From Chitinophaga pinensis (GTDB lineage Bacteria; Bacteroidota; Bacteroidia; UBA7662): a DNA stretch of 64,000 nucleotides. Below are positions 1 to 64,000 of this stretch, one piece after another. The DNA lies in NCBI GenBank assembly GCA_945874665.1, contig CAMCHJ010000009.1, positions 18,112 through 82,111 of the forward strand. Direction: 5' to 3'. The notes below the pieces were generated by a model. The model was not told where the DNA came from, made no database searches, and saw only the letters and a program-made list of their open reading frames with translations. How positions within the stretch are numbered: position 1 is the stretch's first letter; each line of letters opens with the position of its first letter. The position numbers and the translations under genes are program-made.

Positions 1-2
1 GG

Positions 3-527
3 AATTTTATAGCCGACCACCTCAAAGGAGAAGACCGCAAGCGGCCCTATCCCGAATCAATAAAGCAAGGCATCCAATTGCACCGCAGCATCGATACCTA
101 CACCGATGCCCATCCCGTGGTAGCCGAGAGCAAAAACCGGGTAAGGGCCCAATTTGGTAAATATGCACCCGTGATAGTAGATGTTTTTTACGATCATTTT
201 TTAGCCGCCAACTGGCAGCAATACCACGAAAAGCCACTTCAGGAGTACGCCCAACAAACCTACACCTTACTTCAAAATAGGTTTGATGAACTTCCAGCTG
301 GGGCGCAATACATGTTGCCTTATATGCGGCAGCACGACTGGCTGAGCGGTTATGCGCACATAGCCGGCATTGAACGGGTGATGAGCGGCATGAGTCGCCG
401 TAGCAGATTTGAATCGCGCATGCACGAGGCCCCGGCCTTGTTAGAAAGCGCATATCCTGCTTTTGAAGCAGAATTTAATCGCTTTTTTCCAGATTTACAG
501 GCGCATGTGGCCCTATTTGAAGGTTAA
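3..527 (+). CDS. acpH: ACP phosphodiesterase (5' truncated by window edge)
   Basis: The frame is open from base 3: NFIADHLKG...GIQLHRSIDTYTDAHP, then YAPVIVDVFYDHFLAANW. These are AcpH/DUF479 motifs. Confidence 0.88.
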   Translation, partial: NFIADHLKGEDRKRPYPESIKQGIQLHRSIDTYTDAHPVVAESKNRVRAQFGKYAPVIVDVFYDHFLAANWQQYHEKPLQEYAQQTYTLLQNRFDELPAGAQYMLPYMRQHDWLSGYAHIAGIERVMSGMSRRSRFESRMHEAPALLESAYPAFEAEFNRFFPDLQAHVALFEG

Positions 528-712
528 CTGTCCTTTTTCGCACGCTTCTTCACTACATAATTGGCCGTATACATCCCCAAAAGTACTGGCAACATACCAA
601 AAAAGAAGGGGTAGCGGGCCAACCAACCTAAGGCAAAGACCACATCCAATGTATAGGCGACAGCCAAATACAACAAAATAAACAGCAAGCGAAAGCCGAT
701 TTGTATGCTCAT
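524..712 (-). CDS. Small hypothetical membrane protein (about 62 aa, 2 TM)
   Basis: Two hydrophobic segments and a basic C-terminus (KKRAKKDS). Its stop overlaps the acpH stop at GTTAAC. Confidence 0.45.
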   Translation of the reverse strand: MSIQIGFRLLFILLYLAVAYTLDVVFALGWLARYPFFFGMLPVLLGMYTANYVVKKRAKKDS

Positions 713-866
713 GCTCAAAAGTAATTGGATTTTTTGTCATCTGGGTAACGCCAAGCACTCAGTGGCCACGAAAATGGACGCCCCAACTAAAATCCTGCAT
801 ACCTGGTTGTCGAATAGGCGTTGCGCTTGTTTTGGATGAAGTGTAGAGCAGACGCCAGCAACAGGG

Positions 867-3800
867 CTATTTTATCAAGCGCACCACCCCACTTTGCATG
901 CGGCGGCCGAGGTTGGTGAAATCGGTATAAAAGATCACATAAGGATACGCTCCAGGTGGCAGTTCAGTTCCGTTATTGGTGCCATCCCATTCAAAATCCA
1001 CCCCTGAACCTGCGTACACTTTTTGCCCCCAGCGGTCGAAAACAGTGATTTCGAGCGTCGTGATGCCCACGGTGGCCACTTTAAAACGGTCGTTGGTAAG
1101 GTCGAAGTTCGGCGTAAAAGCCGTGGGCACGTAAATGCGCGGCAGCACCACTACGCAGATACTGCGGATGGCTAAGTCACTGCAGCCCGCGGGGTTTTCA
1201 ACAAAAAGCCGAAGTTCAAAACGGCCGGTGTCGGTGTACTGGTGCCTGGGGTATTGACCCAAAATATAAGGCTCGATGGTGCCGTCTCCGAAATCCCAAA
1301 AGCCTGTTTGCGCTCCTAAACTCAAATCAATGAGCGTTAGAAAGGCCTCAGAAAGGTCATAACAGCTGTTTCGGTTTGGATTAGGTGTAAAATTCGCTGA
1401 AATCGGATCGTGTGCAATGATGGTCGCTGTGTCGATGCGGGTGCAGCCGGTTGTGGTATCGGTAAGGAGCACACGGTAACTGCCTTGCCGGGCTTGAAAT
1501 ATAGGTCCGTTTACCGGCGGATTGGTAAGCCACAGCACACGGTATGGCGCTGTTGCAGCGAAGTTGATGCGCATGGTACCCAGACTGTCGTAGCAATTGA
1601 TGTTGATTTGATTGCGCTGATACACAAAATCAGGATGCACAAACACCTGAATGGAATCGGTTATAGGATCTGAGCAGCCATCCGTGGCCGTTACTACATA
1701 CCAAGTAGGTACCGTTGGCAAAAGCGTAAGTAAGGTATCCGTGCTACCAATGGGTTGCCAGCTGAGGCTTGCGCCGGGACGGCCACCGCTGAGCTGGGCG
1801 CGTAAACGAATGCTATCGCCAAAGCACAGGGTATCGGCAGAGGCAAAAAGTTGCAAGCGTAGACTGTCGCCCACGGTGATGCGCAGACTGTCGGTGCGCT
1901 GACAATTGCCGGTGCCCGCGGTGTAGTACAGCCAGTGCGTACCTACCCCGGCCTGGCGGGGATTAAAATTGAGGGCAGTGATGCCGGGGCCTGTGAGCGT
2001 GCCCCCTGCTGGCGTTACAGGCACGGGGTAATTGGTGTTCACGAAGCAAAAACTGGTATCAAACCCACCAAAACCAATTACTGGAATTGCCTGAACGGTA
2101 ATGAGTATAGAATCGATGCAACCGCCTGACAATATTTGGTAGATACGGTGGTTGCCGATACCAGCATTGAGGGGACTGAAGGTGCCTAGCAGTGCACTTG
2201 TAATGCCAGGGCCGCTCCAAACGCCACCCGCGTAGCTGGTTTGGATGGCGAAAGGTGAGGTAGATAAGCACACCACCGTATCGGATTGGAGCTGCGGAAC
2301 AGGTTGTACTTCCATCCAAAGGCTGTCGGCGCAGTTGTTGGCGGTGTAAAAAAGGCGGTGCCAGCCCACGCCTGCAGTGGCAGCATTAAAACTGCCTTGT
2401 CCTGCTGGGTTCACCCCCGGCCCGCTCCAAGTGCCTCCTCCTGGGCCACGACCGGTATTCGCAAAATTTAGCGGCCAAATCGCGCTAGTGACACAGCGGC
2501 GCAGGGTGTCGGCGGGCACATTGGTGCGTCTTAAATTTATTTGCAGCGTATCGATGCAGCCATCGCGGTGGTAAAGCAGCCTGACTTGGCTATTTCCGGT
2601 ACCATTGATACCCGGATTAAAGGTACCGAGCAGACTGTCGGTGATACCAGGGCCGGTCCAATACCCCCCTGCGGGCGTACCTGCTGGGAGATTAAATGGC
2701 GGGTTGAGCGGACAAGTAATAAAATCGGGGCCGGCTTGAATGGTCTTAATATGCAAGTTAAGTGTATCCATACAACCATTGAGGCTGTAAATAAGCTGGT
2801 GATTACCGGACAGGGTAAGTCGTGGGTCAAGGATGCCAGTGAGCGGATTTACCAGCGCCACGCCAGACCAAGTACCACCGAGTGGACTAAACACCAATTG
2901 ATACGGCGGCGAGCTTTGACAGATGGTGTCGATTTTGTTCATGGTGATGGTATCGATGAACACCAATTTTTGGGCGGAGCAGCCGGCAAAGTGATATAAA
3001 ATGGTATCTACACGCGCTGTGAGCGGCGGCGCGTAGTTACCGGCGGAGTCGGTATTTGGGCCCGTCCAGTAGCCTCCAGGCGGACTTGCCCCGCCGAGCG
3101 TAAAGGGCGGGCCTCCTGGACAACTGCCTGCCGTTGGTCCTGCTGTTACGGTTGCGATGTTGATCGTGAGCGAGTCAGCGCAGCCGTTTACGGTGTAAAA
3201 AATGCGGACTTGGTTTTGGTTGGCAAGGGCTGGGTTGAAGGTACCCGCCGCCGCCGCAGTGATGCCAGGGCCAAAAAACACCCCTCCTGCTGGCGACACC
3301 CGACCTGCCAGGTTAAAAGGTGGGGAGGACAAACAAACCAAGGTATCAGCCCCTGCTTCAGGCGGATTGGTAACCAAAATAGGAATGCTCAAGGTATCTG
3401 GACCGTTGCCTGCACCATCGTTGATAATGACTGTGTAGGTGGTGGTACCGGGGGGCGGACAAACCAAGTGCGGCCCAGCGGTGGGCGGCAGTCCGTTGCT
3501 CCAGCTGTAACTGTAATTGCAATCGCCCCCAATACCCGCTGCGGTGAGCAGCACACATTCGCCGATGCAAATCGAATCATCGCTCGCGGTGAGGCTGCCT
3601 GATAACGGACAGTTATTGATCGCAAAGTTGCTAGTGATTAAAAAAGTGTAAAGGCTGTCGCAGATGTCGCGCAGGTTCAGGTTCCAATTGAGGCCATAGG
3701 ATGCGCAGTCTGAAAATGCCGTATTCACCGTTAAGCGCAGGGTATTAGTGCGATTGTTTACGCAGTTTAAGGCCTGCGCCCCTACAATGGTACGGGCAGG

Positions 3801-4361
3801 CGCTCCGCTGAGCACAAAGGCTGAAGCGTACACCGAATCACAGTGCACGCTGCTGTCGAGTACCACATTGATGGTATTGGTGAGGCAGCTGGCAGTAATT
3901 TGGGTGATGGTGGGTGGTATGGGCGGCGGCACAATGCTGTACCAATAGGCATTCCAGCCCGTACAAGTAACACTTAAATCGCTCTTAAAATGAATGGTCA
4001 TGGCCCCGCTCGTAGCTACAAGCGGTGGAAAAACTACATTCGGTCCCGAAAAACTACCTAAAAGCACCCCGTTGGTATCGGGCCCATCGAATATACGCAG
4101 CCTATCCCCAAATCCCCCCGCAAAAATCTCCGTACAAAAGCTCTGAAAGGTCATGATAATTTGCGTGGCCTGCGGAATGAGGATCACGAAAGTAAAATTT
4201 TCGTTGTTGTTGTAATTGCCTGGCGCAATTGGATTTCCGCCTGAATCCTCAAAAAAAGCGCGACAATCAGTCACCGTTTGGTTACCCATGATGTAGGTAG
4301 GCTGCGCCTCACCCAATATGGCATTGAGCAGCAAAAGGAAAACCAAACCTAATTTGCGCAT
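867..4361 (-). CDS. T9SS type B (gliding-motility C-terminal domain) surface protein with CUB-like, repeat and PKD domains
   Basis: Signal peptide; CUB-like N-terminus (DSGG...GDRLRIFDG...MTIHFKSD); seven GGxWxGPG repeats; PKD motif WDFGDG; C-terminal YVPTAFTPNFDLTND...VFDRWG...WDG...G.V.LIK. Confidence 0.9.
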   Translation of the reverse strand: MRKLGLVFLLLLNAILGEAQPTYIMGNQTVTDCRAFFEDSGGNPIAPGNYNNNENFTFVILIPQATQIIMTFQSFCTEIFAGGFGDRLRIFDGPDTNGVLLGSFSGPNVVFPPLVATSGAMTIHFKSDLSVTCTGWNAYWYSIVPPPIPPTITQITASCLTNTINVVLDSSVHCDSVYASAFVLSGAPARTIVGAQALNCVNNRTNTLRLTVNTAFSDCASYGLNWNLNLRDICDSLYTFLITSNFAINNCPLSGSLTASDDSICIGECVLLTAAGIGGDCNYSYSWSNGLPPTAGPHLVCPPPGTTTYTVIINDGAGNGPDTLSIPILVTNPPEAGADTLVCLSSPPFNLAGRVSPAGGVFFGPGITAAAAGTFNPALANQNQVRIFYTVNGCADSLTINIATVTAGPTAGSCPGGPPFTLGGASPPGGYWTGPNTDSAGNYAPPLTARVDTILYHFAGCSAQKLVFIDTITMNKIDTICQSSPPYQLVFSPLGGTWSGVALVNPLTGILDPRLTLSGNHQLIYSLNGCMDTLNLHIKTIQAGPDFITCPLNPPFNLPAGTPAGGYWTGPGITDSLLGTFNPGINGTGNSQVRLLYHRDGCIDTLQINLRRTNVPADTLRRCVTSAIWPLNFANTGRGPGGGTWSGPGVNPAGQGSFNAATAGVGWHRLFYTANNCADSLWMEVQPVPQLQSDTVVCLSTSPFAIQTSYAGGVWSGPGITSALLGTFSPLNAGIGNHRIYQILSGGCIDSILITVQAIPVIGFGGFDTSFCFVNTNYPVPVTPAGGTLTGPGITALNFNPRQAGVGTHWLYYTAGTGNCQRTDSLRITVGDSLRLQLFASADTLCFGDSIRLRAQLSGGRPGASLSWQPIGSTDTLLTLLPTVPTWYVVTATDGCSDPITDSIQVFVHPDFVYQRNQININCYDSLGTMRINFAATAPYRVLWLTNPPVNGPIFQARQGSYRVLLTDTTTGCTRIDTATIIAHDPISANFTPNPNRNSCYDLSEAFLTLIDLSLGAQTGFWDFGDGTIEPYILGQYPRHQYTDTGRFELRLFVENPAGCSDLAIRSICVVVLPRIYVPTAFTPNFDLTNDRFKVATVGITTLEITVFDRWGQKVYAGSGVDFEWDGTNNGTELPPGAYPYVIFYTDFTNLGRRMQSGVVRLIK

Positions 4362-4813
4362 TAATTTCGGTTTATGAGGATGGTGGGCGTATTGACCTGG
4401 TTACTCCATTTCCCGGACCGATCACGCAGGCGTATGCTGTAGATTGTCTCCTCAAAACTGCCGTTGCCAAAAATAAAGGTGCCGTTTAACGTAAAGTTAA
4501 GCAGGCCTTGGATGGGCACATTGCTGCCAACCGGACTCAAAGGCGGGATAAAATAATAGTCTGGTGCCGTTAAACGGTCGTCACGCACTTCTAATAGCAA
4601 ACTATCAGGGTGCACACTGCCCATGTCCCCGTCACCATCCTCATAACGCAATACCACCGATACCCTACCGTCGAACTCTCGGATGCTCGTTGGCGTAACC
4701 GATTCGATGCGAATCAAAGGTGCTGCATCGAGCTTAACAACCGGGTCTGGCCTGCAGCTTACACCCAATAGCAGTAACAAAAAGAGCTTAGCGGACCTCA
4801 AAAGACAAGGCAT
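4361..4813 (-). CDS. Hypothetical lipoprotein (probable beta-sandwich)
   Basis: Lipobox LLGVS-C after the ATG at 4813. Contains YEDGDGDMG (possible Ca-binding loop). Its stop abuts the ATG of the T9SS-B gene. Confidence 0.75.
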   Translation of the reverse strand: MPCLLRSAKLFLLLLLGVSCRPDPVVKLDAAPLIRIESVTPTSIREFDGRVSVVLRYEDGDGDMGSVHPDSLLLEVRDDRLTAPDYYFIPPLSPVGSNVPIQGLLNFTLNGTFIFGNGSFEETIYSIRLRDRSGKWSNQVNTPTILINRN

Positions 4814-5600
4814 TTTGTAAACTTTCGATAGCAGGCGCAGCTGTTCCGGGTACTCCCACCGCATAGACACCGGCCTCCAGTCCTTCCAAAGTTAAAACAT
4901 GAGTAAAGCCGCTGGCCTCCCCAAAAACATTTTTTCCACGCATGGGTTGCGGTAGCGGCCTAATTGACCGGCGAACTGCCCTGTGACTTTGTCGATGGGT
5001 TAACAGCACCTCTTCAGGCGCTTCGGTTGCCCCAAAACTTAGGGCATACCCGTTATTAATGAGCATCATTCCTTGTAAACGGGGATTCGCAGGGCCGTTT
5101 ACTGGCGGATTGCCGAACATATCGAGGGCACCTCCGTTGATCCAAGCTACGATAGCTGCAATGTACTCAGTCTTTTTGGCTGGCCAGTCGCTTTGCGGGT
5201 CAACCGACAGCGGCATGATGCCCGAAATGCCATCAATGTCTACGACCACCCGCTCGTGAAGCACCGAGTTAATGGCGTTTCCTGGCAAAACCCGGTATAA
5301 AAAGTTGCCCGCGGGATTGTTTTTAATTACTGGCTGGTACACCATTGTGTTATAAGCACTCTCGATGGTGCGAAAATCTGGCTCAAACGTGCCATCGTGA
5401 CACCCACTGTTAGAGCAAGTAGGCTTAAAAATCTGACGGTGCAAGCCAGCAAAATTTGCCAAACTTAAGGGATCAGTCGGCCCCGTATTTACTGGCGGGT
5501 TGTTTTTTGGGTCATCAAAGGGGTTTTCAGGGCGATTGTTCTTTTTACAAGCCCCTAAAGCCACCATCCCCAACAAGGTAATGATCAAAAAATGCCTCAT
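4788..5600 (-). CDS. Lipoprotein with cytochrome c-like (Planctomycete cytochrome C-like) domain
   Basis: Lipobox ALGA-C; IFKPTCSNSGCHDG (CX4CH); later IMPL...IAAIVAWINGGA, resembling the PSCyt1 MP...I..WI..GA pattern. Confidence 0.65.
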   Translation of the reverse strand: MRHFLIITLLGMVALGACKKNNRPENPFDDPKNNPPVNTGPTDPLSLANFAGLHRQIFKPTCSNSGCHDGTFEPDFRTIESAYNTMVYQPVIKNNPAGNFLYRVLPGNAINSVLHERVVVDIDGISGIMPLSVDPQSDWPAKKTEYIAAIVAWINGGALDMFGNPPVNGPANPRLQGMMLINNGYALSFGATEAPEEVLLTHRQSHRAVRRSIRPLPQPMRGKNVFGEASGFTHVLTLEGLEAGVYAVGVPGTAAPAIESLQNALSFEVR

Positions 5601-6943
5601 ATCCTATCAAATAAAGATTGAACACTACTTGCCAAAAGCCCACTTGAGGCCACTTCGTTTTTACAGCCCAACACTTCGGCAATGGTCAGCACGTGGTCCA
5701 TGGCCAATCCTACCGGATTGGTTGGCGTGCCTACGCTCAAATTGCTTGGCACATTTGGTCCCGCCATCAAGCTAAAAGTCCGCAGCGAATTTTGATCACT
5801 ATGATCGTAAGCGTACCAGTCGTTTTCATCCTGAATGGGGTTCGGGTTGAGGTTACGGCCGTGCTCTGGCGAAACCATGATGATCGTATTGCCCGCCATT
5901 TCAGGAATTTGAGTTTGGATGTAATTCCACAAATAGCCCACCGCGTGGTCGGCCCTGTGCAAGGCCCGCAAATACCCAGTAAAATTACTGTGGCAGCCAT
6001 CTACCGCGTCCATATTTACCACAGTAAGCGCTGGTTTAAAAGTTTTCATCACCTCGCAAGCATAGCCCACGTTGCGCAAATCGCCATTATCAGCCACAGG
6101 CGGCATGCTTACTTGGCCCAGCAATTGCTTCTGGTACATTTGCCGAATGAACTCGCGGATAGCCAGTTTTTCCTCCTCCGTATTGCCAATTTCAGGCAAA
6201 GCGATACCCCCATTGCTGTTGTAGGTGTTATTTAAGAAGTATTTCATTTGCAACATTGGCGCCAGTTCTTCTTCGGGATGGTAGATTTTGGCGTTGCTCA
6301 AATGGGTATAACCTGCCTGTGAGAAGGTAACGTTGGGAGCCAAAAAGTTGGCGCCGTATTGCATGCCATAATTGGGGTGTTCGCTGTGGTTGAGCAGCGG
6401 AATGCTGTTGCCGATGCGGTTGCCAATGAACCAAACTTTGCTGGCGGGGGTATTGAGATGGCGGCGTAGGTACTCAAAAATGGTGGGGAAAACGGGCTTT
6501 TGGCGTAGCCCCTGCGTTACTCCAGTATTGCCGGTGAGCAGGGTGTTGAGTCCCGAAAAATGCCCCGCTGTAGTGGTCCGCAACTCGGGAAAAAGTGTGC
6601 CCTGCGTCTGCAATGTGGTTTGCAGAATGGCAGGGATGGGTGCGCTGCCCCGCGGCTCGCCCGTAGGATCTGTGCCATATACCCGCTTGGTGATGGGTTG
6701 CGCTCCGTTGAGCATGTTTACCATCAAATTGCCTGCTACTGGAAACTGCTGCGAATCGCTGAGGTAGCGCTGCAATACTGACTCCTGCTGACGTACGCCA
6801 CCTGCAAACATGACATATACTACGTGCTGTGCCAACTGCATGCCCGTGGCAGCAAACAACCTGCCGCTTGGCAAGATGTAGGGTACTACTACCGCTCCTG
6901 CCGTGGCAACGCTAAGCTTTTTCAGAAATGTACGTCTCTTCAT
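5597..6943 (-). CDS. Tat-exported DUF1501-like / alkaline-phosphatase-superfamily protein
   Basis: Tat signal MKRRTFLKK; HVVYVMFAGG; C-terminal TIIMVSPEHGRN...DH...LMAGPNV...D...TIAEVLG. Confidence 0.7.
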   Translation of the reverse strand: MKRRTFLKKLSVATAGAVVVPYILPSGRLFAATGMQLAQHVVYVMFAGGVRQQESVLQRYLSDSQQFPVAGNLMVNMLNGAQPITKRVYGTDPTGEPRGSAPIPAILQTTLQTQGTLFPELRTTTAGHFSGLNTLLTGNTGVTQGLRQKPVFPTIFEYLRRHLNTPASKVWFIGNRIGNSIPLLNHSEHPNYGMQYGANFLAPNVTFSQAGYTHLSNAKIYHPEEELAPMLQMKYFLNNTYNSNGGIALPEIGNTEEEKLAIREFIRQMYQKQLLGQVSMPPVADNGDLRNVGYACEVMKTFKPALTVVNMDAVDGCHSNFTGYLRALHRADHAVGYLWNYIQTQIPEMAGNTIIMVSPEHGRNLNPNPIQDENDWYAYDHSDQNSLRTFSLMAGPNVPSNLSVGTPTNPVGLAMDHVLTIAEVLGCKNEVASSGLLASSVQSLFDRI

Positions 6944-6954
6944 ATTTCCCTTAA

Positions 6955-7153
6955 TTCAAAATTCAAAAGTTCAAAATTCAAAGAAGGTTTAAGCCTTTAA
7001 ATTTCGAATAAAACGCTATTTCACTTTGCAATCCCTAACTCATTTAATAATGTGCTTAGCCTCCTGCCTTGTTTCGAATTGAAGTTCATTTCCAACAGCT
7101 GCCATTTAACATCGCTTCTCTTAAACTTTCAACTTTGAATATTGAATTTTGAA
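6955..7153. repeat. Two heptamer arrays in inverted orientation (TTCAAAA x4 / YTTTGAA-like x4) flanking a 142-bp spacer
   Basis: 6955-6983 ttcaaaa ttcaaaa g ttcaaaa ttcaaag; 7126-7153 ctttcaa ctttgaa tattgaa ttttgaa. Confidence 0.8.
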
Positions 7154-7154
7154 C

Positions 7155-7658
7155 CTAATAATACTGGTATTCATCACACAAAGCAAAACTCAAATACACA
7201 ATCTCCGGCGTAACAAAGGTGTTAGTGGTGATGAAATTCCGGAACCACGCCTTCTCAGCCTCGGTTGGCAGTCGTATTAAAAATCGCCGGTAGGTGTCGA
7301 TAATGAATGCATCCAAATCCGATCGCATATCCGTCATGCTCGGCAGCACCACATCCGGCCGATTTATAAAATTGCTCACCACCATCTCAAAACCTACTTG
7401 TTTGTCGCCGATCGACTCAATTAAATTGCTGATTTCGACCTGTTGATTGGCCGATAAAGCCTTTTGAAACAAATTGGCATGCAAAATGGCAATGTACTGC
7501 TCGGTGGTTTTGAGCTTGTTTTTACCGTAGTTCACCCCTTGCACATCAACGGGATTGACATCGTAAATGAGGTATTCGTCGCGCCGGCAGCCCGTGCCCA
7601 GCAGCAAAAGCAGCAACAGTGGCGCCAGCAGCTGTTTAACGGAAGTTGGCATATTCAT
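7155..7658 (-). CDS. Hypothetical lipoprotein with DUF4214/DUF1549-like helical repeat
   Basis: Lipobox LGTG-C; FIIDTYRRFLIRLPTEAEK...SFALCDEYQYY. Confidence 0.75.
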   Translation of the reverse strand: MNMPTSVKQLLAPLLLLLLLGTGCRRDEYLIYDVNPVDVQGVNYGKNKLKTTEQYIAILHANLFQKALSANQQVEISNLIESIGDKQVGFEMVVSNFINRPDVVLPSMTDMRSDLDAFIIDTYRRFLIRLPTEAEKAWFRNFITTNTFVTPEIVYLSFALCDEYQYY

Positions 7659-8556
7659 CGGTCATTAAAATTTTACGTTGCACGCTGTGAAAGTCGCCCG
7701 AGCTTTTGAGCTCCTGCATGGCTAAATACAGCTCTGTGGTGTTGGGGTCGCGTGCCAGCAGCGTTTTATAGGCCCAAATGATCAGTCCTTGCCAAAACTC
7801 GTTCTGCGACACAATGATGTTGATGTAATCGTTTTTGCTCGTGCCGCTGCGACCAAACAAACTGGCTGGCTCTTCGGCATCTACCATCACATAAGCTCGC
7901 TCAAACTCGCTTTGAGTAGGAAAACGGAAGTACAAATTGTCGAAAGTAGCATTGATAAAGTTGAACGAATTCATGTTGATGAAGTCGTAAACCGGATTGT
8001 TTACCAGGTACGCACACATGCTATCGAGGTTGTAAGTACCTGCCCGGTAGTGCCATTGGCTATCGATTACCCGCTGGAACTTGGCAATTTCTGCCATATT
8101 TCTGTTGTATCCTGCAGTATCGCCGTTCAGCGAATCTAAAACAGCATTGAAGCGAATGATGCCTATTTCTCCTTGTAAATAGCCATCACTGGCGCCTTCA
8201 ATGAGGCGCACTTTCATTTGCTCATACAAGCGTTTGAAATAAATGCTTTGGTAAGAAGAATCTCCAGCGGCAGGAATGGTATCAAACTGCAATTGACTGA
8301 TGAGCGCTTGCCGACTGTCGATACTCAATTTATTGCTGCGCAGGTAATCAACATAAATCACCATCTCCGAATCAATAGGCTCGCGGCCTTGCAAATCGAT
8401 AAACAAGCGGTTTACGTAATTTTCGACCAAAACAGTAGGAATGCCATCGTACCAAGGCGCCACATTATCGGGCACCACCACTTGCGTAGTTTTTCGGCAA
8501 CCCCACAAAGTCAGCAAAGCTACTAAGCTCAAAATCAAACTAAAGCGTCTGTTCAT
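7636..8556 (-). CDS. Hypothetical lipoprotein with three DUF4214/DUF1549-like helical repeats
   Basis: Lipobox LWG-C; YVNRLFIDLQGREPIDSE, FINATFDNLYFRFPTQSE, LIIWAYKTLLARDPNTTE. Confidence 0.75.
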   Translation of the reverse strand: MNRRFSLILSLVALLTLWGCRKTTQVVVPDNVAPWYDGIPTVLVENYVNRLFIDLQGREPIDSEMVIYVDYLRSNKLSIDSRQALISQLQFDTIPAAGDSSYQSIYFKRLYEQMKVRLIEGASDGYLQGEIGIIRFNAVLDSLNGDTAGYNRNMAEIAKFQRVIDSQWHYRAGTYNLDSMCAYLVNNPVYDFINMNSFNFINATFDNLYFRFPTQSEFERAYVMVDAEEPASLFGRSGTSKNDYINIIVSQNEFWQGLIIWAYKTLLARDPNTTELYLAMQELKSSGDFHSVQRKILMTDEYANFR

Positions 8557-8795
8557 GTTATAAGTTACACAGGCTTAAAGTTGTGAAATTATGATGGATG
8601 TAACAACAACTTGGTATGAATTTACAGCGTTAAGACGCTGTATGCGGTGTTTTTTTCGACCTCAGGCACTTCAATGCTGCTTCTAACTAGGGTAGCAAGA
8701 CTATCAATAGTGCTTTAAACCAGCCAAAAAGCACATATACAGAATAATTTTTATCTTTAAGGCATCAGGAACATTACCTCAACTCCTTTTAAAAG

Positions 8796-9041
8796 ATGAA
8801 TAAAATTTTTGGCTTTTTATTCCTAACTGCTATCCTGTTTATTGGTGCTTGCCAAAAAAACTGCGATAATGCCCTAGCCACTTGCAGCGAACGCCCACCC
8901 AACAATGAAGCCTGTGCGGCCTATTTTGAGCGGTGGTTTTACAATGCTGGCACAAACCAATGCGAACTCATTGGGTACAGCGGTTGCGGGGCCTATGGCT
9001 TTGCCACCGAGGCCGAGTGCCAAGCTTGTTTGTGTGATTGA
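8796..9041 (+). CDS. Kunitz/BPTI-type protease inhibitor domain lipoprotein
   Basis: Lipobox FIGA-C; C-x9-CAAYFERWFYN-x4-C-x3-GYSGC-x4-F-x-T-x2-EC-x2-C. Confidence 0.85.
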   Translation: MNKIFGFLFLTAILFIGACQKNCDNALATCSERPPNNEACAAYFERWFYNAGTNQCELIGYSGCGAYGFATEAECQACLCD

Positions 9042-9053
9042 TCTGTAAAGGCA

Positions 9054-9638
9054 CTATAAAGCCTCTTCATCCTCACTGAGGTCTACATCGTACTTGTGCA
9101 GCAATCCCGACAAGGCGGGCCAGCTGAATTTGGCACGCTTGAGGCGGTTTTGCTCCGGGTCAATGGTGTAGCGACTGGCCGTGCGCAGGTCGGCCTTTTC
9201 GAGGTTGGTATTTGAAAATACCGCTAGGTTTAAGTCGCAGTTCACAAACTCGGCATGACTGAGGTCACATTCCGAAAAATCGGTCTCCTGCAGCTCGCAG
9301 TTTTCGAAACGGGTGCGGGCTAGTTTTTTCTTGTAGAAGGAAGCATGCTGCAACACACACTGCTCAAAGCTCACCGACAAGCCAAACTCATGGCATTGGT
9401 CCATGCGCCAGCCCAACATCTTGCATGTTTTAAACTGCACCTCTTGAAAGGCCGTTTTCGAGAGGCGTGTTAAACTCAAATTGCAGTCTATAAAGCGGCA
9501 TTTGATAAACCTAAACTGCGAAAAATCCGCCTCGCTGAGGTCCAATTCATTAAAACTGCAGTTTTCGTATTCACCCTGTTGTAGCGGCGCTTCAAGCAGC
9601 TTTGCTTTAGTAAAATCTTGGTCGATAAAGTAGAGCAT
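9054..9638 (-). CDS. Pentapeptide repeat protein
   Basis: Runs of [FL]-x-x-[CA]-[DNR]-[FL] pentapeptides (FENCELQETDFSECDLSHAEFVNCDLNLAVF). Start taken at MLYFIDQ. Confidence 0.9.
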   Translation of the reverse strand: MLYFIDQDFTKAKLLEAPLQQGEYENCSFNELDLSEADFSQFRFIKCRFIDCNLSLTRLSKTAFQEVQFKTCKMLGWRMDQCHEFGLSVSFEQCVLQHASFYKKKLARTRFENCELQETDFSECDLSHAEFVNCDLNLAVFSNTNLEKADLRTASRYTIDPEQNRLKRAKFSWPALSGLLHKYDVDLSEDEEAL

Positions 9639-9766
9639 GGCATGTTGTGGCAAAATGGCTGCCATTGTTCAGCCAAATTACAACCATTTACTTAGAAAAT
9701 CTTAAATCCTTTTTGCTCAAAAACAGTCGTTTAACATAAGCTCAACAGGCCTAAGCCCCTTTAACC

Positions 9767-9806
9767 AAAAACGCCCCAACCTTACCTGAAGGCAAAGTTG
9801 AAGCGT
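9767..9806 (-). terminator. Intrinsic terminator
   Basis: Minus strand ACGCTTCAACTTTGCC-TTCA-GGTAAGGTTGGGGCGT followed by TTTT; the stem includes G-U pairs. Confidence 0.6.
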
Positions 9807-9935
9807 GCGTTTGAAAAGCAAACGGGTAGCCAACCGTTTTGGAGGCGTTTATTCGCCCATTCCCTTAAATGACTGGCCTAAAGCATCCATATCAGCGTTA
9901 AAATCGGCTTTGAATTGCGCCCAGCTGGCTTTGGT

Positions 9936-10064
9936 TTAAGAACCGAGTTTGCTCGAGCTCAATTTTTCATTCTTTTTAGCCGCTTTGTCGGCCTTTTTCT
10001 CTTTTGGTGTTTTGGCTGCAGCCGTTTTATCCGAGCCTTTTTTGATGTCTTTTCCCTTAGCCAT
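9936..10064 (-). CDS. Small Lys/Ala-rich basic protein (42 aa), absent from ORF track
   Basis: Hand translation: MAKGKDIKKGSDKTAAAKTPKEKKADKAAKKNEKLSSSKLGS*. Resembles small MAK...KEKK proteins I recall from Bacteroidota. Confidence 0.65.
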   Translation of the reverse strand: MAKGKDIKKGSDKTAAAKTPKEKKADKAAKKNEKLSSSKLGS

Positions 10065-10456
10065 GGCTATCAATTTAAGGATGTAAGTTCAGCTTTATTT
10101 TGGCAAAAAACTACACATATCTTGGCCAGAAGTGTTTGCGATGACATCATAGCCTGGAAAAAGCAATGCGTTCACAACTGCTTGCGCCACTTCAAAACGA
10201 CAGTTTGCGCATAAAGCTCATAAAGTGACCACCCAAAAGGCACTAAGTACTACGGGTTGCGCACTAAAAGATTAAAACCCAAAAAAAATGTAGCATCCTA
10301 ACCAAATCAGCCCCTTCAATTCGTTTTTAGCATGATCTGCGCATAAAACCGAGCGCCCTTCCATAACTATGCTTTTTGTTCCATATTTAGAAAGTACCCT
10401 GCCTTTCCACCATAGCAACACCGCTCAACGTAACATTCTTTTCTGTAAATTTAAAA

Positions 10457-12271
10457 ATGTTTTGCTCCATCCGATTTTGGTGCTTGCTCTTGCTGCCCAC
10501 TTGTAGTATTGCCCAACCCTCCCTTCCCCCCTGGGCTAAAACCGTGGTTTGGTACCAGATCTTCCCCGACCGTTTCCACAACGGCGACACCAGCAATGAC
10601 CCACCTTTGGGGAGCCAGTTCCACGCCTGGCCGCACGATACAGTGAATGCGTGGCAAATACACCCCTGGACCAGCGATTGGTACGAACAACAGCCTTGGG
10701 AGCAGGCCAATGGGAAGGGCCTCTCGCACAACCTCACTCGCCGCAGGTATGGGGGCGATTTGCAGGGTATCTTCGATAAACTCGACTATTTACAAGGACT
10801 CGGCATCACCGCCATCTACCTCAACCCTGTTTTTTGGTCGCCCTCGCACCACAAATACGACGGCTTTATGTACCACCATGTGGATCCGTACTTGGGTCCG
10901 GACCCCACTGGCGACATTGCGCTTATCGAAAAAGAAGTGTTTCACGACCCCACCACTTGGCAATGGACGGCTGCCGACAAGCTGGCTTTGCAACTCATTG
11001 CCGACTGCCACCGCCGCGGCATACGCATCATTTTCGATGGCGTGTTCAACCATTTGGGCTCGGGCAGCATTCCTTTTCAGGATGTATTGGCCAAGCAGCA
11101 GTCCTCGGCATACGCCAATTGGTTTGAGATAGACAGCTGGGACGATGCCGAAAAAGGCACCAAATTCGGCTACAAAGGCTGGTTTGGGGTAAAATCGTTG
11201 CCCGAAATCAAGGAAGATAGCAACGGCATTGTGGCCGGGCCCAAGGAATACATTTTCGCCAGCACCCGTCGCTGGATGGATCCCAGCGGCACCGGCGACC
11301 TCAGCAAAGGCATCGACGGCTGGCGGCTAGATGTGGCTTTTTGCGTGGCGCATCCTTTTTGGAAAGACTGGAGGGTATTCGTGAAAAACATCAATCCCGA
11401 GGCCTACCTCACCGCCGAAGTCATCGACAACATCGAAAAAGTGAAGCCCTATTTGCAAGGCGATGAGTTCGACGCCATCATGAACTACAACTTCGCGTTT
11501 ATCAGCGCCGACTGGTTTGTGAACGAAAAAAAGCGCATCCGAACCAGCGAATTCGACCAGCAGCTGGCCGATTTGCGGCAGGCTTACGGCTTGGAAGTGG
11601 CCTATGTGCAGCAAAATTTGTTTGGCAGTCACGACGCCAACCGCCTCGCCTCCCACATCGTAAACCGCGATTTTGCGCGCTATGGCGACTGGGGGGAGTA
11701 TTTTGGCAAGTCGAAGTCTGAAAACCCCGCCTACAACACCCGCAAGCCCACCGCCGAGGAGTACGACATCCAGCAGCTATTTGCCGTGTTTCAGATGACC
11801 TATTTGGGTGCGCCCATGGTGTATTACGGCGACGAAGTGGGCATGTGGGGCGCCAACGACCCCGACTGCCGCAAGCCCATGGTGTGGCGCGAGCTAAGTT
11901 ACAACCCGGAGCAGTACAAAGCCGATGGCAGCAACTACCCAGAGCCCCAGCTGGTGGCGGTAAAGGGCGATATGCTGGCGCATTACCAAAAGCTCATCCA
12001 GCTGCGTAACAGTCAGCCGTTGCTCCAAACGGGTGCGTTTACGACCCTGCTCGCCGATGATACAAAAGAGATTTTTGCCTTTCGCAGGCATGAAAACGGG
12101 AAGGAAAAAGGCATTGTAGTGGTGCTCAACAACAGCGCTGAGCAACGAGCCGTAGGTTTAGAAGGCCTTACTACTAAGTCGAAAATCTTGTACCAGTCGA
12201 AAGCTAGCAGCTTACTTAAAAACACTTTTTTGCTGCCAGCAAAAGGCTTTGTCATCCTGCTAGACCAATAA
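10457..12271 (+). CDS. GH13 alpha-amylase family glycoside hydrolase (neopullulanase/cyclomaltodextrinase-like), secreted
   Basis: WYQIFPDRF; GGDLQGI; DGVFNH; catalytic GWRLDVA, AEV and SHD motifs; YYGDEVGM. Confidence 0.92.
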   Translation: MFCSIRFWCLLLLPTCSIAQPSLPPWAKTVVWYQIFPDRFHNGDTSNDPPLGSQFHAWPHDTVNAWQIHPWTSDWYEQQPWEQANGKGLSHNLTRRRYGGDLQGIFDKLDYLQGLGITAIYLNPVFWSPSHHKYDGFMYHHVDPYLGPDPTGDIALIEKEVFHDPTTWQWTAADKLALQLIADCHRRGIRIIFDGVFNHLGSGSIPFQDVLAKQQSSAYANWFEIDSWDDAEKGTKFGYKGWFGVKSLPEIKEDSNGIVAGPKEYIFASTRRWMDPSGTGDLSKGIDGWRLDVAFCVAHPFWKDWRVFVKNINPEAYLTAEVIDNIEKVKPYLQGDEFDAIMNYNFAFISADWFVNEKKRIRTSEFDQQLADLRQAYGLEVAYVQQNLFGSHDANRLASHIVNRDFARYGDWGEYFGKSKSENPAYNTRKPTAEEYDIQQLFAVFQMTYLGAPMVYYGDEVGMWGANDPDCRKPMVWRELSYNPEQYKADGSNYPEPQLVAVKGDMLAHYQKLIQLRNSQPLLQTGAFTTLLADDTKEIFAFRRHENGKEKGIVVVLNNSAEQRAVGLEGLTTKSKILYQSKASSLLKNTFLLPAKGFVILLDQ

Positions 12272-12435
12272 AAACCATTGCCTTCTAGTTGCTACAGAGC
12301 TTACCGTTTTGCGCGTTTATAACAAAAGACAGCAGATTGTCAGGTGGCAGCTCGTTGGATTTAGGTTCACGTGGTATGCATGGCAACGCTCCAAAATGAA
12401 AGACAATTACTAATCGATATTGATAGGTTTCCTTT

Positions 12436-12531
12436 AGGGGTGCCACCGCTGCGCGCGGTCGGGTCAGCTTCGCTGGCAAGTCCTCGCTTCCTCCTGCGTC
12501 GGAAGCTCCGGGCTTTCCGCTAACATCCCTC
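12436..12531 (+). ncRNA. Flavo-1-like structured RNA / repeat element
   Basis: Closing stem AGGGGTG/CATCCCT with three internal hairpins. The GGTCGGG...CAAGTCCTCGC...GGGCTTTCCGCT..CATCCCT pattern matches my recollection of the Bacteroidota Flavo-1 motif; not verified by covariance search. Confidence 0.55.
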
Positions 12532-12763
12532 ATTAAAAAGCGGTTTTTCTTCATTATCCTGAATCAAATTATTCTTTCTGTCCCGCTAAAACATCTTTAA
12601 AATCATGTTGCGATATATTTCTTTATACAGTGGGAGTATTCCGATCATGTAACATCTATGGTAGACAAGCGTAAAAAATCCAGGATTTTAGACCGAATGT
12701 TAAGCCTATTTACATTTGATTAACGAAAGCTTAACCCAACCAACCAATTGCTTCACAAACTGG

Positions 12764-12771
12764 TAAGTTTG
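12764..12771 (+). promoter_or_regulatory. Bacteroidota -7 promoter element for the 2332-aa gene
   Basis: TAAGTTTG matches TAnnTTTG. A second match, TACATTTG, lies at 12711-12718. Confidence 0.5.
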
Positions 12772-12813
12772 GCATAATGTAGCGTTTAGACCTTTGGGTT
12801 TTAACTAAATATT

Positions 12814-15800
12814 ATGCGTTACAAACTTACTCGACTGTTATTGCTGTGCCTGCTTGTTGGCAGTGCATCGCTTACCAATGCCCAAGTACTGGTGCATTAT
12901 TGGAATTTCAATAATTCAGCTACCCAAACTTCCTTGCTTACACCTAACCTGGGGAGCGGCAGCATCAGTCACCTTACTGGAGGCATCAGCGCCATTGCTA
13001 TCACCAGCAATACGGCACAGGGTTTCGACATCACCAATCCTAATGCGCGTAATGGCGATGTGGCTGGTACACACTTACGTTTTAACGATCCTATTGGAGG
13101 GCAACTCGAATTTAGCCTCCCAACCAGCGGCTTCGAAAACGCAATAGTAAGATTCGCTACCCGCCGCTCAGGTTCAGGAGCAGGTACGCAATACATCTCG
13201 TACAGCACCGATGGCAGCACCTATACCTTATTTGATAGCATTTTTCCGGTAGATGGTAACCCAGTTTTGCAAACACTCAACTTTAGCAGCATTTCAGCAG
13301 CCAATAATAACGCTAATTTTAAAATCCGCATTGCTTTTGCCCAAGGCTTGGGCGGTACAGTGGGTAACAACCGTTTCGACAACTTTACCCTCGAAGGCAT
13401 TTCATTGGGTGGCTCAGACACCGTCCCCCCCCTTGCCAACTTTTCGCCGCTCAACAACAGTAGCCAGCACCCGGTAAGCATTCAACCCCGCATCATATTC
13501 AGCGAAAGCATGCGTTTGGCAGGCATTGGCGGCGCAGCTTTAACAGCGGCCATGGCTGATACCATTTTGCAATTACGGGTACAACCAGCCAACAGCGCGG
13601 TTGCTTTTAGCAGTCAACGCAGTGGCGACACCCTTACCATCATCCCAACAGCTACTTTACAGCCCAATACCACTTATACTTTACGCATTCGTGATGGTTT
13701 GCTGGCAGACCTCGCTGGTAATTTGTTGCCAGCTGGTCAACAAATTACCTTTAGCACCCTCGCTGTCCAAACTGCTTTTCAAGCAGGTGATTTGGTTCCT
13801 GTAGCCTTCCGTATGAACGCCACCGGAACCGCCGATGCGATCTCATTGCTTACGTTTGTAAACATCCTCCCAGGCACCAACATTCAGTTGACCGATGCAA
13901 AATTCACAACCAATACCCCGGCTCAATGTCCTGGTGGTATTACTTGGACCGCCCCAGCCAGCGGCGTGGCGCGCGGTACAGTGATTGTGATTGGCACCGA
14001 CGATGGCTCGGCGAGCACAGGAACCGTAACAGGTAGCACTTTTGGTTTGAGCTCAGGCGGCGACCAAGTACTTGTATATACAGGTAGTAACACGCAGCCC
14101 AATTATATCACTGCCCTGAGCGCAAATGCTTGGTTGGCAACCAATACTACTTGCAGCGGCAGCTTTAGCATGTTGCCAACTGGTTTAACCAATGGCCTCA
14201 ATGCCATCAACCTCAGCACTGCCCCAGGCAATGCCTCAGGATTATCGGTAAATGGCTATTACAATGGCCCACAAAGCGGTGTCAACGTACGCGATAGCAT
14301 TCTCAATCCTACGTACTGGGTAATTGCAGGTTCTGGTACCCCAGCGCAAGTATGGCCAAACTGGAGTTTCCCTGGTCCACCTGCCGTAGCCAGTGTACGT
14401 GTACTCAACGGCACCCAAGTGCAAGTGGCCTTTACGCAAAACATGCTACAAGCCTCTGCCACTAATTTGGCAAGGTACAGCCAGTTGGCAGGCATCACCT
14501 CAGCTGTAATGACCAACAATGGTAATCTCCGCGACACCGTTACCCTCACCATAAACCCAGCTTTTGCAGCAGGTCAAGCCTATAGCCTCCGCATCGACAG
14601 CGTTGAAAACGCAGCTGGACTGGCCATGTTTGGTGCTTTCAACTTCAACTTTAACTACAACCCTACCCTCAGTTTCAGCAGTCGCTATTTAGTGGTAAAT
14701 GAAAATGCAGGCAGTGTAAACCTACCCCTCAACTTGCAGTTCCCAGCAACAGCTAGTTTCCGCATTCGGGTAGCGGCCGGTAGCAATGCCTCAGCTGCCG
14801 ATTATACTTTTGCAACCCAAACAGTACAAACCAGCGCCACAAGCAGCAGCATCGTTTTGCCTGTTGGTATCATCGACGATTTGACGGTTGAAGACGATGA
14901 GTACATCATCCTGCAAATTGACAGCTTACAAGGCGTGCAACTGCAAGGCCCGAACTACTTTACGGTATACATCCGCGACAATGACCGCCGCATGCCGGCC
15001 CGCGATTCGGCTGTTAACATGACTTTGGTCACAAGTTTTGACCCTTCTCCCACAGGAAGCACCACCGAAGTAGTGGTGTATGACCCTTTGAGTCGTCGAA
15101 TGTTTGCCAGCAGCGCCATCGAAAACCGATTCGACATCATCAACTTTAGCAACCCAAGCAACCCAGTAACCATTCGCAGCGTATCGATGGCTCCTTATGG
15201 TGGCATTACCAGCATTGCTGTAAAGCCAGGTTTAGTGGCGGTTGGAAGTCCAAACATCAACGAACAGCTCCCAGGTTTGGTAGTGTTTTTCGATACCCTT
15301 GGCAATTATAGAGGTCAGGTTACCGTAGGTTCATTGCCCGATATGTTGACGTTTAGTCCCGACGGCAACCGCCTCCTCGTAGCCAACGAAGGCCAGCCAA
15401 ACACCACTTTTAGCGTAGACCCCGAAGGTTCTGTGAGCATCATCAATACCTCCGACACCATCATTAGTCAGGCCAACGTTACCACCCTCAACTTTACTTC
15501 CTTCAACGCACAAGAAGCTACCTTGGTAGCAGCCGGCGTACGCAAAGGATCAACCATTGGTACCCTTTCGCAGAACCTCGAGCCTGAATACATTACCGTA
15601 GCAGCCGACAACAGCAAAGCTTGGGTAACCTTGCAAGAAAACAACAGCATAGCTGAAATCAACCTGCTTAACAACACGGTAACGGCTATTCGTCCGATGG
15701 GACTCAAAGACAACAGCCAGCCAGGCAACGGCTTTGATGCTTCCGACAACATTCCCGAGGTACTCCTCGTAAATTGGCCTACCAAGAGCTTTTACATGCC

Positions 15801-18800
15801 TGATGCCATCGGTTCATACACCGCAAACGGCGCCACCTATTTAGTAACAGCCAACGAAGGCGACGAGCGTGAATATCAAGTTTTAAATGAGCGTACAACT
15901 GTTGGTGCTGTAAACCTCGACTCGGCCCGCTTCCCAGCAGCCGCTATGCTCAAAGAAAACCATGCCATTGGCCGCTTGCGCATCACCAACCTCAATGGTG
16001 ATAATGATGCAGATGGCGATTATGACGATTTGATCAGCGTTGGTCCACGCTCTTTTAGCATCTGGAATGCCAACACAGGCACACAGGTATGGGACAGCAA
16101 AAACCAGTTGGAGCTCATCACCTCAATGGATCCAACCTTTGGTGCGGTATTTAATGCCGACCACGAAAGCAATACACGCAAAAACCGCAGTCGCTCTAAA
16201 GGACCAGAACCCGAAGGCCTGACTTTGGCCCAAATCAATGGCCGCACCTTTGCCTTCATCGGCTTGGAGCGCATTGGCGGCATCATGGCTTATGATGTAA
16301 CAGATCCACAGAACCCGGTATTTAATGGTTATTTGAATCCACGCAGCGTTACGAGTGTAAGTGGCGACCGTGGTCCTGAAACCATGATTTACATTGCACC
16401 TAACCAAAGTGCCGATGGCATGGCTTACCTCGTGGTGGCCAATGAAATCAGCGGCACACTCAGCATCATTCGTTTGCAGTTCAACATTCCGCCTCCGCGC
16501 TACACCTTGCAAGTATTGCATGCTTCCGACATGGAAGGTGGCTTAGATGCACCGAAAGACGCACCGAACTTTGCAGCGGTAATCGATAGTCTCGAAGGCA
16601 CTTATGCCAACACCGTGATTCTTTCGAGCGGCGACAACGTGATTCCTAGTCCGTTCCTCAGCGCCGGCGAAGACCCAACCATCCAAACGCCTTTGCGTAA
16701 CGCTACCAACTTGTTTTACCCTGGAACGCATGCCGTAAGACCAGCCATCGGTCGCTCCGACATCGCCATCCTGAACCTCATTGGTTTTAACGCCTCGGTG
16801 TTTGGTAACCACGAGTTCGACCTCGGCACTGGTGAGCTCAACAGCATGATTGGTGTAGACATCCGCAATAGCGGCGCCGACAAGCGTTGGGTAGGTGCTC
16901 AGTTTCCTTTTTTGAGCGCTAACCTCAACTTCTCAGCCGATGCCAACCTCAGCTACCTTGTTACTCCTGATGGTCAAGCCGATACCAGCTTCCGGACTGC
17001 TGCCAACATCACCGCCAACAGCCAAAAGAAAGGCATCGCACGCTCAGCCGTTATTACCCGCGGTGGTCAAAAGATTGGTATCGTAGGTGCTACCACACAA
17101 GTATTGGCCAGCATCAGCTCACCAGGTGCCACCACCATAGTAGGACCATCAGTAAACGACATGCCTGCTTTGGCAGCCATCCTCCAGCCGGTAATCGACA
17201 GCTTGCGCATCGGTCAGGGCATCAACAAAATCATCGTGCTTTCACACCTCCAGCAGCTCAGTCTCGAGCAAGCCCTCGCGCCTTTGTTAACAGGTGTTGA
17301 CGTGATCATTGCCGGTGGCTCGCACAGTCTTTTGGCCGATGCCAACGACATCCTGCGCCCTGGCGATGTAGCCGTAGGTACGTATCCGCAGCTCCGCACT
17401 GGTGCCAACGGTCAGCCTACCCTTTTGGTGAACACTGCCGCTGAATACCGTTATGTAGGTCGTTTGGTAGTTGCCTTCGACAGCCTTGGTGTGATCGACA
17501 CTTCGATGTTGAACCCCATGATCAACGGTGCTTATGCTACCGACTCAGCAGGTGTGGCTCGCGTTTGGGGTAACTACGCCAACGCCTTCAACCCTGGCAC
17601 CAAGGGCGCCAATGTAAGAGCACTCACCAATGCCATGCAAACCGTTATTGTTGCTAAAGATGGCAATGTGTTCGGCAAAGCCAGCGTCTTCCTCGAAGGT
17701 CGCCGCGAGTTTACCCGCACCGAAGAAACCAATCTTGGTAACCTTACCTCCGATGCCAACCTTTGGCAGGCACGTAGGGCTGACCCAACAGTAACCCTCT
17801 CCCTCAAAAATGGTGGTGGCATCCGCCAGGCCATGGGTACCGTTAATGCCACAGGCAGCACCGTAACCCTCGGACCAACGGCACCAAACCCAGCCGCAAA
17901 CAAGCAAGCCGGCGACATCAGTCAGCTCGACATCGAAAACTCACTGCGCTTCAACAACCGCCTCAGCGTGGTAACTGTTCCTGTAACCGGCGTCAAAGCC
18001 CTGCTCGAACATGGTGTGGCGCAAACAGTACCTGGTGCAACCCCCGGTCGCTTCCCACAAGTAGGTGGCATGGCCTTTAGCTATGACCCTAGCCTGCCGG
18101 TGAACAGCCGCATCCGTTCAGTGGTACGCCTCGACTCCCTGGGTAACATCGTTGACACCTTGGTGCGCAACGGCCAAATCCACGGTAACCCGAATCGCAC
18201 CTACAAAATGGTAACCCTCAACTTCCTCGCAGGTGGTGGTGATGGTTATCCGTTCGCTGCTAACTCTACCAACCGTGTTGACCTCGACACCGTGATTACC
18301 GCTGCCGGTGCCGCTACCTTCACCGTACCTGGTTCAGAGCAAGATGCCTTTGCCGAGTACATGGTGGTAAGACACCCAGCTACAGCAGCTTACAGCATAG
18401 CTGAAACACCAGCAAGCGCTGACTTCCGCATCCAAGATCTTAGCCGCAGAAACGAAGGACTGTTGCCTTTCGACGTAGCCACCTTGGTGGCACCAGCTAA
18501 CAACAGCCGTTTGTTAACCAGTCCAACCAACAGCACACCCGTGCAAATCGTATGGAACCGAGCCATCAACGCGCAGTCGTATAAATGGTCGCTCACCACA
18601 GCCACTGGTAGCTTTGCCCCAGGCTTGGTAAACATCGTTTCTAACAACAATGGCGTTGACACCACCCTTACCCTCACCGTAAGCCGCATAGACAGCTTGT
18701 TGGCTTCTTTAGGCGTGGCTCCGGGCGACTCTATCAACACCCGTTGGACCGTTAAATCGTTCTACAACAATGGCAGCGACAGCACCCTCGCCGCTGCATT

Positions 18801-19812
18801 CAACTTGCGCTTGGTGCGTCAAGTAGCGCAGCCTGGCAGCTTCCAGTTACTAACGCCTGCCAACAACAGTCGATTTGTAACCGCGCCTACCAACAACGCG
18901 CCGTTGAACATCACTTGGCAGGCTTCGGCAAACGCCACCAATTATGAATGGTTGGTTGACTTCCCGAACGGTAATTTCAGTGCACCTATCCTGAGCTTCC
19001 CTTCAGCCAACAACGGCGCGGCCACGAACTTAACGTTACTCAACCGCTCGGTAGACTCGTTGTTAAACTCGTTCTTGGTGCTCCCAGGCGATTCTTCATC
19101 ACTCATTTGGACAGTTCGTGCCATCAATGGCCCATTGAGCCGCCTTGCCGACACAACCTTTAACATTCGCTTGGTAAGAGACGCACAAATCAGCAACTTC
19201 AATCTACTCAGCCCTGCCAACAATGCACGCTTGGAAGTACGTGGACCTGCCAGCACCCCAGTGAACATCACTTGGCAAACAGCTACAAGTCCAGCCGCTG
19301 CTCCTATCCGCTACACTTGGCTAGCCGATCCTGCAGCTAACTTCAACAGCCCCTTATTGCAGTTTGCCTCCGACAACCAAGGTGCCAACACACAGCTTAG
19401 CTTAACCACTGGCATTATCGACAGCTTGCTCAACCTAGCCGGCGTGCCCATTGGCGACAGCATTACCATCACTTGGACCGTGAACGCGCGCAGCGGCGTA
19501 AGCAACAAACTGGCCAGCAGTCCACAGCAGTTGAAGTTAATTCGTGTTGGACTAACCAGCAGCTTTCAAAGTATCGAATTATCGAAAGTACGCATGTACC
19601 CGAACCCAAGCGATGGCGAAGTAACCCTCGAGGCCAGCGACGTTGTTCTTTGGATGGTAGTGCGAGACTTGCTCGGTGCCGAAGTGCTCCGCATGCAGCC
19701 GAACGAAGCCACTGTTAAACTACAGTTACAGCATTTACCGGCCGGCATGTACCTCATTCAGGGCGAAACCCGCCAAGGGAGCTTTAACGAGCGCGTCTTA
19801 CTTAAACGCTAA
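12814..19812 (+). CDS. T9SS type A secreted multidomain choice-of-anchor I alkaline-phosphatase-like / 5'-nucleotidase
   Basis: Signal peptide; Big_5-like (DTVPP...FSE); Calx-beta; choice-of-anchor I propeller (VANEGQP, EPEY, KGPEPEG, VANEISGT); metallophosphoesterase (HASDMEG, SSGDN, GNHEFD); 5'-NT C domain (ETNLGNL, NGGGIR, GRFPQVGG); three SusE-like repeats; T9SS-A tail (MYPNPSDG...GMYLI). Confidence 0.88.
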   Translation: MRYKLTRLLLLCLLVGSASLTNAQVLVHYWNFNNSATQTSLLTPNLGSGSISHLTGGISAIAITSNTAQGFDITNPNARNGDVAGTHLRFNDPIGGQLEFSLPTSGFENAIVRFATRRSGSGAGTQYISYSTDGSTYTLFDSIFPVDGNPVLQTLNFSSISAANNNANFKIRIAFAQGLGGTVGNNRFDNFTLEGISLGGSDTVPPLANFSPLNNSSQHPVSIQPRIIFSESMRLAGIGGAALTAAMADTILQLRVQPANSAVAFSSQRSGDTLTIIPTATLQPNTTYTLRIRDGLLADLAGNLLPAGQQITFSTLAVQTAFQAGDLVPVAFRMNATGTADAISLLTFVNILPGTNIQLTDAKFTTNTPAQCPGGITWTAPASGVARGTVIVIGTDDGSASTGTVTGSTFGLSSGGDQVLVYTGSNTQPNYITALSANAWLATNTTCSGSFSMLPTGLTNGLNAINLSTAPGNASGLSVNGYYNGPQSGVNVRDSILNPTYWVIAGSGTPAQVWPNWSFPGPPAVASVRVLNGTQVQVAFTQNMLQASATNLARYSQLAGITSAVMTNNGNLRDTVTLTINPAFAAGQAYSLRIDSVENAAGLAMFGAFNFNFNYNPTLSFSSRYLVVNENAGSVNLPLNLQFPATASFRIRVAAGSNASAADYTFATQTVQTSATSSSIVLPVGIIDDLTVEDDEYIILQIDSLQGVQLQGPNYFTVYIRDNDRRMPARDSAVNMTLVTSFDPSPTGSTTEVVVYDPLSRRMFASSAIENRFDIINFSNPSNPVTIRSVSMAPYGGITSIAVKPGLVAVGSPNINEQLPGLVVFFDTLGNYRGQVTVGSLPDMLTFSPDGNRLLVANEGQPNTTFSVDPEGSVSIINTSDTIISQANVTTLNFTSFNAQEATLVAAGVRKGSTIGTLSQNLEPEYITVAADNSKAWVTLQENNSIAEINLLNNTVTAIRPMGLKDNSQPGNGFDASDNIPEVLLVNWPTKSFYMPDAIGSYTANGATYLVTANEGDEREYQVLNERTTVGAVNLDSARFPAAAMLKENHAIGRLRITNLNGDNDADGDYDDLISVGPRSFSIWNANTGTQVWDSKNQLELITSMDPTFGAVFNADHESNTRKNRSRSKGPEPEGLTLAQINGRTFAFIGLERIGGIMAYDVTDPQNPVFNGYLNPRSVTSVSGDRGPETMIYIAPNQSADGMAYLVVANEISGTLSIIRLQFNIPPPRYTLQVLHASDMEGGLDAPKDAPNFAAVIDSLEGTYANTVILSSGDNVIPSPFLSAGEDPTIQTPLRNATNLFYPGTHAVRPAIGRSDIAILNLIGFNASVFGNHEFDLGTGELNSMIGVDIRNSGADKRWVGAQFPFLSANLNFSADANLSYLVTPDGQADTSFRTAANITANSQKKGIARSAVITRGGQKIGIVGATTQVLASISSPGATTIVGPSVNDMPALAAILQPVIDSLRIGQGINKIIVLSHLQQLSLEQALAPLLTGVDVIIAGGSHSLLADANDILRPGDVAVGTYPQLRTGANGQPTLLVNTAAEYRYVGRLVVAFDSLGVIDTSMLNPMINGAYATDSAGVARVWGNYANAFNPGTKGANVRALTNAMQTVIVAKDGNVFGKASVFLEGRREFTRTEETNLGNLTSDANLWQARRADPTVTLSLKNGGGIRQAMGTVNATGSTVTLGPTAPNPAANKQAGDISQLDIENSLRFNNRLSVVTVPVTGVKALLEHGVAQTVPGATPGRFPQVGGMAFSYDPSLPVNSRIRSVVRLDSLGNIVDTLVRNGQIHGNPNRTYKMVTLNFLAGGGDGYPFAANSTNRVDLDTVITAAGAATFTVPGSEQDAFAEYMVVRHPATAAYSIAETPASADFRIQDLSRRNEGLLPFDVATLVAPANNSRLLTSPTNSTPVQIVWNRAINAQSYKWSLTTATGSFAPGLVNIVSNNNGVDTTLTLTVSRIDSLLASLGVAPGDSINTRWTVKSFYNNGSDSTLAAAFNLRLVRQVAQPGSFQLLTPANNSRFVTAPTNNAPLNITWQASANATNYEWLVDFPNGNFSAPILSFPSANNGAATNLTLLNRSVDSLLNSFLVLPGDSSSLIWTVRAINGPLSRLADTTFNIRLVRDAQISNFNLLSPANNARLEVRGPASTPVNITWQTATSPAAAPIRYTWLADPAANFNSPLLQFASDNQGANTQLSLTTGIIDSLLNLAGVPIGDSITITWTVNARSGVSNKLASSPQQLKLIRVGLTSSFQSIELSKVRMYPNPSDGEVTLEASDVVLWMVVRDLLGAEVLRMQPNEATVKLQLQHLPAGMYLIQGETRQGSFNERVLLKR

Positions 19813-19829
19813 ACAACAGCTTTACATGC

Positions 19830-19862
19830 AAAAGCCCTCGCCTCATCAGCGGGGGCTTTTTT
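19830..19862 (+). terminator. Intrinsic terminator
   Basis: AAAAGCCCTCGC-ctcatca-GCGGGGGCTTTTTT. Confidence 0.85.
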
Positions 19863-19969
19863 GCTTCAATGGCTATTTAATTTTGTTCACCTTGCATGAT
19901 ATATAATAAAATAGCTCCATAGACGCTTAATAGATAAACCTTGTTTTGAAAATTCTGTCATTTCCTAAA

Positions 19970-20230
19970 ATGCTACTGGCCATTGGTGCACTGCTATTAC
20001 TTCCATTTGTGGCCATGCAGTTTACCAATGAAGTTAATTGGTCGGTGGCCGACTTTATCATCATGGGCTTTCTACTCACAGCCGCAGCGCTTCTGCTACG
20101 ATTGGCAAAAAGCATGGGCCTCTCTAAAAAAACAAAAACCAGCCTGATCCTTGGCGTACTTCTCCTTTTTTTATTGGTATGGGGAGAATTAGCGGTAGGC
20201 TTGTTTGGAAGTCCTTGGGCCGGCAACTAA
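19970..20230 (+). CDS. Small hypothetical membrane protein (3 TM)
   Basis: LLLLPFVAMQFTNEVNWSVADFIIMG...WGELAVGLFGSPWAGN. An alternative TTG start lies at 19946. Confidence 0.8.
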   Translation: MLLAIGALLLLPFVAMQFTNEVNWSVADFIIMGFLLTAAALLLRLAKSMGLSKKTKTSLILGVLLLFLLVWGELAVGLFGSPWAGN

Positions 20231-20337
20231 TAGCTTTTTTGCAAATCAAGCGCCCACCAAAAGCTACCCAATCGCATAAATGGGAAGATGCGTTATTGCT
20301 TGAGCAGTGTATCTGCCATGCTCAACTACCCTAACAA

Positions 20338-21009
20338 CTAGTGCATTATAAAACTCTTATTAAGCACCAAAACATCGTATAATATTTTAACGCCAAATAG
20401 CAGTAAAACGCTGCCAGAGATTCGGTTGAGCCACAATATCACCTGCCGGGTTACATAATGCCGCAATTTTTTTGCGCCCCAGCTTTTGAGTAAATCAGTG
20501 GCTAATATGGTACCTAAAGTACCGGCAAAAAACCACAACTTATCCGTCTTATCCAGCTCCGGCATCGACGATACAAAACTCGAAACACCTAGCCAGTATA
20601 CAATTACAAATGGGTTAAGGATGTTGAGCAGGAAGCCTTTGGCCAGGCTGCCGCCAAAAACCACACCTGTATTTACGTCCGGCAAATGCACTGCTTCGCG
20701 TTGTACTTTGCGACTCAACAGCAACACAATGCCATAAATCAGCATAAACAACCCGCCAATAATACCAATCCAGCGCAAAGCTACTGGCCCCTGCACCACC
20801 TGCATCAAACCCAAAAAGCTGATGGCTACGCAAAAAGCATCACTGAGTACGATGCCCATCGCCATGCCTGCTCCGGCTCCAAAACCCTTGGTAATACTGG
20901 TTTGAATGAGGGCAAAAAACACAGGCCCAAGCAGCACCGCAATCAGCAGTCCGAACCCAATGCCCTTTATAATCGGCAAATCAAACACTGGCCATTTTTT
21001 GCTGCTCAA
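20338..21009 (-). CDS. LysE family translocator
   Basis: GPVFFALIQTSITKG...GIVLSD; GFLLNILNP; about 6 TM segments. Confidence 0.9.
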   Translation of the reverse strand: MSSKKWPVFDLPIIKGIGFGLLIAVLLGPVFFALIQTSITKGFGAGAGMAMGIVLSDAFCVAISFLGLMQVVQGPVALRWIGIIGGLFMLIYGIVLLLSRKVQREAVHLPDVNTGVVFGGSLAKGFLLNILNPFVIVYWLGVSSFVSSMPELDKTDKLWFFAGTLGTILATDLLKSWGAKKLRHYVTRQVILWLNRISGSVLLLFGVKILYDVLVLNKSFIMH

Positions 21010-22525
21010 GATAGGCTTGCCAGCTTTCGAGGTGGGTGCCTTTGATTACCCTTGGGAATTTATTTTGTCCGCCTAGCTTGCCCTGCTCCGCCATCCACCC
21101 TGTAAACCAAGCCGTAGGCACAATTTCCACCAGTACTTCCTGCAAGGCATGCTTGCGCTCCACCGCATAATCATCATTAATTTCGCAAAGCACTTGGTCA
21201 ATCTGTTGCCGAACCACCGCCACATCTGCCAACTCGTCGCAGCCAATGTACCACTGGTGGGCAAATAAACTGCCGTATGGTTTGCCATGCACAGTAAATT
21301 CTTTGATTTCTAGGCCTGTGTTTTCGCTCAGGCGGCGAATGGCGGTGTTCATGTTGTCGACCGATAAATGTTCACCTACCAGGCTCAAAAAGTGCTTGGT
21401 GCGACCTGTAATTCGGATTTCCATGTGCTCCAAAGAGGTAAAACGTATGGTATCTCCAAGCAAGTAGCGCCAAGCACCCGAGCAGGTTGAAAGCAATAAA
21501 GCATAATCCACATCCTCCTGCACCTGCCGCAAGTTTAGTGCCTGTGCACCTGGCCTCATGGCTCCCTCTTCATCAAAATTTTCGGAGGTAAAGGGCACAA
21601 ATTCGTAATAAATGCCATTATTCAGCACCAAGCGCATGCCTGAACGCTGGGTATGCGGGCGCGCATCGTAGGCAATGAAGCCCTCCGATGCTAAATAGGT
21701 CTCAAAATAAATGAGCGGCTTGGCCAGCAGCTTCTCAAAACTCTTGCGATAGGGCTCAAAAGCCACACCTCCAAAAGCATATACGGTAAGGTTCGGCCAA
21801 ATTTCATGGATGTTTTTAACGCCATAATGGGCAATGATGCGCTCCATCATGATCTGCAACCAAGCAGGCACCCCAGCGATCACCCATATGTCCCACTCCT
21901 TGGCGTGCTTTACGATGTCGTCAATTTTGGCATTCCAATCGCTAATGCGCGAAATTTCTTTGCCTGGCTTGTAAAAACGCTGGAACCAGAACGGGATTTT
22001 TCCTGTGTTGATTCCGCTTAAATCACCGTAATAATAACGCCCAGTAAAATTGAGGTGGGTGCTTCCGCCCAACATCAACATGCCCTTTTCGAAATAATCG
22101 GATGGGAAATTGTACTGTGCTAGGGTAAAAATCTGCTTCATACTGGCCTTGCGCATGGCCAACATCATATCGCTGCTCACGGGTATAAACTTGCTCGAGG
22201 CCTCTGAGGTACCCGAACTGAGTGCAAAATATTTGATGCTTCCGGGCCAGGCAATGTTGGGCTGTCCTTCGCGTGCTTTCGACCACCATCGGGTATACAT
22301 CGAGTTGTAATCATTGAGATGCACCCGATGCGCAAATTCGGTAAAAACGTCCTGCTTTTTGAGCATCGAAGCAAAGCCGTAATACCGTCCAATTTCAGTA
22401 TCCTTGGCCTTTTTCAACAACTTTCGCAGCACAATTTCCTGCTGTTTGGCAGGCTCAAACTGTTGCAGCGATAACTTGATGCGCAGCTGCAAACCCCGTT
22501 TGAATAAACTACCTAATACTACCAT
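20981..22525 (-). CDS. GH3 auxin-responsive promoter family protein (acyl-adenylate forming)
   Basis: FALSSGTS, YLASEGF, YLLGDT, GGQNKFPRV motifs. Start taken at MVVLG. Confidence 0.92.
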   Translation of the reverse strand: MVVLGSLFKRGLQLRIKLSLQQFEPAKQQEIVLRKLLKKAKDTEIGRYYGFASMLKKQDVFTEFAHRVHLNDYNSMYTRWWSKAREGQPNIAWPGSIKYFALSSGTSEASSKFIPVSSDMMLAMRKASMKQIFTLAQYNFPSDYFEKGMLMLGGSTHLNFTGRYYYGDLSGINTGKIPFWFQRFYKPGKEISRISDWNAKIDDIVKHAKEWDIWVIAGVPAWLQIMMERIIAHYGVKNIHEIWPNLTVYAFGGVAFEPYRKSFEKLLAKPLIYFETYLASEGFIAYDARPHTQRSGMRLVLNNGIYYEFVPFTSENFDEEGAMRPGAQALNLRQVQEDVDYALLLSTCSGAWRYLLGDTIRFTSLEHMEIRITGRTKHFLSLVGEHLSVDNMNTAIRRLSENTGLEIKEFTVHGKPYGSLFAHQWYIGCDELADVAVVRQQIDQVLCEINDDYAVERKHALQEVLVEIVPTAWFTGWMAEQGKLGGQNKFPRVIKGTHLESWQAYLEQQKMASV

Positions 22526-22663
22526 TGTGCTGGTTTTTAGAAGCACAATTTATAAAATATTATGGTGTCTTTATGCGGCTGTTGTGCAAGCAGCAGCTTT
22601 CGATACAGAAAAGGGAGGCGCATGAACGCGCTTTCAGCAAGGCAGGAAGCTCCAGGGAGCGTT

Positions 22664-23884
22664 TTAGTGACCTTTGAGAATTTCGTGCCCCATTTTATCA
22701 CGTTTGGTCAATAAATAACTTTCATTATGCTTATTAGCCGTGATTTCAATGGGCACATGTTCAACTACTTCTAACCCGTAACCAATCAAGCCGGCTCTTT
22801 TGGTAGGATTATTTGACATCAATCGCATTTTTCGAACACCTAAATTGCGTAAAATCTGTGCACCAATGCCATAATCGCGTTCGTCCATCTTAAAGCCCAA
22901 AGCCAAATTGGCTTGTACCGTATCCATGCCTTGCTCTTGTAATTTATAAGCCTTCAATTTGTTTAGCAAGCCTATACCACGGCCTTCTTGGTTCATGTAT
23001 ACAATCACGCCCTTGCCAGCGGCTTCTACCATTTGCATGGCGGCGTGCAATTGCTCACCACAATCGCATCGGCACGAGCCAAAAATATCGCCAGTCAAAC
23101 AGCTAGAGTGCACCCGCACCAAAACCGGCTCTGCTTCAGCCCATTCACCCTTAATTAAAGCCAAATGTTCTTGGTCGTTGTTAATTTGGCGGAAGGCCAC
23201 CAAGTTAAAATCGCCATAAGCGGTAGGCATTTCCACAGCGATTTCACGCTTAATTAAGCTTTCCTTCTGCAATCGGTATTCAATGAGGTCTTTGATGCTC
23301 ACCAATCGCATGTCGAATTTTTCGGCCACCACTTTGAGATCTGGCAAACGAGCCATAGAACCATCTTCGTTCATGATTTCGCAAATGATGCCTACTGGTG
23401 AAAACCCAGCGAGGCGCGCAAAATCAATGGCTGCTTCGGTATGTCCTGCGCGGCGCAATACCCCACCCTTGCGGGCCTTAAGTGGAAAAATATGACCTGG
23501 TTTACCAAAATCCTCAGGCTTGGTATCAGGATCGACCAAGGCTTTAATGGTCACCGCACGGTCGTGGGCCGAAATGCCCGTGGTGCAGCCCTTGCCTAAA
23601 TAGTCAATAGAAATAGTAAAGGGAGTTTCGTGCAGGGTAGTGTTTTTACCAACCATCAGGTCTAGCCCTAAGGCCTCACAACGGTCGTCGATAATTGGCG
23701 CACAAATCAAACCGCGTCCATGGGTGGCCATAAAATTTACCATTTCCGGCGTCACACAAGCTGCCGCAGCCAAAAAATCACCTTCGTTTTCGCGGTCCTC
23801 ATCGTCCACCACAATGATGATTTCTCCATTTCTGATGGCTTCAACGGCCGATTCTATGCTGTCAAGCTTGATTTTGTCCTGCAT
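22664..23884 (-). CDS. ribBA: Bifunctional 3,4-dihydroxy-2-butanone-4-phosphate synthase / GTP cyclohydrolase II
   Basis: [11 protein letters not shown]; RAGHTEA; [20 protein letters not shown]; QEGRGIGL. Confidence 0.98.
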
Positions 23885-23900
23885 ATTCTAAAAATTGCTG

Positions 23901-23908
23901 CAAAGATA
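23901..23908 (-). promoter_or_regulatory. -7 promoter element for ribBA
   Basis: TATCTTTG (TAnnTTTG) on the minus strand, 16 nt upstream of the ATG. Confidence 0.7.
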
Positions 23909-24150
23909 CGGATACTTCACGTAAGCTTTAAACGCTTCTATCAATAAGAACCAGCGGCTTGGGTGGAATGTTCATCAAGGCTCCATTAAATTACCAGCAG
24001 CCACTGCTGCTACTCAAGTCACAGCAGTTCAAAAACACCCGCAACATTCACCTGTAGAAATGAAACGACAGCAATTTTTTCATGTTAAATTTATGTTAAA
24101 AAGCATAATTTAGCCTAATAATTAGCGTTTGTAGTTATCTACTTGAACGG

Positions 24151-25470
24151 ATGAGCCTGAAACCCACTACCAGCGGAACCTTTAAATTTAACTCGGAACT
24201 CGTTTCCTTTGGCTTTTTGGCCATCTTGCTGGCGGCCATCCCCTTGTCTAAAGCCGTTGCCAGCATTGCCGAAGTGCTGCTCGCTGTCAGCTGGATCATC
24301 GGCTTTTCAAACACCAACATCCGCACCCGGCGCTTTCACACACTTAAAACCGCTCCTTATTTACTGCTTTTCCCTGCCCTTTACCTCATTTATCCGCTGG
24401 GATTGCTGTACACCACCGACATCACCGAAGGCTTGAAAGAGCTGAATATGAAGCACTACTTCTTTAGTTTGCCTTTATTGGTGGGGACGTTAAAATTGAG
24501 TCGCGACCAAGTGCGCTGGGCATTTCTCAGCTTCGCCATCGCCAATGTGCTCGTGGCCGTAACCGTTTTTTACATCACCGCCACTGGTAACACCTTGCTC
24601 CACGGTTCGCCGCACATCCCTAGCGCCTTCGAGCAGCGCCCTAGGGCTAGTCTGTTCCTCTGTTTCAGCATTTTTATCTTCGGAGAATACCTCCTCAGTA
24701 AATGGCATGAGCTCAGCAACGAGGCCAAAACCACCTTGTTTATTTTTTCAGGGATGTTGTTGGGTGGACTGATTTTGATGAAAGGCCGCATCGGACAACT
24801 CGGTTTTGTGGTGCTTACCCCTGCTTTTGTGCTGCATTATCTGCAATTTACCAAACGCAGCACCTTGCGGTGGTTGTGGGCGGGTGGCATTAGTGTGGCG
24901 CTGGCCGCCGGCATGTATTTTGGCTTTGAAGGCGTACGACAGCCTTTTAATGAAGCGGTAGATGAGCTTATTGAAAGTCAAACGGGCTATCCTACAAGTG
25001 AACCTACTTATTCTTCCATCGGACAAAGGGTGGCGTTTTACCAAGAATTCTGGCCGCTTTTCGTCCAAAATCCTGTTTTTGGCATAGGCACAGGCGATTT
25101 AGTGTTAGAAGGAAAACCGTTGTTCGCCGACAATCCCTTCCAAATACCCTTCCAAAAACCACACAATCAATTTTACGAAACCATGATAAAGTTTGGAGTG
25201 GTAGGCTTGCTGCTATTTTTAGCAGTATGGATTTTCACCATCCGCGCCTTCAATCCCAGCTTCAGGAAGCTGGGCTACCTCTTTAGCATTCTCATTTTTG
25301 TAAGCATGTGGAGTGATTCTACCTTCGGAACACAAGCAGGCATCAGCTTTTTTATGACGTTTACAGCCCTCTTTTTGGTGCGACCAAACGACCCGGTGTT
25401 TGTAACTGGCAATGCTGTAGACGAGCAAATCGCTGAAAAAACGCAACTAAATCCGGCAGGACTGCGTTAG
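24151..25470 (+). CDS. O-antigen ligase family (Wzy_C) membrane protein
   Basis: Polytopic membrane protein; SIGQRV; PVFGIGTGD; PHNQFYETMIKFGVVG. Confidence 0.85.
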   Translation: MSLKPTTSGTFKFNSELVSFGFLAILLAAIPLSKAVASIAEVLLAVSWIIGFSNTNIRTRRFHTLKTAPYLLLFPALYLIYPLGLLYTTDITEGLKELNMKHYFFSLPLLVGTLKLSRDQVRWAFLSFAIANVLVAVTVFYITATGNTLLHGSPHIPSAFEQRPRASLFLCFSIFIFGEYLLSKWHELSNEAKTTLFIFSGMLLGGLILMKGRIGQLGFVVLTPAFVLHYLQFTKRSTLRWLWAGGISVALAAGMYFGFEGVRQPFNEAVDELIESQTGYPTSEPTYSSIGQRVAFYQEFWPLFVQNPVFGIGTGDLVLEGKPLFADNPFQIPFQKPHNQFYETMIKFGVVGLLLFLAVWIFTIRAFNPSFRKLGYLFSILIFVSMWSDSTFGTQAGISFFMTFTALFLVRPNDPVFVTGNAVDEQIAEKTQLNPAGLR

Positions 25471-25494
25471 TGGGCTGTCGAAAAGCCCCAGATT

Positions 25495-27498
25495 ATGCCC
25501 AATCGCCTGCAAAACAGCGCTAGTCCTTATTTACGCCAACACGCCCACAATCCCGTTAACTGGTACCCCTGGGGCGACGAAGCCCTGCTCGAAGCCCGGC
25601 AATCGCAGCGCCTCTTGATTGTGAGCATTGGTTACAGTGCTTGCCATTGGTGCCATGTGATGGAGCGCGAATCGTTCGAAAACGAAGCCGTGGCAGCCGT
25701 GATGAACAAACATTTTATCAGCATCAAAATCGACCGGGAGGCACGGCCCGACCTTGATGCCCTGTACATGCAAGCCGTTCAAATAATGAGCGGCAGAGGT
25801 GGCTGGCCGCTAAACGTGATTACTTTGCCGGATGGAAGACCCATCTATGGCGGCACTTATTTTAAGCAAGCAGATTGGCTCGCCGTATTGGCACAACTCC
25901 AAGAACTTTGGGAAGCTGATCCAGAAAAAGTAATGCAGTATGCCACCAAATTGCGTGAAGGCTTACTGGCCGTAAACCTGCTACCAAACAACATCCGGGA
26001 GGCCTTTCGCAGTACCGACCTGAGCGACCGCGCGGATAGCATGCAGCTCCAATTCGATAGGCGTTGGGGCGGCTATGGCCAGGCTCCTAAATTCCCGATG
26101 CCGCAACTTTGGGAGTTCGGGTTGCACTATGGCAGCGCGCAAAATCATTCCGATATCTTGGCGCAAACCCACTTCACCCTTGAAAAAATAGCGCTTGGCG
26201 GTATCTATGACCAACTAGGCGGAGGCTTTGCCCGTTATTCGGTAGATGGCTTTTGGCATGTGCCCCATTTCGAAAAAATGCTGTATGACAACGGGCAGCT
26301 CTTGCAGTTATATGCCCATGGCTACCAGCAAAAACCTCATCCGCTTTACGAAAAAGTGATCCGCCAAACCATCGATTGGGCCAACCGCGAGTTGCGTTTA
26401 ACAAACGGCTTATTTGCTTGTGCTTTAGATGCCGATAGCGAGGGAGAAGAGGGCAAATATTACGTATGGACCTTGGACGAGCTGCAGCAGCTGTTAACCG
26501 AGGCTGAATACAAGGTGGTGCGCCAGCATTACGACTTGGGCGGTAAAGGACATTGGGAGCACGGCCAGCACGTGCTTATGGTATTTGAAAGTTTAGAGCA
26601 AATGTCGCTCGAAACCCAGCAATCATTACCCGAGCTAGAGCAGCTTTTAGCCAGTGCCCAAGCCAAAATGCTGGCCAAACGCAGTACGCGGCCCGCTCCT
26701 GCCCTCGACAATAAAGCCCTATTAGGCTGGAACGCCATGTTTCTTTCAGGCTTGGTGGCAGCAGCCACGGCCTTGCAAGACGCCCAACTGCAACAACAGG
26801 CCGAATTACTCTGCGCCGCCATGCAAAAGCATTTTTGCCGCACCGGCAGCTGGTATCGCTTGCATACAGAGCACGAAAAAGTATTAGCACAAGCCGAAGA
26901 CCTCAGCTTTATGGCCACTGCTGCCCTCGATTTGTACGAACTAACAGGACAAATGGAACACTACCAGCAGGCCTTGCTGCTAGAAGCGCTCCTCAGTGAG
27001 CGGTTTTATGACCAAGAACAATGCTTACTCAGCATGACGCCCCTAAACGAAGCCGATTTCATCAGCCGACAATACGAAAAAAGCGACAATGTAATTCCTG
27101 CCGCCAGTAGCGTTTACGCCCGTTTGCTGCTTCGCTTAGCCGCACACAGCGGTCGCGATGAACTTCGCCAGCGTGCCCAAACCATGGTACTGCGTATTTT
27201 ACCCGAAACTGGCAGCAGTGGATGGCTGTATTTTGGAGGCTGGGGACAAGCGGCCTTGTTGCTCCATCTACCCATGAAAGAGGTGGCCATTGCGGGGGAA
27301 AAGGCTGTTGAAATGGCCCGTGAACTACGAACGACATATCAGCCGCAGTCCGTTTGGGCCTTTGGTGCTGCAGAGGAACATCCTTTGTTGCTACATCGAC
27401 AAAAACCTGACAGCACGCTTATTTACATCTGCAAAAACAGGGAATGTCAATTGCCCGTGACCGATGTTACCACAGCACTGGAACTGCTACAAGCTTAA
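25495..27498 (+). CDS. Thioredoxin-domain-containing protein, YyaL/SPATA20 family
   Basis: [23 protein letters not shown]; [13 protein letters not shown]; GGWPL; [11 protein letters not shown]. Confidence 0.93.
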
Positions 27499-28250
27499 TA
27501 CAGGTGATTAGCACCGCGCAGGACAGTCGCCAACTCTTCAATAAAACGAGGCTGTTCTTCAAGCGCATTGCCAATTACCACCACATCGGCACCAGCCTGC
27601 CAGGCCGCTTGGGCAGCATCTGCGGTGCGCATACCCCCTCCAACGATTACCGGCAATTTTACAGCGCGCTTGACAGCTTTGATCATGGCGGCAGGAATTG
27701 GATTTGGAGCGCCTGAACCGGCATCCATGTAAATCAATCGCAAACCAAGCATTTCACCCGCCATAGCGGTGCAAGCAGCAATATCTGGTTTATTGGCGGG
27801 GATAGGCGTTGTGTTAGAGATGTAAGAAACCGTTGTTGGCGCACCACCATCCACCAGCATATAGCCTGTAGGCAGCACTTGAATACCTGACCGTCGTAAA
27901 GCTGGGGCAGCAATTACATGCGCACCAATCAAAAATTCAGGATTGCGACCTGAAATGAGCGACAACAATAAAATGCCATCCGCGTTATCACTCACTTGGG
28001 TTGGACCGCCCGGAAAAATAATTACAGGAATTTCGACATGCTGCTTAATAAATGCAATAGTATGCGCTAACTTGTTGCTGCTCAATAAACTACCTCCAAC
28101 AAAAAAATAATCAGCACCCATTTCCTCCGCCTTCCGTACCAAAAGTAGCAGGTGCTGCTCCGTCGCTTTATCAGGGTCAATAAGCACAGCCAATTGCTTG
28201 CGTCCGTTTTGAGCAGCTTGATACAATTGATCTATAAGGGGTAAAGGCAT
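27495..28250 (-). CDS. pcrB: Geranylgeranylglyceryl/heptaprenylglyceryl phosphate synthase
   Basis: LIDPDK; FVGGS; [14 protein letters not shown]; YMDAGSGA; VIVGGGMR. Confidence 0.92.
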
Positions 28251-28390
28251 TCGGAATGTATGATTACAAGGCTAATGATCGGTTGTAAAAATACACCCTT
28301 CTCCCGTAAAGCAACCAATTCCACTATTTATTTCACATTAAATACACCAAAAAAACGTTAGAGCTGCGTAAAGCTTGGTATTTTTAGGGC

Positions 28391-29866
28391 ATGAATAATC
28401 GTTGCTGGCAGTTAGTAGTGGTATTCCTTTTGTTTTGGCAAAACGGCAAGGCACAAGCACCTGATGAAGGCTGGTTCAACATCAGCAATAATACCGTTAA
28501 AGGCGCTTATCAACACAAAGTATTAGGTGCAGATTTGCAAGGTTATTATGTGTATCAATCAAGTGGCCGCGAGCGCGTAATCGAAAAATACAGCTACAAC
28601 AATGCCTTGGTGTATGCGCATAAAATACCGCTCGAAGACCGCAGCATCGAAATCGAAGAACTGTTGGTGCGGCGCAACGATGTAGTGGTATTTTTTTCGA
28701 TTTTCAACGCGAGTTTACGAAAGCACGGCCTCTTTTACATGGTACTGCCCCACCAAGGCGAGCCAGGTAAACCGGTGATTTTAATGGACATGAACCAAGT
28801 AAGCAACCGCGCACGGTCCTTTTTCCGCATCACCCCTAATGACGATCTGAGTGGCTTCACTGCCATGCACGAAAACCAGCACCGCCCCGATGAAACCATC
28901 CTAGAGATCGCTTTTTATGATGCACTCATCCAGCCGGTTACCAATACCCGCTTGATTTTACCCATGACAGGCGAGCGTTATGAAATCAGTAAGCCTACCC
29001 ACGACAACCGCTACAACCTGTACATCCTGATGCGGAGCTTGCAAAAAGACAAAAAACTGAACGACCCAGAGCGCATTGCCTATAAAATCATCAAAATAGA
29101 CCGTTTCTCTTTAAAAACAGACGAACTCAAACTAGGTTCTAGCATCTATTTTCTCAACAGCATGCAGCTTGGCTTCGACCGGTTAAATGAACGTATCAAA
29201 TTGGCAGGGTTTTACAGCGATAAAGATCGCGGAGCACTCAGCGGTGTAGTTTTAGCCAGCATCCAGCCCGATAATTTCAACTTCGACACCATAGGCTTCA
29301 GTCGTTTCGACCCCGAATTTGCCGGTAAAGTGCAAGGCTACAAATCCAGTAAAAAAGAAAAAGAGCTTACCGACTACTTTTTAAGTGAGCTCATTATCCG
29401 CGATGACGGAGGCGTGGTGTTATTGGGAGAATCGAATTACCAAACCAACCAAACATTTGTACAGTACAGCCAAGGATTTCCCATTTATCGCGAAATCATT
29501 TATTACCATTACGACGAAGTTATCATGGTTTCAGTCAATCCCAATGGCAGTTTAGACTGGCGTCAGATCATTCCAAAAAAACAAACAAGCGTATCGCCAA
29601 GCCCCTATTTTTCTTATATCGCCTTTGCTGTAGGTAGCGAATTACACATTCTGTTCAACGAAGAGGGTCGCAGTAAATCAGCCATAATGCTCTACAGCAT
29701 CAGCAATACGGGCGCCGTAACACCACGAAGCTTGCTCAATACAGAAACCACCGATGCCATGATTGTGCCTGCTGATGCGCGCATTATTTCACCCAAAACG
29801 ATTTTAATTCCTGCCAACAAACGTAAAAAGAAAGGCGTTTTTCGTCTTACCTTTGGCGAAGTATGA
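28391..29866 (+). CDS. Hypothetical secreted protein
   Basis: 491-aa ORF with a signal peptide ending NGKA-Q; beta-rich; no family recognised. Confidence 0.75.
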   Translation: MNNRCWQLVVVFLLFWQNGKAQAPDEGWFNISNNTVKGAYQHKVLGADLQGYYVYQSSGRERVIEKYSYNNALVYAHKIPLEDRSIEIEELLVRRNDVVVFFSIFNASLRKHGLFYMVLPHQGEPGKPVILMDMNQVSNRARSFFRITPNDDLSGFTAMHENQHRPDETILEIAFYDALIQPVTNTRLILPMTGERYEISKPTHDNRYNLYILMRSLQKDKKLNDPERIAYKIIKIDRFSLKTDELKLGSSIYFLNSMQLGFDRLNERIKLAGFYSDKDRGALSGVVLASIQPDNFNFDTIGFSRFDPEFAGKVQGYKSSKKEKELTDYFLSELIIRDDGGVVLLGESNYQTNQTFVQYSQGFPIYREIIYYHYDEVIMVSVNPNGSLDWRQIIPKKQTSVSPSPYFSYIAFAVGSELHILFNEEGRSKSAIMLYSISNTGAVTPRSLLNTETTDAMIVPADARIISPKTILIPANKRKKKGVFRLTFGEV

Positions 29867-30834
29867 TTGCTTCTCTTTTTCAATCTAACCGACTCCTTTT
29901 TGCCTATGGCACTGGCTTTGCGCTCACTTTGGGCATAATGATGGTGCATTTTTTAGGCATTGAGGCGCCGTTGACACTGAGCGGCGAGCAGTGGCTGATG
30001 GATTTGGTTTTAAAGCTTCCCAATAGCCTTTTGATCTTATTTAATGTATTGGCAATCGTTGGTTCTGCTATTTTGTTCAACCAATTGTTGATTGGAGAAA
30101 AGGTAAGTCGCGACTACAATAGCTTGTTTTTTCTTGCCTACTTGGTAGCCTCCTTTAGCTATTGGCCTTGGTCGGGTTTGCAGCCTGCACTTTACACTTC
30201 CCTGCTGTTTTTATTCATCATCCGCAACATGATGATTGCAGGCAATTCACGTAATCAGCTCAGTTTAGTGTTTGATGCGGGCTGGATTGGGGGCCTCGCC
30301 TTTCTGCTGTACCAGCCGGCCTGGGTATTGTTGCCTGTGAGTTTGGTGAGCATTGGTTTAGGTGGGATTTTCCGATTTCAAGCACTCATGCTGTGGTTAT
30401 TGGGCTACATAACCCCTATTTATTTAATGGCTTCGGTGGTTTACCTCAACAACCAAACAGAGCTATTTGCCGCTTTGTTTGTAGTGAAGCTGGATGGCCC
30501 GTGGCAGTTGCACATCCTCAGTTTAGCCGATAAATTGTTACTGGCCTTTAGCCTCACCATTTTCACCATCGGCGTGGCCATCAGTTTTTCGGGAGGCAAT
30601 CTCAAAACCAACGCGCTTCGCAATGCGCAACGTATCTTTTTTATCTTGTTGATATGCGCCACACTAAGCGTCTTTTTGCTGCCGGGAGATGGTTGGTTGA
30701 ATGCAGGGATCTTTATTCCCGTTGGTGCATTTTACATGGGCCGCTTTTTAGAGGCACTTCAGAAAAAAGTATTGCTTAATTTTTTAGTCGTGTGCTGGCT
30801 TTCCTTACTGCTTTGGAGCAGCGGTATTTTCTAA
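29863..30834 (+). CDS. Polytopic membrane protein (DUF6427-like)
   Basis: About 9 TM segments; VFDAGWIGGLAFLLYQPA pattern; ATGA coupling to the upstream gene. Confidence 0.7.
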   Translation: MIASLFQSNRLLFAYGTGFALTLGIMMVHFLGIEAPLTLSGEQWLMDLVLKLPNSLLILFNVLAIVGSAILFNQLLIGEKVSRDYNSLFFLAYLVASFSYWPWSGLQPALYTSLLFLFIIRNMMIAGNSRNQLSLVFDAGWIGGLAFLLYQPAWVLLPVSLVSIGLGGIFRFQALMLWLLGYITPIYLMASVVYLNNQTELFAALFVVKLDGPWQLHILSLADKLLLAFSLTIFTIGVAISFSGGNLKTNALRNAQRIFFILLICATLSVFLLPGDGWLNAGIFIPVGAFYMGRFLEALQKKVLLNFLVVCWLSLLLWSSGIF

Positions 30835-30879
30835 AAATTGCCGCAATTTTTCCGAACTTTGTAACCTTAAACAATTCAT

Positions 30880-31569
30880 ATGAAAATCGGAGTAGTCATT
30901 TTCCCTGGTTCCAATTGCGATCGCGATACCTTGCATGTTTTTGGTGAAGTGTTAGGCCAGCCAGTTGTGCCCCTTTTTCACAAAGAAACCGATTTGCAGG
31001 GCGTTGACATGGTGGTGCTGCCAGGTGGATTTTCATATGGCGATTATTTGCGCTCAGGCGCTATTGCCCGTTTTTCGCGCATCATGGAACAGGTCATCGC
31101 CCACGCCAGTCGCGGTGGTTATGTAATGGGTATTTGCAACGGCTTCCAAGTGCTCACCGAAGCAAAATTGGTTCCGGGAACGCTCTTGCACAACGAAAGC
31201 CGCAAGTTTATTTGCAAGAACATTTATCTCAAGCCACAAACAACTAATACTTTACTCACGCAAGGCCTAAGCACCAACGAGGTGCTGCAAGTGCCCATTG
31301 CACATGGTGAAGGCAATTATTACATTGATGCCGAAGGTTTGAAGGCCCTCAACGACAACGACCAAGTTTTGTTTCGTTATTGCGACGCAGCGGGTAACAT
31401 CACCGCCGAAAGCAATCCCAATGGCTCGCTCAGCAACATCGCAGGCATTACCAATGCAGGTCGCAATGTGTTTGGCATGATGCCACACCCAGAACGCGCC
31501 GCTGAAGACATCCTGAGTAATACCGATGGCTTGCGGATTTTGGAAAGTTTGTTGAGCTTGGTGAAGTAA
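30880..31569 (+). CDS. purQ: Phosphoribosylformylglycinamidine synthase subunit PurQ
   Basis: FPGSNCDRD; PGGFSYGDYLRSG; GICNGFQ; MMPHPER. Confidence 0.98.
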   Translation: MKIGVVIFPGSNCDRDTLHVFGEVLGQPVVPLFHKETDLQGVDMVVLPGGFSYGDYLRSGAIARFSRIMEQVIAHASRGGYVMGICNGFQVLTEAKLVPGTLLHNESRKFICKNIYLKPQTTNTLLTQGLSTNEVLQVPIAHGEGNYYIDAEGLKALNDNDQVLFRYCDAAGNITAESNPNGSLSNIAGITNAGRNVFGMMPHPERAAEDILSNTDGLRILESLLSLVK

Positions 31570-31618
31570 CAGGTTTTGTGACTGCTTTCTAAACGCAGTA
31601 TTTCCCTTTCAGCTTTGT

Positions 31619-32596
31619 TTAAAGTCCGGCTAGCAATTGGCGGGCGGCGGTATACGGACTTACCCGTCCTTCGGACACTTCTTTTTCTAATGCTTGTAAC
31701 CGCTCTTGCTGCGCTGGACGGCCCAAAAGCTGTTGCTCGAGCCGCTGACGGGTGTATTCGTGGAAGTGTTGCAGGCGCTGTTCGGCTCTTTTTTGGTTGC
31801 GGTAGCCGTTGGGGATGCACAAATCGAAATAGGATTCCACACTTTTCCAGACCTCCGCAACACCACTACCGTCGATGGCAGAGCAGAGCTGCACCAGGGG
31901 TGTCCAGCTGCCTGGATGTGCCGGGAACAGGTGCAGCGCATTACGGTAATTTAATGCGGCACGTTTGGCGAGCGGCAGGTTATCTCCCTCGGCTTTGTTG
32001 ATCACCAGCATATCAGCCATTTCCATGATGCCTCGCTTGATGCCTTGGAGCTCGTCGCCGGCCCCACTGAGCATGAGCAGCATGAAAAAATCGACCAAAC
32101 CCGCTACGGCAATTTCGCTCTGGCCAACACCTACGGTTTCAATCAGAAGGATGTCGTAGCCCGCGGCTTCGCACAGCACCATGGCCTCCCAGGTAGCACG
32201 GGCCACGCCACCAAGGGCGGTGCCGGCAGCGGTAGGACGAATAAACGCGTTGGGATCGTGCGCCAGGCGCTCCATGCGGGTTTTGTCACCCAAAATGCTA
32301 CCACCTGTACGCGCACTGCTAGGGTCCACGGCCAAAACAGCCACTTTATGTCCCGCAGTGGTGAGTTGCGTACCTAACGCATCAATAAAAGTGCTTTTGC
32401 CCACACCTGGTACACCCGTAATGCCAATGCGCAACGATTGACCGCTATGGGGCAGTATGGCGTCGAGCAGGGCTTCGGCGAGGGACTGGTGCGCGGCAGC
32501 CTGACTTTCGACCAGGGTGATGGCGCGGGCCAGTAAGGCACGGTCACCAGCCAATATTCCAGCCTTGAGTTGCGCTATGTCGGGGAGCGGTAGCAT
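31619..32596 (-). CDS. meaB: Methylmalonyl-CoA mutase-associated GTPase MeaB
   Basis: [12 protein letters not shown]; [16 protein letters not shown]; ETVGVGQSE; NKAEG. Start taken at MLPLPD. Confidence 0.96.
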
Positions 32597-32597
32597 T

Positions 32598-34727
32598 TTA
32601 GCGATTGAGTTTGTGTAGGATGTCGAGCGCGGCTTTTGCAATAACGGTGCCCGGACCAAAAATACCCACTACGCCAGCCGCGTACAAAAAGTCGTAGTCG
32701 GGTTGCGGAATTACCCCGCCGGCTACGACCAAAATATCTGGACGGCCTTGTTTGGCCAGCTCCGCGATGAGCTGGGGCACCAAGGTTTTATGGCCGGCAG
32801 CCAGCGAAGAAGCACCTACCACATGTACATCGTTTTCGATGGCTTGCCGGGCGGTTTCGGCAGGGGTTTGAAAAAGCGGACCGATGTCTACATCGAATCC
32901 CAAGTCGGCAAAACTGGTGGCGATTACTTTCGCGCCGCGGTCGTGCCCATCTTGACCCATTTTGGCCACCATAATGCGGGGCCGACGGCCCTCTGTAGCG
33001 GCAAAGGCTTCTACCGCTTCACGGGCGGCTTTAAAATCTGCGTCTTGCATAATTTCTTTGGCATAAACCCCGCTAATGGAGCGGATGGTGGCTTGGTAAC
33101 GCCCGTAAACAGCCTCGAGGGCATCTGAAATTTCTCCTAAAGTGGCACGGGCTTGTGCGGCGGTAATGGCCAATTCGAGTAAATTGCCTTCCCCTCCTGC
33201 GGCGCAGGCGGTGAGGGCAGCGAGCGCCCCTTGTACAGCGGCTGTATCGCGATTGGCTTTTACCGCAGCCAAGCGCTCGAGTTGCGAGGCTCGTACTTTG
33301 GTATTGTCAATGTCGCGGAGCTCGATGTTGGCTGGGCGCCCGGTGTTGAAGCGGTTTACGCCTACAATAATGTCTTTGGCAGCATCGATGCGCGCTTGCT
33401 TACGGGCCGCAGCTTCTTCGATGCGCATTTTGGGCAGTCCCGTTTCAATGGCCTTGGCCATCCCCCCCAACTGCTCCACTTCTTGGATGTGTTCCCAGGC
33501 TTTGTCAACCAATTCGGCAGTCAGTTTTTCTACGTAATAGGAGCCTCCCCATGGGTCGACTACCTTGGTAATGCCAGTTTCGTCTTGCAAATACAACTGG
33601 GTGTTGCGGGCAATGCGTGCCGAAAAGTCGGTAGGCAAGGCAATGGCTTCGTCGAGGGCATTGGTATGCAGACTCTGCGTATGCCCCAAGGCAGCAGCCA
33701 AAGCCTCTACGCAGGTGCGGGCTACGTTGTTAAAGGGATCTTGCTCGGTTAAACTCCAACCCGAAGTTTGGCAGTGGGTACGCAGCGCCATCGATTTGGC
33801 GAGCTGCGGCTCAAACTGCTGCACGAGCTTGGCCCACAGCAGGCGACCAGCCCTGAGCTTGGCAATCTCCATAAAATGATTCATGCCAATGGCCCAAAAA
33901 AAGCTCAATCGGGGTGCAAATTCATCGATTTTGAGACCAGCAGCCAAGCCTGTGCGGATGTATTCGAGTCCGTCGCTGAGCGTGTAAGCCAGCTCTAAAT
34001 CGGCTGGCGCCCCCGCCTCGTGCATGTGGTAACCACTGATGCTGATGCTGTTGAAGCGGGGCATTTTGCGGGAAGTGTAAGCGAAGATGTCGGCGATAAT
34101 GCGCATCGACTGGGCTGGCGGGTAAATGTAGGTGTTGCGCACCATGAACTCCTTAAGGATGTCGTTTTGGATGGTGCCACTGAGTTGGTCAACAGGCACA
34201 CCTTGCTCTAAACCGGCGGCAATGTAGAAGGCCATGATGGGCAAAACGGCTCCGTTCATGGTCATGCTTACGCTCATTTCCTCGAGGGGAATTTGATCGA
34301 AGAGTATTTTCATGTCCTCCACCGAGTCGATGGCCACCCCAGCCTTGCCTACATCGCCTTCTACCCGCGGGTGATCGGAGTCGTAGCCGCGGTGCGTGGC
34401 CAAATCGAAGGCCACCGAGAGTCCTTTTTGTCCTGCCGCAAGGTTTCGCCGGTAAAAGGCATTCGATTCCTCGGCGGTGCTGAAGCCAGCATACTGGCGG
34501 ATGGTCCAGGGCCGTTGGGTGTACATGCTGGCATATGGACCACGTAAAAAAGGCGCTTTTCCAGCACCAAACCCGAGGTGTGGGAGCTCAGCAATATCGG
34601 CAGCGGTGTACACCGATTTCAACTCCAGCTGCTCAGAGGTAGTCCAGCTGCCTTGCCTGGCCTCGGCAAAAAACTCATCGCGAGGGGCGGCTGCGAAAGG
34701 CATGGCACTGTAATCGGGTCTTTTCAT
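32598..34727 (-). CDS. scpA: Methylmalonyl-CoA mutase, large (catalytic, B12-binding) subunit
   Basis: [10 protein letters not shown]; B12 motif [10 protein letters not shown]; SSLAAGH. Confidence 0.98.
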
Positions 34728-36475
34728 AACGGCAGCAATTGGTGATGAAGGGCTTGTAGACTTGCCAATAAAGGCGCGCGCAGATGGATAAAATGGGAAA
34801 AACCTGCTGCTTGGAAATCTGCTTCGGCTTCGCCAGGGGCTCCGGCTAGTACTAGGATGGTTTTTCCGCCGAAGGCTTTACCGAGTGCGGGAACAGCGGT
34901 AGCCCAGCTGGCATCGTCGCTGCAGAGCACAATGGCGTCGGCCTGGGCCACCTCAGCAGCTTGAATGGCCGAAGGCAGGTCGTTGAAGCCGTTATTGGTG
35001 ATCAACTCGTAGCCAGCACAACCTAAGAAGTTTAAACTGAAGTTGAGGCGGGCCATGCGCATGGCCACATCCCCAATTGGCATTAAAAAGATGCGGGGCT
35101 TGCGCGGGGCTTGCGCCACTGCAAAACGCAAGGTGTCAAAATCGTTGTGAAGGGTTTGGGGCGACCAATCTGCCAAATTTTCTTGCTCATTGGGATATTG
35201 GTTTACGCCTACCCTAATTTGCTTGCGCGCGGCAAGTGCTTGTGCCCGTTTTTCGCTGCCTGTTTGAAGCAATTGTGCCAGGGCATGGGACTTTTCCCAG
35301 CTTGTATAACCGCCAGCCGCTTCTATCGACTGAAACAATTGCCAGCTTTTTTGTCCGATTTGATCAGTGAGCTGCTCCAAAAAGTAGGAGCCTGCAGCAG
35401 GATCCACTACTTGATCGAGTTGTGCCTCGTGCCGCAGCAAGAGTTGTATTTGAAGGGAAAATTCAAGCGAAAAATCATCATTGAACCCCAATGGCTGGTC
35501 GAAGGCCGGCAAGCAGAGTGATTGTACCCCGGCAATGACCGCCGACATGCCCATGGTGGTGAGGCGGAGGAGGTTGGTGTGTTTGTCGAGACTGTACAAT
35601 GCCTGGGTACCGCCAATCAAATGTAAGGTGGTAGCACTGCTACAGCTGTGTTCGGGGGCGTAAGGCTGCACCGTTTGCGACCATGCCTGTCGGAAGGCAC
35701 GTATGCGCGCCATCTCCCCAAAATAATCAGTGTCTAAACCGAGTTCGAACTGCAGCAAAGGTGCCGCTTCATCAACTTTTAAACCAGATTGAACGAGGTT
35801 AAAGAGCAGTTCGTGACCGGCAGCCAAGGCCAAAGCCGTTTCTTCAATTAACCCAGCGCCTTGGGCACGCAAGGGTGCCAAACGGATGATGAAAGGCGCC
35901 ACAGAAGGCAATTGTTGCCTGTAAAAATCGGCTATCGCACGAAATTGGGTGGTATCGGAGAGTTGATCGGGGGTGTAGGCGAGGCCGGCTTTGAATGCAA
36001 ACGGACTAATCGCCAGTGCTTTTGCCCACTGCAGTAGCCAGCTGCCAAGCTCCAAGGCCGGGAGGTTGCGAAAAACCAAGGACACATACTGCGGCAAAAT
36101 ATCGGCCACCAACACCTTAAAATCACCTTCGTTGCGCACGGGGCCATCAAATATGAGCGCATCCGCGCCGTGATTGAGGGCATGCAGCGCTTGGCGATGG
36201 CCGGCTTTTACATCTTCAAAAGCAATAAGTGCGGCGCTGCTCCAAGCATTGTTGATGGTGCGCAGTCCACGGCGGTACGGAAATTCACCCGGCAGGTGGT
36301 CAGCACTGTTGGCGGGAAGGCCTTCAGCGGTGCTATAAGCGCTGAATTCTAAACCATCCAGGGTGTGGTGCTTGCGCTTATCAAGCGACGAACCTTTCAA
36401 TTCTTTGCCCACGACTTGCTCCCAATCGGCAAGCGACTGCGGTTCAAAGCCTTCCCAAAATGTTGCTGCTGCCAT
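34724..36475 (-). CDS. mutA: Methylmalonyl-CoA mutase small subunit
   Basis: PGEFPYRRG; [11 protein letters not shown]; VGVNQYPN; lacks DxHxxG; ATGA-coupled to the large subunit. Confidence 0.9.
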
Positions 36476-36775
36476 AGGTTGAAAGGTAAGGTGATTAGCG
36501 TTGCGAATTTAAGGTTTTTGGCGGTAAATGACGCCAATTAGGAGTGCTTTATCCAGAAAGCAAGGTGTAATAGTGGTAGATCCCGTATATTCCTTGCAAG
36601 CGAAGCCTGCTCTCCAAACAACCTGTGATATATATGAGCGCAGTTTTGCTTGGTTTGGAACATTCCTGCACCTTTTTCAGCTACACAGCCGCTTTGCTCC
36701 TACCTAAGCCCAGGAATGGAACCCTCTGCCTATCGGCAACTGGTTCAAAATCCAAGGGGGTAAGGTGTAGTCGTT

Positions 36776-37507
36776 TTAAAACAACCGCTCTAGCCAATTG
36801 CCCACAGCGTAACTCACAATGGCCGCTGCTGCACCGAGGGCTAAAGTCTCTAGCATCCCCTTCCATTTGCTGGTTTGGGTTATAAAAGTCTTCATCCAGC
36901 CTACAAAAAGAAAGGCGATGCCGGTCATGATGGATGAAACGGTGAATAAATCGAAAGCAATGGGACTAAAATAGTCGTACACATACACCAGTAGCGGAAT
37001 TAATCCCACGGTGATAAAAGACACAAAGGTCACTGCGCCCATGGCCAGGGGCGACCGCGACTCCTCCATCATCTCCAGCTCCTCTTTCATCATCACATCC
37101 ACCCAGCGGTCTTTATCGGCGGTAATGGTGGCCACCACCTGCTCGAGCAACTCCCCTTCGAAGCCTTTGCCTCGGTAAATCTCCCTGATTTCTTCTTTTT
37201 CCTTTTCGGGAAGATGCTCTACTTCCCAATATTCCACCTTTTTATGCTTTTCGTAGTTCTGCTGCTCAGTTTGTTTGCTGAGATAAGCTCCCACAGCCAT
37301 GGCAAAACCATCAGCCAGCAAATTGGCAAAACCGAGTATGATGACTACGGTAGAATTGAGTCCGGCACCCGCTGCACCAGCTACAACTGCAAAAGTGGTT
37401 ACGCTGCCGTCGATGCCGCCGTACACAAACTCGCCGAGGTAATCGCTGAATTTGGTGAGAAATCCTTTGTCTTGTTGATGTAATTTATGTTCGTGATGCT
37501 TGGCCAT
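36776..37507 (-). CDS. VIT1/CCC1 family metal (Fe/Mn) transporter
   Basis: EFVYGGIDGSVTTFAVVAG; ANLLADGFAMAVG; MMKEEL. Confidence 0.93.
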   Translation of the reverse strand: MAKHHEHKLHQQDKGFLTKFSDYLGEFVYGGIDGSVTTFAVVAGAAGAGLNSTVVIILGFANLLADGFAMAVGAYLSKQTEQQNYEKHKKVEYWEVEHLPEKEKEEIREIYRGKGFEGELLEQVVATITADKDRWVDVMMKEELEMMEESRSPLAMGAVTFVSFITVGLIPLLVYVYDYFSPIAFDLFTVSSIMTGIAFLFVGWMKTFITQTSKWKGMLETLALGAAAAIVSYAVGNWLERLF

Positions 37508-37522
37508 GGCTCGAGATAATTA

Positions 37523-37530
37523 CAAATATA
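37523..37530 (-). promoter_or_regulatory. -7 promoter element for VIT1 gene
   Basis: TATATTTG on the minus strand, 15 nt upstream of the ATG. Confidence 0.6.
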
Positions 37531-37558
37531 GGGGTTACGGGTGATTTTTAGGCGCGTT

Positions 37559-38713
37559 TCAATCGCTATCGGTGGCAAAGCGCGCCTGCCAAGCGCCTTC
37601 TAAACGATAGGCGCCTGTGGTAGCCCAGCGACTACCTGCGGGAGGAGGCTGCAGCAAGGCCACAAATCCATTTTCTCCGCCAGCCGTTGCCATCGTCACC
37701 CGTTCGAACAAGCCCGGCGCTAGGTAACGAAAGGCCACAAATCCTGCTCCACTGCGAATAAGCGCGCTTTCGGGCAGCGACCATACCGAAGCTCCCCCCA
37801 TTAAAAGCTGGGCGGTAACAAACAAACCTGGCCGTAGCATCGGATCGTGCTCCTGGTCTATGTGACCATGTACATTGATGGTGCGTTTGTCTGGATCGAG
37901 GGTCTGTGCTATTAAAAAGACATCACCCGTAAAGTTTTTACCAGGCACATTGGTAAGCTGAAATTGGATTTTTTGGCCGTTTTGAACCGCTGCCAAATCG
38001 CGCTCATACAAATCGAGCTCCACATGCAGGTGTTCTTTGTTGAGCATGCCGATGAGGGGTTGATCGGCGCCAACAAACTGACCTAATTGTGCCTCTACTG
38101 CAGTTATAAAGCCGTTATAAGGGGCTAAAAGCTGTAAAGTGCTCTGTAAAGTACTAGCTTGTAGGCCGGCGGGTGAGATGCCAAGGCGCTGCACTTGCGC
38201 TTTGAGCGAGGCGGTGAGTGCTTGGGCGGAGTACAAATCGGCCCGGGCTTTGTCGAGTTGCTTGGCGGCCGTTGCTTGGTCGCGGGCCAGCTCTTCCTGG
38301 CGGGCAAAGTCACGCTCTAAAAAGGTCAGTTGTGCCCGAGCATCTAAATAGCGGCGCTGGATTTCGAGTATTTCAGGATGTTCGAGTATGGCCAGTACTT
38401 GCCCTTTGCGCACCACCTGTCCCACTTTAACTCGTAAATCTTGCACATACGCAGCCACAGGCGGGTGCAACAAGGAGCGGTTTTGGGGCGGTACATCGAT
38501 TACGCCATTGACTTCAATACTGCCGCCAATTTTACGCAGTTGGGCGCTATCGAGTAGCAAATCAAATTGCGCCAGCTGCGCCTCACTTAACTGCACGTGG
38601 TTTTCGGGCAGTTCGGCGACAGGGGTTTCAGAGGTGGGGTCGGCTGAAGGACCGCAAGCAGTGAGCAGCAGGAGGATCGCGATCCCCCAATACATTTTAG
38701 TAGCCATAAGCAT
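37559..38713 (-). CDS. czcB: Efflux RND transporter periplasmic adaptor (CzcB/CusB-like), lipoprotein
   Basis: Lipobox LTA-C; VKVGQVVRKGQVLA; coiled-coil hairpin; LRPGLFVTA. Confidence 0.9.
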   Translation of the reverse strand: MLMATKMYWGIAILLLLTACGPSADPTSETPVAELPENHVQLSEAQLAQFDLLLDSAQLRKIGGSIEVNGVIDVPPQNRSLLHPPVAAYVQDLRVKVGQVVRKGQVLAILEHPEILEIQRRYLDARAQLTFLERDFARQEELARDQATAAKQLDKARADLYSAQALTASLKAQVQRLGISPAGLQASTLQSTLQLLAPYNGFITAVEAQLGQFVGADQPLIGMLNKEHLHVELDLYERDLAAVQNGQKIQFQLTNVPGKNFTGDVFLIAQTLDPDKRTINVHGHIDQEHDPMLRPGLFVTAQLLMGGASVWSLPESALIRSGAGFVAFRYLAPGLFERVTMATAGGENGFVALLQPPPAGSRWATTGAYRLEGAWQARFATDSD

Positions 38714-41700
38714 TGTTCATTTCGGCCCATTTGTTGGCGGCCAGTTGAAAACTTAATTCGTGTTGCAGGCGCTCCATGCGGATGTTCAAAACAGCATCTA
38801 AGCCCTGCAGATATTCAAAATATTCAATTTCGCCTTGTTCAAAGAGGCGGTTGGCCTGACTCAAAATGGCCGTGGCCCGTGGTAAAGCCACCTCATCGTA
38901 AAAGTCGAGGCGCTCTTGTTGCAGCCGCAACTCGGCTTGCGCTTGCGCTTGTTCATAGCTGAGACGCATGCTGCCTGCTTGCAGGGCCACCTGGGCGCTC
39001 TGCGTTTCATAGCGACTTGCCTTGTAGCTGGCCCTGCGGTCGAAAAAGGCAAGGGGAATGCCTACAGATAGCTGAAGGCCCTGAAAACCTGCTACTTGCT
39101 CAAGTGATTGATTAAAATAGCCCACACCTACGCTAGGACCAAAAGCCGCCGCAGCTACCCGTTGCTGCTGTTGGGTAAAGCCAGCTTGTGCTTGCAAAAG
39201 GCGCAAGCCCGGATGTTGTTTATTGGGAAGGGAAGGTAAATCACTGCTTCTACCAGGCCATACGGCCAATTCGGGTGTGTTGTCTAGCTGCAAGAGCGTT
39301 GCTAATGCCCGCAAAGCCGCCATTTTTTCGGTGCTCAACTGCATGAGCTGCCAACGCAGGTTGTCGTACCGCTGTTGGCTGAGCGACTGAGCGAATAAAC
39401 TGATGTTGCCGGTGCGATAGCGTAGCTGCAAAATGGTGTCGAAACGGGCATAATGTGCCAGTTGCTCGGTTAATAACTGCTCGCGTTGTTGAAAAAAGGC
39501 AGCCTGGAGCCAAGCATCGCGCACCTCCCGCAGCACTTGGTTTTGAAGCTGCGCCAAGCGAGCCCGCTCCATATCAACCTCCATTTTGCGGTATTTATGG
39601 TTGGCAAACATTTCCAAAGGCGCCCCCAGCGGCTGAAAAACGGTAAAATTGCCATCTACCAGCAGGTAATTGATTTGTCCGCGTTGGTACCCAAGCTCCG
39701 TTTCACCCAAAGCAAAGGCCCCAGCCACCCGTACCTTACTGGCCTCCACCCGCAATTGGGCTTGTTGGAGGTCAGGGTGTTTTTGCAAGGCGCGACGCAT
39801 GGCATCGTCTAAACTGAGCGGCGTTTCCGCTTGACCAAACATCGGCCAAAAGCCTACCAAAAACAAAAGTAGTGCTACTCCCTTGGGCTTCATTTTCTTA
39901 AAAAAGCCATCTTCAATCAACAAATACAAAGCGGGCAAAACGAGCAAAGTGAGGAAAGTCGCTGTAATCAAGCCCCCAATCACCACCGTTGCCAGCGGGC
40001 GCTGCACCTCTCCCCCCGCCGAATCGCTCAAGGCCATGGGCAAAAAGCCCAACGAAGCCACGGCAGCGGTCATCAACACTGGTCGCAGTCGCAACTTAGT
40101 GCCTTCTCTTATCCGTTCTTTTACGTCTAACATGCCTTCTTTTTTGAGTGCGTTAAATTGTGCAATAAGTACAATGCCGTTGAGTACCGCCACGCCAAAA
40201 AGGGCAATAAAGCCCACCCCAGCACTGATGCTGAAGGGCAAATCGCGGAGCCAGAGGCCTAAGATGCCACCGATGGCCGACATAGGAATGGCGCTAAAAA
40301 TGAGCAAAGCCTGTACCCAACTGCCAAAAGTGAAAAACAGCAGCACCAAAATGAGGAAGAGCGCTACCGGCACCGCAATGCTGAGGCGCGCACTGGCGGC
40401 TTGGAGGTTTTCGAACTGACCGCCGTAATGGTAAAAATACCCGGCAGGCAGCTTTACTTCGGCATCGAGCCGCGCCCGGATGTCGTCGACCACACTTTGC
40501 ATATCGCGGTTGCGCACATTGATGAGTACATTTACATAGCGCTTGGTGCTTTCGCGGTTGATGAGCATCGGGCCTTCTTCCATGCTGATTTTGGCCACGG
40601 CGCTGATCGGCACCAGGCCGCCGCTGGCAGTGCGCACAGGCAAATTGCCCAGTTTGTCGAGCTCGTTGCGCTTGGCTTGCTGCAGCCGCACCACCAAATC
40701 GTAGCGGGCATCGCCTTCGTAAACGGTGCCCGCGGTGCCGCCAGCATAGGCTGTTTGCAGCTGTTGGTTGAGTTGTTCGATGCTGAGTCCGTAACTAGCC
40801 ATTTTGGCACGGTCCCAGCGCACCATCAGTTGAGGCAAACCTTCGGTGGCTTGCACCAGCACGTCGCCAGCACCTGGAACTTGCTGTACCACGGCCGCTA
40901 CGCGTTCAGCTTGGTCGGCTAAAACTTCCAGGTCTTCCCCGTAGATTTGCACAGCAATGTCGCTTTTTACGCCCGTCAGCAATTCGTTAAACCGCAGTTG
41001 AATGGGCTGTGTAAATTCAAAACTCACTCCAGGCAGTACTTCAAGCGCCTCTTTCATCTGCGAAGCGAGCTCATCGCGGTTGGTCGCCGACACCCACTCC
41101 TCTTTGGGCTTCAACAAAATCATAACGTCGGCATCCTCCACAGCCATGGGATCAGTGGGAATTTCAGCAGTGCCTATTTTACTCACCACCGCCTTTACTT
41201 CAGGGAAATTGGCGAGTAAAATCGTCTCGGCACGGGTGCTCATCGCCTTGCTTTCTTCAAGCGAACTGCCCGGCGTAACGGCCATCTGCATGGCTAAGTC
41301 ACCTTCTTCGAGGTTGGGAATAAAAACGGCACCCAAGCGGGTAAAGAGTAACAAACTGCCCACAAAAACCAGCACCGCACTGCCCACCACCCGGCCTGGA
41401 TGCGCCAGTGCCAGGCGACTGATTGGCTGGTACCAGCGCTGAAACATAGCCATGAGCTTATCGCTGAAATTAGGTTTGAGTTGCCGCGTGCGACTCAAAA
41501 ACAGGGCACTCATCATGGGCACGTAGGTCAGCGATAAAATCAAGGCACCCAAAATGGCAAAACTCACCGTGAGCGCCATGGGCTTAAACATCTTGCCCTC
41601 TACCCCAACCAGGGCCAAAATGGGCAAATACACGATTAAAATGATGATTTCACCAAAGGCTGCGGAGCTGCGGATTTTCACTGAGGCATCCAGTACCAGT

Positions 41701-43004
41701 CCGTCCATCTCCTGCCGCGTAAGCTTGCGATCGGTATGCCGCAGGTGCAATCGGTGCACGATGCTTTCTACAATGATCACCGCACCGTCTACAATCAATC
41801 CAAAATCAATGGCTCCTAAGCTCATCAGATTGGCCGACACTCCAAAAACGCGCATCATGCTCAAGGCAAAGAGCATGGCGAGGGGTATCACGGAGGCGAC
41901 CACCAAACCCGCACGCAAATTGCCCATGAGCAAAATGAGTATAAATATCACGATCAGTCCACCCTCTATGAGGTTAGTGCTCACCGTGCCAATGACCTTG
42001 CCCACAAGATCGGAGCGGTCTAAAAACGGCACCAAGATAACGCCTTCGGGCAACGACTCCTGGATTTCGGTCACCCGCGCATGCACCGCCTTCATGGTTT
42101 CACTGGCGTTGGCGCCTTTGAGAATCAGCACAATGCCTCCCACGGCTTCACCTTGACCGTCTTTGGTCATGGCACCATAGCGAATGGCCTGTCCAAAGCC
42201 CACCTTCGCCACCTGCCGCAGCTTGATTGGCATGCCTTCGCGAAAGCCCACCACCACCTCGTTGAGCTGCTCGGGTTCAGTGAGCAAGCCTTCGGAACGG
42301 ATGTAATAAGCACTTGGTCCTTTTTCAATATAACTGCCCCCTGCATTAGCGTTGCTCTGTTGCACTGCCACAAAAACATCCTGCACGGTAAGGTTAAAAC
42401 TGCGCAGTTGCTCGGCATCCACCGCCACCTCGTATTGTTTAAGGTGGCCGCCAAAGCTGCTCACATCCACCACGCCAGCAACACCGGCCATGCGGCGTTT
42501 TACTTGCCAATCCTGAATCGACCGCAAGGCCATGGCGTCGTATTTGCTTTCGTAGCCGGGCGTTACTTCGAGGGTGTATTGGTAAATTTCGCCCAAACCA
42601 GTGGTAATGGGCATCATATACGGCAGTCCCACTTTAGCATCCATCTCGCCTTGCAAAACGGCTAACTTTTCGCCCACCAATTGGCGCGATTCCAAAGTAG
42701 GTACACCCTCATCGAAAATAATGGTGACCACGCTGAGGCCGTAGCGCGAAATGCTCCGCACCTTGCTCACCCCTGGCAAATTGGCCATGGCAATTTCAAC
42801 AGGATAGGTGATAAACCGCTCCACCTCTTGGGGAGCGAGGGCGGGCGAAACCGTTACCACCTGCACCTGGTTGTTGGTGATGTCGGGTACTGCATCGAGC
42901 GGCAAATGGGCGGCAGAGTACACCCCCCAGGCGGCTAGCAAGGCCACCAAAAGTCCCACAACAAATTTGTTGTGGATGCTAAATTTGATAATTGAATCGA
43001 TCAT
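38697..43004 (-). CDS. czcA: CusA/CzcA heavy-metal efflux RND permease fused to C-terminal TolC-like outer-membrane domain
   Basis: LDAVPDIT; GAIDFGLIVDGAV; RLRPVLMTA; then about 400 aa of OEP-like helical domain. Confidence 0.95.
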   Translation of the reverse strand: MIDSIIKFSIHNKFVVGLLVALLAAWGVYSAAHLPLDAVPDITNNQVQVVTVSPALAPQEVERFITYPVEIAMANLPGVSKVRSISRYGLSVVTIIFDEGVPTLESRQLVGEKLAVLQGEMDAKVGLPYMMPITTGLGEIYQYTLEVTPGYESKYDAMALRSIQDWQVKRRMAGVAGVVDVSSFGGHLKQYEVAVDAEQLRSFNLTVQDVFVAVQQSNANAGGSYIEKGPSAYYIRSEGLLTEPEQLNEVVVGFREGMPIKLRQVAKVGFGQAIRYGAMTKDGQGEAVGGIVLILKGANASETMKAVHARVTEIQESLPEGVILVPFLDRSDLVGKVIGTVSTNLIEGGLIVIFILILLMGNLRAGLVVASVIPLAMLFALSMMRVFGVSANLMSLGAIDFGLIVDGAVIIVESIVHRLHLRHTDRKLTRQEMDGLVLDASVKIRSSAAFGEIIILIVYLPILALVGVEGKMFKPMALTVSFAILGALILSLTYVPMMSALFLSRTRQLKPNFSDKLMAMFQRWYQPISRLALAHPGRVVGSAVLVFVGSLLLFTRLGAVFIPNLEEGDLAMQMAVTPGSSLEESKAMSTRAETILLANFPEVKAVVSKIGTAEIPTDPMAVEDADVMILLKPKEEWVSATNRDELASQMKEALEVLPGVSFEFTQPIQLRFNELLTGVKSDIAVQIYGEDLEVLADQAERVAAVVQQVPGAGDVLVQATEGLPQLMVRWDRAKMASYGLSIEQLNQQLQTAYAGGTAGTVYEGDARYDLVVRLQQAKRNELDKLGNLPVRTASGGLVPISAVAKISMEEGPMLINRESTKRYVNVLINVRNRDMQSVVDDIRARLDAEVKLPAGYFYHYGGQFENLQAASARLSIAVPVALFLILVLLFFTFGSWVQALLIFSAIPMSAIGGILGLWLRDLPFSISAGVGFIALFGVAVLNGIVLIAQFNALKKEGMLDVKERIREGTKLRLRPVLMTAAVASLGFLPMALSDSAGGEVQRPLATVVIGGLITATFLTLLVLPALYLLIEDGFFKKMKPKGVALLLFLVGFWPMFGQAETPLSLDDAMRRALQKHPDLQQAQLRVEASKVRVAGAFALGETELGYQRGQINYLLVDGNFTVFQPLGAPLEMFANHKYRKMEVDMERARLAQLQNQVLREVRDAWLQAAFFQQREQLLTEQLAHYARFDTILQLRYRTGNISLFAQSLSQQRYDNLRWQLMQLSTEKMAALRALATLLQLDNTPELAVWPGRSSDLPSLPNKQHPGLRLLQAQAGFTQQQQRVAAAAFGPSVGVGYFNQSLEQVAGFQGLQLSVGIPLAFFDRRASYKASRYETQSAQVALQAGSMRLSYEQAQAQAELRLQQERLDFYDEVALPRATAILSQANRLFEQGEIEYFEYLQGLDAVLNIRMERLQHELSFQLAANKWAEMNNAYGY

Positions 43005-43073
43005 AGTGCTTTATTACGCATAAATCCATAGAAGCGAGGCAAAGCCATGGGCCTGCCAAAAAGCGCAAGGCGC

Positions 43074-43436
43074 TTAGCAGCTCGGTGGACCGCGCAACTG
43101 GTGTGCGTAGCAGACTGTAGGTTGCCTGACAGGAATGTGATGCGAAAGTGATGTAAATGCAGGAGGCAAAGCCAATGCCACTGCGGTAAAGGCAGGAAGG
43201 GCTATTTGCTGGAGATCCAGATGCTCCTCACTGTCCGATAATTGGCGGAAATGTTCGAGGTGCTCGGCGCCTTGGTCGAGACTAAAAACTAAACTCAACC
43301 AGCCCAAATCGGCGCTTTCGGCGTGGCCTATGCTCACTTCCTCCACTGGCGCTTCATGCAGGTGGGGCACCAATTGATGACCGAGCAGCAGCAGCAGCGA
43401 TAAAAGCAAAGGAAACACACGGAGCGTCTTTTTCAC
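43074..43436 (-). CDS. Small His-containing secreted/periplasmic protein (metal-operon leader type)
   Basis: LLGHQLVPHLHE...HLEHF...LRGPP C-terminus, typical of small genes heading Bacteroidota czc operons. Confidence 0.7.
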   Translation of the reverse strand: MKKTLRVFPLLLSLLLLLGHQLVPHLHEAPVEEVSIGHAESADLGWLSLVFSLDQGAEHLEHFRQLSDSEEHLDLQQIALPAFTAVALALPPAFTSLSHHIPVRQPTVCYAHQLRGPPSC

Positions 43437-43502
43437 ATGACGAAAATAGGTAGTAAAATTGAAAATACCTAAAGAATCAGACTGTTGCGCAGCAAACAGG
43501 CC

Positions 43503-43973
43503 TTATTTGCAATCCTGAATTGACTCCAAAAAATCTAACGCCAAATGCTTCGTGGCATTTTTGGGAACGGCTATGATTTGCACGGGGTGACTGATTACCG
43601 AAGTAGTATTGCAATTTGGGCCCGGTTGCAGCAGGCGCGCCCGCACCACGAGTTCCCGTTTTTTCTGCAAGATTTTGGTTACATGAAAGCGATTACCACC
43701 CGTTTTGCGAATGCCGCCATACACCACTATCAATGTATGTTCTGGTAAATAAGCCGTTAAATCGGGATTGCCAAGGCGCGGCGTAAGTTGCAAAGCCGCT
43801 AAAACCCCCTTTAAACGCTCCTCGGAATTGATGATGTAAGCGTTCGGGCCTTGCTGGGGATGAGCGCCATCGTAACGCACTTGGATGTTCTCAAAAACAA
43901 TCATTTGCCCCTTTTGGGAAGCGCATCCCAAGGTGGCAAAAGCAAGCAAAAACAAACACAAGATGTTTTTCAC
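43503..43973 (-). CDS. PrcB C-terminal domain lipoprotein
   Basis: Lipobox TLG-C; YGGIRKTGGNRFHV...PGPNCNTTSVISHPVQII. Confidence 0.8.
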   Translation of the reverse strand: MKNILCLFLLAFATLGCASQKGQMIVFENIQVRYDGAHPQQGPNAYIINSEERLKGVLAALQLTPRLGNPDLTAYLPEHTLIVVYGGIRKTGGNRFHVTKILQKKRELVVRARLLQPGPNCNTTSVISHPVQIIAVPKNATKHLALDFLESIQDCK

Positions 43974-44028
43974 ACTGTAAATCTAACATTTTAAACAATT
44001 CACTTCCAAATACTTACACAAATACACC

Positions 44029-44508
44029 TTATCGGCAAGGTTTGGAGACCAAGGGCATCGTTAGCTTCACATCCTGACTAGCCATTTTTTGAATCGCAAT
44101 GAGCTGAGCGGGGTAGGTTATGGCATCCCCCATGAGGCAACCTTCGCCTGGGCTATGCAACTCCGCCAGCACCTCCAGCTTCCCTTTAACGAGAGATACA
44201 GACTTCAGATCAACTTTGTAACCTGTGGTTCGTTGCATACCGCCGTAAATAAGTAGAAGGCTGTTTTTTTCATAAAAAAAACTATAGTCCACTTCATTTA
44301 TCGGCTGCATTTCAAGTTTTTTCAGCACTTGCTGCATGTCCATTTCGCTGTTGATCAGATAGCTATTTGGACCGTTTTCGTTGTACATAGACTGAAAATC
44401 AACTGGCAAATACTCAAAGCTGAGCAGCTTCGGCTTGTTAGACGCACAAGACATAAATAATGCCGTTGAAAACAAGAGGGCTGAAAAAAGTTTCATAAAA
44501 CGCTTCAT
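44029..44508 (-). CDS. PrcB C-terminal domain lipoprotein (paralog)
   Basis: Lipobox FMS-C; YGGMQRTTGYKV...PGEGCLMGDAITYPAQLI. Start taken at MKRFMK. Confidence 0.8.
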   Translation of the reverse strand: MKRFMKLFSALLFSTALFMSCASNKPKLLSFEYLPVDFQSMYNENGPNSYLINSEMDMQQVLKKLEMQPINEVDYSFFYEKNSLLLIYGGMQRTTGYKVDLKSVSLVKGKLEVLAELHSPGEGCLMGDAITYPAQLIAIQKMASQDVKLTMPLVSKPCR

Positions 44509-44649
44509 AAGGTAAGCTTTAAGCAGCCATAAGCGCTGCAAAACGAATATGCGTAAAAAAAACCAGCTTACAAAACCGCATCTCACCACCAAAACATCCT
44601 GGCCTTAACGTGCAGATACCTGCTACACTATCTATCGCAAATAAGCCTA

Positions 44650-45783
44650 TTAAACCGCCTGCGCAGCCAAAGTGCGCTCATACAAAGCCTCGTACAAAGG
44701 CAAAATATTGTGCAGCTCAAATTGCTTGGCCTGTTGTAAAGCGTTTCTGCGGAAAAAAGCTAAGCGTTCATCACTTTCTAAAATCTGCACGCTGTAGTCG
44801 ACCATCGCCGCAACGTCACCAAAATCAGCTAAAAAGCCAGTTTCACCATGGATGTTCACCTCTGGCAACCCGCCGGCATTGCTGCTCACCACGGGCACCT
44901 GACAAGCAAAGGCCTCGAGGGCAGCTAGTCCAAAACTTTCAGTTTCCGACGGCATCAAAAACAAATCTGAAATCGATAAAATTTCTTCAATGGCCTCTTG
45001 TTTGCCAAGAAAACGAATTTCATCGCACAGGCCTAGTTCGCGGCATTGCTGCTCGGCTTTTTGGCGCTCGGGACCATCGCCCACCAACAATAATTTGGCG
45101 GGAAGGCGGTCTTGAATACCTTTAAACACCTCAATCACATGATCTACCCGCTTTACTTTGCGGAAGTTTGATACGTGGGTAACGATGCGTTCGCCATTCG
45201 GGGCGATGGCCATTTTAAAATGGCTTTTCGATTTATGTGAGAAGCGATTGAGGTCGATGAAGTTGGGAATTACCTCAATTTCTCGGTTTACGTGGAAGTG
45301 CTTGTAGGTATCGGCCTTCAAAAATTCGGAAACTGCTGTAACTGCGTCGCTTTGGTTGATGGCAAAGCTTACCACAGGCTCATAGGTGGGGTCTTTGCCC
45401 ACCAGGGTTACGTCGGTGCCGTGCAAAGTAGTAACTACTGCTACGCGGATGCCTTGGGAAGCCAATATTTGCTGTGCCAAATTGGCGGCGGTGGCATGGG
45501 GAATGGCGTAATGCACGTGCAAAACATCCAGTTTTTCGTATTTCACCACATCTACAAGCTTGCCTGTGAGCGCCAAAACGTAAGGCGAATGCTCAAAAAG
45601 CGGGTAATGCACCATGGCTACCTCATGGTAAAAGATGTTTTCCATGAAAATATCCAGCCGTGCGGGCTGCGTATAGCTGATAAAATGCACTTTATGCCCC
45701 CTGGCAGCCAGTCCTTTACCCAATTCAGTGGCCACTACACCACTGCCCCCATAGGTGGGATAACATACAATTCCAATATTCAT
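44650..45783 (-). CDS. bshA: N-acetyl-alpha-D-glucosaminyl L-malate synthase
   Basis: CYPTYGGSGVVATELG; HVHYAIPHA; TTLHGTD; SETESFGLAALEA. Confidence 0.96.
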   Translation of the reverse strand: MNIGIVCYPTYGGSGVVATELGKGLAARGHKVHFISYTQPARLDIFMENIFYHEVAMVHYPLFEHSPYVLALTGKLVDVVKYEKLDVLHVHYAIPHATAANLAQQILASQGIRVAVVTTLHGTDVTLVGKDPTYEPVVSFAINQSDAVTAVSEFLKADTYKHFHVNREIEVIPNFIDLNRFSHKSKSHFKMAIAPNGERIVTHVSNFRKVKRVDHVIEVFKGIQDRLPAKLLLVGDGPERQKAEQQCRELGLCDEIRFLGKQEAIEEILSISDLFLMPSETESFGLAALEAFACQVPVVSSNAGGLPEVNIHGETGFLADFGDVAAMVDYSVQILESDERLAFFRRNALQQAKQFELHNILPLYEALYERTLAAQAV

Positions 45784-45998
45784 GTGTGTGCGAAGCTAAG
45801 AATTACATAACAGCGAAACAGCAGAAAAGTGGCATTTACAAAAAAATAAAGCTGCGGTAGGCTGCGGCGAACTCGTTTTGAGGCCGACATCGAACCATTT
45901 AAAGTATACACCACCCTCTATTGGTCTGTAACCGTTAACAAACGTTTTCAAACGTTTAACTCCCGACTCTTTGGCACATTTAGTTGGAGTATTGAAGG

Positions 45999-46931
45999 AT
46001 GGCACAGCAGCATCATTCTGAACGCACCCTCATCAGTTTTGACTGGGCATTGAAGCGTTTGCTTCGGAACAAGGCGAACTTTGTAATTCTTGAAGGCTTT
46101 TTAACGGAATTGTTGTATCAAGACATTCAGATTGTGAATCTCTTGGAATCGGAAGGCAATGCGGATGCAGAAGAACAGAAAATAAATCGCGTAGATTTAT
46201 TGTGCTTAAACCACTTACAAGAGCTCGTGATTATTGAGGTGCAATACCACGACGAGGTAGATTACTTTCAGCGCATCTTATTCGGCGCTTCAAAGCTCAT
46301 TACCGACTACCTCGAACGGGGTGCCAAATACGGGGAAGTACGCAAGGTATATTCGGTGCATATCCTTTACTTTGACCTTGGCCAAGGCAGCGACTACGTT
46401 TATCATGGGCAACTCGCATTTAAAGGCCAGCACAAGCAAGACATCCTCGCCTTGAGCAAGTTACAGCGCAAAAAATATGGAAAAATGCTCGCGGGAGAGC
46501 TGTTTCCGGAGTATTATTTACTAAAAATCAATAACTTTGATGAAGTAGCGCGCAACACGCTCGACGAATGGATTTATTACCTCAAAACGAGCACCTTGCC
46601 CAAAACCTACCGGGCTAAGGGTCTTGCCGAAGTTGCTGAACAGTTAAAAATCGACGATATGTCACCCGAAACCAAAGCCAAATACCTCGAACTCATCAAA
46701 GGCACCAATATCACCGAGTCGATGATTGAGACTGCTTATGAAAACGGCGCTTTGGAGGGGGAAGAGAAGGGAATGACGAAAGGAATGGTAAAAGGGCAAG
46801 ACGATCAAATTCGAACAACTGTATTAGAATCCTATGAAAATGGCCTTGATATCCAGTTGATTGCAAAAATAACAAAAAGACCAATGGATGAGGTCAAATC
46901 GATTTTAATCGAAAATGGCCGCATTAATTAA
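45999..46931 (+). CDS. Rpn family recombination-promoting nuclease / PD-(D/E)XK nuclease family (putative transposase)
   Basis: ISFDWALKRLL; NRVDLL; VIIEVQ; LDEWIYYLK; tail GxEKG-like repeats and GLDIQLIAKIT. Confidence 0.9.
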   Translation: MAQQHHSERTLISFDWALKRLLRNKANFVILEGFLTELLYQDIQIVNLLESEGNADAEEQKINRVDLLCLNHLQELVIIEVQYHDEVDYFQRILFGASKLITDYLERGAKYGEVRKVYSVHILYFDLGQGSDYVYHGQLAFKGQHKQDILALSKLQRKKYGKMLAGELFPEYYLLKINNFDEVARNTLDEWIYYLKTSTLPKTYRAKGLAEVAEQLKIDDMSPETKAKYLELIKGTNITESMIETAYENGALEGEEKGMTKGMVKGQDDQIRTTVLESYENGLDIQLIAKITKRPMDEVKSILIENGRIN

Positions 46932-47054
46932 GAAGAGATGTCACCCGAAATCAAAGCCAAATTACACGAACTCATCAAAGGCACCAACATCACCGAGTCG
47001 ATGATTGAGACTACTTACGAAAACGGCTATATGGAAGGGGAAGAAAGGGGAATT
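46659..47054 (+). repeat. Direct repeat of 117 nt (46659-46775 and 46938-47054), 14 mismatches
   Basis: Manual alignment starting ATGTCACCCGAAA in both copies; about 88% identity. Confidence 0.95.
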
Positions 47055-47081
47055 GGAAAAAGGAATACAAAAAGGGTTTGA
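46938..47081 (+). CDS. Stand-alone duplicate of Rpn C-terminal tail (47 aa, possibly frameshifted)
   Basis: MSPEIKAKLHELIKGTNITESMIETTYENGYMEGEERGIGKRNTKRV*; starts 6 nt after the rpn stop. Confidence 0.55.
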   Translation: MSPEIKAKLHELIKGTNITESMIETTYENGYMEGEERGIGKRNTKRV

Positions 47082-47199
47082 AATAGACCAACTGACGGCT
47101 CAAGTAATTATCATTTAATTCCTTTATTCCGCGAACGCTTCGAGAAGTTTTACTAGAATACCTTATTTTGCAATGACCAAAAGTCAGCGTTGAATTTAA

Positions 47200-48309
47200 A
47201 TGGATAAGGAAGTATTCGCCAATATCAGCAAAATCATAGAGCGCGACAGTAAGTCGACCACCTACAAATTTGCACTTTTACGTGGGGTGATTGACATTAT
47301 TGAAGACAACTCCCCTTACATAACCCAAGTAAGTGGCCGTGTTCAGATACCAACTGGCTTGCTGATAGAAAAATGGCTGATTTATTATTATCCAATCTTG
47401 CAGTCTGAGGCATCGATACCACAAATTAATGGCGATGTAAACCTGGCCTTTGGCCTTCAACTGAAAGGAATAATCAACAAATATGAATTAAGAGGTGGCT
47501 TCTCTGCCTTTTACAACGATTTGAAAAGTAAAGGCATCCCGAATGACCTCCACAGCGACTTTTTTGAACTCATCAAAAAAATCCGTGACACCATTACCAA
47601 AATGCCGATGAAGTATATCGGCCGGTCGATCAGCAACGACTTTTATTCTATTTTCGACTATGAAAACCCGAGAATGACCCCGCCAGTCCATTTGAACATC
47701 GAATACCTCATTCAGCAAGGTGGCACATTCAGCATCCCGCTCGAATATTTTGAAGCCTTTAAAGTTTTTGGAAGTTTTATAAATGGTCAAAACTCCATCC
47801 TCTTCAAATGGGCTCAGTTTTCGGTGAATGCCTCAGGCCAACATTTGGCAATCGAAAACGTGATTAATGAGGTACTTAAGAGTCCAATTACCGCCCGTAA
47901 CATCGACGAATCGAAAAGGATTTATCGAGATATTTTGAAGCAAGAGGGCAAGGTGCATTGCGTTTGGACTGGCAAGCAGCTTTTCAACTATGACATTGAC
48001 CACGTTATTCCTTTTTCCGTTTGGAAAAACAATGATCTGTGGAATTTACTTCCGTCCGATGCCAAGATCAATAACCAAAAACGGGATAGGATTCCATCAC
48101 CTGCGTTGATTGAAAAGCAAAAAGACTTGATTTTAAATTACTGGCAAATCATCCAGGAAAGTCAAGACCAACGGTTTCAGCGCGAAATGCAGGTGGCTTT
48201 ACTCGGTAATCGTGCCTTTTCTTCTTGGAAAGAATCGGGCTTAACCCAGCTTCAAAGCAGCTGCCATTATTTAATCGAAAACCGGGGATTTGAAGCATGG
48301 AGCATTTGA
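47200..48309 (+). CDS. HNH endonuclease domain protein
   Basis: N-terminal KSTTYKFALLRG; C-terminal CVWTG...DIDHVIPFS...DLWNLLP...NNQKRD. Confidence 0.85.
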   Translation: MDKEVFANISKIIERDSKSTTYKFALLRGVIDIIEDNSPYITQVSGRVQIPTGLLIEKWLIYYYPILQSEASIPQINGDVNLAFGLQLKGIINKYELRGGFSAFYNDLKSKGIPNDLHSDFFELIKKIRDTITKMPMKYIGRSISNDFYSIFDYENPRMTPPVHLNIEYLIQQGGTFSIPLEYFEAFKVFGSFINGQNSILFKWAQFSVNASGQHLAIENVINEVLKSPITARNIDESKRIYRDILKQEGKVHCVWTGKQLFNYDIDHVIPFSVWKNNDLWNLLPSDAKINNQKRDRIPSPALIEKQKDLILNYWQIIQESQDQRFQREMQVALLGNRAFSSWKESGLTQLQSSCHYLIENRGFEAWSI

Positions 48310-48689
48310 ACAACACCAACGATTGTCCATTTTGCGGGACGCTCACCGACCGCAGCACCTTGTTAGAAACAGACATGGCTTTTGCTATTTTCGATAAATA
48401 CCCTGTAAATGCAGGCCACATCTTAATCATCCCAAAAAAGCATTGTGCTAATTATTTCGATTTAACAGCTGAGGAGCAGGCGGCATGTTGGCAACTACTC
48501 AACGAGGTTAAAAACTTGGTTGCAGCTGAATTTAACCCCGATGGCTTTAACGTAGGCATCAACATAGGCGAAAGTGCTGGTCAAACTGTACCTCATGTGC
48601 ACCTTCACCTCATTCCTCGTTATAACCACGACGTGCCTGATCCACGAGGCGGCGTGAGGGGTGTGATTCCTGCACGGCAGAAGTATTGA
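48297..48689 (+). CDS. HIT family hydrolase
   Basis: CPFC; DKYPVNAGHILIIP; AGQTVPHVHLHLIPR; DPRGGVRGVIP. Confidence 0.93.
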   Translation: MEHLNNTNDCPFCGTLTDRSTLLETDMAFAIFDKYPVNAGHILIIPKKHCANYFDLTAEEQAACWQLLNEVKNLVAAEFNPDGFNVGINIGESAGQTVPHVHLHLIPRYNHDVPDPRGGVRGVIPARQKY

Positions 48690-48749
48690 TAACCAGTTTA
48701 TTGGCAAAAAAACTTCTGATTCGCACTGATTTCAATACCACCACTTCAC

Positions 48750-51218
48750 CTAATACGGATCCACATCCAAGTACACCTTTAGGCCTTTGAGCTGGGGGTC
48801 GGTTTCGAGGCGGAACAGGCAGAGGCCTACAAACTCCTTGACTTTGGCGGGGTCGAGTTTGCCGCGCTCCATTTTAAGGAGCATTTCGCGGTGGTACTCG
48901 TCGCGGAGACGGCTGATGGCGGGTATGCTGGGCCCTTTGAGGCGGTCGCCGAGGCGGCTGTGCAACATTTCAGCGAGATTACGGGCCGCCAGCTCTACCA
49001 CGGGCAAGTCGCGATGCCGCAAATTGATGTGGATGAGGCGCACAAAGGGCGGGTAATCGTGCATAGAGCGCTCGATGAGCTCGAGCTCGGCAAATTTCTC
49101 GTAGTCATGCTCCTGCACCAGCTTAAAAATAGCGCGACCTGGTTCACGGGTTTGAATAATCACCCGGCCTTTGATGTCGCGGCGGCCGGCCCTGCCACTT
49201 ACCTGCTCGAGGAGCTGAAAAGTGCGCTCGTTGGCTCTAAAATCGGGCATGCGCAGGCTCTGGTCGGCATTGAGCACACCTACGAGGGTCACTTTGTCGA
49301 AGTCGAGCCCCTTGGTCACCATCTGCGTGCCAATTAAAATATCAATTTTGCCTTGCTCAAAGTCGCGGATGATGTTGGCAAAGGCGTTTTTCTTGCGGGT
49401 GGCGTCTAAATCGAGGCGCGCAATGGCGGCTTCGGGGAACAAGACGGCTATCTCCTCCTCAATTTTTTCAGTACCAAAGCCACGGGTCACCAGCTTGGTG
49501 CTGCCACAAGCCTTGCAAGCCGGTACGGGCCTTTCGCGGTAGCCGCAATAGTGACAACGCATTTCGTGCTGCAGTTTGTGGTAGGTGAGGGTGATGTCGC
49601 AGCTCACGCAGCCCGGCGACCAGCCACAATCGCCACACTCGGTATACGGCACATAGCCCCGGCGGTTTTGAAAGAGGATGACCTGCTCTTTTTTGGCCAA
49701 AGTAGCTACAATGGCATCGTAAAGAGTGCCGGTGAGGTCGGCTTTCATGAGCTTTTTCCGGGTTTCGGTGCGAATGTCGGCCAGCTGGATGTCGGGTAAT
49801 TGCACGCCCCCAAAGCGCTCATACAAGGGTACCAAGCCATATTTGCCTTGATGCGCCAGCTGCCAGCTTTCTACCGAGGGCGTGGCCGAGCCGAGCACCA
49901 CGGCGGCCGCATGTTCGCGCGCCAGCCAAAGGGCCGCATCGCGGGCATGGTAGCGGGGTGCAGGGTCGGTTTGTTTGTAGGAGGCATCGTGCTCCTCATC
50001 TACCACCACCAAACCCAAATCGCTGAAGGGTAAAAAGATGGCCGAACGGGCGCCGAGCACTACTTGGATGCGCTTATCGACCAGTTGCTGCCAGAGTTCA
50101 GCGCGCTCGTCGTCGGTAAAGCGACTGTGGTACACGCCTACTGCGGCTCCTAAATACCGCCGTAAACGCTCAATGAGCTGGGCAGTGAGCGTAATTTCGG
50201 GCACCATGTACAGCACTTGTCGGCCCGAAGCCACCGCCTCCTTGATGAGCTCGATGTACACCAGGGTTTTGCCGCTGCCAGTAATGCCGTGCAGTAAAAC
50301 CGGCTTTTGGACGGCGAGCAGCTGCTGGCAGGCAGTGAGTGCTTTGGTTTGGGCATCGGAAAGACCGTAGGCTTCGTCGCGACCACGGCTTGGCGGCAGG
50401 CGATCGACCCGCAACTTGGCATGCTCCAGCACCCCTTTGTCGACCAAAGCCGTAAGCGCCGGGGCACTCATGCCTTCGCGGGCCAGCAACTGACTGCGCT
50501 CTATCCAGCCATATTTTTGGGCTAAAAAGAGATAGTTCATCAGCAAATCGAGCTGCTTCACGGCGCGACGTTCGAGCTGGTCGAGGAGCGGTTGCAGGGC
50601 CTCATCCGACTGATAATCGGCTGCCAAACGGTAAAACGACTCCCGTTTTTCGCGGTAGCCGCCCACCAGCGATTCGCGGGTAACGAGCCATTGCATCTGC
50701 ATCATATCGCGCAACAGCGGCAGCACGTTTTTTCGTCCCAGCAGCTGCTGCAAATCGCTAAACTTCAATTCTTTTTTATGGACAAGCAACTGCAACACCA
50801 GTCCCGCATCCGATTGCGGATCCAAGCCATCGGGCAACTCCCCCTCTTCGAGGTCGGGATGCGCCAAAACGATTGTCTCGCTACCCATCCTAAACACCGC
50901 CGGCAAAGCCGCCTGCATCACATCTCCCTGAAAACACAAATAATAACTGGCAAGCCACTTCCAAAAATCCTGCAAAACAGGCAAAAGAAAGGCCTCCTCA
51001 TCCAACACATCCACAATAAACTTGGGCTGATGCGCGGCTGGCAGGCGGTCGTGCAACTCCCACACCAAGCCAGTGTACAAACGGGTTTTGCCAAACTGCA
51101 CCACTACCCTTTGCCCCGGCTGCAAACGCCCTCCCAACTCCGCCGGCACCGCATAGGTGTAGGTAGTGGGGATGTGCAAGGGCAACAAAATTTCGGCGAA
51201 AGGCAAGGTGGTACTCAC
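48750..51218 (-). CDS. priA: Primosomal protein N' (replication restart helicase)
   Basis: HGITGSGKT; DEEHD; LGSATPS; four CxxC motifs; QVSGRAGR. GTG start. Confidence 0.97.
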   Translation of the reverse strand: MSTTLPFAEILLPLHIPTTYTYAVPAELGGRLQPGQRVVVQFGKTRLYTGLVWELHDRLPAAHQPKFIVDVLDEEAFLLPVLQDFWKWLASYYLCFQGDVMQAALPAVFRMGSETIVLAHPDLEEGELPDGLDPQSDAGLVLQLLVHKKELKFSDLQQLLGRKNVLPLLRDMMQMQWLVTRESLVGGYREKRESFYRLAADYQSDEALQPLLDQLERRAVKQLDLLMNYLFLAQKYGWIERSQLLAREGMSAPALTALVDKGVLEHAKLRVDRLPPSRGRDEAYGLSDAQTKALTACQQLLAVQKPVLLHGITGSGKTLVYIELIKEAVASGRQVLYMVPEITLTAQLIERLRRYLGAAVGVYHSRFTDDERAELWQQLVDKRIQVVLGARSAIFLPFSDLGLVVVDEEHDASYKQTDPAPRYHARDAALWLAREHAAAVVLGSATPSVESWQLAHQGKYGLVPLYERFGGVQLPDIQLADIRTETRKKLMKADLTGTLYDAIVATLAKKEQVILFQNRRGYVPYTECGDCGWSPGCVSCDITLTYHKLQHEMRCHYCGYRERPVPACKACGSTKLVTRGFGTEKIEEEIAVLFPEAAIARLDLDATRKKNAFANIIRDFEQGKIDILIGTQMVTKGLDFDKVTLVGVLNADQSLRMPDFRANERTFQLLEQVSGRAGRRDIKGRVIIQTREPGRAIFKLVQEHDYEKFAELELIERSMHDYPPFVRLIHINLRHRDLPVVELAARNLAEMLHSRLGDRLKGPSIPAISRLRDEYHREMLLKMERGKLDPAKVKEFVGLCLFRLETDPQLKGLKVYLDVDPY

Positions 51219-51359
51219 TGTGTAAAACTGCTAAACAAATTGCAAAAAGCCGGCATTTGTAACGGGATGTGGAAAATTTCATCAGGACTAGACCTATTTC
51301 GTTTTAAAAGCCAGCCCGATGTTCTCACCTCATCAATTTTTGCGCGTTGCTTGTCATCT

Positions 51360-51437
51360 TAAACTTTGAACCTCCACCTTGCTGATTTCGCTCCGCTCAA
51401 CCTAAACTTTGAACTTTGAATTTTAAACTTTGAACTC
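51360..51437. repeat. Heptamer array (T[AG]AA[CT]TT) with embedded TTCGCTCCGCTCAA
   Basis: taaactt tgaacct at 51360-51373; taaactt tgaactt tgaattt taaactt tgaactc at 51403-51437. Confidence 0.75.
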
Positions 51438-51458
51438 TTTTTGGTCGTATTTTGCAGC

Positions 51459-51788
51459 ATGAAATACCAAAAACACCTCTTCATCTGCAACAACGAACGT
51501 CCCGATCCCGCCAAAAAAAGCTGCGGCAAAGAACACGGCAGTGCCCTCGTAGCGGCTTTTAAAGAAGGTATCAAGGCCCGTGGCTTGCAAATCGATATCC
51601 GTGCGCAGCAAACAGGTTGTTTAGACGCCTGTGTACATGGCCCTGCCCTCGTAGTATATCCCGAAGCTGTGTGGTACGGGGCGTTGGGCTTGGAAGATGT
51701 GGAAGAAATCATCGAAAGTCACCTCGTGAATAACCAACCCGTGGAACGCCTGCGCCTCCATTTCAAAGGTCCTTTGCTGCAAAAATGA
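51459..51788 (+). CDS. Thioredoxin-like [2Fe-2S] ferredoxin
   Basis: HLFICNNER; SCG; [21 protein letters not shown]. Confidence 0.92.
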
Positions 51789-52714
51789 ACCAAGCCCGGA
51801 TCCATACCGCCTTCCTCAAACAACAAGCTGCCCGTTTGGGCTTCCAGTTTTGTGGGGTAAGCGAGGCGGCTTTTTTGGAGCAGGAGGCACCCAGACTCGA
51901 AAACTGGCTGAAAAATGGTCAGCATGGGCAGATGGCCTATATGGAAAACCATTTCGATAAGCGGCTTGACCCCCGATTGCTGGTGCCAGGTGCCAAATCG
52001 GTGGTGAGTTTGGGCTACAATTACCACCATCCAGCCAAACAAATCGCCGGCGCACCTAAAGTTTCGCAGTATGCGTATGGTGAAGACTACCACTTTGTGG
52101 TCCGCGACAAGCTCCGGGAGCTGCTCAGTGTACTTCGCGACGAGATTGGCGACATAGACGGCCGCGTATTTGTAGACTCCGCCCCCGTGCTTGAAAAAGC
52201 CTGGGCCGCCCAAAGTGGCACCGGCTGGGTGGGTAAGCACAGCAACCTCCTCACCCGCGAGCAGGGCAGCTACTTTTTTTTAGCAGAGCTCATCATCGAC
52301 CTAGAGCTGGAGCCTGATGGTCCCATCAAAGACTACTGTGGCACATGTACCCGCTGCATCGACGCTTGTCCTACCGACGCCATCACCCCCTACCAAGTCG
52401 ACGGTAGCCGCTGCATCAGCTACTTCACCATCGAGCTCAAAGACGCCATTCCCGCCGACATGCGCGGAAAATTCGATAATTGGATGTTTGGCTGCGACAT
52501 ATGCCAAGAGGTATGCCCCTGGAACCGCTTCAGCAAGCCCCACCAAGAACCGCGGTTTGACCCGCACCCCGACCTCCTACAGCTTGAGGCTGGCGATTGG
52601 CGGGAGCTTACGCAAGAAGTTTTTGGCACACTTTTCCGCAAAAGCGCCGTCAAACGCACAGGGTTTGAAGGCTTGCATCGCAACATTGCCTTTTTGGATG
52701 GCGCAACTGAATAA
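51785..52714 (+). CDS. queG: tRNA epoxyqueuosine(34) reductase
   Basis: [12 protein letters not shown]; [13 protein letters not shown]; [12 protein letters not shown]. Confidence 0.97.
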
Positions 52715-52785
52715 TTTTTCAGAAATTTAAAAGCGGGATGCAACCCCGTGTCCTTCGCTTTCGTCTTCCCTTCAAATTCCGACTT

Positions 52786-53481
52786 ATGAAAAAACCCATA
52801 CTTCCCCTCATCCTTGTGCTTTGTAGCCTGCTGCTGTGCTTAGCAACCATTGCCATTGCGCAAACCAGCTTACCACTCCAAGGCGTTAACGGCGTTGTTG
52901 TGAAGGGTAACATGACCGTGAACATTGAAAAAGGTGCAGGCGAACTGCAGCTTTTTGGGGATGCCGAAAGCCTCAAAACAATCGATATCAGCATTGAAGA
53001 TGGTGTTTTGCAGCTCAGCGGTACCAAAGGCAAATTTGGCATGAGTACCAGCAGCATCGAAAAAGTGGTCATCAAGCTCCCTTCGCTCGAAAGTTTAAAG
53101 CTCTCGAGCGCAGCGGAAGTTACCGCCACAGGATTCGACAATGAAAGCTTGTTCGTGAATGTTTCCGGAGCTGGTAGCTGCGTACTAAACCTCAATGTTC
53201 CAGTGGTGAAGCTCGATGTGAGTGGTGCCGCAGGCATTGAAATGGAAGGCAGCGCCGAAACGGTGGTCATTACCCTCAGCGGTGCCGCTGCTTTTGAAGC
53301 CGAAAACTACCTCGTTAAAAACATGACCCTCATTTTATCAGGGGCCGCCGCCGCCGAAGTCAACGTAAGCGAAATGCTCGACGTAACCATCAGCGGGGTC
53401 GGAACAGTGGAGTACAAAGGCGACCCTAAAGTCTTGCGCAAACGCATCAGCGGCGCAGGGGTGGTGGAACAAATCGACTGA
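52786..53481 (+). CDS. Head GIN domain (DUF2807, putative autotransporter-adhesin-like) protein
   Basis: Repeated SGA(A/G)...G motifs ending SGVGTVEYKGDP...SGAG. Start taken at MKKPIL. Confidence 0.85.
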   Translation: MKKPILPLILVLCSLLLCLATIAIAQTSLPLQGVNGVVVKGNMTVNIEKGAGELQLFGDAESLKTIDISIEDGVLQLSGTKGKFGMSTSSIEKVVIKLPSLESLKLSSAAEVTATGFDNESLFVNVSGAGSCVLNLNVPVVKLDVSGAAGIEMEGSAETVVITLSGAAAFEAENYLVKNMTLILSGAAAAEVNVSEMLDVTISGVGTVEYKGDPKVLRKRISGAGVVEQID

Positions 53482-53615
53482 GTAATCAGGATTTTCAACC
53501 CATTCTTCATGTATGAAGCCTGTGCCGGGAGGTACGGGCTTTGCAGCGTAAATAAATTAGCTAGCAGGATGAGCTCTCCATCCACAACAACCAGCGCTTT
53601 TTACGTTCTTTGAAG

Positions 53616-54935
53616 ATGCGCTTTAGTTGGACCCTGCTTTTGTTGTTGTGCTTTACCAGCATTTCGGCCCAGTTGCCTGGAGAGGCAGCAGAGCGGTCGA
53701 AGCAACTGCTGCAATGGCTGCAAGAAGCTAAATGGACTGCCGCAAGTGGTCTTTTAAGTCCCGAATTGCAGCAAAAAGTAGATTCGGCCCAGCTTGAAGT
53801 CATTTGGCAAGGCCTGCAACTGGCACAAGGGGAACTGCAAAAGGTAGGTGAACTGGTATACCGCGAGCGCAATCAGCAGCAGTTTTACTACCGCCAGCTC
53901 GATTTTATCAAAAGTTCGGTGCGGCTCGAGCTTCAATTTAATGCCCGCTGGGAAATCACCGCCTTGCGCCTGCAGCCACTATCCGACGAGCAGCTTTATC
54001 TGCCTCCGCCTTACGACCATCCCCAAAAATACCAAGAATTCAGCATGCGGGTAAAGCACGACAGCATTGTGCTGCCGGCCATCCTCACCCTTCCAAAGGG
54101 CTGCAAGGCTTGCCCGGTGGTAGTGCTGGTGCACGATATCGGTCCGCAAGACAAAGACCACAGCATTGGTCCAACCAAAATGTTCCGTGATCTCGCCGTG
54201 GGATTAGCCGCCGAGGGCATCGCCAGTTTGCGCTATGATAAACGTACTTTTCGATACGGGCCCGAGCTCATGGCCGATTTGAGGGTGCTCACCATCGAAA
54301 ATGAGGTCATGGAAGATGCTTTGGCCGCCCTGCAGCTGTTGCGCACGGTATCAGAAATCGATACCCAACGCATTCATTTATTGGGATTAGGCTTTGGGGG
54401 GATGTTGGCCGGCACCATCGCCAGTCGCTCGCCATTGTCAATTCGAAGCATTGTGGCTGTAGGTAGCAGTCCCCGCCCGCTCCCTGACCAGCTGCTCGAC
54501 CAATACATCCAGCTGCTCAGCTCCGAGCTCAGTTACCCCAATATGCAGTTGGCCGTGCAGCAGCTCGAGCGCCAAACGCAACTGGCCAAAAGCATGAAGC
54601 TGGGCTCCGACATATCGGCGGACAGTTTGCCCTTGCAACTTCCCGCACCCTATTGGCAGCACCTTCAAAAATTCGATGCGGTAGCTGGCTACTGGCAAAC
54701 CAATGCTGCTTTGTGGTTTGTACGCGGTGGCGACGACTACCAATCACAGGCAATCGACCTCCAGCAGTGGGAAATGCGGCTCCTTGGCCGCGATAAAGCA
54801 ACTTTCAGCACCCTTACTCAGCTCAATCACCTGCTTATGCCCAGTTTGCTTGTGCCCCTCACCGATACCTACCAAAAGCAGAACAACGTAAGTGCAGAAG
54901 CTATGGTGTCCATTAGCCGTTGGCTGCTAAAATGA
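53616..54935 (+). CDS. DUF3887 + alpha/beta-hydrolase-fold protein with degenerate nucleophile motif
   Basis: Signal peptide; N-terminal DUF3887-like region; GIASLRYDKRT; GLGFGG replaces GHSxGG. Confidence 0.8.
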   Translation: MRFSWTLLLLLCFTSISAQLPGEAAERSKQLLQWLQEAKWTAASGLLSPELQQKVDSAQLEVIWQGLQLAQGELQKVGELVYRERNQQQFYYRQLDFIKSSVRLELQFNARWEITALRLQPLSDEQLYLPPPYDHPQKYQEFSMRVKHDSIVLPAILTLPKGCKACPVVVLVHDIGPQDKDHSIGPTKMFRDLAVGLAAEGIASLRYDKRTFRYGPELMADLRVLTIENEVMEDALAALQLLRTVSEIDTQRIHLLGLGFGGMLAGTIASRSPLSIRSIVAVGSSPRPLPDQLLDQYIQLLSSELSYPNMQLAVQQLERQTQLAKSMKLGSDISADSLPLQLPAPYWQHLQKFDAVAGYWQTNAALWFVRGGDDYQSQAIDLQQWEMRLLGRDKATFSTLTQLNHLLMPSLLVPLTDTYQKQNNVSAEAMVSISRWLLK

Positions 54936-54940
54936 GACCG

Positions 54941-55024
54941 CCCTTCGTCTGGGCTCAGGGACCGCCATTTGACGCGCCGCTTCTGCATTCTTTTTCTTTG
55001 AACTTTGAACCTTTGAATTTTGAA
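54941..55024. repeat. REP-like hairpin CCCTTCGTCTGGGCTCAGGG plus CTTTGAA heptamer array
   Basis: Hairpin at 54941-54960; ctttgaa ctttgaa c ctttgaa ttttgaa at 54996-55024. Confidence 0.7.
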
Positions 55025-55029
55025 CTAAA

Positions 55030-55067
55030 AGAAAAACCCCCGACTGTTTCCAATCGGGGGTTTTTCT
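55030..55067. terminator. Bidirectional intrinsic terminator
   Basis: Perfect 14-bp stem AGAAAAACCCCCGA / TCGGGGGTTTTTCT between convergent genes. Confidence 0.9.
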
Positions 55068-55082
55068 ATACATCTACTTTTC

Positions 55083-56153
55083 TTATGCCTCGTGGCCCAA
55101 ACGGTACAATGCCCGTATGTGCGACGCACCTGCCTCAGCTAGAGTTTGGTGCGCAAAATAAGGAATACCAAACTCACGAGCTGTATTTTCAACGATTTCC
55201 GACAATTTCGGATAATGTAAATGGCAAATATTAGGGAACAAGTGGTGCTCCACCTGGTAATTTAAACCACCTGTATACCAACGCAAGAACAAATTTTGAC
55301 GAGCAAAATCTGAAGTGGTGTTTAACTGATGGATAGCCCATGTGTTTTCCATCATGCCCTCTTCGTTTGGAAGCGGCTGATCGGTTTCTTCAACAATGTG
55401 TGCCAATTGGAAAATACCTGCTAAAATGAAACCTGCGGTCAGGTTAACAATTAGAAAACCAATGATCCATGTTCCAAAGGAGATAGGAAGCACAAAATAA
55501 GGCAACAACATCAGGGAGATGAATACCAATTTGCCAAAAAGCAAACTGATGAATTGCTTGTAAAACACCTGCTTTCCCTGCTGCGGAGCCCACTCAATCA
55601 CTTGACGGAAATCCTTCACGTGGAAACTGATGGTCATCATGGTATAAAGCATTGGCGCATAAATGTGCTGCCATTTGTGCATCATTTTGAGTGGCTCATG
55701 CTTATCGAGACGCATCAAGCCCTTGCCACCAATATCTTGATCAGCATGGTGAATGTTAGTAAAAGTATGGTGCAGGGTGTTGTGCTGAATTTTCCAGTTA
55801 TACACATTACCACCCACCAAATACATACTGGCAGCAAAAATGCGATTAACCCACTGTTTGTCGGAAAAAGCATTGTGACAAGCATCATGCATGACACTCA
55901 TGCCCACACCAGCCAAACCAATGCCCATCCAAAGTACGAAAGGCAACATGGCCCAGCCTGTAAAGGCTCCTGATAAGATTATAACTAGCGGGGTAAGGTA
56001 AAAGGATAACATGCCCACCGCTTTCCAAATCATACGGCTACCACCCGTTTTATGCAGGTTGTTTTGAGTAAAATAATCATCTACTCTTTTACGAAGTTCT
56101 GGGAAAAAGCCTTGCTCGTCGCGGCGCGAGAACCGAATTGAAGGTACAATCAT
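55083..56153 (-). CDS. Membrane fatty acid (acyl-CoA) desaturase
   Basis: His boxes HDACH, HNTLHH and QVEHH. Confidence 0.95.
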   Translation of the reverse strand: MIVPSIRFSRRDEQGFFPELRKRVDDYFTQNNLHKTGGSRMIWKAVGMLSFYLTPLVIILSGAFTGWAMLPFVLWMGIGLAGVGMSVMHDACHNAFSDKQWVNRIFAASMYLVGGNVYNWKIQHNTLHHTFTNIHHADQDIGGKGLMRLDKHEPLKMMHKWQHIYAPMLYTMMTISFHVKDFRQVIEWAPQQGKQVFYKQFISLLFGKLVFISLMLLPYFVLPISFGTWIIGFLIVNLTAGFILAGIFQLAHIVEETDQPLPNEEGMMENTWAIHQLNTTSDFARQNLFLRWYTGGLNYQVEHHLFPNICHLHYPKLSEIVENTAREFGIPYFAHQTLAEAGASHIRALYRLGHEA

Positions 56154-56199
56154 AAATTATTTTAAAACTCAGCATGAGCTATTTCTCACACCTTAGTCA

Positions 56200-56207
56200 C
56201 AAAAGTA
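56200..56207 (-). promoter_or_regulatory. -7 promoter element for desaturase
   Basis: TACTTTTG on the minus strand. Confidence 0.55.
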
Positions 56208-56383
56208 CGTACAAATCGCATGAAACCAGCAAGCTGTTGAAAAAACTTGACCTGCTGGTGTAAAATGCAAGTTAGCCTAATACGTAAACGCCATTACGCT
56301 TAGCACTTCACTTACAATCAGTACTTTGACATTTTTTTGATGCACCTGTCCTGGCAACACCTAAAAATAGCTTTGTCTACTGT

Positions 56384-57343
56384 TTAAAAAATAGCCACGG
56401 TAATTTTGCCCTGCACATCTACCGACGCCCTGAACATACTGCCTGAATTAAAAGGCATGCTGATGTTGCCTTGGGCATCGAGGGCAATGAGCCCTCCGCT
56501 CCCTCCTATGGGTTGCAGCTGGGTAAAAATCACCTCCTCAGTAGCAGCTTTCAGCGACAAGCCCTTGTACTTCATAAGCGCTGCCACTTCATAGGCCGCC
56601 ACAGTACGGATGAAAAACTCTCCATGCCCCGTACAGCTTATTGCTGCACTGGCATTGTGGGCATAGGTGCCAGCACCAATGATGGGCACGTCGCCCACGC
56701 GACCAAATTTCTTATTACGCATACCACCTGTGGAAGTGCCTGCGGCTAAATTGCCCTGCGCATCCAGTGCTACGGCCCCCACGGTACCGAATTTACTGTC
56801 ATGCAGCTCTTCCAGCAACTGTCCGCTTTTTTTACCAACTTCACTTTTGTCTAAAAAATAAGCCCGATCCACCAGCGAAGCACCCATTTGTTTGGCAAAA
56901 ACCTCTGCTCCCATCCCAATTAATAAAACATGGGAAGAACTGTCTTTCACCAAACGTGCCAACGAAATAGGATTTTTAACCGTACTCACACCAGCCACCG
57001 CACCTGCAGCGCGCGTTCGGCCATCCATAATACTGGCATCGAGCTCGCAAAAACCTTCCGCATTCACCACCGCACCGCGACCTGCATTAAAAAGTGGTGA
57101 ATCTTCGAGAATCAAAATCGCTGCCTCCACCGCCGCCAAACTCGAGCCGCCTGCTTTTAATACCGAATAACCACGCATCACCGCTTCGGTGAGCTTGGCT
57201 TGGTAACGCGCTCGCAGTTCGGGCGTTAGCTTGGTGCTGTCTATAAAACCCGCCCCGCCGTGAATGGCCATGGCGATGGGTGCCGACTGGGCAACACAGA
57301 AAAAGGGACTCGCAAAAAGCAAGAAAATAAGGAGGATACGCAT
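56384..57343 (-). CDS. iaaA: Isoaspartyl peptidase / L-asparaginase (Ntn hydrolase)
   Basis: IHGGAG; FNAGRG; GTVGAVA (Thr nucleophile); GTSTGG; GRVGD; signal peptide. Confidence 0.95.
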   Translation of the reverse strand: MRILLIFLLFASPFFCVAQSAPIAMAIHGGAGFIDSTKLTPELRARYQAKLTEAVMRGYSVLKAGGSSLAAVEAAILILEDSPLFNAGRGAVVNAEGFCELDASIMDGRTRAAGAVAGVSTVKNPISLARLVKDSSSHVLLIGMGAEVFAKQMGASLVDRAYFLDKSEVGKKSGQLLEELHDSKFGTVGAVALDAQGNLAAGTSTGGMRNKKFGRVGDVPIIGAGTYAHNASAAISCTGHGEFFIRTVAAYEVAALMKYKGLSLKAATEEVIFTQLQPIGGSGGLIALDAQGNISMPFNSGSMFRASVDVQGKITVAIF

Positions 57344-57392
57344 AGTTACCGTTTGAGTCCCTTAAATTAGCCTTTTCTAAGCATAAAACCTC

Positions 57393-58085
57393 ATGCGCGC
57401 AGCCATTCCAAACGCCATTACCTTGGGCAACCTGTTATGAGGTTGTGTAGGACTCAGTTTTGCAGCTTGGGGCGACTTTCACGGTGCGGCCCTTTGCATT
57501 TTTGGTGCCGCGGTACTCGATTTTTTAGATGGTTTTGCAGCCCGTTTGCTCAAGGCGCAGTCGGCCATTGGCAAAGACCTCGACTCGCTCGCCGATGTAG
57601 TGAGCTTTGGGGTGCTACCGGCTTTTATCCTCTTTCAAATGGCGGCATCCTTGCCAGGCGTGGCTTTTTCCGAATATTTTGTGTTCATCATTGCCCTGGC
57701 CTCGGCTTTGCGCTTGGCCCGATTTAACCACGATACCCGCCAAAGCGAAGGCTTTATAGGCTTACCCACCCCTGCCAACGCAATCCTCCTCGCTGCCCTC
57801 GTACTCTGGCTTACCACCGGTGGCGCAAGCTGGATGCCGCTGCTCAGCAAATGGCACCTTTTTATTGCTGCGGCGCTGCTATCCTACTTATTGCTGTCGC
57901 CCATCCCGATGATGGCCTTCAAATTCAAAAGCTTTGGCTGGCTAGAAAACCAGGAACGGTATCTTTTTTTGATTTTTTCTCTCTTTCTGTTGATTTGGCA
58001 TGTGTACCTCGGATTGGCTTTTGTAATTTTGGCCTATATTAGTTGGTCGGTACTCCGACTGCTACTTCCAAAACGCAACACATGA
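57393..58085 (+). CDS. pssA: CDP-alcohol phosphatidyltransferase (phosphatidylserine synthase) with in-frame TGA at codon 16
   Basis: MRAAIPNAITLGNLL*GCVGL...DFLDGFAAR...GKDLDSLADVVSFG; RLARFN; GLPTPA. Confidence 0.85.
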
Positions 58086-58333
58086 AATTTAAAGCCGAAA
58101 TCGACATCATGCCCCACGACGCCCTGCTAGACCCACAGGGAAAAGCCGTTCAAGCTGGACTTCAAAACCTAGGCCTCAGCGGTGTAGACCAAGTACGGGT
58201 AGGCAAACACATCACCATTACCTTAGAAGCAGCCAATGAAACGGCGGCCAAAGCGGCAGTGGATGAAGCCTGTAAAAAACTCCTGGCCAACCTCATTGTG
58301 GAGCGCTATCACTTTGAAATCGCGGCTGTATAA
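58082..58333 (+). CDS. purS: Phosphoribosylformylglycinamidine synthase subunit PurS
   Basis: LLDPQGKAV; VRVGKHI; KLLANLIVERY. Confidence 0.96.
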   Translation: MKFKAEIDIMPHDALLDPQGKAVQAGLQNLGLSGVDQVRVGKHITITLEAANETAAKAAVDEACKKLLANLIVERYHFEIAAV

Positions 58334-59510
58334 AAGAGCCCTTACCCTGGCGCTGGTACTGAGCTGCACGGTTGTAGCCTCGGCACAAGACCTTATATAC
58401 GCCCGCCAACAGCTTGATACCCTGGCCAGTGAAGCCTTTCACGGGAGAGGTTACGCTGCGCGCGGGCAACAACTGGCTGCCGAATACCTGCTGCGCGAAT
58501 TTCAGCGGTTGGGTTTGCAGCCCCTCAGCGACAATTACCTCCAGCCCTTTTCGCTTGAGGTAAATAGCTTTGACAGTGTGCTTTTACAAATCAATGGCCG
58601 CACATTGGTGCCTGGCTCCGACTACCTCGTACATCCAAATTCGGGTTATGGCGAGGCACAAAGCCTCAAGGCCGGTAAAAAAACCGGCATTTTCGATCAT
58701 AAAAGTCCGCCAAAAACCGGGAACCCCGCCTGGCAGCTACTGCTCGAAACCGGTTACCAACGTTTGATGTGGTCGGTGGGCCGCGAAACTTGGCCCCTGC
58801 CCTATTTTATGCTCAGTGCGGCTGCCACACCCAAAAAAATAAAGCGCATTAACTATGTGGTGCGTGGTAATTTTAGAGAACACCAGGCCGCCAATGTGAT
58901 CGGCTTTTTGCCGGGCAGTACGCAACCCGATTCGGTAATGGTGATTTGTGCACATTACGACCACCTTGGCCGCATGGGCAGCACCCTTTTTCCTGGCGCC
59001 AACGACAATGCCAGCGGCACCGCCTTGCTACTCGACCTGGCCCGACATTACAGTCAACCCCAAAACACACCCGCCTATTCGCTCCTCTTCATTGCTTTTG
59101 GGGCTGAAGAAGCGGGATTGGTGGGCTCCAAGCACTATGTAAACCAACCATTGCTGCCGTTGGCACGCACCACTTTAGTACTCAACCTCGACCTCATGGC
59201 CGGTGGTTCAGAAGGCCTCATGGTGGTAAATGCTGTACAAAATCCCGCTGCTTACCAAGCACTCGACAGTTTAAACCAAGTACACCGCCTGGTCTCCAAC
59301 ATCAAGCAGCGCGACAATGCAGCCAACAGCGACCACTATCCCTTCTCCCAAAAAGGCATACCGGCCATTTTTGTGTACACCCTGGGTGATGTAACCGCTT
59401 ACCACGATCCTAACGACCGTCCACAAATGTTGCAACTACAACATTATACTTTCGTATTTGAGCTACTCAATCGTTTCATCCAACATTGGCCTAACCGCAA
59501 TACCCCATGA
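58314..59510 (+). CDS. M28 family metallopeptidase
   Basis: AHYDHLG; GANDNASG; GAEEAGLVGS; NSDH; YHDP. TTG start inferred from the signal peptide. Confidence 0.9.
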   Translation: MKSRLYKRALTLALVLSCTVVASAQDLIYARQQLDTLASEAFHGRGYAARGQQLAAEYLLREFQRLGLQPLSDNYLQPFSLEVNSFDSVLLQINGRTLVPGSDYLVHPNSGYGEAQSLKAGKKTGIFDHKSPPKTGNPAWQLLLETGYQRLMWSVGRETWPLPYFMLSAAATPKKIKRINYVVRGNFREHQAANVIGFLPGSTQPDSVMVICAHYDHLGRMGSTLFPGANDNASGTALLLDLARHYSQPQNTPAYSLLFIAFGAEEAGLVGSKHYVNQPLLPLARTTLVLNLDLMAGGSEGLMVVNAVQNPAAYQALDSLNQVHRLVSNIKQRDNAANSDHYPFSQKGIPAIFVYTLGDVTAYHDPNDRPQMLQLQHYTFVFELLNRFIQHWPNRNTP

Positions 59511-60184
59511 GCACAGGCACCTTATACCTTTTGGCCACGCCCATTGGCAACCTCGAAGACATCAGTCTACGTACCCTCCGCCTCCTGCGCGAAGCCGACC
59601 TCATTTTGTGTGAAGACACCCGCACGAGTGGTGTTTTGCTCAAGCACTACGACATCAAGCAGCCTTTGCAGTCGTACCACAAATTCAACGAGCACCAGCT
59701 CACCGAGCGCATCGTTGCGCAGGTGCAGGCAGGCAAAAACATTGCCCTCATCAGCGATGCCGGCACACCTGGCATCTCTGATCCTGGTTTTTTACTTGCC
59801 CGGGCTGCGGCCGAAGCAGGCGTAACCATCGACGCGCCTCCTGGTGCCACGGCGCTCATTCCCGCCCTCGTAAAATCGGGTTTGCCCAGTGACCGCTTTT
59901 GTTTTGAAGGATTTTTGCCACAGAAAAAAGGGCGTCAAACCCGCTTTAGAGCTTTAGCGCAAGAGAACCGGACCATGGTGTTTTACGAATCGCCCTACCG
60001 CGTACTCAAAACCTTAGAAGAGTTAGCACAATCCTGCGGCGGCGAGCGCCAGGTGAGCGTATCGCGAGAAATCACCAAAAAATTCGAAGAAACCATCAAC
60101 GGCACGCTCACAGAAGTGGCCGCTCATTTTAAAACCCATGCTCCCAAAGGTGAATTCGTTATCGTTTTGGCTGGCCTCAAATAG
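59507..60184 (+). CDS. rsmI: 16S rRNA (cytidine1402-2'-O)-methyltransferase
   Basis: ATPIGNLEDI; CEDTR; SDAGTPGISDPG; YESPYR; REITKKFEE. Confidence 0.97.
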   Translation: MSTGTLYLLATPIGNLEDISLRTLRLLREADLILCEDTRTSGVLLKHYDIKQPLQSYHKFNEHQLTERIVAQVQAGKNIALISDAGTPGISDPGFLLARAAAEAGVTIDAPPGATALIPALVKSGLPSDRFCFEGFLPQKKGRQTRFRALAQENRTMVFYESPYRVLKTLEELAQSCGGERQVSVSREITKKFEETINGTLTEVAAHFKTHAPKGEFVIVLAGLK

Positions 60185-61820
60185 GTCGGCACGGCTCTTT
60201 TACGTACTACTCAGCGGCCTTTGTTTTTGGCTGGCTTTTCCGCCTTACGACCAGGTGTACCTGCTTTTTGTGGCCTTTGTGCCGCTTTTACTTATCGAAG
60301 ACGACCTCTTTTACAGCGACAGCGCCACCCGTTCGCGCAAGATATGGCTGTGGAGCAGTGCGGCTTTTTTGGTATTCAATACGCTGGCCACTTGGTGGGT
60401 CAAAAATGCAGCCCTCATTGGTGCTGTGGCCGGCATTATTGCCAACACGCTAATTATGACCACCGCTTTTTACCTCTTCCACACCATCAAAAAACGCTCG
60501 GGCGAGCGCATGGCCCTCATGGGTTTGGTGAGTTTGTGGATGGGGATGGAGTTTCTAAACCTCAACTGGGACCTCGACTTCCCCTGGCTCATTCTCGGCA
60601 ACGCCTTTGCCAATACCCCTTGGCTGGTGCAGTGGTACAGCATTACCGGGGTTTTTGGTGGAAGTCTTTGGGTGCTCGTCATCAATATCCTCCTCTTTCA
60701 AGGCTTCAAACACCTTTTGCTGCGGAAAAAGCAAACCGATGCCGACGAGCGTAAATATTACGGATTAAAGGCCTTTAGAGCCATTTTTAGAGCGCTGGTG
60801 CTCTTGTTGATTCCTGCCTTGAGCTCTCTTTACACCTATCAAACATACGAGCAGCAGGGAGTAGCGGCCGAAGTGGTGGTGGTGCAGCCCAATTACGACC
60901 CCTACGGTGCCAAGTTCAATCCCGATTTATACCAAAACCAGCTCGATACCCTGTTGTTTTTAAGCGATCGCGCCATGTCGCCCAATACCAAGCTTGTATT
61001 TTGGCCTGAAACTTCGGTGCCAGATTACATTTGGCTGCGTGGCGAAAAAACGCGCAACTGGCAGGTTGATCAAATCCAAAGTTTCCTCAGCAATTATGAG
61101 GGTGTGGGGCTTGTGGCCGGCGCCAGTGCCTTACAAATCTACCCCGAAAACAGCATTGCACCCGATGAAGTGCGGACGATGAGCAATGGCGAGCGCTACG
61201 TATCGCACAATTCAGCCTTGTTCATGCAAAATTTCCAGCCGATGCAAATTTACCACAAATCAAAACTTGTGATCGGCGTCGAAAAAATGCCTTACCCCAA
61301 GGTGATGGGCTTTTTGAATTTTCTGTCGCAGGATTTAGGTGGGATGACAGGAAGCTTAGGCAAGCAAAAAGAACGGGCAGTCTTTGAACTTGGGGGCGTA
61401 AAAGCTGCGCCTGTAATTTGCTATGAAAGCATATTTGGCGGCTTCACCACTGGCTACGTTCGTGAAAAAGGCGCCAATTTACTCGCCGTGGTTACCAACG
61501 ACGGCTGGTGGGGTGATACCGACGGCTACCGACAACACATGGCCTTTGCGCGCCTGCGGGCCATCGAAAACCGCCGCGATGTGGTACGCTCAGCCAATAC
61601 GGGCATCAGTTGTTTCATTAACCAACGGGGCGATGTGGTATCGCAAACCGACTGGTGGGTACAAACAGCGCTCAGCGGCACGGTACATTTGAACGAAAAA
61701 CTAAGTTTTTACACCAAATACGGCGATTACCTGGGGCGCAGCGCCGCCTTTTTAGGCATACTGCTCTATTTAGTAGCCTTCAGCAAATCGCGATCCGCCA
61801 AAAAACTCAAACCATCATGA
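60138..61820 (+). CDS. lnt: Apolipoprotein N-acyltransferase
   Basis: TM N-terminus; catalytic triad WPET, YHKSKLV, ICYES; RAIENRR; ANTGIS. Confidence 0.93.
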   Translation: MLPKVNSLSFWLASNRSARLFYVLLSGLCFWLAFPPYDQVYLLFVAFVPLLLIEDDLFYSDSATRSRKIWLWSSAAFLVFNTLATWWVKNAALIGAVAGIIANTLIMTTAFYLFHTIKKRSGERMALMGLVSLWMGMEFLNLNWDLDFPWLILGNAFANTPWLVQWYSITGVFGGSLWVLVINILLFQGFKHLLLRKKQTDADERKYYGLKAFRAIFRALVLLLIPALSSLYTYQTYEQQGVAAEVVVVQPNYDPYGAKFNPDLYQNQLDTLLFLSDRAMSPNTKLVFWPETSVPDYIWLRGEKTRNWQVDQIQSFLSNYEGVGLVAGASALQIYPENSIAPDEVRTMSNGERYVSHNSALFMQNFQPMQIYHKSKLVIGVEKMPYPKVMGFLNFLSQDLGGMTGSLGKQKERAVFELGGVKAAPVICYESIFGGFTTGYVREKGANLLAVVTNDGWWGDTDGYRQHMAFARLRAIENRRDVVRSANTGISCFINQRGDVVSQTDWWVQTALSGTVHLNEKLSFYTKYGDYLGRSAAFLGILLYLVAFSKSRSAKKLKPS

Positions 61821-62611
61821 CCCAGGCACAACTGCTCAACCTGCTCCCCAAAGTAAACCAGCTGGCGGCCCAAGTGGCAGCTTTTCAGCGGCAGGAGCTC
61901 GCCGTTTTTAACCGCAACAGCATTGAGCACAAGGGACTGCACGATTTGGTGAGTTATGTAGACCGGCAATCCGAAGAAATGCTCGTTGCCGCCCTCCAGC
62001 AGTTTTTACCCGAGGCTGGTTTTATAACCGAAGAAGGCACAGTAGCTCAAGAAGAAAAACCATTGATATGGATCATCGACCCGCTCGATGGCACCACCAA
62101 TTTTACACACGGACTGCCCTTTTTCTCCATCAGCATTGCCTTGTTGCAAGCCAATGAGCTGGTGCTGGGCGTGGTGTATGAGAGCAACCGCGACGAGTGT
62201 TTTTCGGCTGTGCGCGGAGCTGGTGCCTGGCTCAACGGCGTACCCATACGCATTTCTGGTGTTCAAAGTCTCAATGAATCGCTCCTTGCCACCGGCTTCC
62301 CTTATTATGCTTTCGAAAAAATGCCGGAGTACCTCAAGGTGCTCGGCTACTTCATGGAACACAGTCAGGGCATGCGCCGCATCGGCTCCGCCGCCCTCGA
62401 CCTGGCTTACGTTGCGTGCGGCAGGTTTGAAGGTTATTTTGAGTACAATCTCAACAGTTACGACGTGGCGGCAGGCGCTCTGCTGGTGCAAGAAGCTGGG
62501 GGCGTGGTTACCGACTTCAAAGGCGGCAATACCTATCTTTTTGGGCGCGAAATACTGGCTGCCACCCGCGGCGTACATGCCGAAATGCTGGCGCAGGTGC
62601 AACTGATTTAA
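61817..62611 (+). CDS. suhB: Inositol monophosphatase family protein
   Basis: WIIDPLDGTTNF; RRIGSAALDL; YDVAAG; ATGA-coupled to lnt. Confidence 0.93.
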   Translation: MTQAQLLNLLPKVNQLAAQVAAFQRQELAVFNRNSIEHKGLHDLVSYVDRQSEEMLVAALQQFLPEAGFITEEGTVAQEEKPLIWIIDPLDGTTNFTHGLPFFSISIALLQANELVLGVVYESNRDECFSAVRGAGAWLNGVPIRISGVQSLNESLLATGFPYYAFEKMPEYLKVLGYFMEHSQGMRRIGSAALDLAYVACGRFEGYFEYNLNSYDVAAGALLVQEAGGVVTDFKGGNTYLFGREILAATRGVHAEMLAQVQLI

Positions 62612-62769
62612 ATTTTCCCCTCCAAAAAACCACGTGGCAAAGTCCGTTTTTCCAGCGCTCCTCCTTCTAGTGCCAAAAACCTAAGTGCTCGCAACACCCC
62701 TCTTTGATCAAAACAAGGCACATTTCAACCTAACAAGCGCCCATTGCTGCCGAACCAATGAAAACAAAA

Positions 62770-62812
62770 CTGGCTTTCAACTGCCCTATTTGGAGGAGCA
62801 GCAGAAAGCCAG
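62770..62812. terminator. Hairpin between convergent suhB and zinc-ribbon genes
   Basis: CTGGCTTTC...CTGC...GCAG...GAAAGCCAG stem; lacks a strong U tract. Confidence 0.45.
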
Positions 62813-62845
62813 CAATCATACCTAGGTATGATTTATTTCGGGGCA

Positions 62846-63583
62846 TTAAGCTTCTACAGTGTTGATTTCAGAGTCTACCAAAACACGTCCGCAATGCTCG
62901 CAAATAGCAATTTTCTTGCGGGTACGGATATCCATTTGGCGCTGTGGTGGTATTTGGTTAAAGCAACCTCCACAAGCATCGCGTTGTACCGTTACCACGG
63001 CCAAACCGTTGCGCGAACTGCTACGAATGCGGTGGTAGGCCGTAAGCAAGCGCTCTTCGATGTGCTTTTCTGCCTTTTTAGAATTCACGATCAAATCTTG
63101 CTCTTCCTTTTCGGTCTCTGCAATGATGCCGTTTAACTCTGTTTTTTTATTGTCCAAATCCTTCTTGCGTCCAGCTAATTCATCGCTCAAGCGCTGCAAT
63201 TCGCTGCTGCGCTGCTCGATTTGTACGTTGAATTCACGGATTTTTTTCTCTGCAATTTGAATTTCGAGGCCTTGGATTTCCACTTCTTTAGAAAGGGCAT
63301 CGTATTCGCGGCTGTTTTTAACTCCCATGAGCTGTTGCTCATATTTGGTTTTCAGGGCATTGGCATCCTTGATGAAAGCTTGCTTTTCGCCGATTAATTT
63401 TTTCAGGGCGTTGAGGTCCTCATTGTATTTCTCAAGACGGGTTTCTAAGCCGATGATCTCATCTTCCAGGTCATTCACTTCCATCGGCAATTCGCCGCGA
63501 AGAGTGCGTAGTTGGTCAATTTTAGTGTCGATCTGCTGGAGCAGATATAGCGAGCGAAGTTTTTGTTCGATGGTACTTTCCAT
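62846..63583 (-). CDS. C4-type zinc-ribbon domain coiled-coil protein (DUF164)
   Basis: LQQIDTKID; long coiled coil; ACGGCF...ICEHCGRVL. Confidence 0.93.
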   Translation of the reverse strand: MESTIEQKLRSLYLLQQIDTKIDQLRTLRGELPMEVNDLEDEIIGLETRLEKYNEDLNALKKLIGEKQAFIKDANALKTKYEQQLMGVKNSREYDALSKEVEIQGLEIQIAEKKIREFNVQIEQRSSELQRLSDELAGRKKDLDNKKTELNGIIAETEKEEQDLIVNSKKAEKHIEERLLTAYHRIRSSSRNGLAVVTVQRDACGGCFNQIPPQRQMDIRTRKKIAICEHCGRVLVDSEINTVEA

Positions 63584-63588
63584 GCTGC

Positions 63589-63999
63589 TTATAAGTAGTT
63601 AACTGGATTCGTATTCGTTTCCGAAATTAAGACCGCAAAGTTAGTGAAATTTTCGCTTAAATAGTTCGCTATTAAATCCTTTGTGAACTGTTCGGTTTCG
63701 TAATGGCCAAAATCGGCCAGCAGTATGCGGCCATCTGCTTCAAAAAACTGGTGGTATTTGTGGTCGGCGGTAAGCAGCACCTGTGCCCCGGCTTGCAAAG
63801 CATCGGGTAGCAAAAAGGAGCCCGATCCGCCGCATAGCGCGACTTTATGGATGTTTTGGCCGGTAAACGGACTGTAGCGGACGATGCCACCGAAGCATTT
63901 TTTGGCCATCTTTAGGAAGTCGATTTCGGTCATTGGTACCGGCAATTCACCTACCATGCCCGCCCCATACTCGTTGGTGAGATTCTCCAAAGCCAGGAG
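63589..63999 (-). CDS. Nif3-like dinuclear metal centre protein (5' truncated by window edge)
   Basis: VALCGGSGSFL; TADHKYHQFF; DFGHYETEQ. Confidence 0.93.
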   Translation of the reverse strand, partial: LLALENLTNEYGAGMVGELPVPMTEIDFLKMAKKCFGGIVRYSPFTGQNIHKVALCGGSGSFLLPDALQAGAQVLLTADHKYHQFFEADGRILLADFGHYETEQFTKDLIANYLSENFTNFAVLISETNTNPVNYL

Positions 64000-64000
64000 G

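Follow-up and report, generated by a model that had tools for sequence, protein, structure and literature searches.

A probable decaying RpnS cassette downstream of an Rpn-family nuclease gene, and the recombining cassette arrays of its Bacteroidota relatives

Rpn proteins (RpnL) are toxic nucleases that are blocked by RpnS, a small protein translated from an internal start of the same gene (Zhong et al., 2023, PNAS, PMC10400941). The specificity of RpnL and RpnS for each other is set by the number of four-residue repeats in the helix that they share, and in E. coli an RpnS whose repeat number is unlike that of RpnL does not neutralise it (PMC10400941). Separate RpnS genes located downstream of rpn (rpnSs) have also been described, namely ypaA (rpnE-Ss) and, in some strains, rpnC-Ss, and such genes have been reported to disappear either through deletion or by becoming fused with the N-terminal domain of rpn (PMC10400941). 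A stand-alone downstream copy of RpnS, such as the one considered here, is thus of a kind already published. Comparable variation of a four-residue unit (TAEL) is found in the Type I restriction specificity subunits EcoR124I/II (cited in PMC10400941). A search of the literature that followed Zhong et al. (2023) for work on RpnS or rpnSs returned only that paper and its commentary. The 64,000-nt stretch of DNA analysed here (the window) carries an rpn gene whose C-terminal part is followed by a second, diverged copy of the same module (Table 1).

A different set of arrays lends itself to comparison, that of the orphan toxin-CT/immunity cassettes located downstream of cdiA, rhs and similar polymorphic-toxin genes. 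These cassettes usually lack a start and are silent; a 5' block of homology, conserved between them and the main gene, allows homologous recombination to exchange the variable C-terminal part, and the arrays vary by strain. The rpn arrays described below resemble them in that a shared 5' block allows replacement of the tail and in that the array varies between strains. Unlike orphan-CT cassettes, however, the rpn cassettes are complete small ORFs that bear a start, and the part that is exchanged is a regulatory or antitoxin-like tail rather than a toxic domain. The likeness to EcoR124I/II is restricted to four-residue changes in a long helix that retune specificity, given that these subunits belong to another protein family with another function and have no downstream cassette array.

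Table 1. Features of the rpn locus (window coordinates).
Feature	Coordinates	Strand	Description
rpnL	45999..46931	+	310-aa Rpn-family PD-(D/E)XK nuclease; presumed toxin/defence effector
Intragenic RpnS-like module	46659..46931	+	90 aa from Met221; long helix with 4-aa repeats, then helix-turn-helix (HTH)
Second arm of direct repeat	46932..47053	+	First arm 46653-46774; 122 nt, 88% identity
47-aa ORF	46938..47081	+	Putative 'type E' rpnSs cassette remnant, helix 1 only
A5 run	47057..47061	+	Presumed 1-nt insertion shifting the frame
+1-frame continuation (GIQKGFEIDQLTAQVIII, then stop)	47062..47118	+	Cassette homology ends; HTH-coding half absent

The parallel with the rpnE-ypaA and rpnC-Ss pairs of E. 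coli is extensive, as in both cases an RpnS copy that stems from the tail of the upstream gene lies directly 3' of rpn on the same strand, the number of 4-aa repeats varies, and loss occurs by deletion or fusion (the latter represented here by locus L118, see below). Several features nevertheless set the present locus apart. The nuclease belongs to the PDDEXK_2 (PF12784) branch, in a Bacteroidota metagenome-assembled genome (MAG), and not to PF04754; the module starts about 32 residues before the repeats, as opposed to 8-20 in the published set; relatives carry arrays of up to three diversified cassettes instead of one copy; and the window copy is truncated and frameshifted. Additionally, Pfam DUF4351 (PF14261), the domain used for the stand-alone RpnS of E. 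coli, is not matched by the tails, being absent from 4 of them at E up to 10 and from the 47 tails of our profile (A3, see below) at E up to 0.01.

The upstream gene encodes a protein with the N-terminal PD-(D/E)XK domain of the Rpn/YhgA-like clade. Its residues 14-237 match the Pfam family PDDEXK_2 (PF12784, E 2e-20) and its residues 14-302 match NCBIfam TIGR01784, titled 'Rpn family recombination-promoting nuclease/putative transposase', with 57 bits against a cutoff of 52.1. The sequence contains D65 and E79-V-Q81, the latter corresponding to the ExQ motif, which we take to be an Rpn signature. A phmmer search of the PDB with RpnL gave no match, and none of the PADLOC models matched the window Rpn. 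The genome also has a second rpn paralogue (contig C4, 66% identity), which lacks a copy downstream.

The internal ATG of rpn that opens the C-terminal module lies at 46659, one nucleotide before the position (46660) given in an earlier reading of the DNA made from the letters alone (hereafter, the sequence-only reading). The repeat units of this tail are EEKG, MTKG, MVKG and QDDQ. A profile built from 47 Rpn tails (A3) matches, over the HTH part, 7TH0_A ('Recombination-promoting nuclease RpnA'), the crystal structure of E. coli RpnA-S (E 6.6e-6), and an AlphaFold2 model of the tail places helices at residues 3-60, 65-72 and 76-85 (mean pLDDT 73, about 90 in the C-terminal 40 residues), a predicted fold that agrees with the one long and two short helices of published RpnS. 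Taken together, the profile match and the model indicate that the tail is homologous to the three-helix RpnS module. A Foldseek search of the PDB with the tail model gave no significant match, 7TH0 being unlisted and a resolvase HTH being the top local match, and the Pfam matches of the A3 tails were to generic HTH families only. As in other members of the Rpn family, the tail repeats vary between close strains. The rpn tail of L122, a counterpart of the locus from an independent assembly (Logan SRR24908211), is 12 aa longer than that of the window owing to three 4-aa units (MEQG, IVQG and IVQG; window 46761-46808 compared with L122 4686-4994), the N-domains of the two proteins being 98.6% identical, and the difference is a natural case of the expansion by 4-aa repeats known from the Rpn proteins of E. 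coli.

Met221 would be the start from which RpnS is translated separately, as all the duplicated cassettes begin exactly there; every one of the stand-alone cassettes of relatives begins at the Met221 equivalent. These starts thereby provide independent evolutionary support for Met221 as a real RpnS start in Rpn proteins of the PDDEXK_2 type. When 1.84 billion representative proteins were searched with a profile, 31,316 matched at E up to 0.001, and about 30 of the best 150 were stand-alone proteins of 75-115 aa starting exactly at the module boundary. Met occupies this boundary in the window lineage, in Saprospiraceae and at a small number of other loci (e.g., L051, L069, L070 and L078), and Leu does so in most other Bacteroidota Rpn tails (e.g., ...DNLSEEE...; tails of L036-L115).

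A repeat search of the region found one long direct-repeat family, whose two arms are those listed in Table 1. Counted from the internal ATG of rpn (46659-46775) and from the ATG of the copy (46938-47054), the arms differ at 14 of 117 nt (88.0% identity), and the copy starts 6 nt after the rpn stop (46929-46931). A DNA search of the 2.29-Mb draft genome found only the rpn tail and the copy itself (E 6e-40), and thus the match between the two far exceeds chance. The rpn tail and the copy differ in 12 codons, eight of them with non-synonymous changes (T5I, Y9L, L10H, A26T, A31Y, L32M, K37R and M39I). Read as it stands, the copy ends at 47081; its +1 frame reads ...ELEKGIQKGFEIDQLTAQVIII up to a stop and ends at 47118. 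Our own count agrees with the sequence-only reading, which had reported the repeat with its length, identity, mismatches and ATG, seven of the substitutions (M39I being the one added by the recount) and the continuation of the frame upon removal of one nucleotide. Its assignment of the copy to the C-terminal, RpnS-like module of Rpn likewise stands.

Like the published rpnSs genes, the window copy lies directly 3' of rpn on the same strand and is homologous to it from the iTIS-equivalent Met; the complete ORF comprising helix 1, repeats and HTH, which is present in G003, L116 and L123, is absent from the window copy. Its homology to intact cassettes ends at about 47065-47118. The window is collinear with G003, a MAG of the same genus ('Sphingobacteriaceae bacterium C1_concoct.bin.73'), between 45933 and about 47065, and then not again until priA (48751). 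The copy retains helix 1 in full, with three repeat units, and its motif GYMEGEERGIGKG is common to P0011, a relative of the full-length type that continues into the HTH, and to P0012, which lies on L122. When aligned with L122, the window is one base longer at GGAATTGGAAAAAGG, a site where P0011 reads GIGKG and L122 reads GIAKG in frame, and hence the simplest account of the frameshift in the window copy is one A too many in the run at 47057-47061, although this indel could instead be a sequencing error. The L122 copy keeps its frame over 54 aa up to a TAA, the counterpart of which is CAA in the window, and both copies are without the HTH-coding half. Two of the replacements in the window copy, T5I and A26T, are unique to it among 13 copies and affect positions that are invariant in the 12 others. 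Over their first 39 codons, the window and L122 copies differ by two synonymous and three non-synonymous changes, giving an omega of 0.36 that, being derived from only five substitutions, cannot separate constraint from neutrality. The corresponding omegas are 0.01 for GT, 0.07 for the rpn N-domain and 0 for HNH.

The sequence-only reading had proposed looking for arrays of rpn and tails in related genomes, and such arrays were found in G003, L116, L117, L118 and L123, as well as in the Saprospiraceae loci L040, L042 and L045. In G003, the GT-priA interval contains an rpn orthologue, whose protein is 89% identical along its full length and 95.8% identical in the N-domain (tblastn), followed by three complete tail ORFs of 91, 88 and 79 aa, each of which runs from the Met221 equivalent and starts either in an ATGA overlap with the preceding stop or after a 6-nt spacer. 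A search of a protein collection with the window tail returned 13 proteins, 12 of which are 54-91 aa long, the remaining one being a 138-aa rpn fragment. The metagenome contigs that carry these proteins represent the same priA-adjacent locus, with priA 97.7-97.8% identical to that of the window (protein, tblastn). In L116, rpn is followed by three cassettes (81, 80 and 83 aa); the 83-aa cassette alone follows rpn in L117 and a 299-aa rpn in L118, and L123 has rpn and a 79-aa cassette. At each of the three Saprospiraceae MAG loci, the local rpn has given rise to one or two stand-alone tails. Tail-only copies occurred at 4 of the 80 loci from the genome scan, tandem full rpn genes being present at some others, and all four tail-only loci belong to the window lineage or to Saprospiraceae, i.e., to groups with Met at the module boundary. 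On a further short contig (L121), an indel in the rpn N-domain (870-941, compared with L116 4143-4167) leaves the gene caller with only an 88-aa tail ORF; this may be a locus where the nuclease is dead and RpnS persists, or else a fault of the assembly.

The tails fall into at least five types (A to E), of which A, C and D, together with a variant of A (S80), were found both fused to a nuclease and as free cassettes. The window rpn tail is of type C, the same type being free in L116 as cassette S83, and a type D tail is found on the partial rpn P0006. Identity over the first 99 nt is 89-99% when the 13 copies from the various genomes are compared, whereas the 3' halves are far more diverged. 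The spacer between the conserved ...EG and the [LIF]xxT[VIT]L motif comprises 4, 12, 16 or 28 residues, and therefore the cassettes differ by multiples of four residues. The spacer of RpnL is 12 in G003 (cassettes 16, 12 and 4), 12 in L116 (cassettes 4, 4 and 16) and 16 in L123 (cassette 4). As the spacer of the free cassettes is mostly unlike that of the resident RpnL, the repeat-number rule of E. coli (PMC10400941) suggests that these cassettes may not be simple spare antitoxins.

Intact cassettes are under purifying selection. The stand-alone type D orthologues of G003 (S3) and L123 (S79) have an omega of 0.18 (15 synonymous and 12 non-synonymous changes), and those of L123 and L116 an omega of 0.20. 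These values, together with the start codons that overlap or abut the preceding stop, argue for intact cassettes being translated proteins rather than silent ones, which speaks against the silent cassette envisaged by the sequence-only reading. A scan for sigma-70 promoters and terminators gave background levels only, with a model that is ill-suited to Bacteroidota promoters.

Exchange of cassettes is documented by two near-identical strains. The flanks of L116 and L118 are 99.1-99.5% identical, and the rpn tails of both loci were aligned with the L116 cassette S80. Up to column 45, the L118 rpn tail equals the L116 rpn tail at 9 of 9 informative columns, and from column 93 on it equals S80 at 37 of 37. 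L118 is thus a single-crossover recombinant in which the nuclease domain has been fused to a cassette, the crossover having taken place within a 47-nt identical stretch with loss of the two intervening units. In L117, the two middle cassettes of L116 are missing, and the flanks are 99.0-99.9% identical. Decay of cassettes recurs as well: at a paralogous locus of G002, the downstream tail is interrupted by an in-frame stop at codon 56, after which the HTH is otherwise intact. The genomes of this family frequently contain Rpn pseudogenes and fragments (G000 contig C1:507886-508068, L004; G010 C4, L016; and loci of G001, G004 and G016). They include N-terminal pieces with stops, and L016 is an N-terminally deleted rpn with a complete tail.

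Window positions 46938-47123 are probably a decaying rpnSs cassette left behind in a recombination-prone array. By rpnSs cassette we mean a stand-alone, antitoxin-like C-terminal module (RpnS) that immediately follows a gene for an Rpn-family nuclease. In this lineage, the priA-adjacent rpn is followed by a variable array of such cassettes, each composed of a conserved 5' segment of about 100-110 nt (helix 1), a spacer that varies in steps of four residues and a divergent helix-turn-helix. Unequal homologous recombination in the conserved 5' segment would add, delete and fuse cassettes, and a fusion would exchange both the RpnL tail and the intragenic RpnS within it. On the model of their homologues RpnS and RpnSs in E. 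coli, intact cassettes would be translated into small proteins, which would pair with the tail of RpnL and modulate the toxic nuclease. The window cassette has lost its HTH half and carries a presumed 1-nt insertion in the A-run, and the locus keeps only rpnL with its intragenic RpnS. The cassette is most likely non-functional, and it is unlikely to serve as a working antitoxin or as a useful donor because it is truncated, frameshifted and without the HTH half. An origin by recent duplication of the window's own tail is ruled out, since the copy bears 5' marks typical of cassettes (KAKLHE), together with a type E motif, both of which occur in other genomes as well.

The retention of the ATG and of a 47-aa ORF, with a 54-aa ORF in frame in L122, implies that a helix-1-only peptide could still be made. 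Such a mini-RpnS, of 47 aa, or of 59 aa should the extra A be a sequencing error or be bypassed by +1 slippage at AAA-AGG, would pair with helix 1 of RpnL or RpnS as a spare antitoxin or as one of altered specificity, a reading that comes near to the orphan antitoxin of the sequence-only reading. The remnant keeps the whole of helix 1 with three repeat units, as well as the ATG and the 6-nt spacer seen at G003 S2, and the dimer interface of E. coli RpnA-S is its long first helix (PMC10400941). We nevertheless regard a functional peptide as unlikely, as the HTH half, the part homologous to 7TH0, is missing, the frames end differently in the two genomes (by a frameshift in the window and by a TAA in L122), two unique replacements affect positions that are invariant in 12 other copies, and non-synonymous changes are not depleted among the five substitutions that separate the window from L122. 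The orphan antitoxin proposed for this copy is accordingly retained as a minor possibility only, in the form of this peptide.

Alternatively, the copy might be kept as a silent donor or target of recombination, crossovers with it altering or truncating RpnL and RpnS as a switch. The idea that a cassette can recombine into rpn holds for the family, given the L118 recombinant; crossovers in exactly this segment are documented in relatives, and the window offers two directly oriented stretches of 117 nt that lie 279 nt apart and are 88% identical. For the window, however, the same idea finds no support, because crossing over with the remnant would leave RpnL with a frameshifted tail devoid of the HTH, a loss without exchange. 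Moreover, the 5' segment of the remnant is the most diverged of all copies (89-93%), which implies a lower efficiency of recombination, and there is no sign of selection for its retention, so that this role appears quite improbable. An assembly artefact, to which the repeats of a 35-contig draft genome assembled from a metagenome would be prone, is the least likely explanation and a very improbable one, since L122 has the same order of GT, rpn, short tail, HNH, HIT and priA, is 97% identical across the stretch and repeats the truncated architecture; related arrays are also present in many other assemblies. The sequence-only reading had named such an artefact as an outcome that would undo its proposal, and the independent assembly shows otherwise.

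If the window copy is a decaying cassette, the segment itself matters little and should be annotated as a pseudogene-like remnant and not as a gene. Its relatives, by contrast, add to the picture known from E. coli. Bacteroidota have multi-cassette arrays of diversified stand-alone RpnS genes with tightly coupled ORFs, their spacers come in four-residue units, and a clean natural recombinant is found between near-identical strains. These arrays, together with the recombinant, make the 'fusion/deletion' route proposed for the turnover of Rpn tails directly testable. A more speculative possibility, to which we give only tentative credence, is that the rpn locus constitutes a cassette-switching system comparable to pilin or orphan-CT cassettes. 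Expressed and diversified RpnS cassettes (spacers of 4, 12, 16 and 28) would serve as a reservoir from which recombination, possibly stimulated by Rpn itself, re-tails RpnL and its intragenic antitoxin together and so changes the specificity of a defence nuclease within a population, the window being a burnt-out version of such a system.

Between the remnant and priA, the window contains overlapping HNH (369 aa, PF13395) and HIT (130 aa, PF01230) genes at 47200-48689, and the HIT protein matches a ThsC-like HIT model of PADLOC (E 6e-15). The pair is missing from the priA locus in G003, L116 and L123 and is present at other loci in G002 and G004 (73-76% identity), and it therefore behaves as a mobile two-gene module in a variable hotspot. 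Comparison of its boundary with the G002 and G004 copies found homology limited to the coding regions and thus gave no lead on the event that truncated the cassette.

Tail-like modules also occur outside the arrangement of one module per ORF. P0014, P0018, P0019 and P0023 are among proteins with 4-11 tandem tail-like (HTH) modules per polypeptide, e.g., one of 739 aa with 11 matched stretches, and they look as if cassette arrays had been fused into repeat proteins. P0013 (71 aa, on a 734-nt contig) is identical over its first 27 residues to the start of an Rpn tail (MSPETKAKYLELIKGTNITESMIETAY) and continues with unrelated sequence (LLSTPANREWLLESLAQADRGEL...), a junction that may represent another breakpoint inside the conserved 5' segment.
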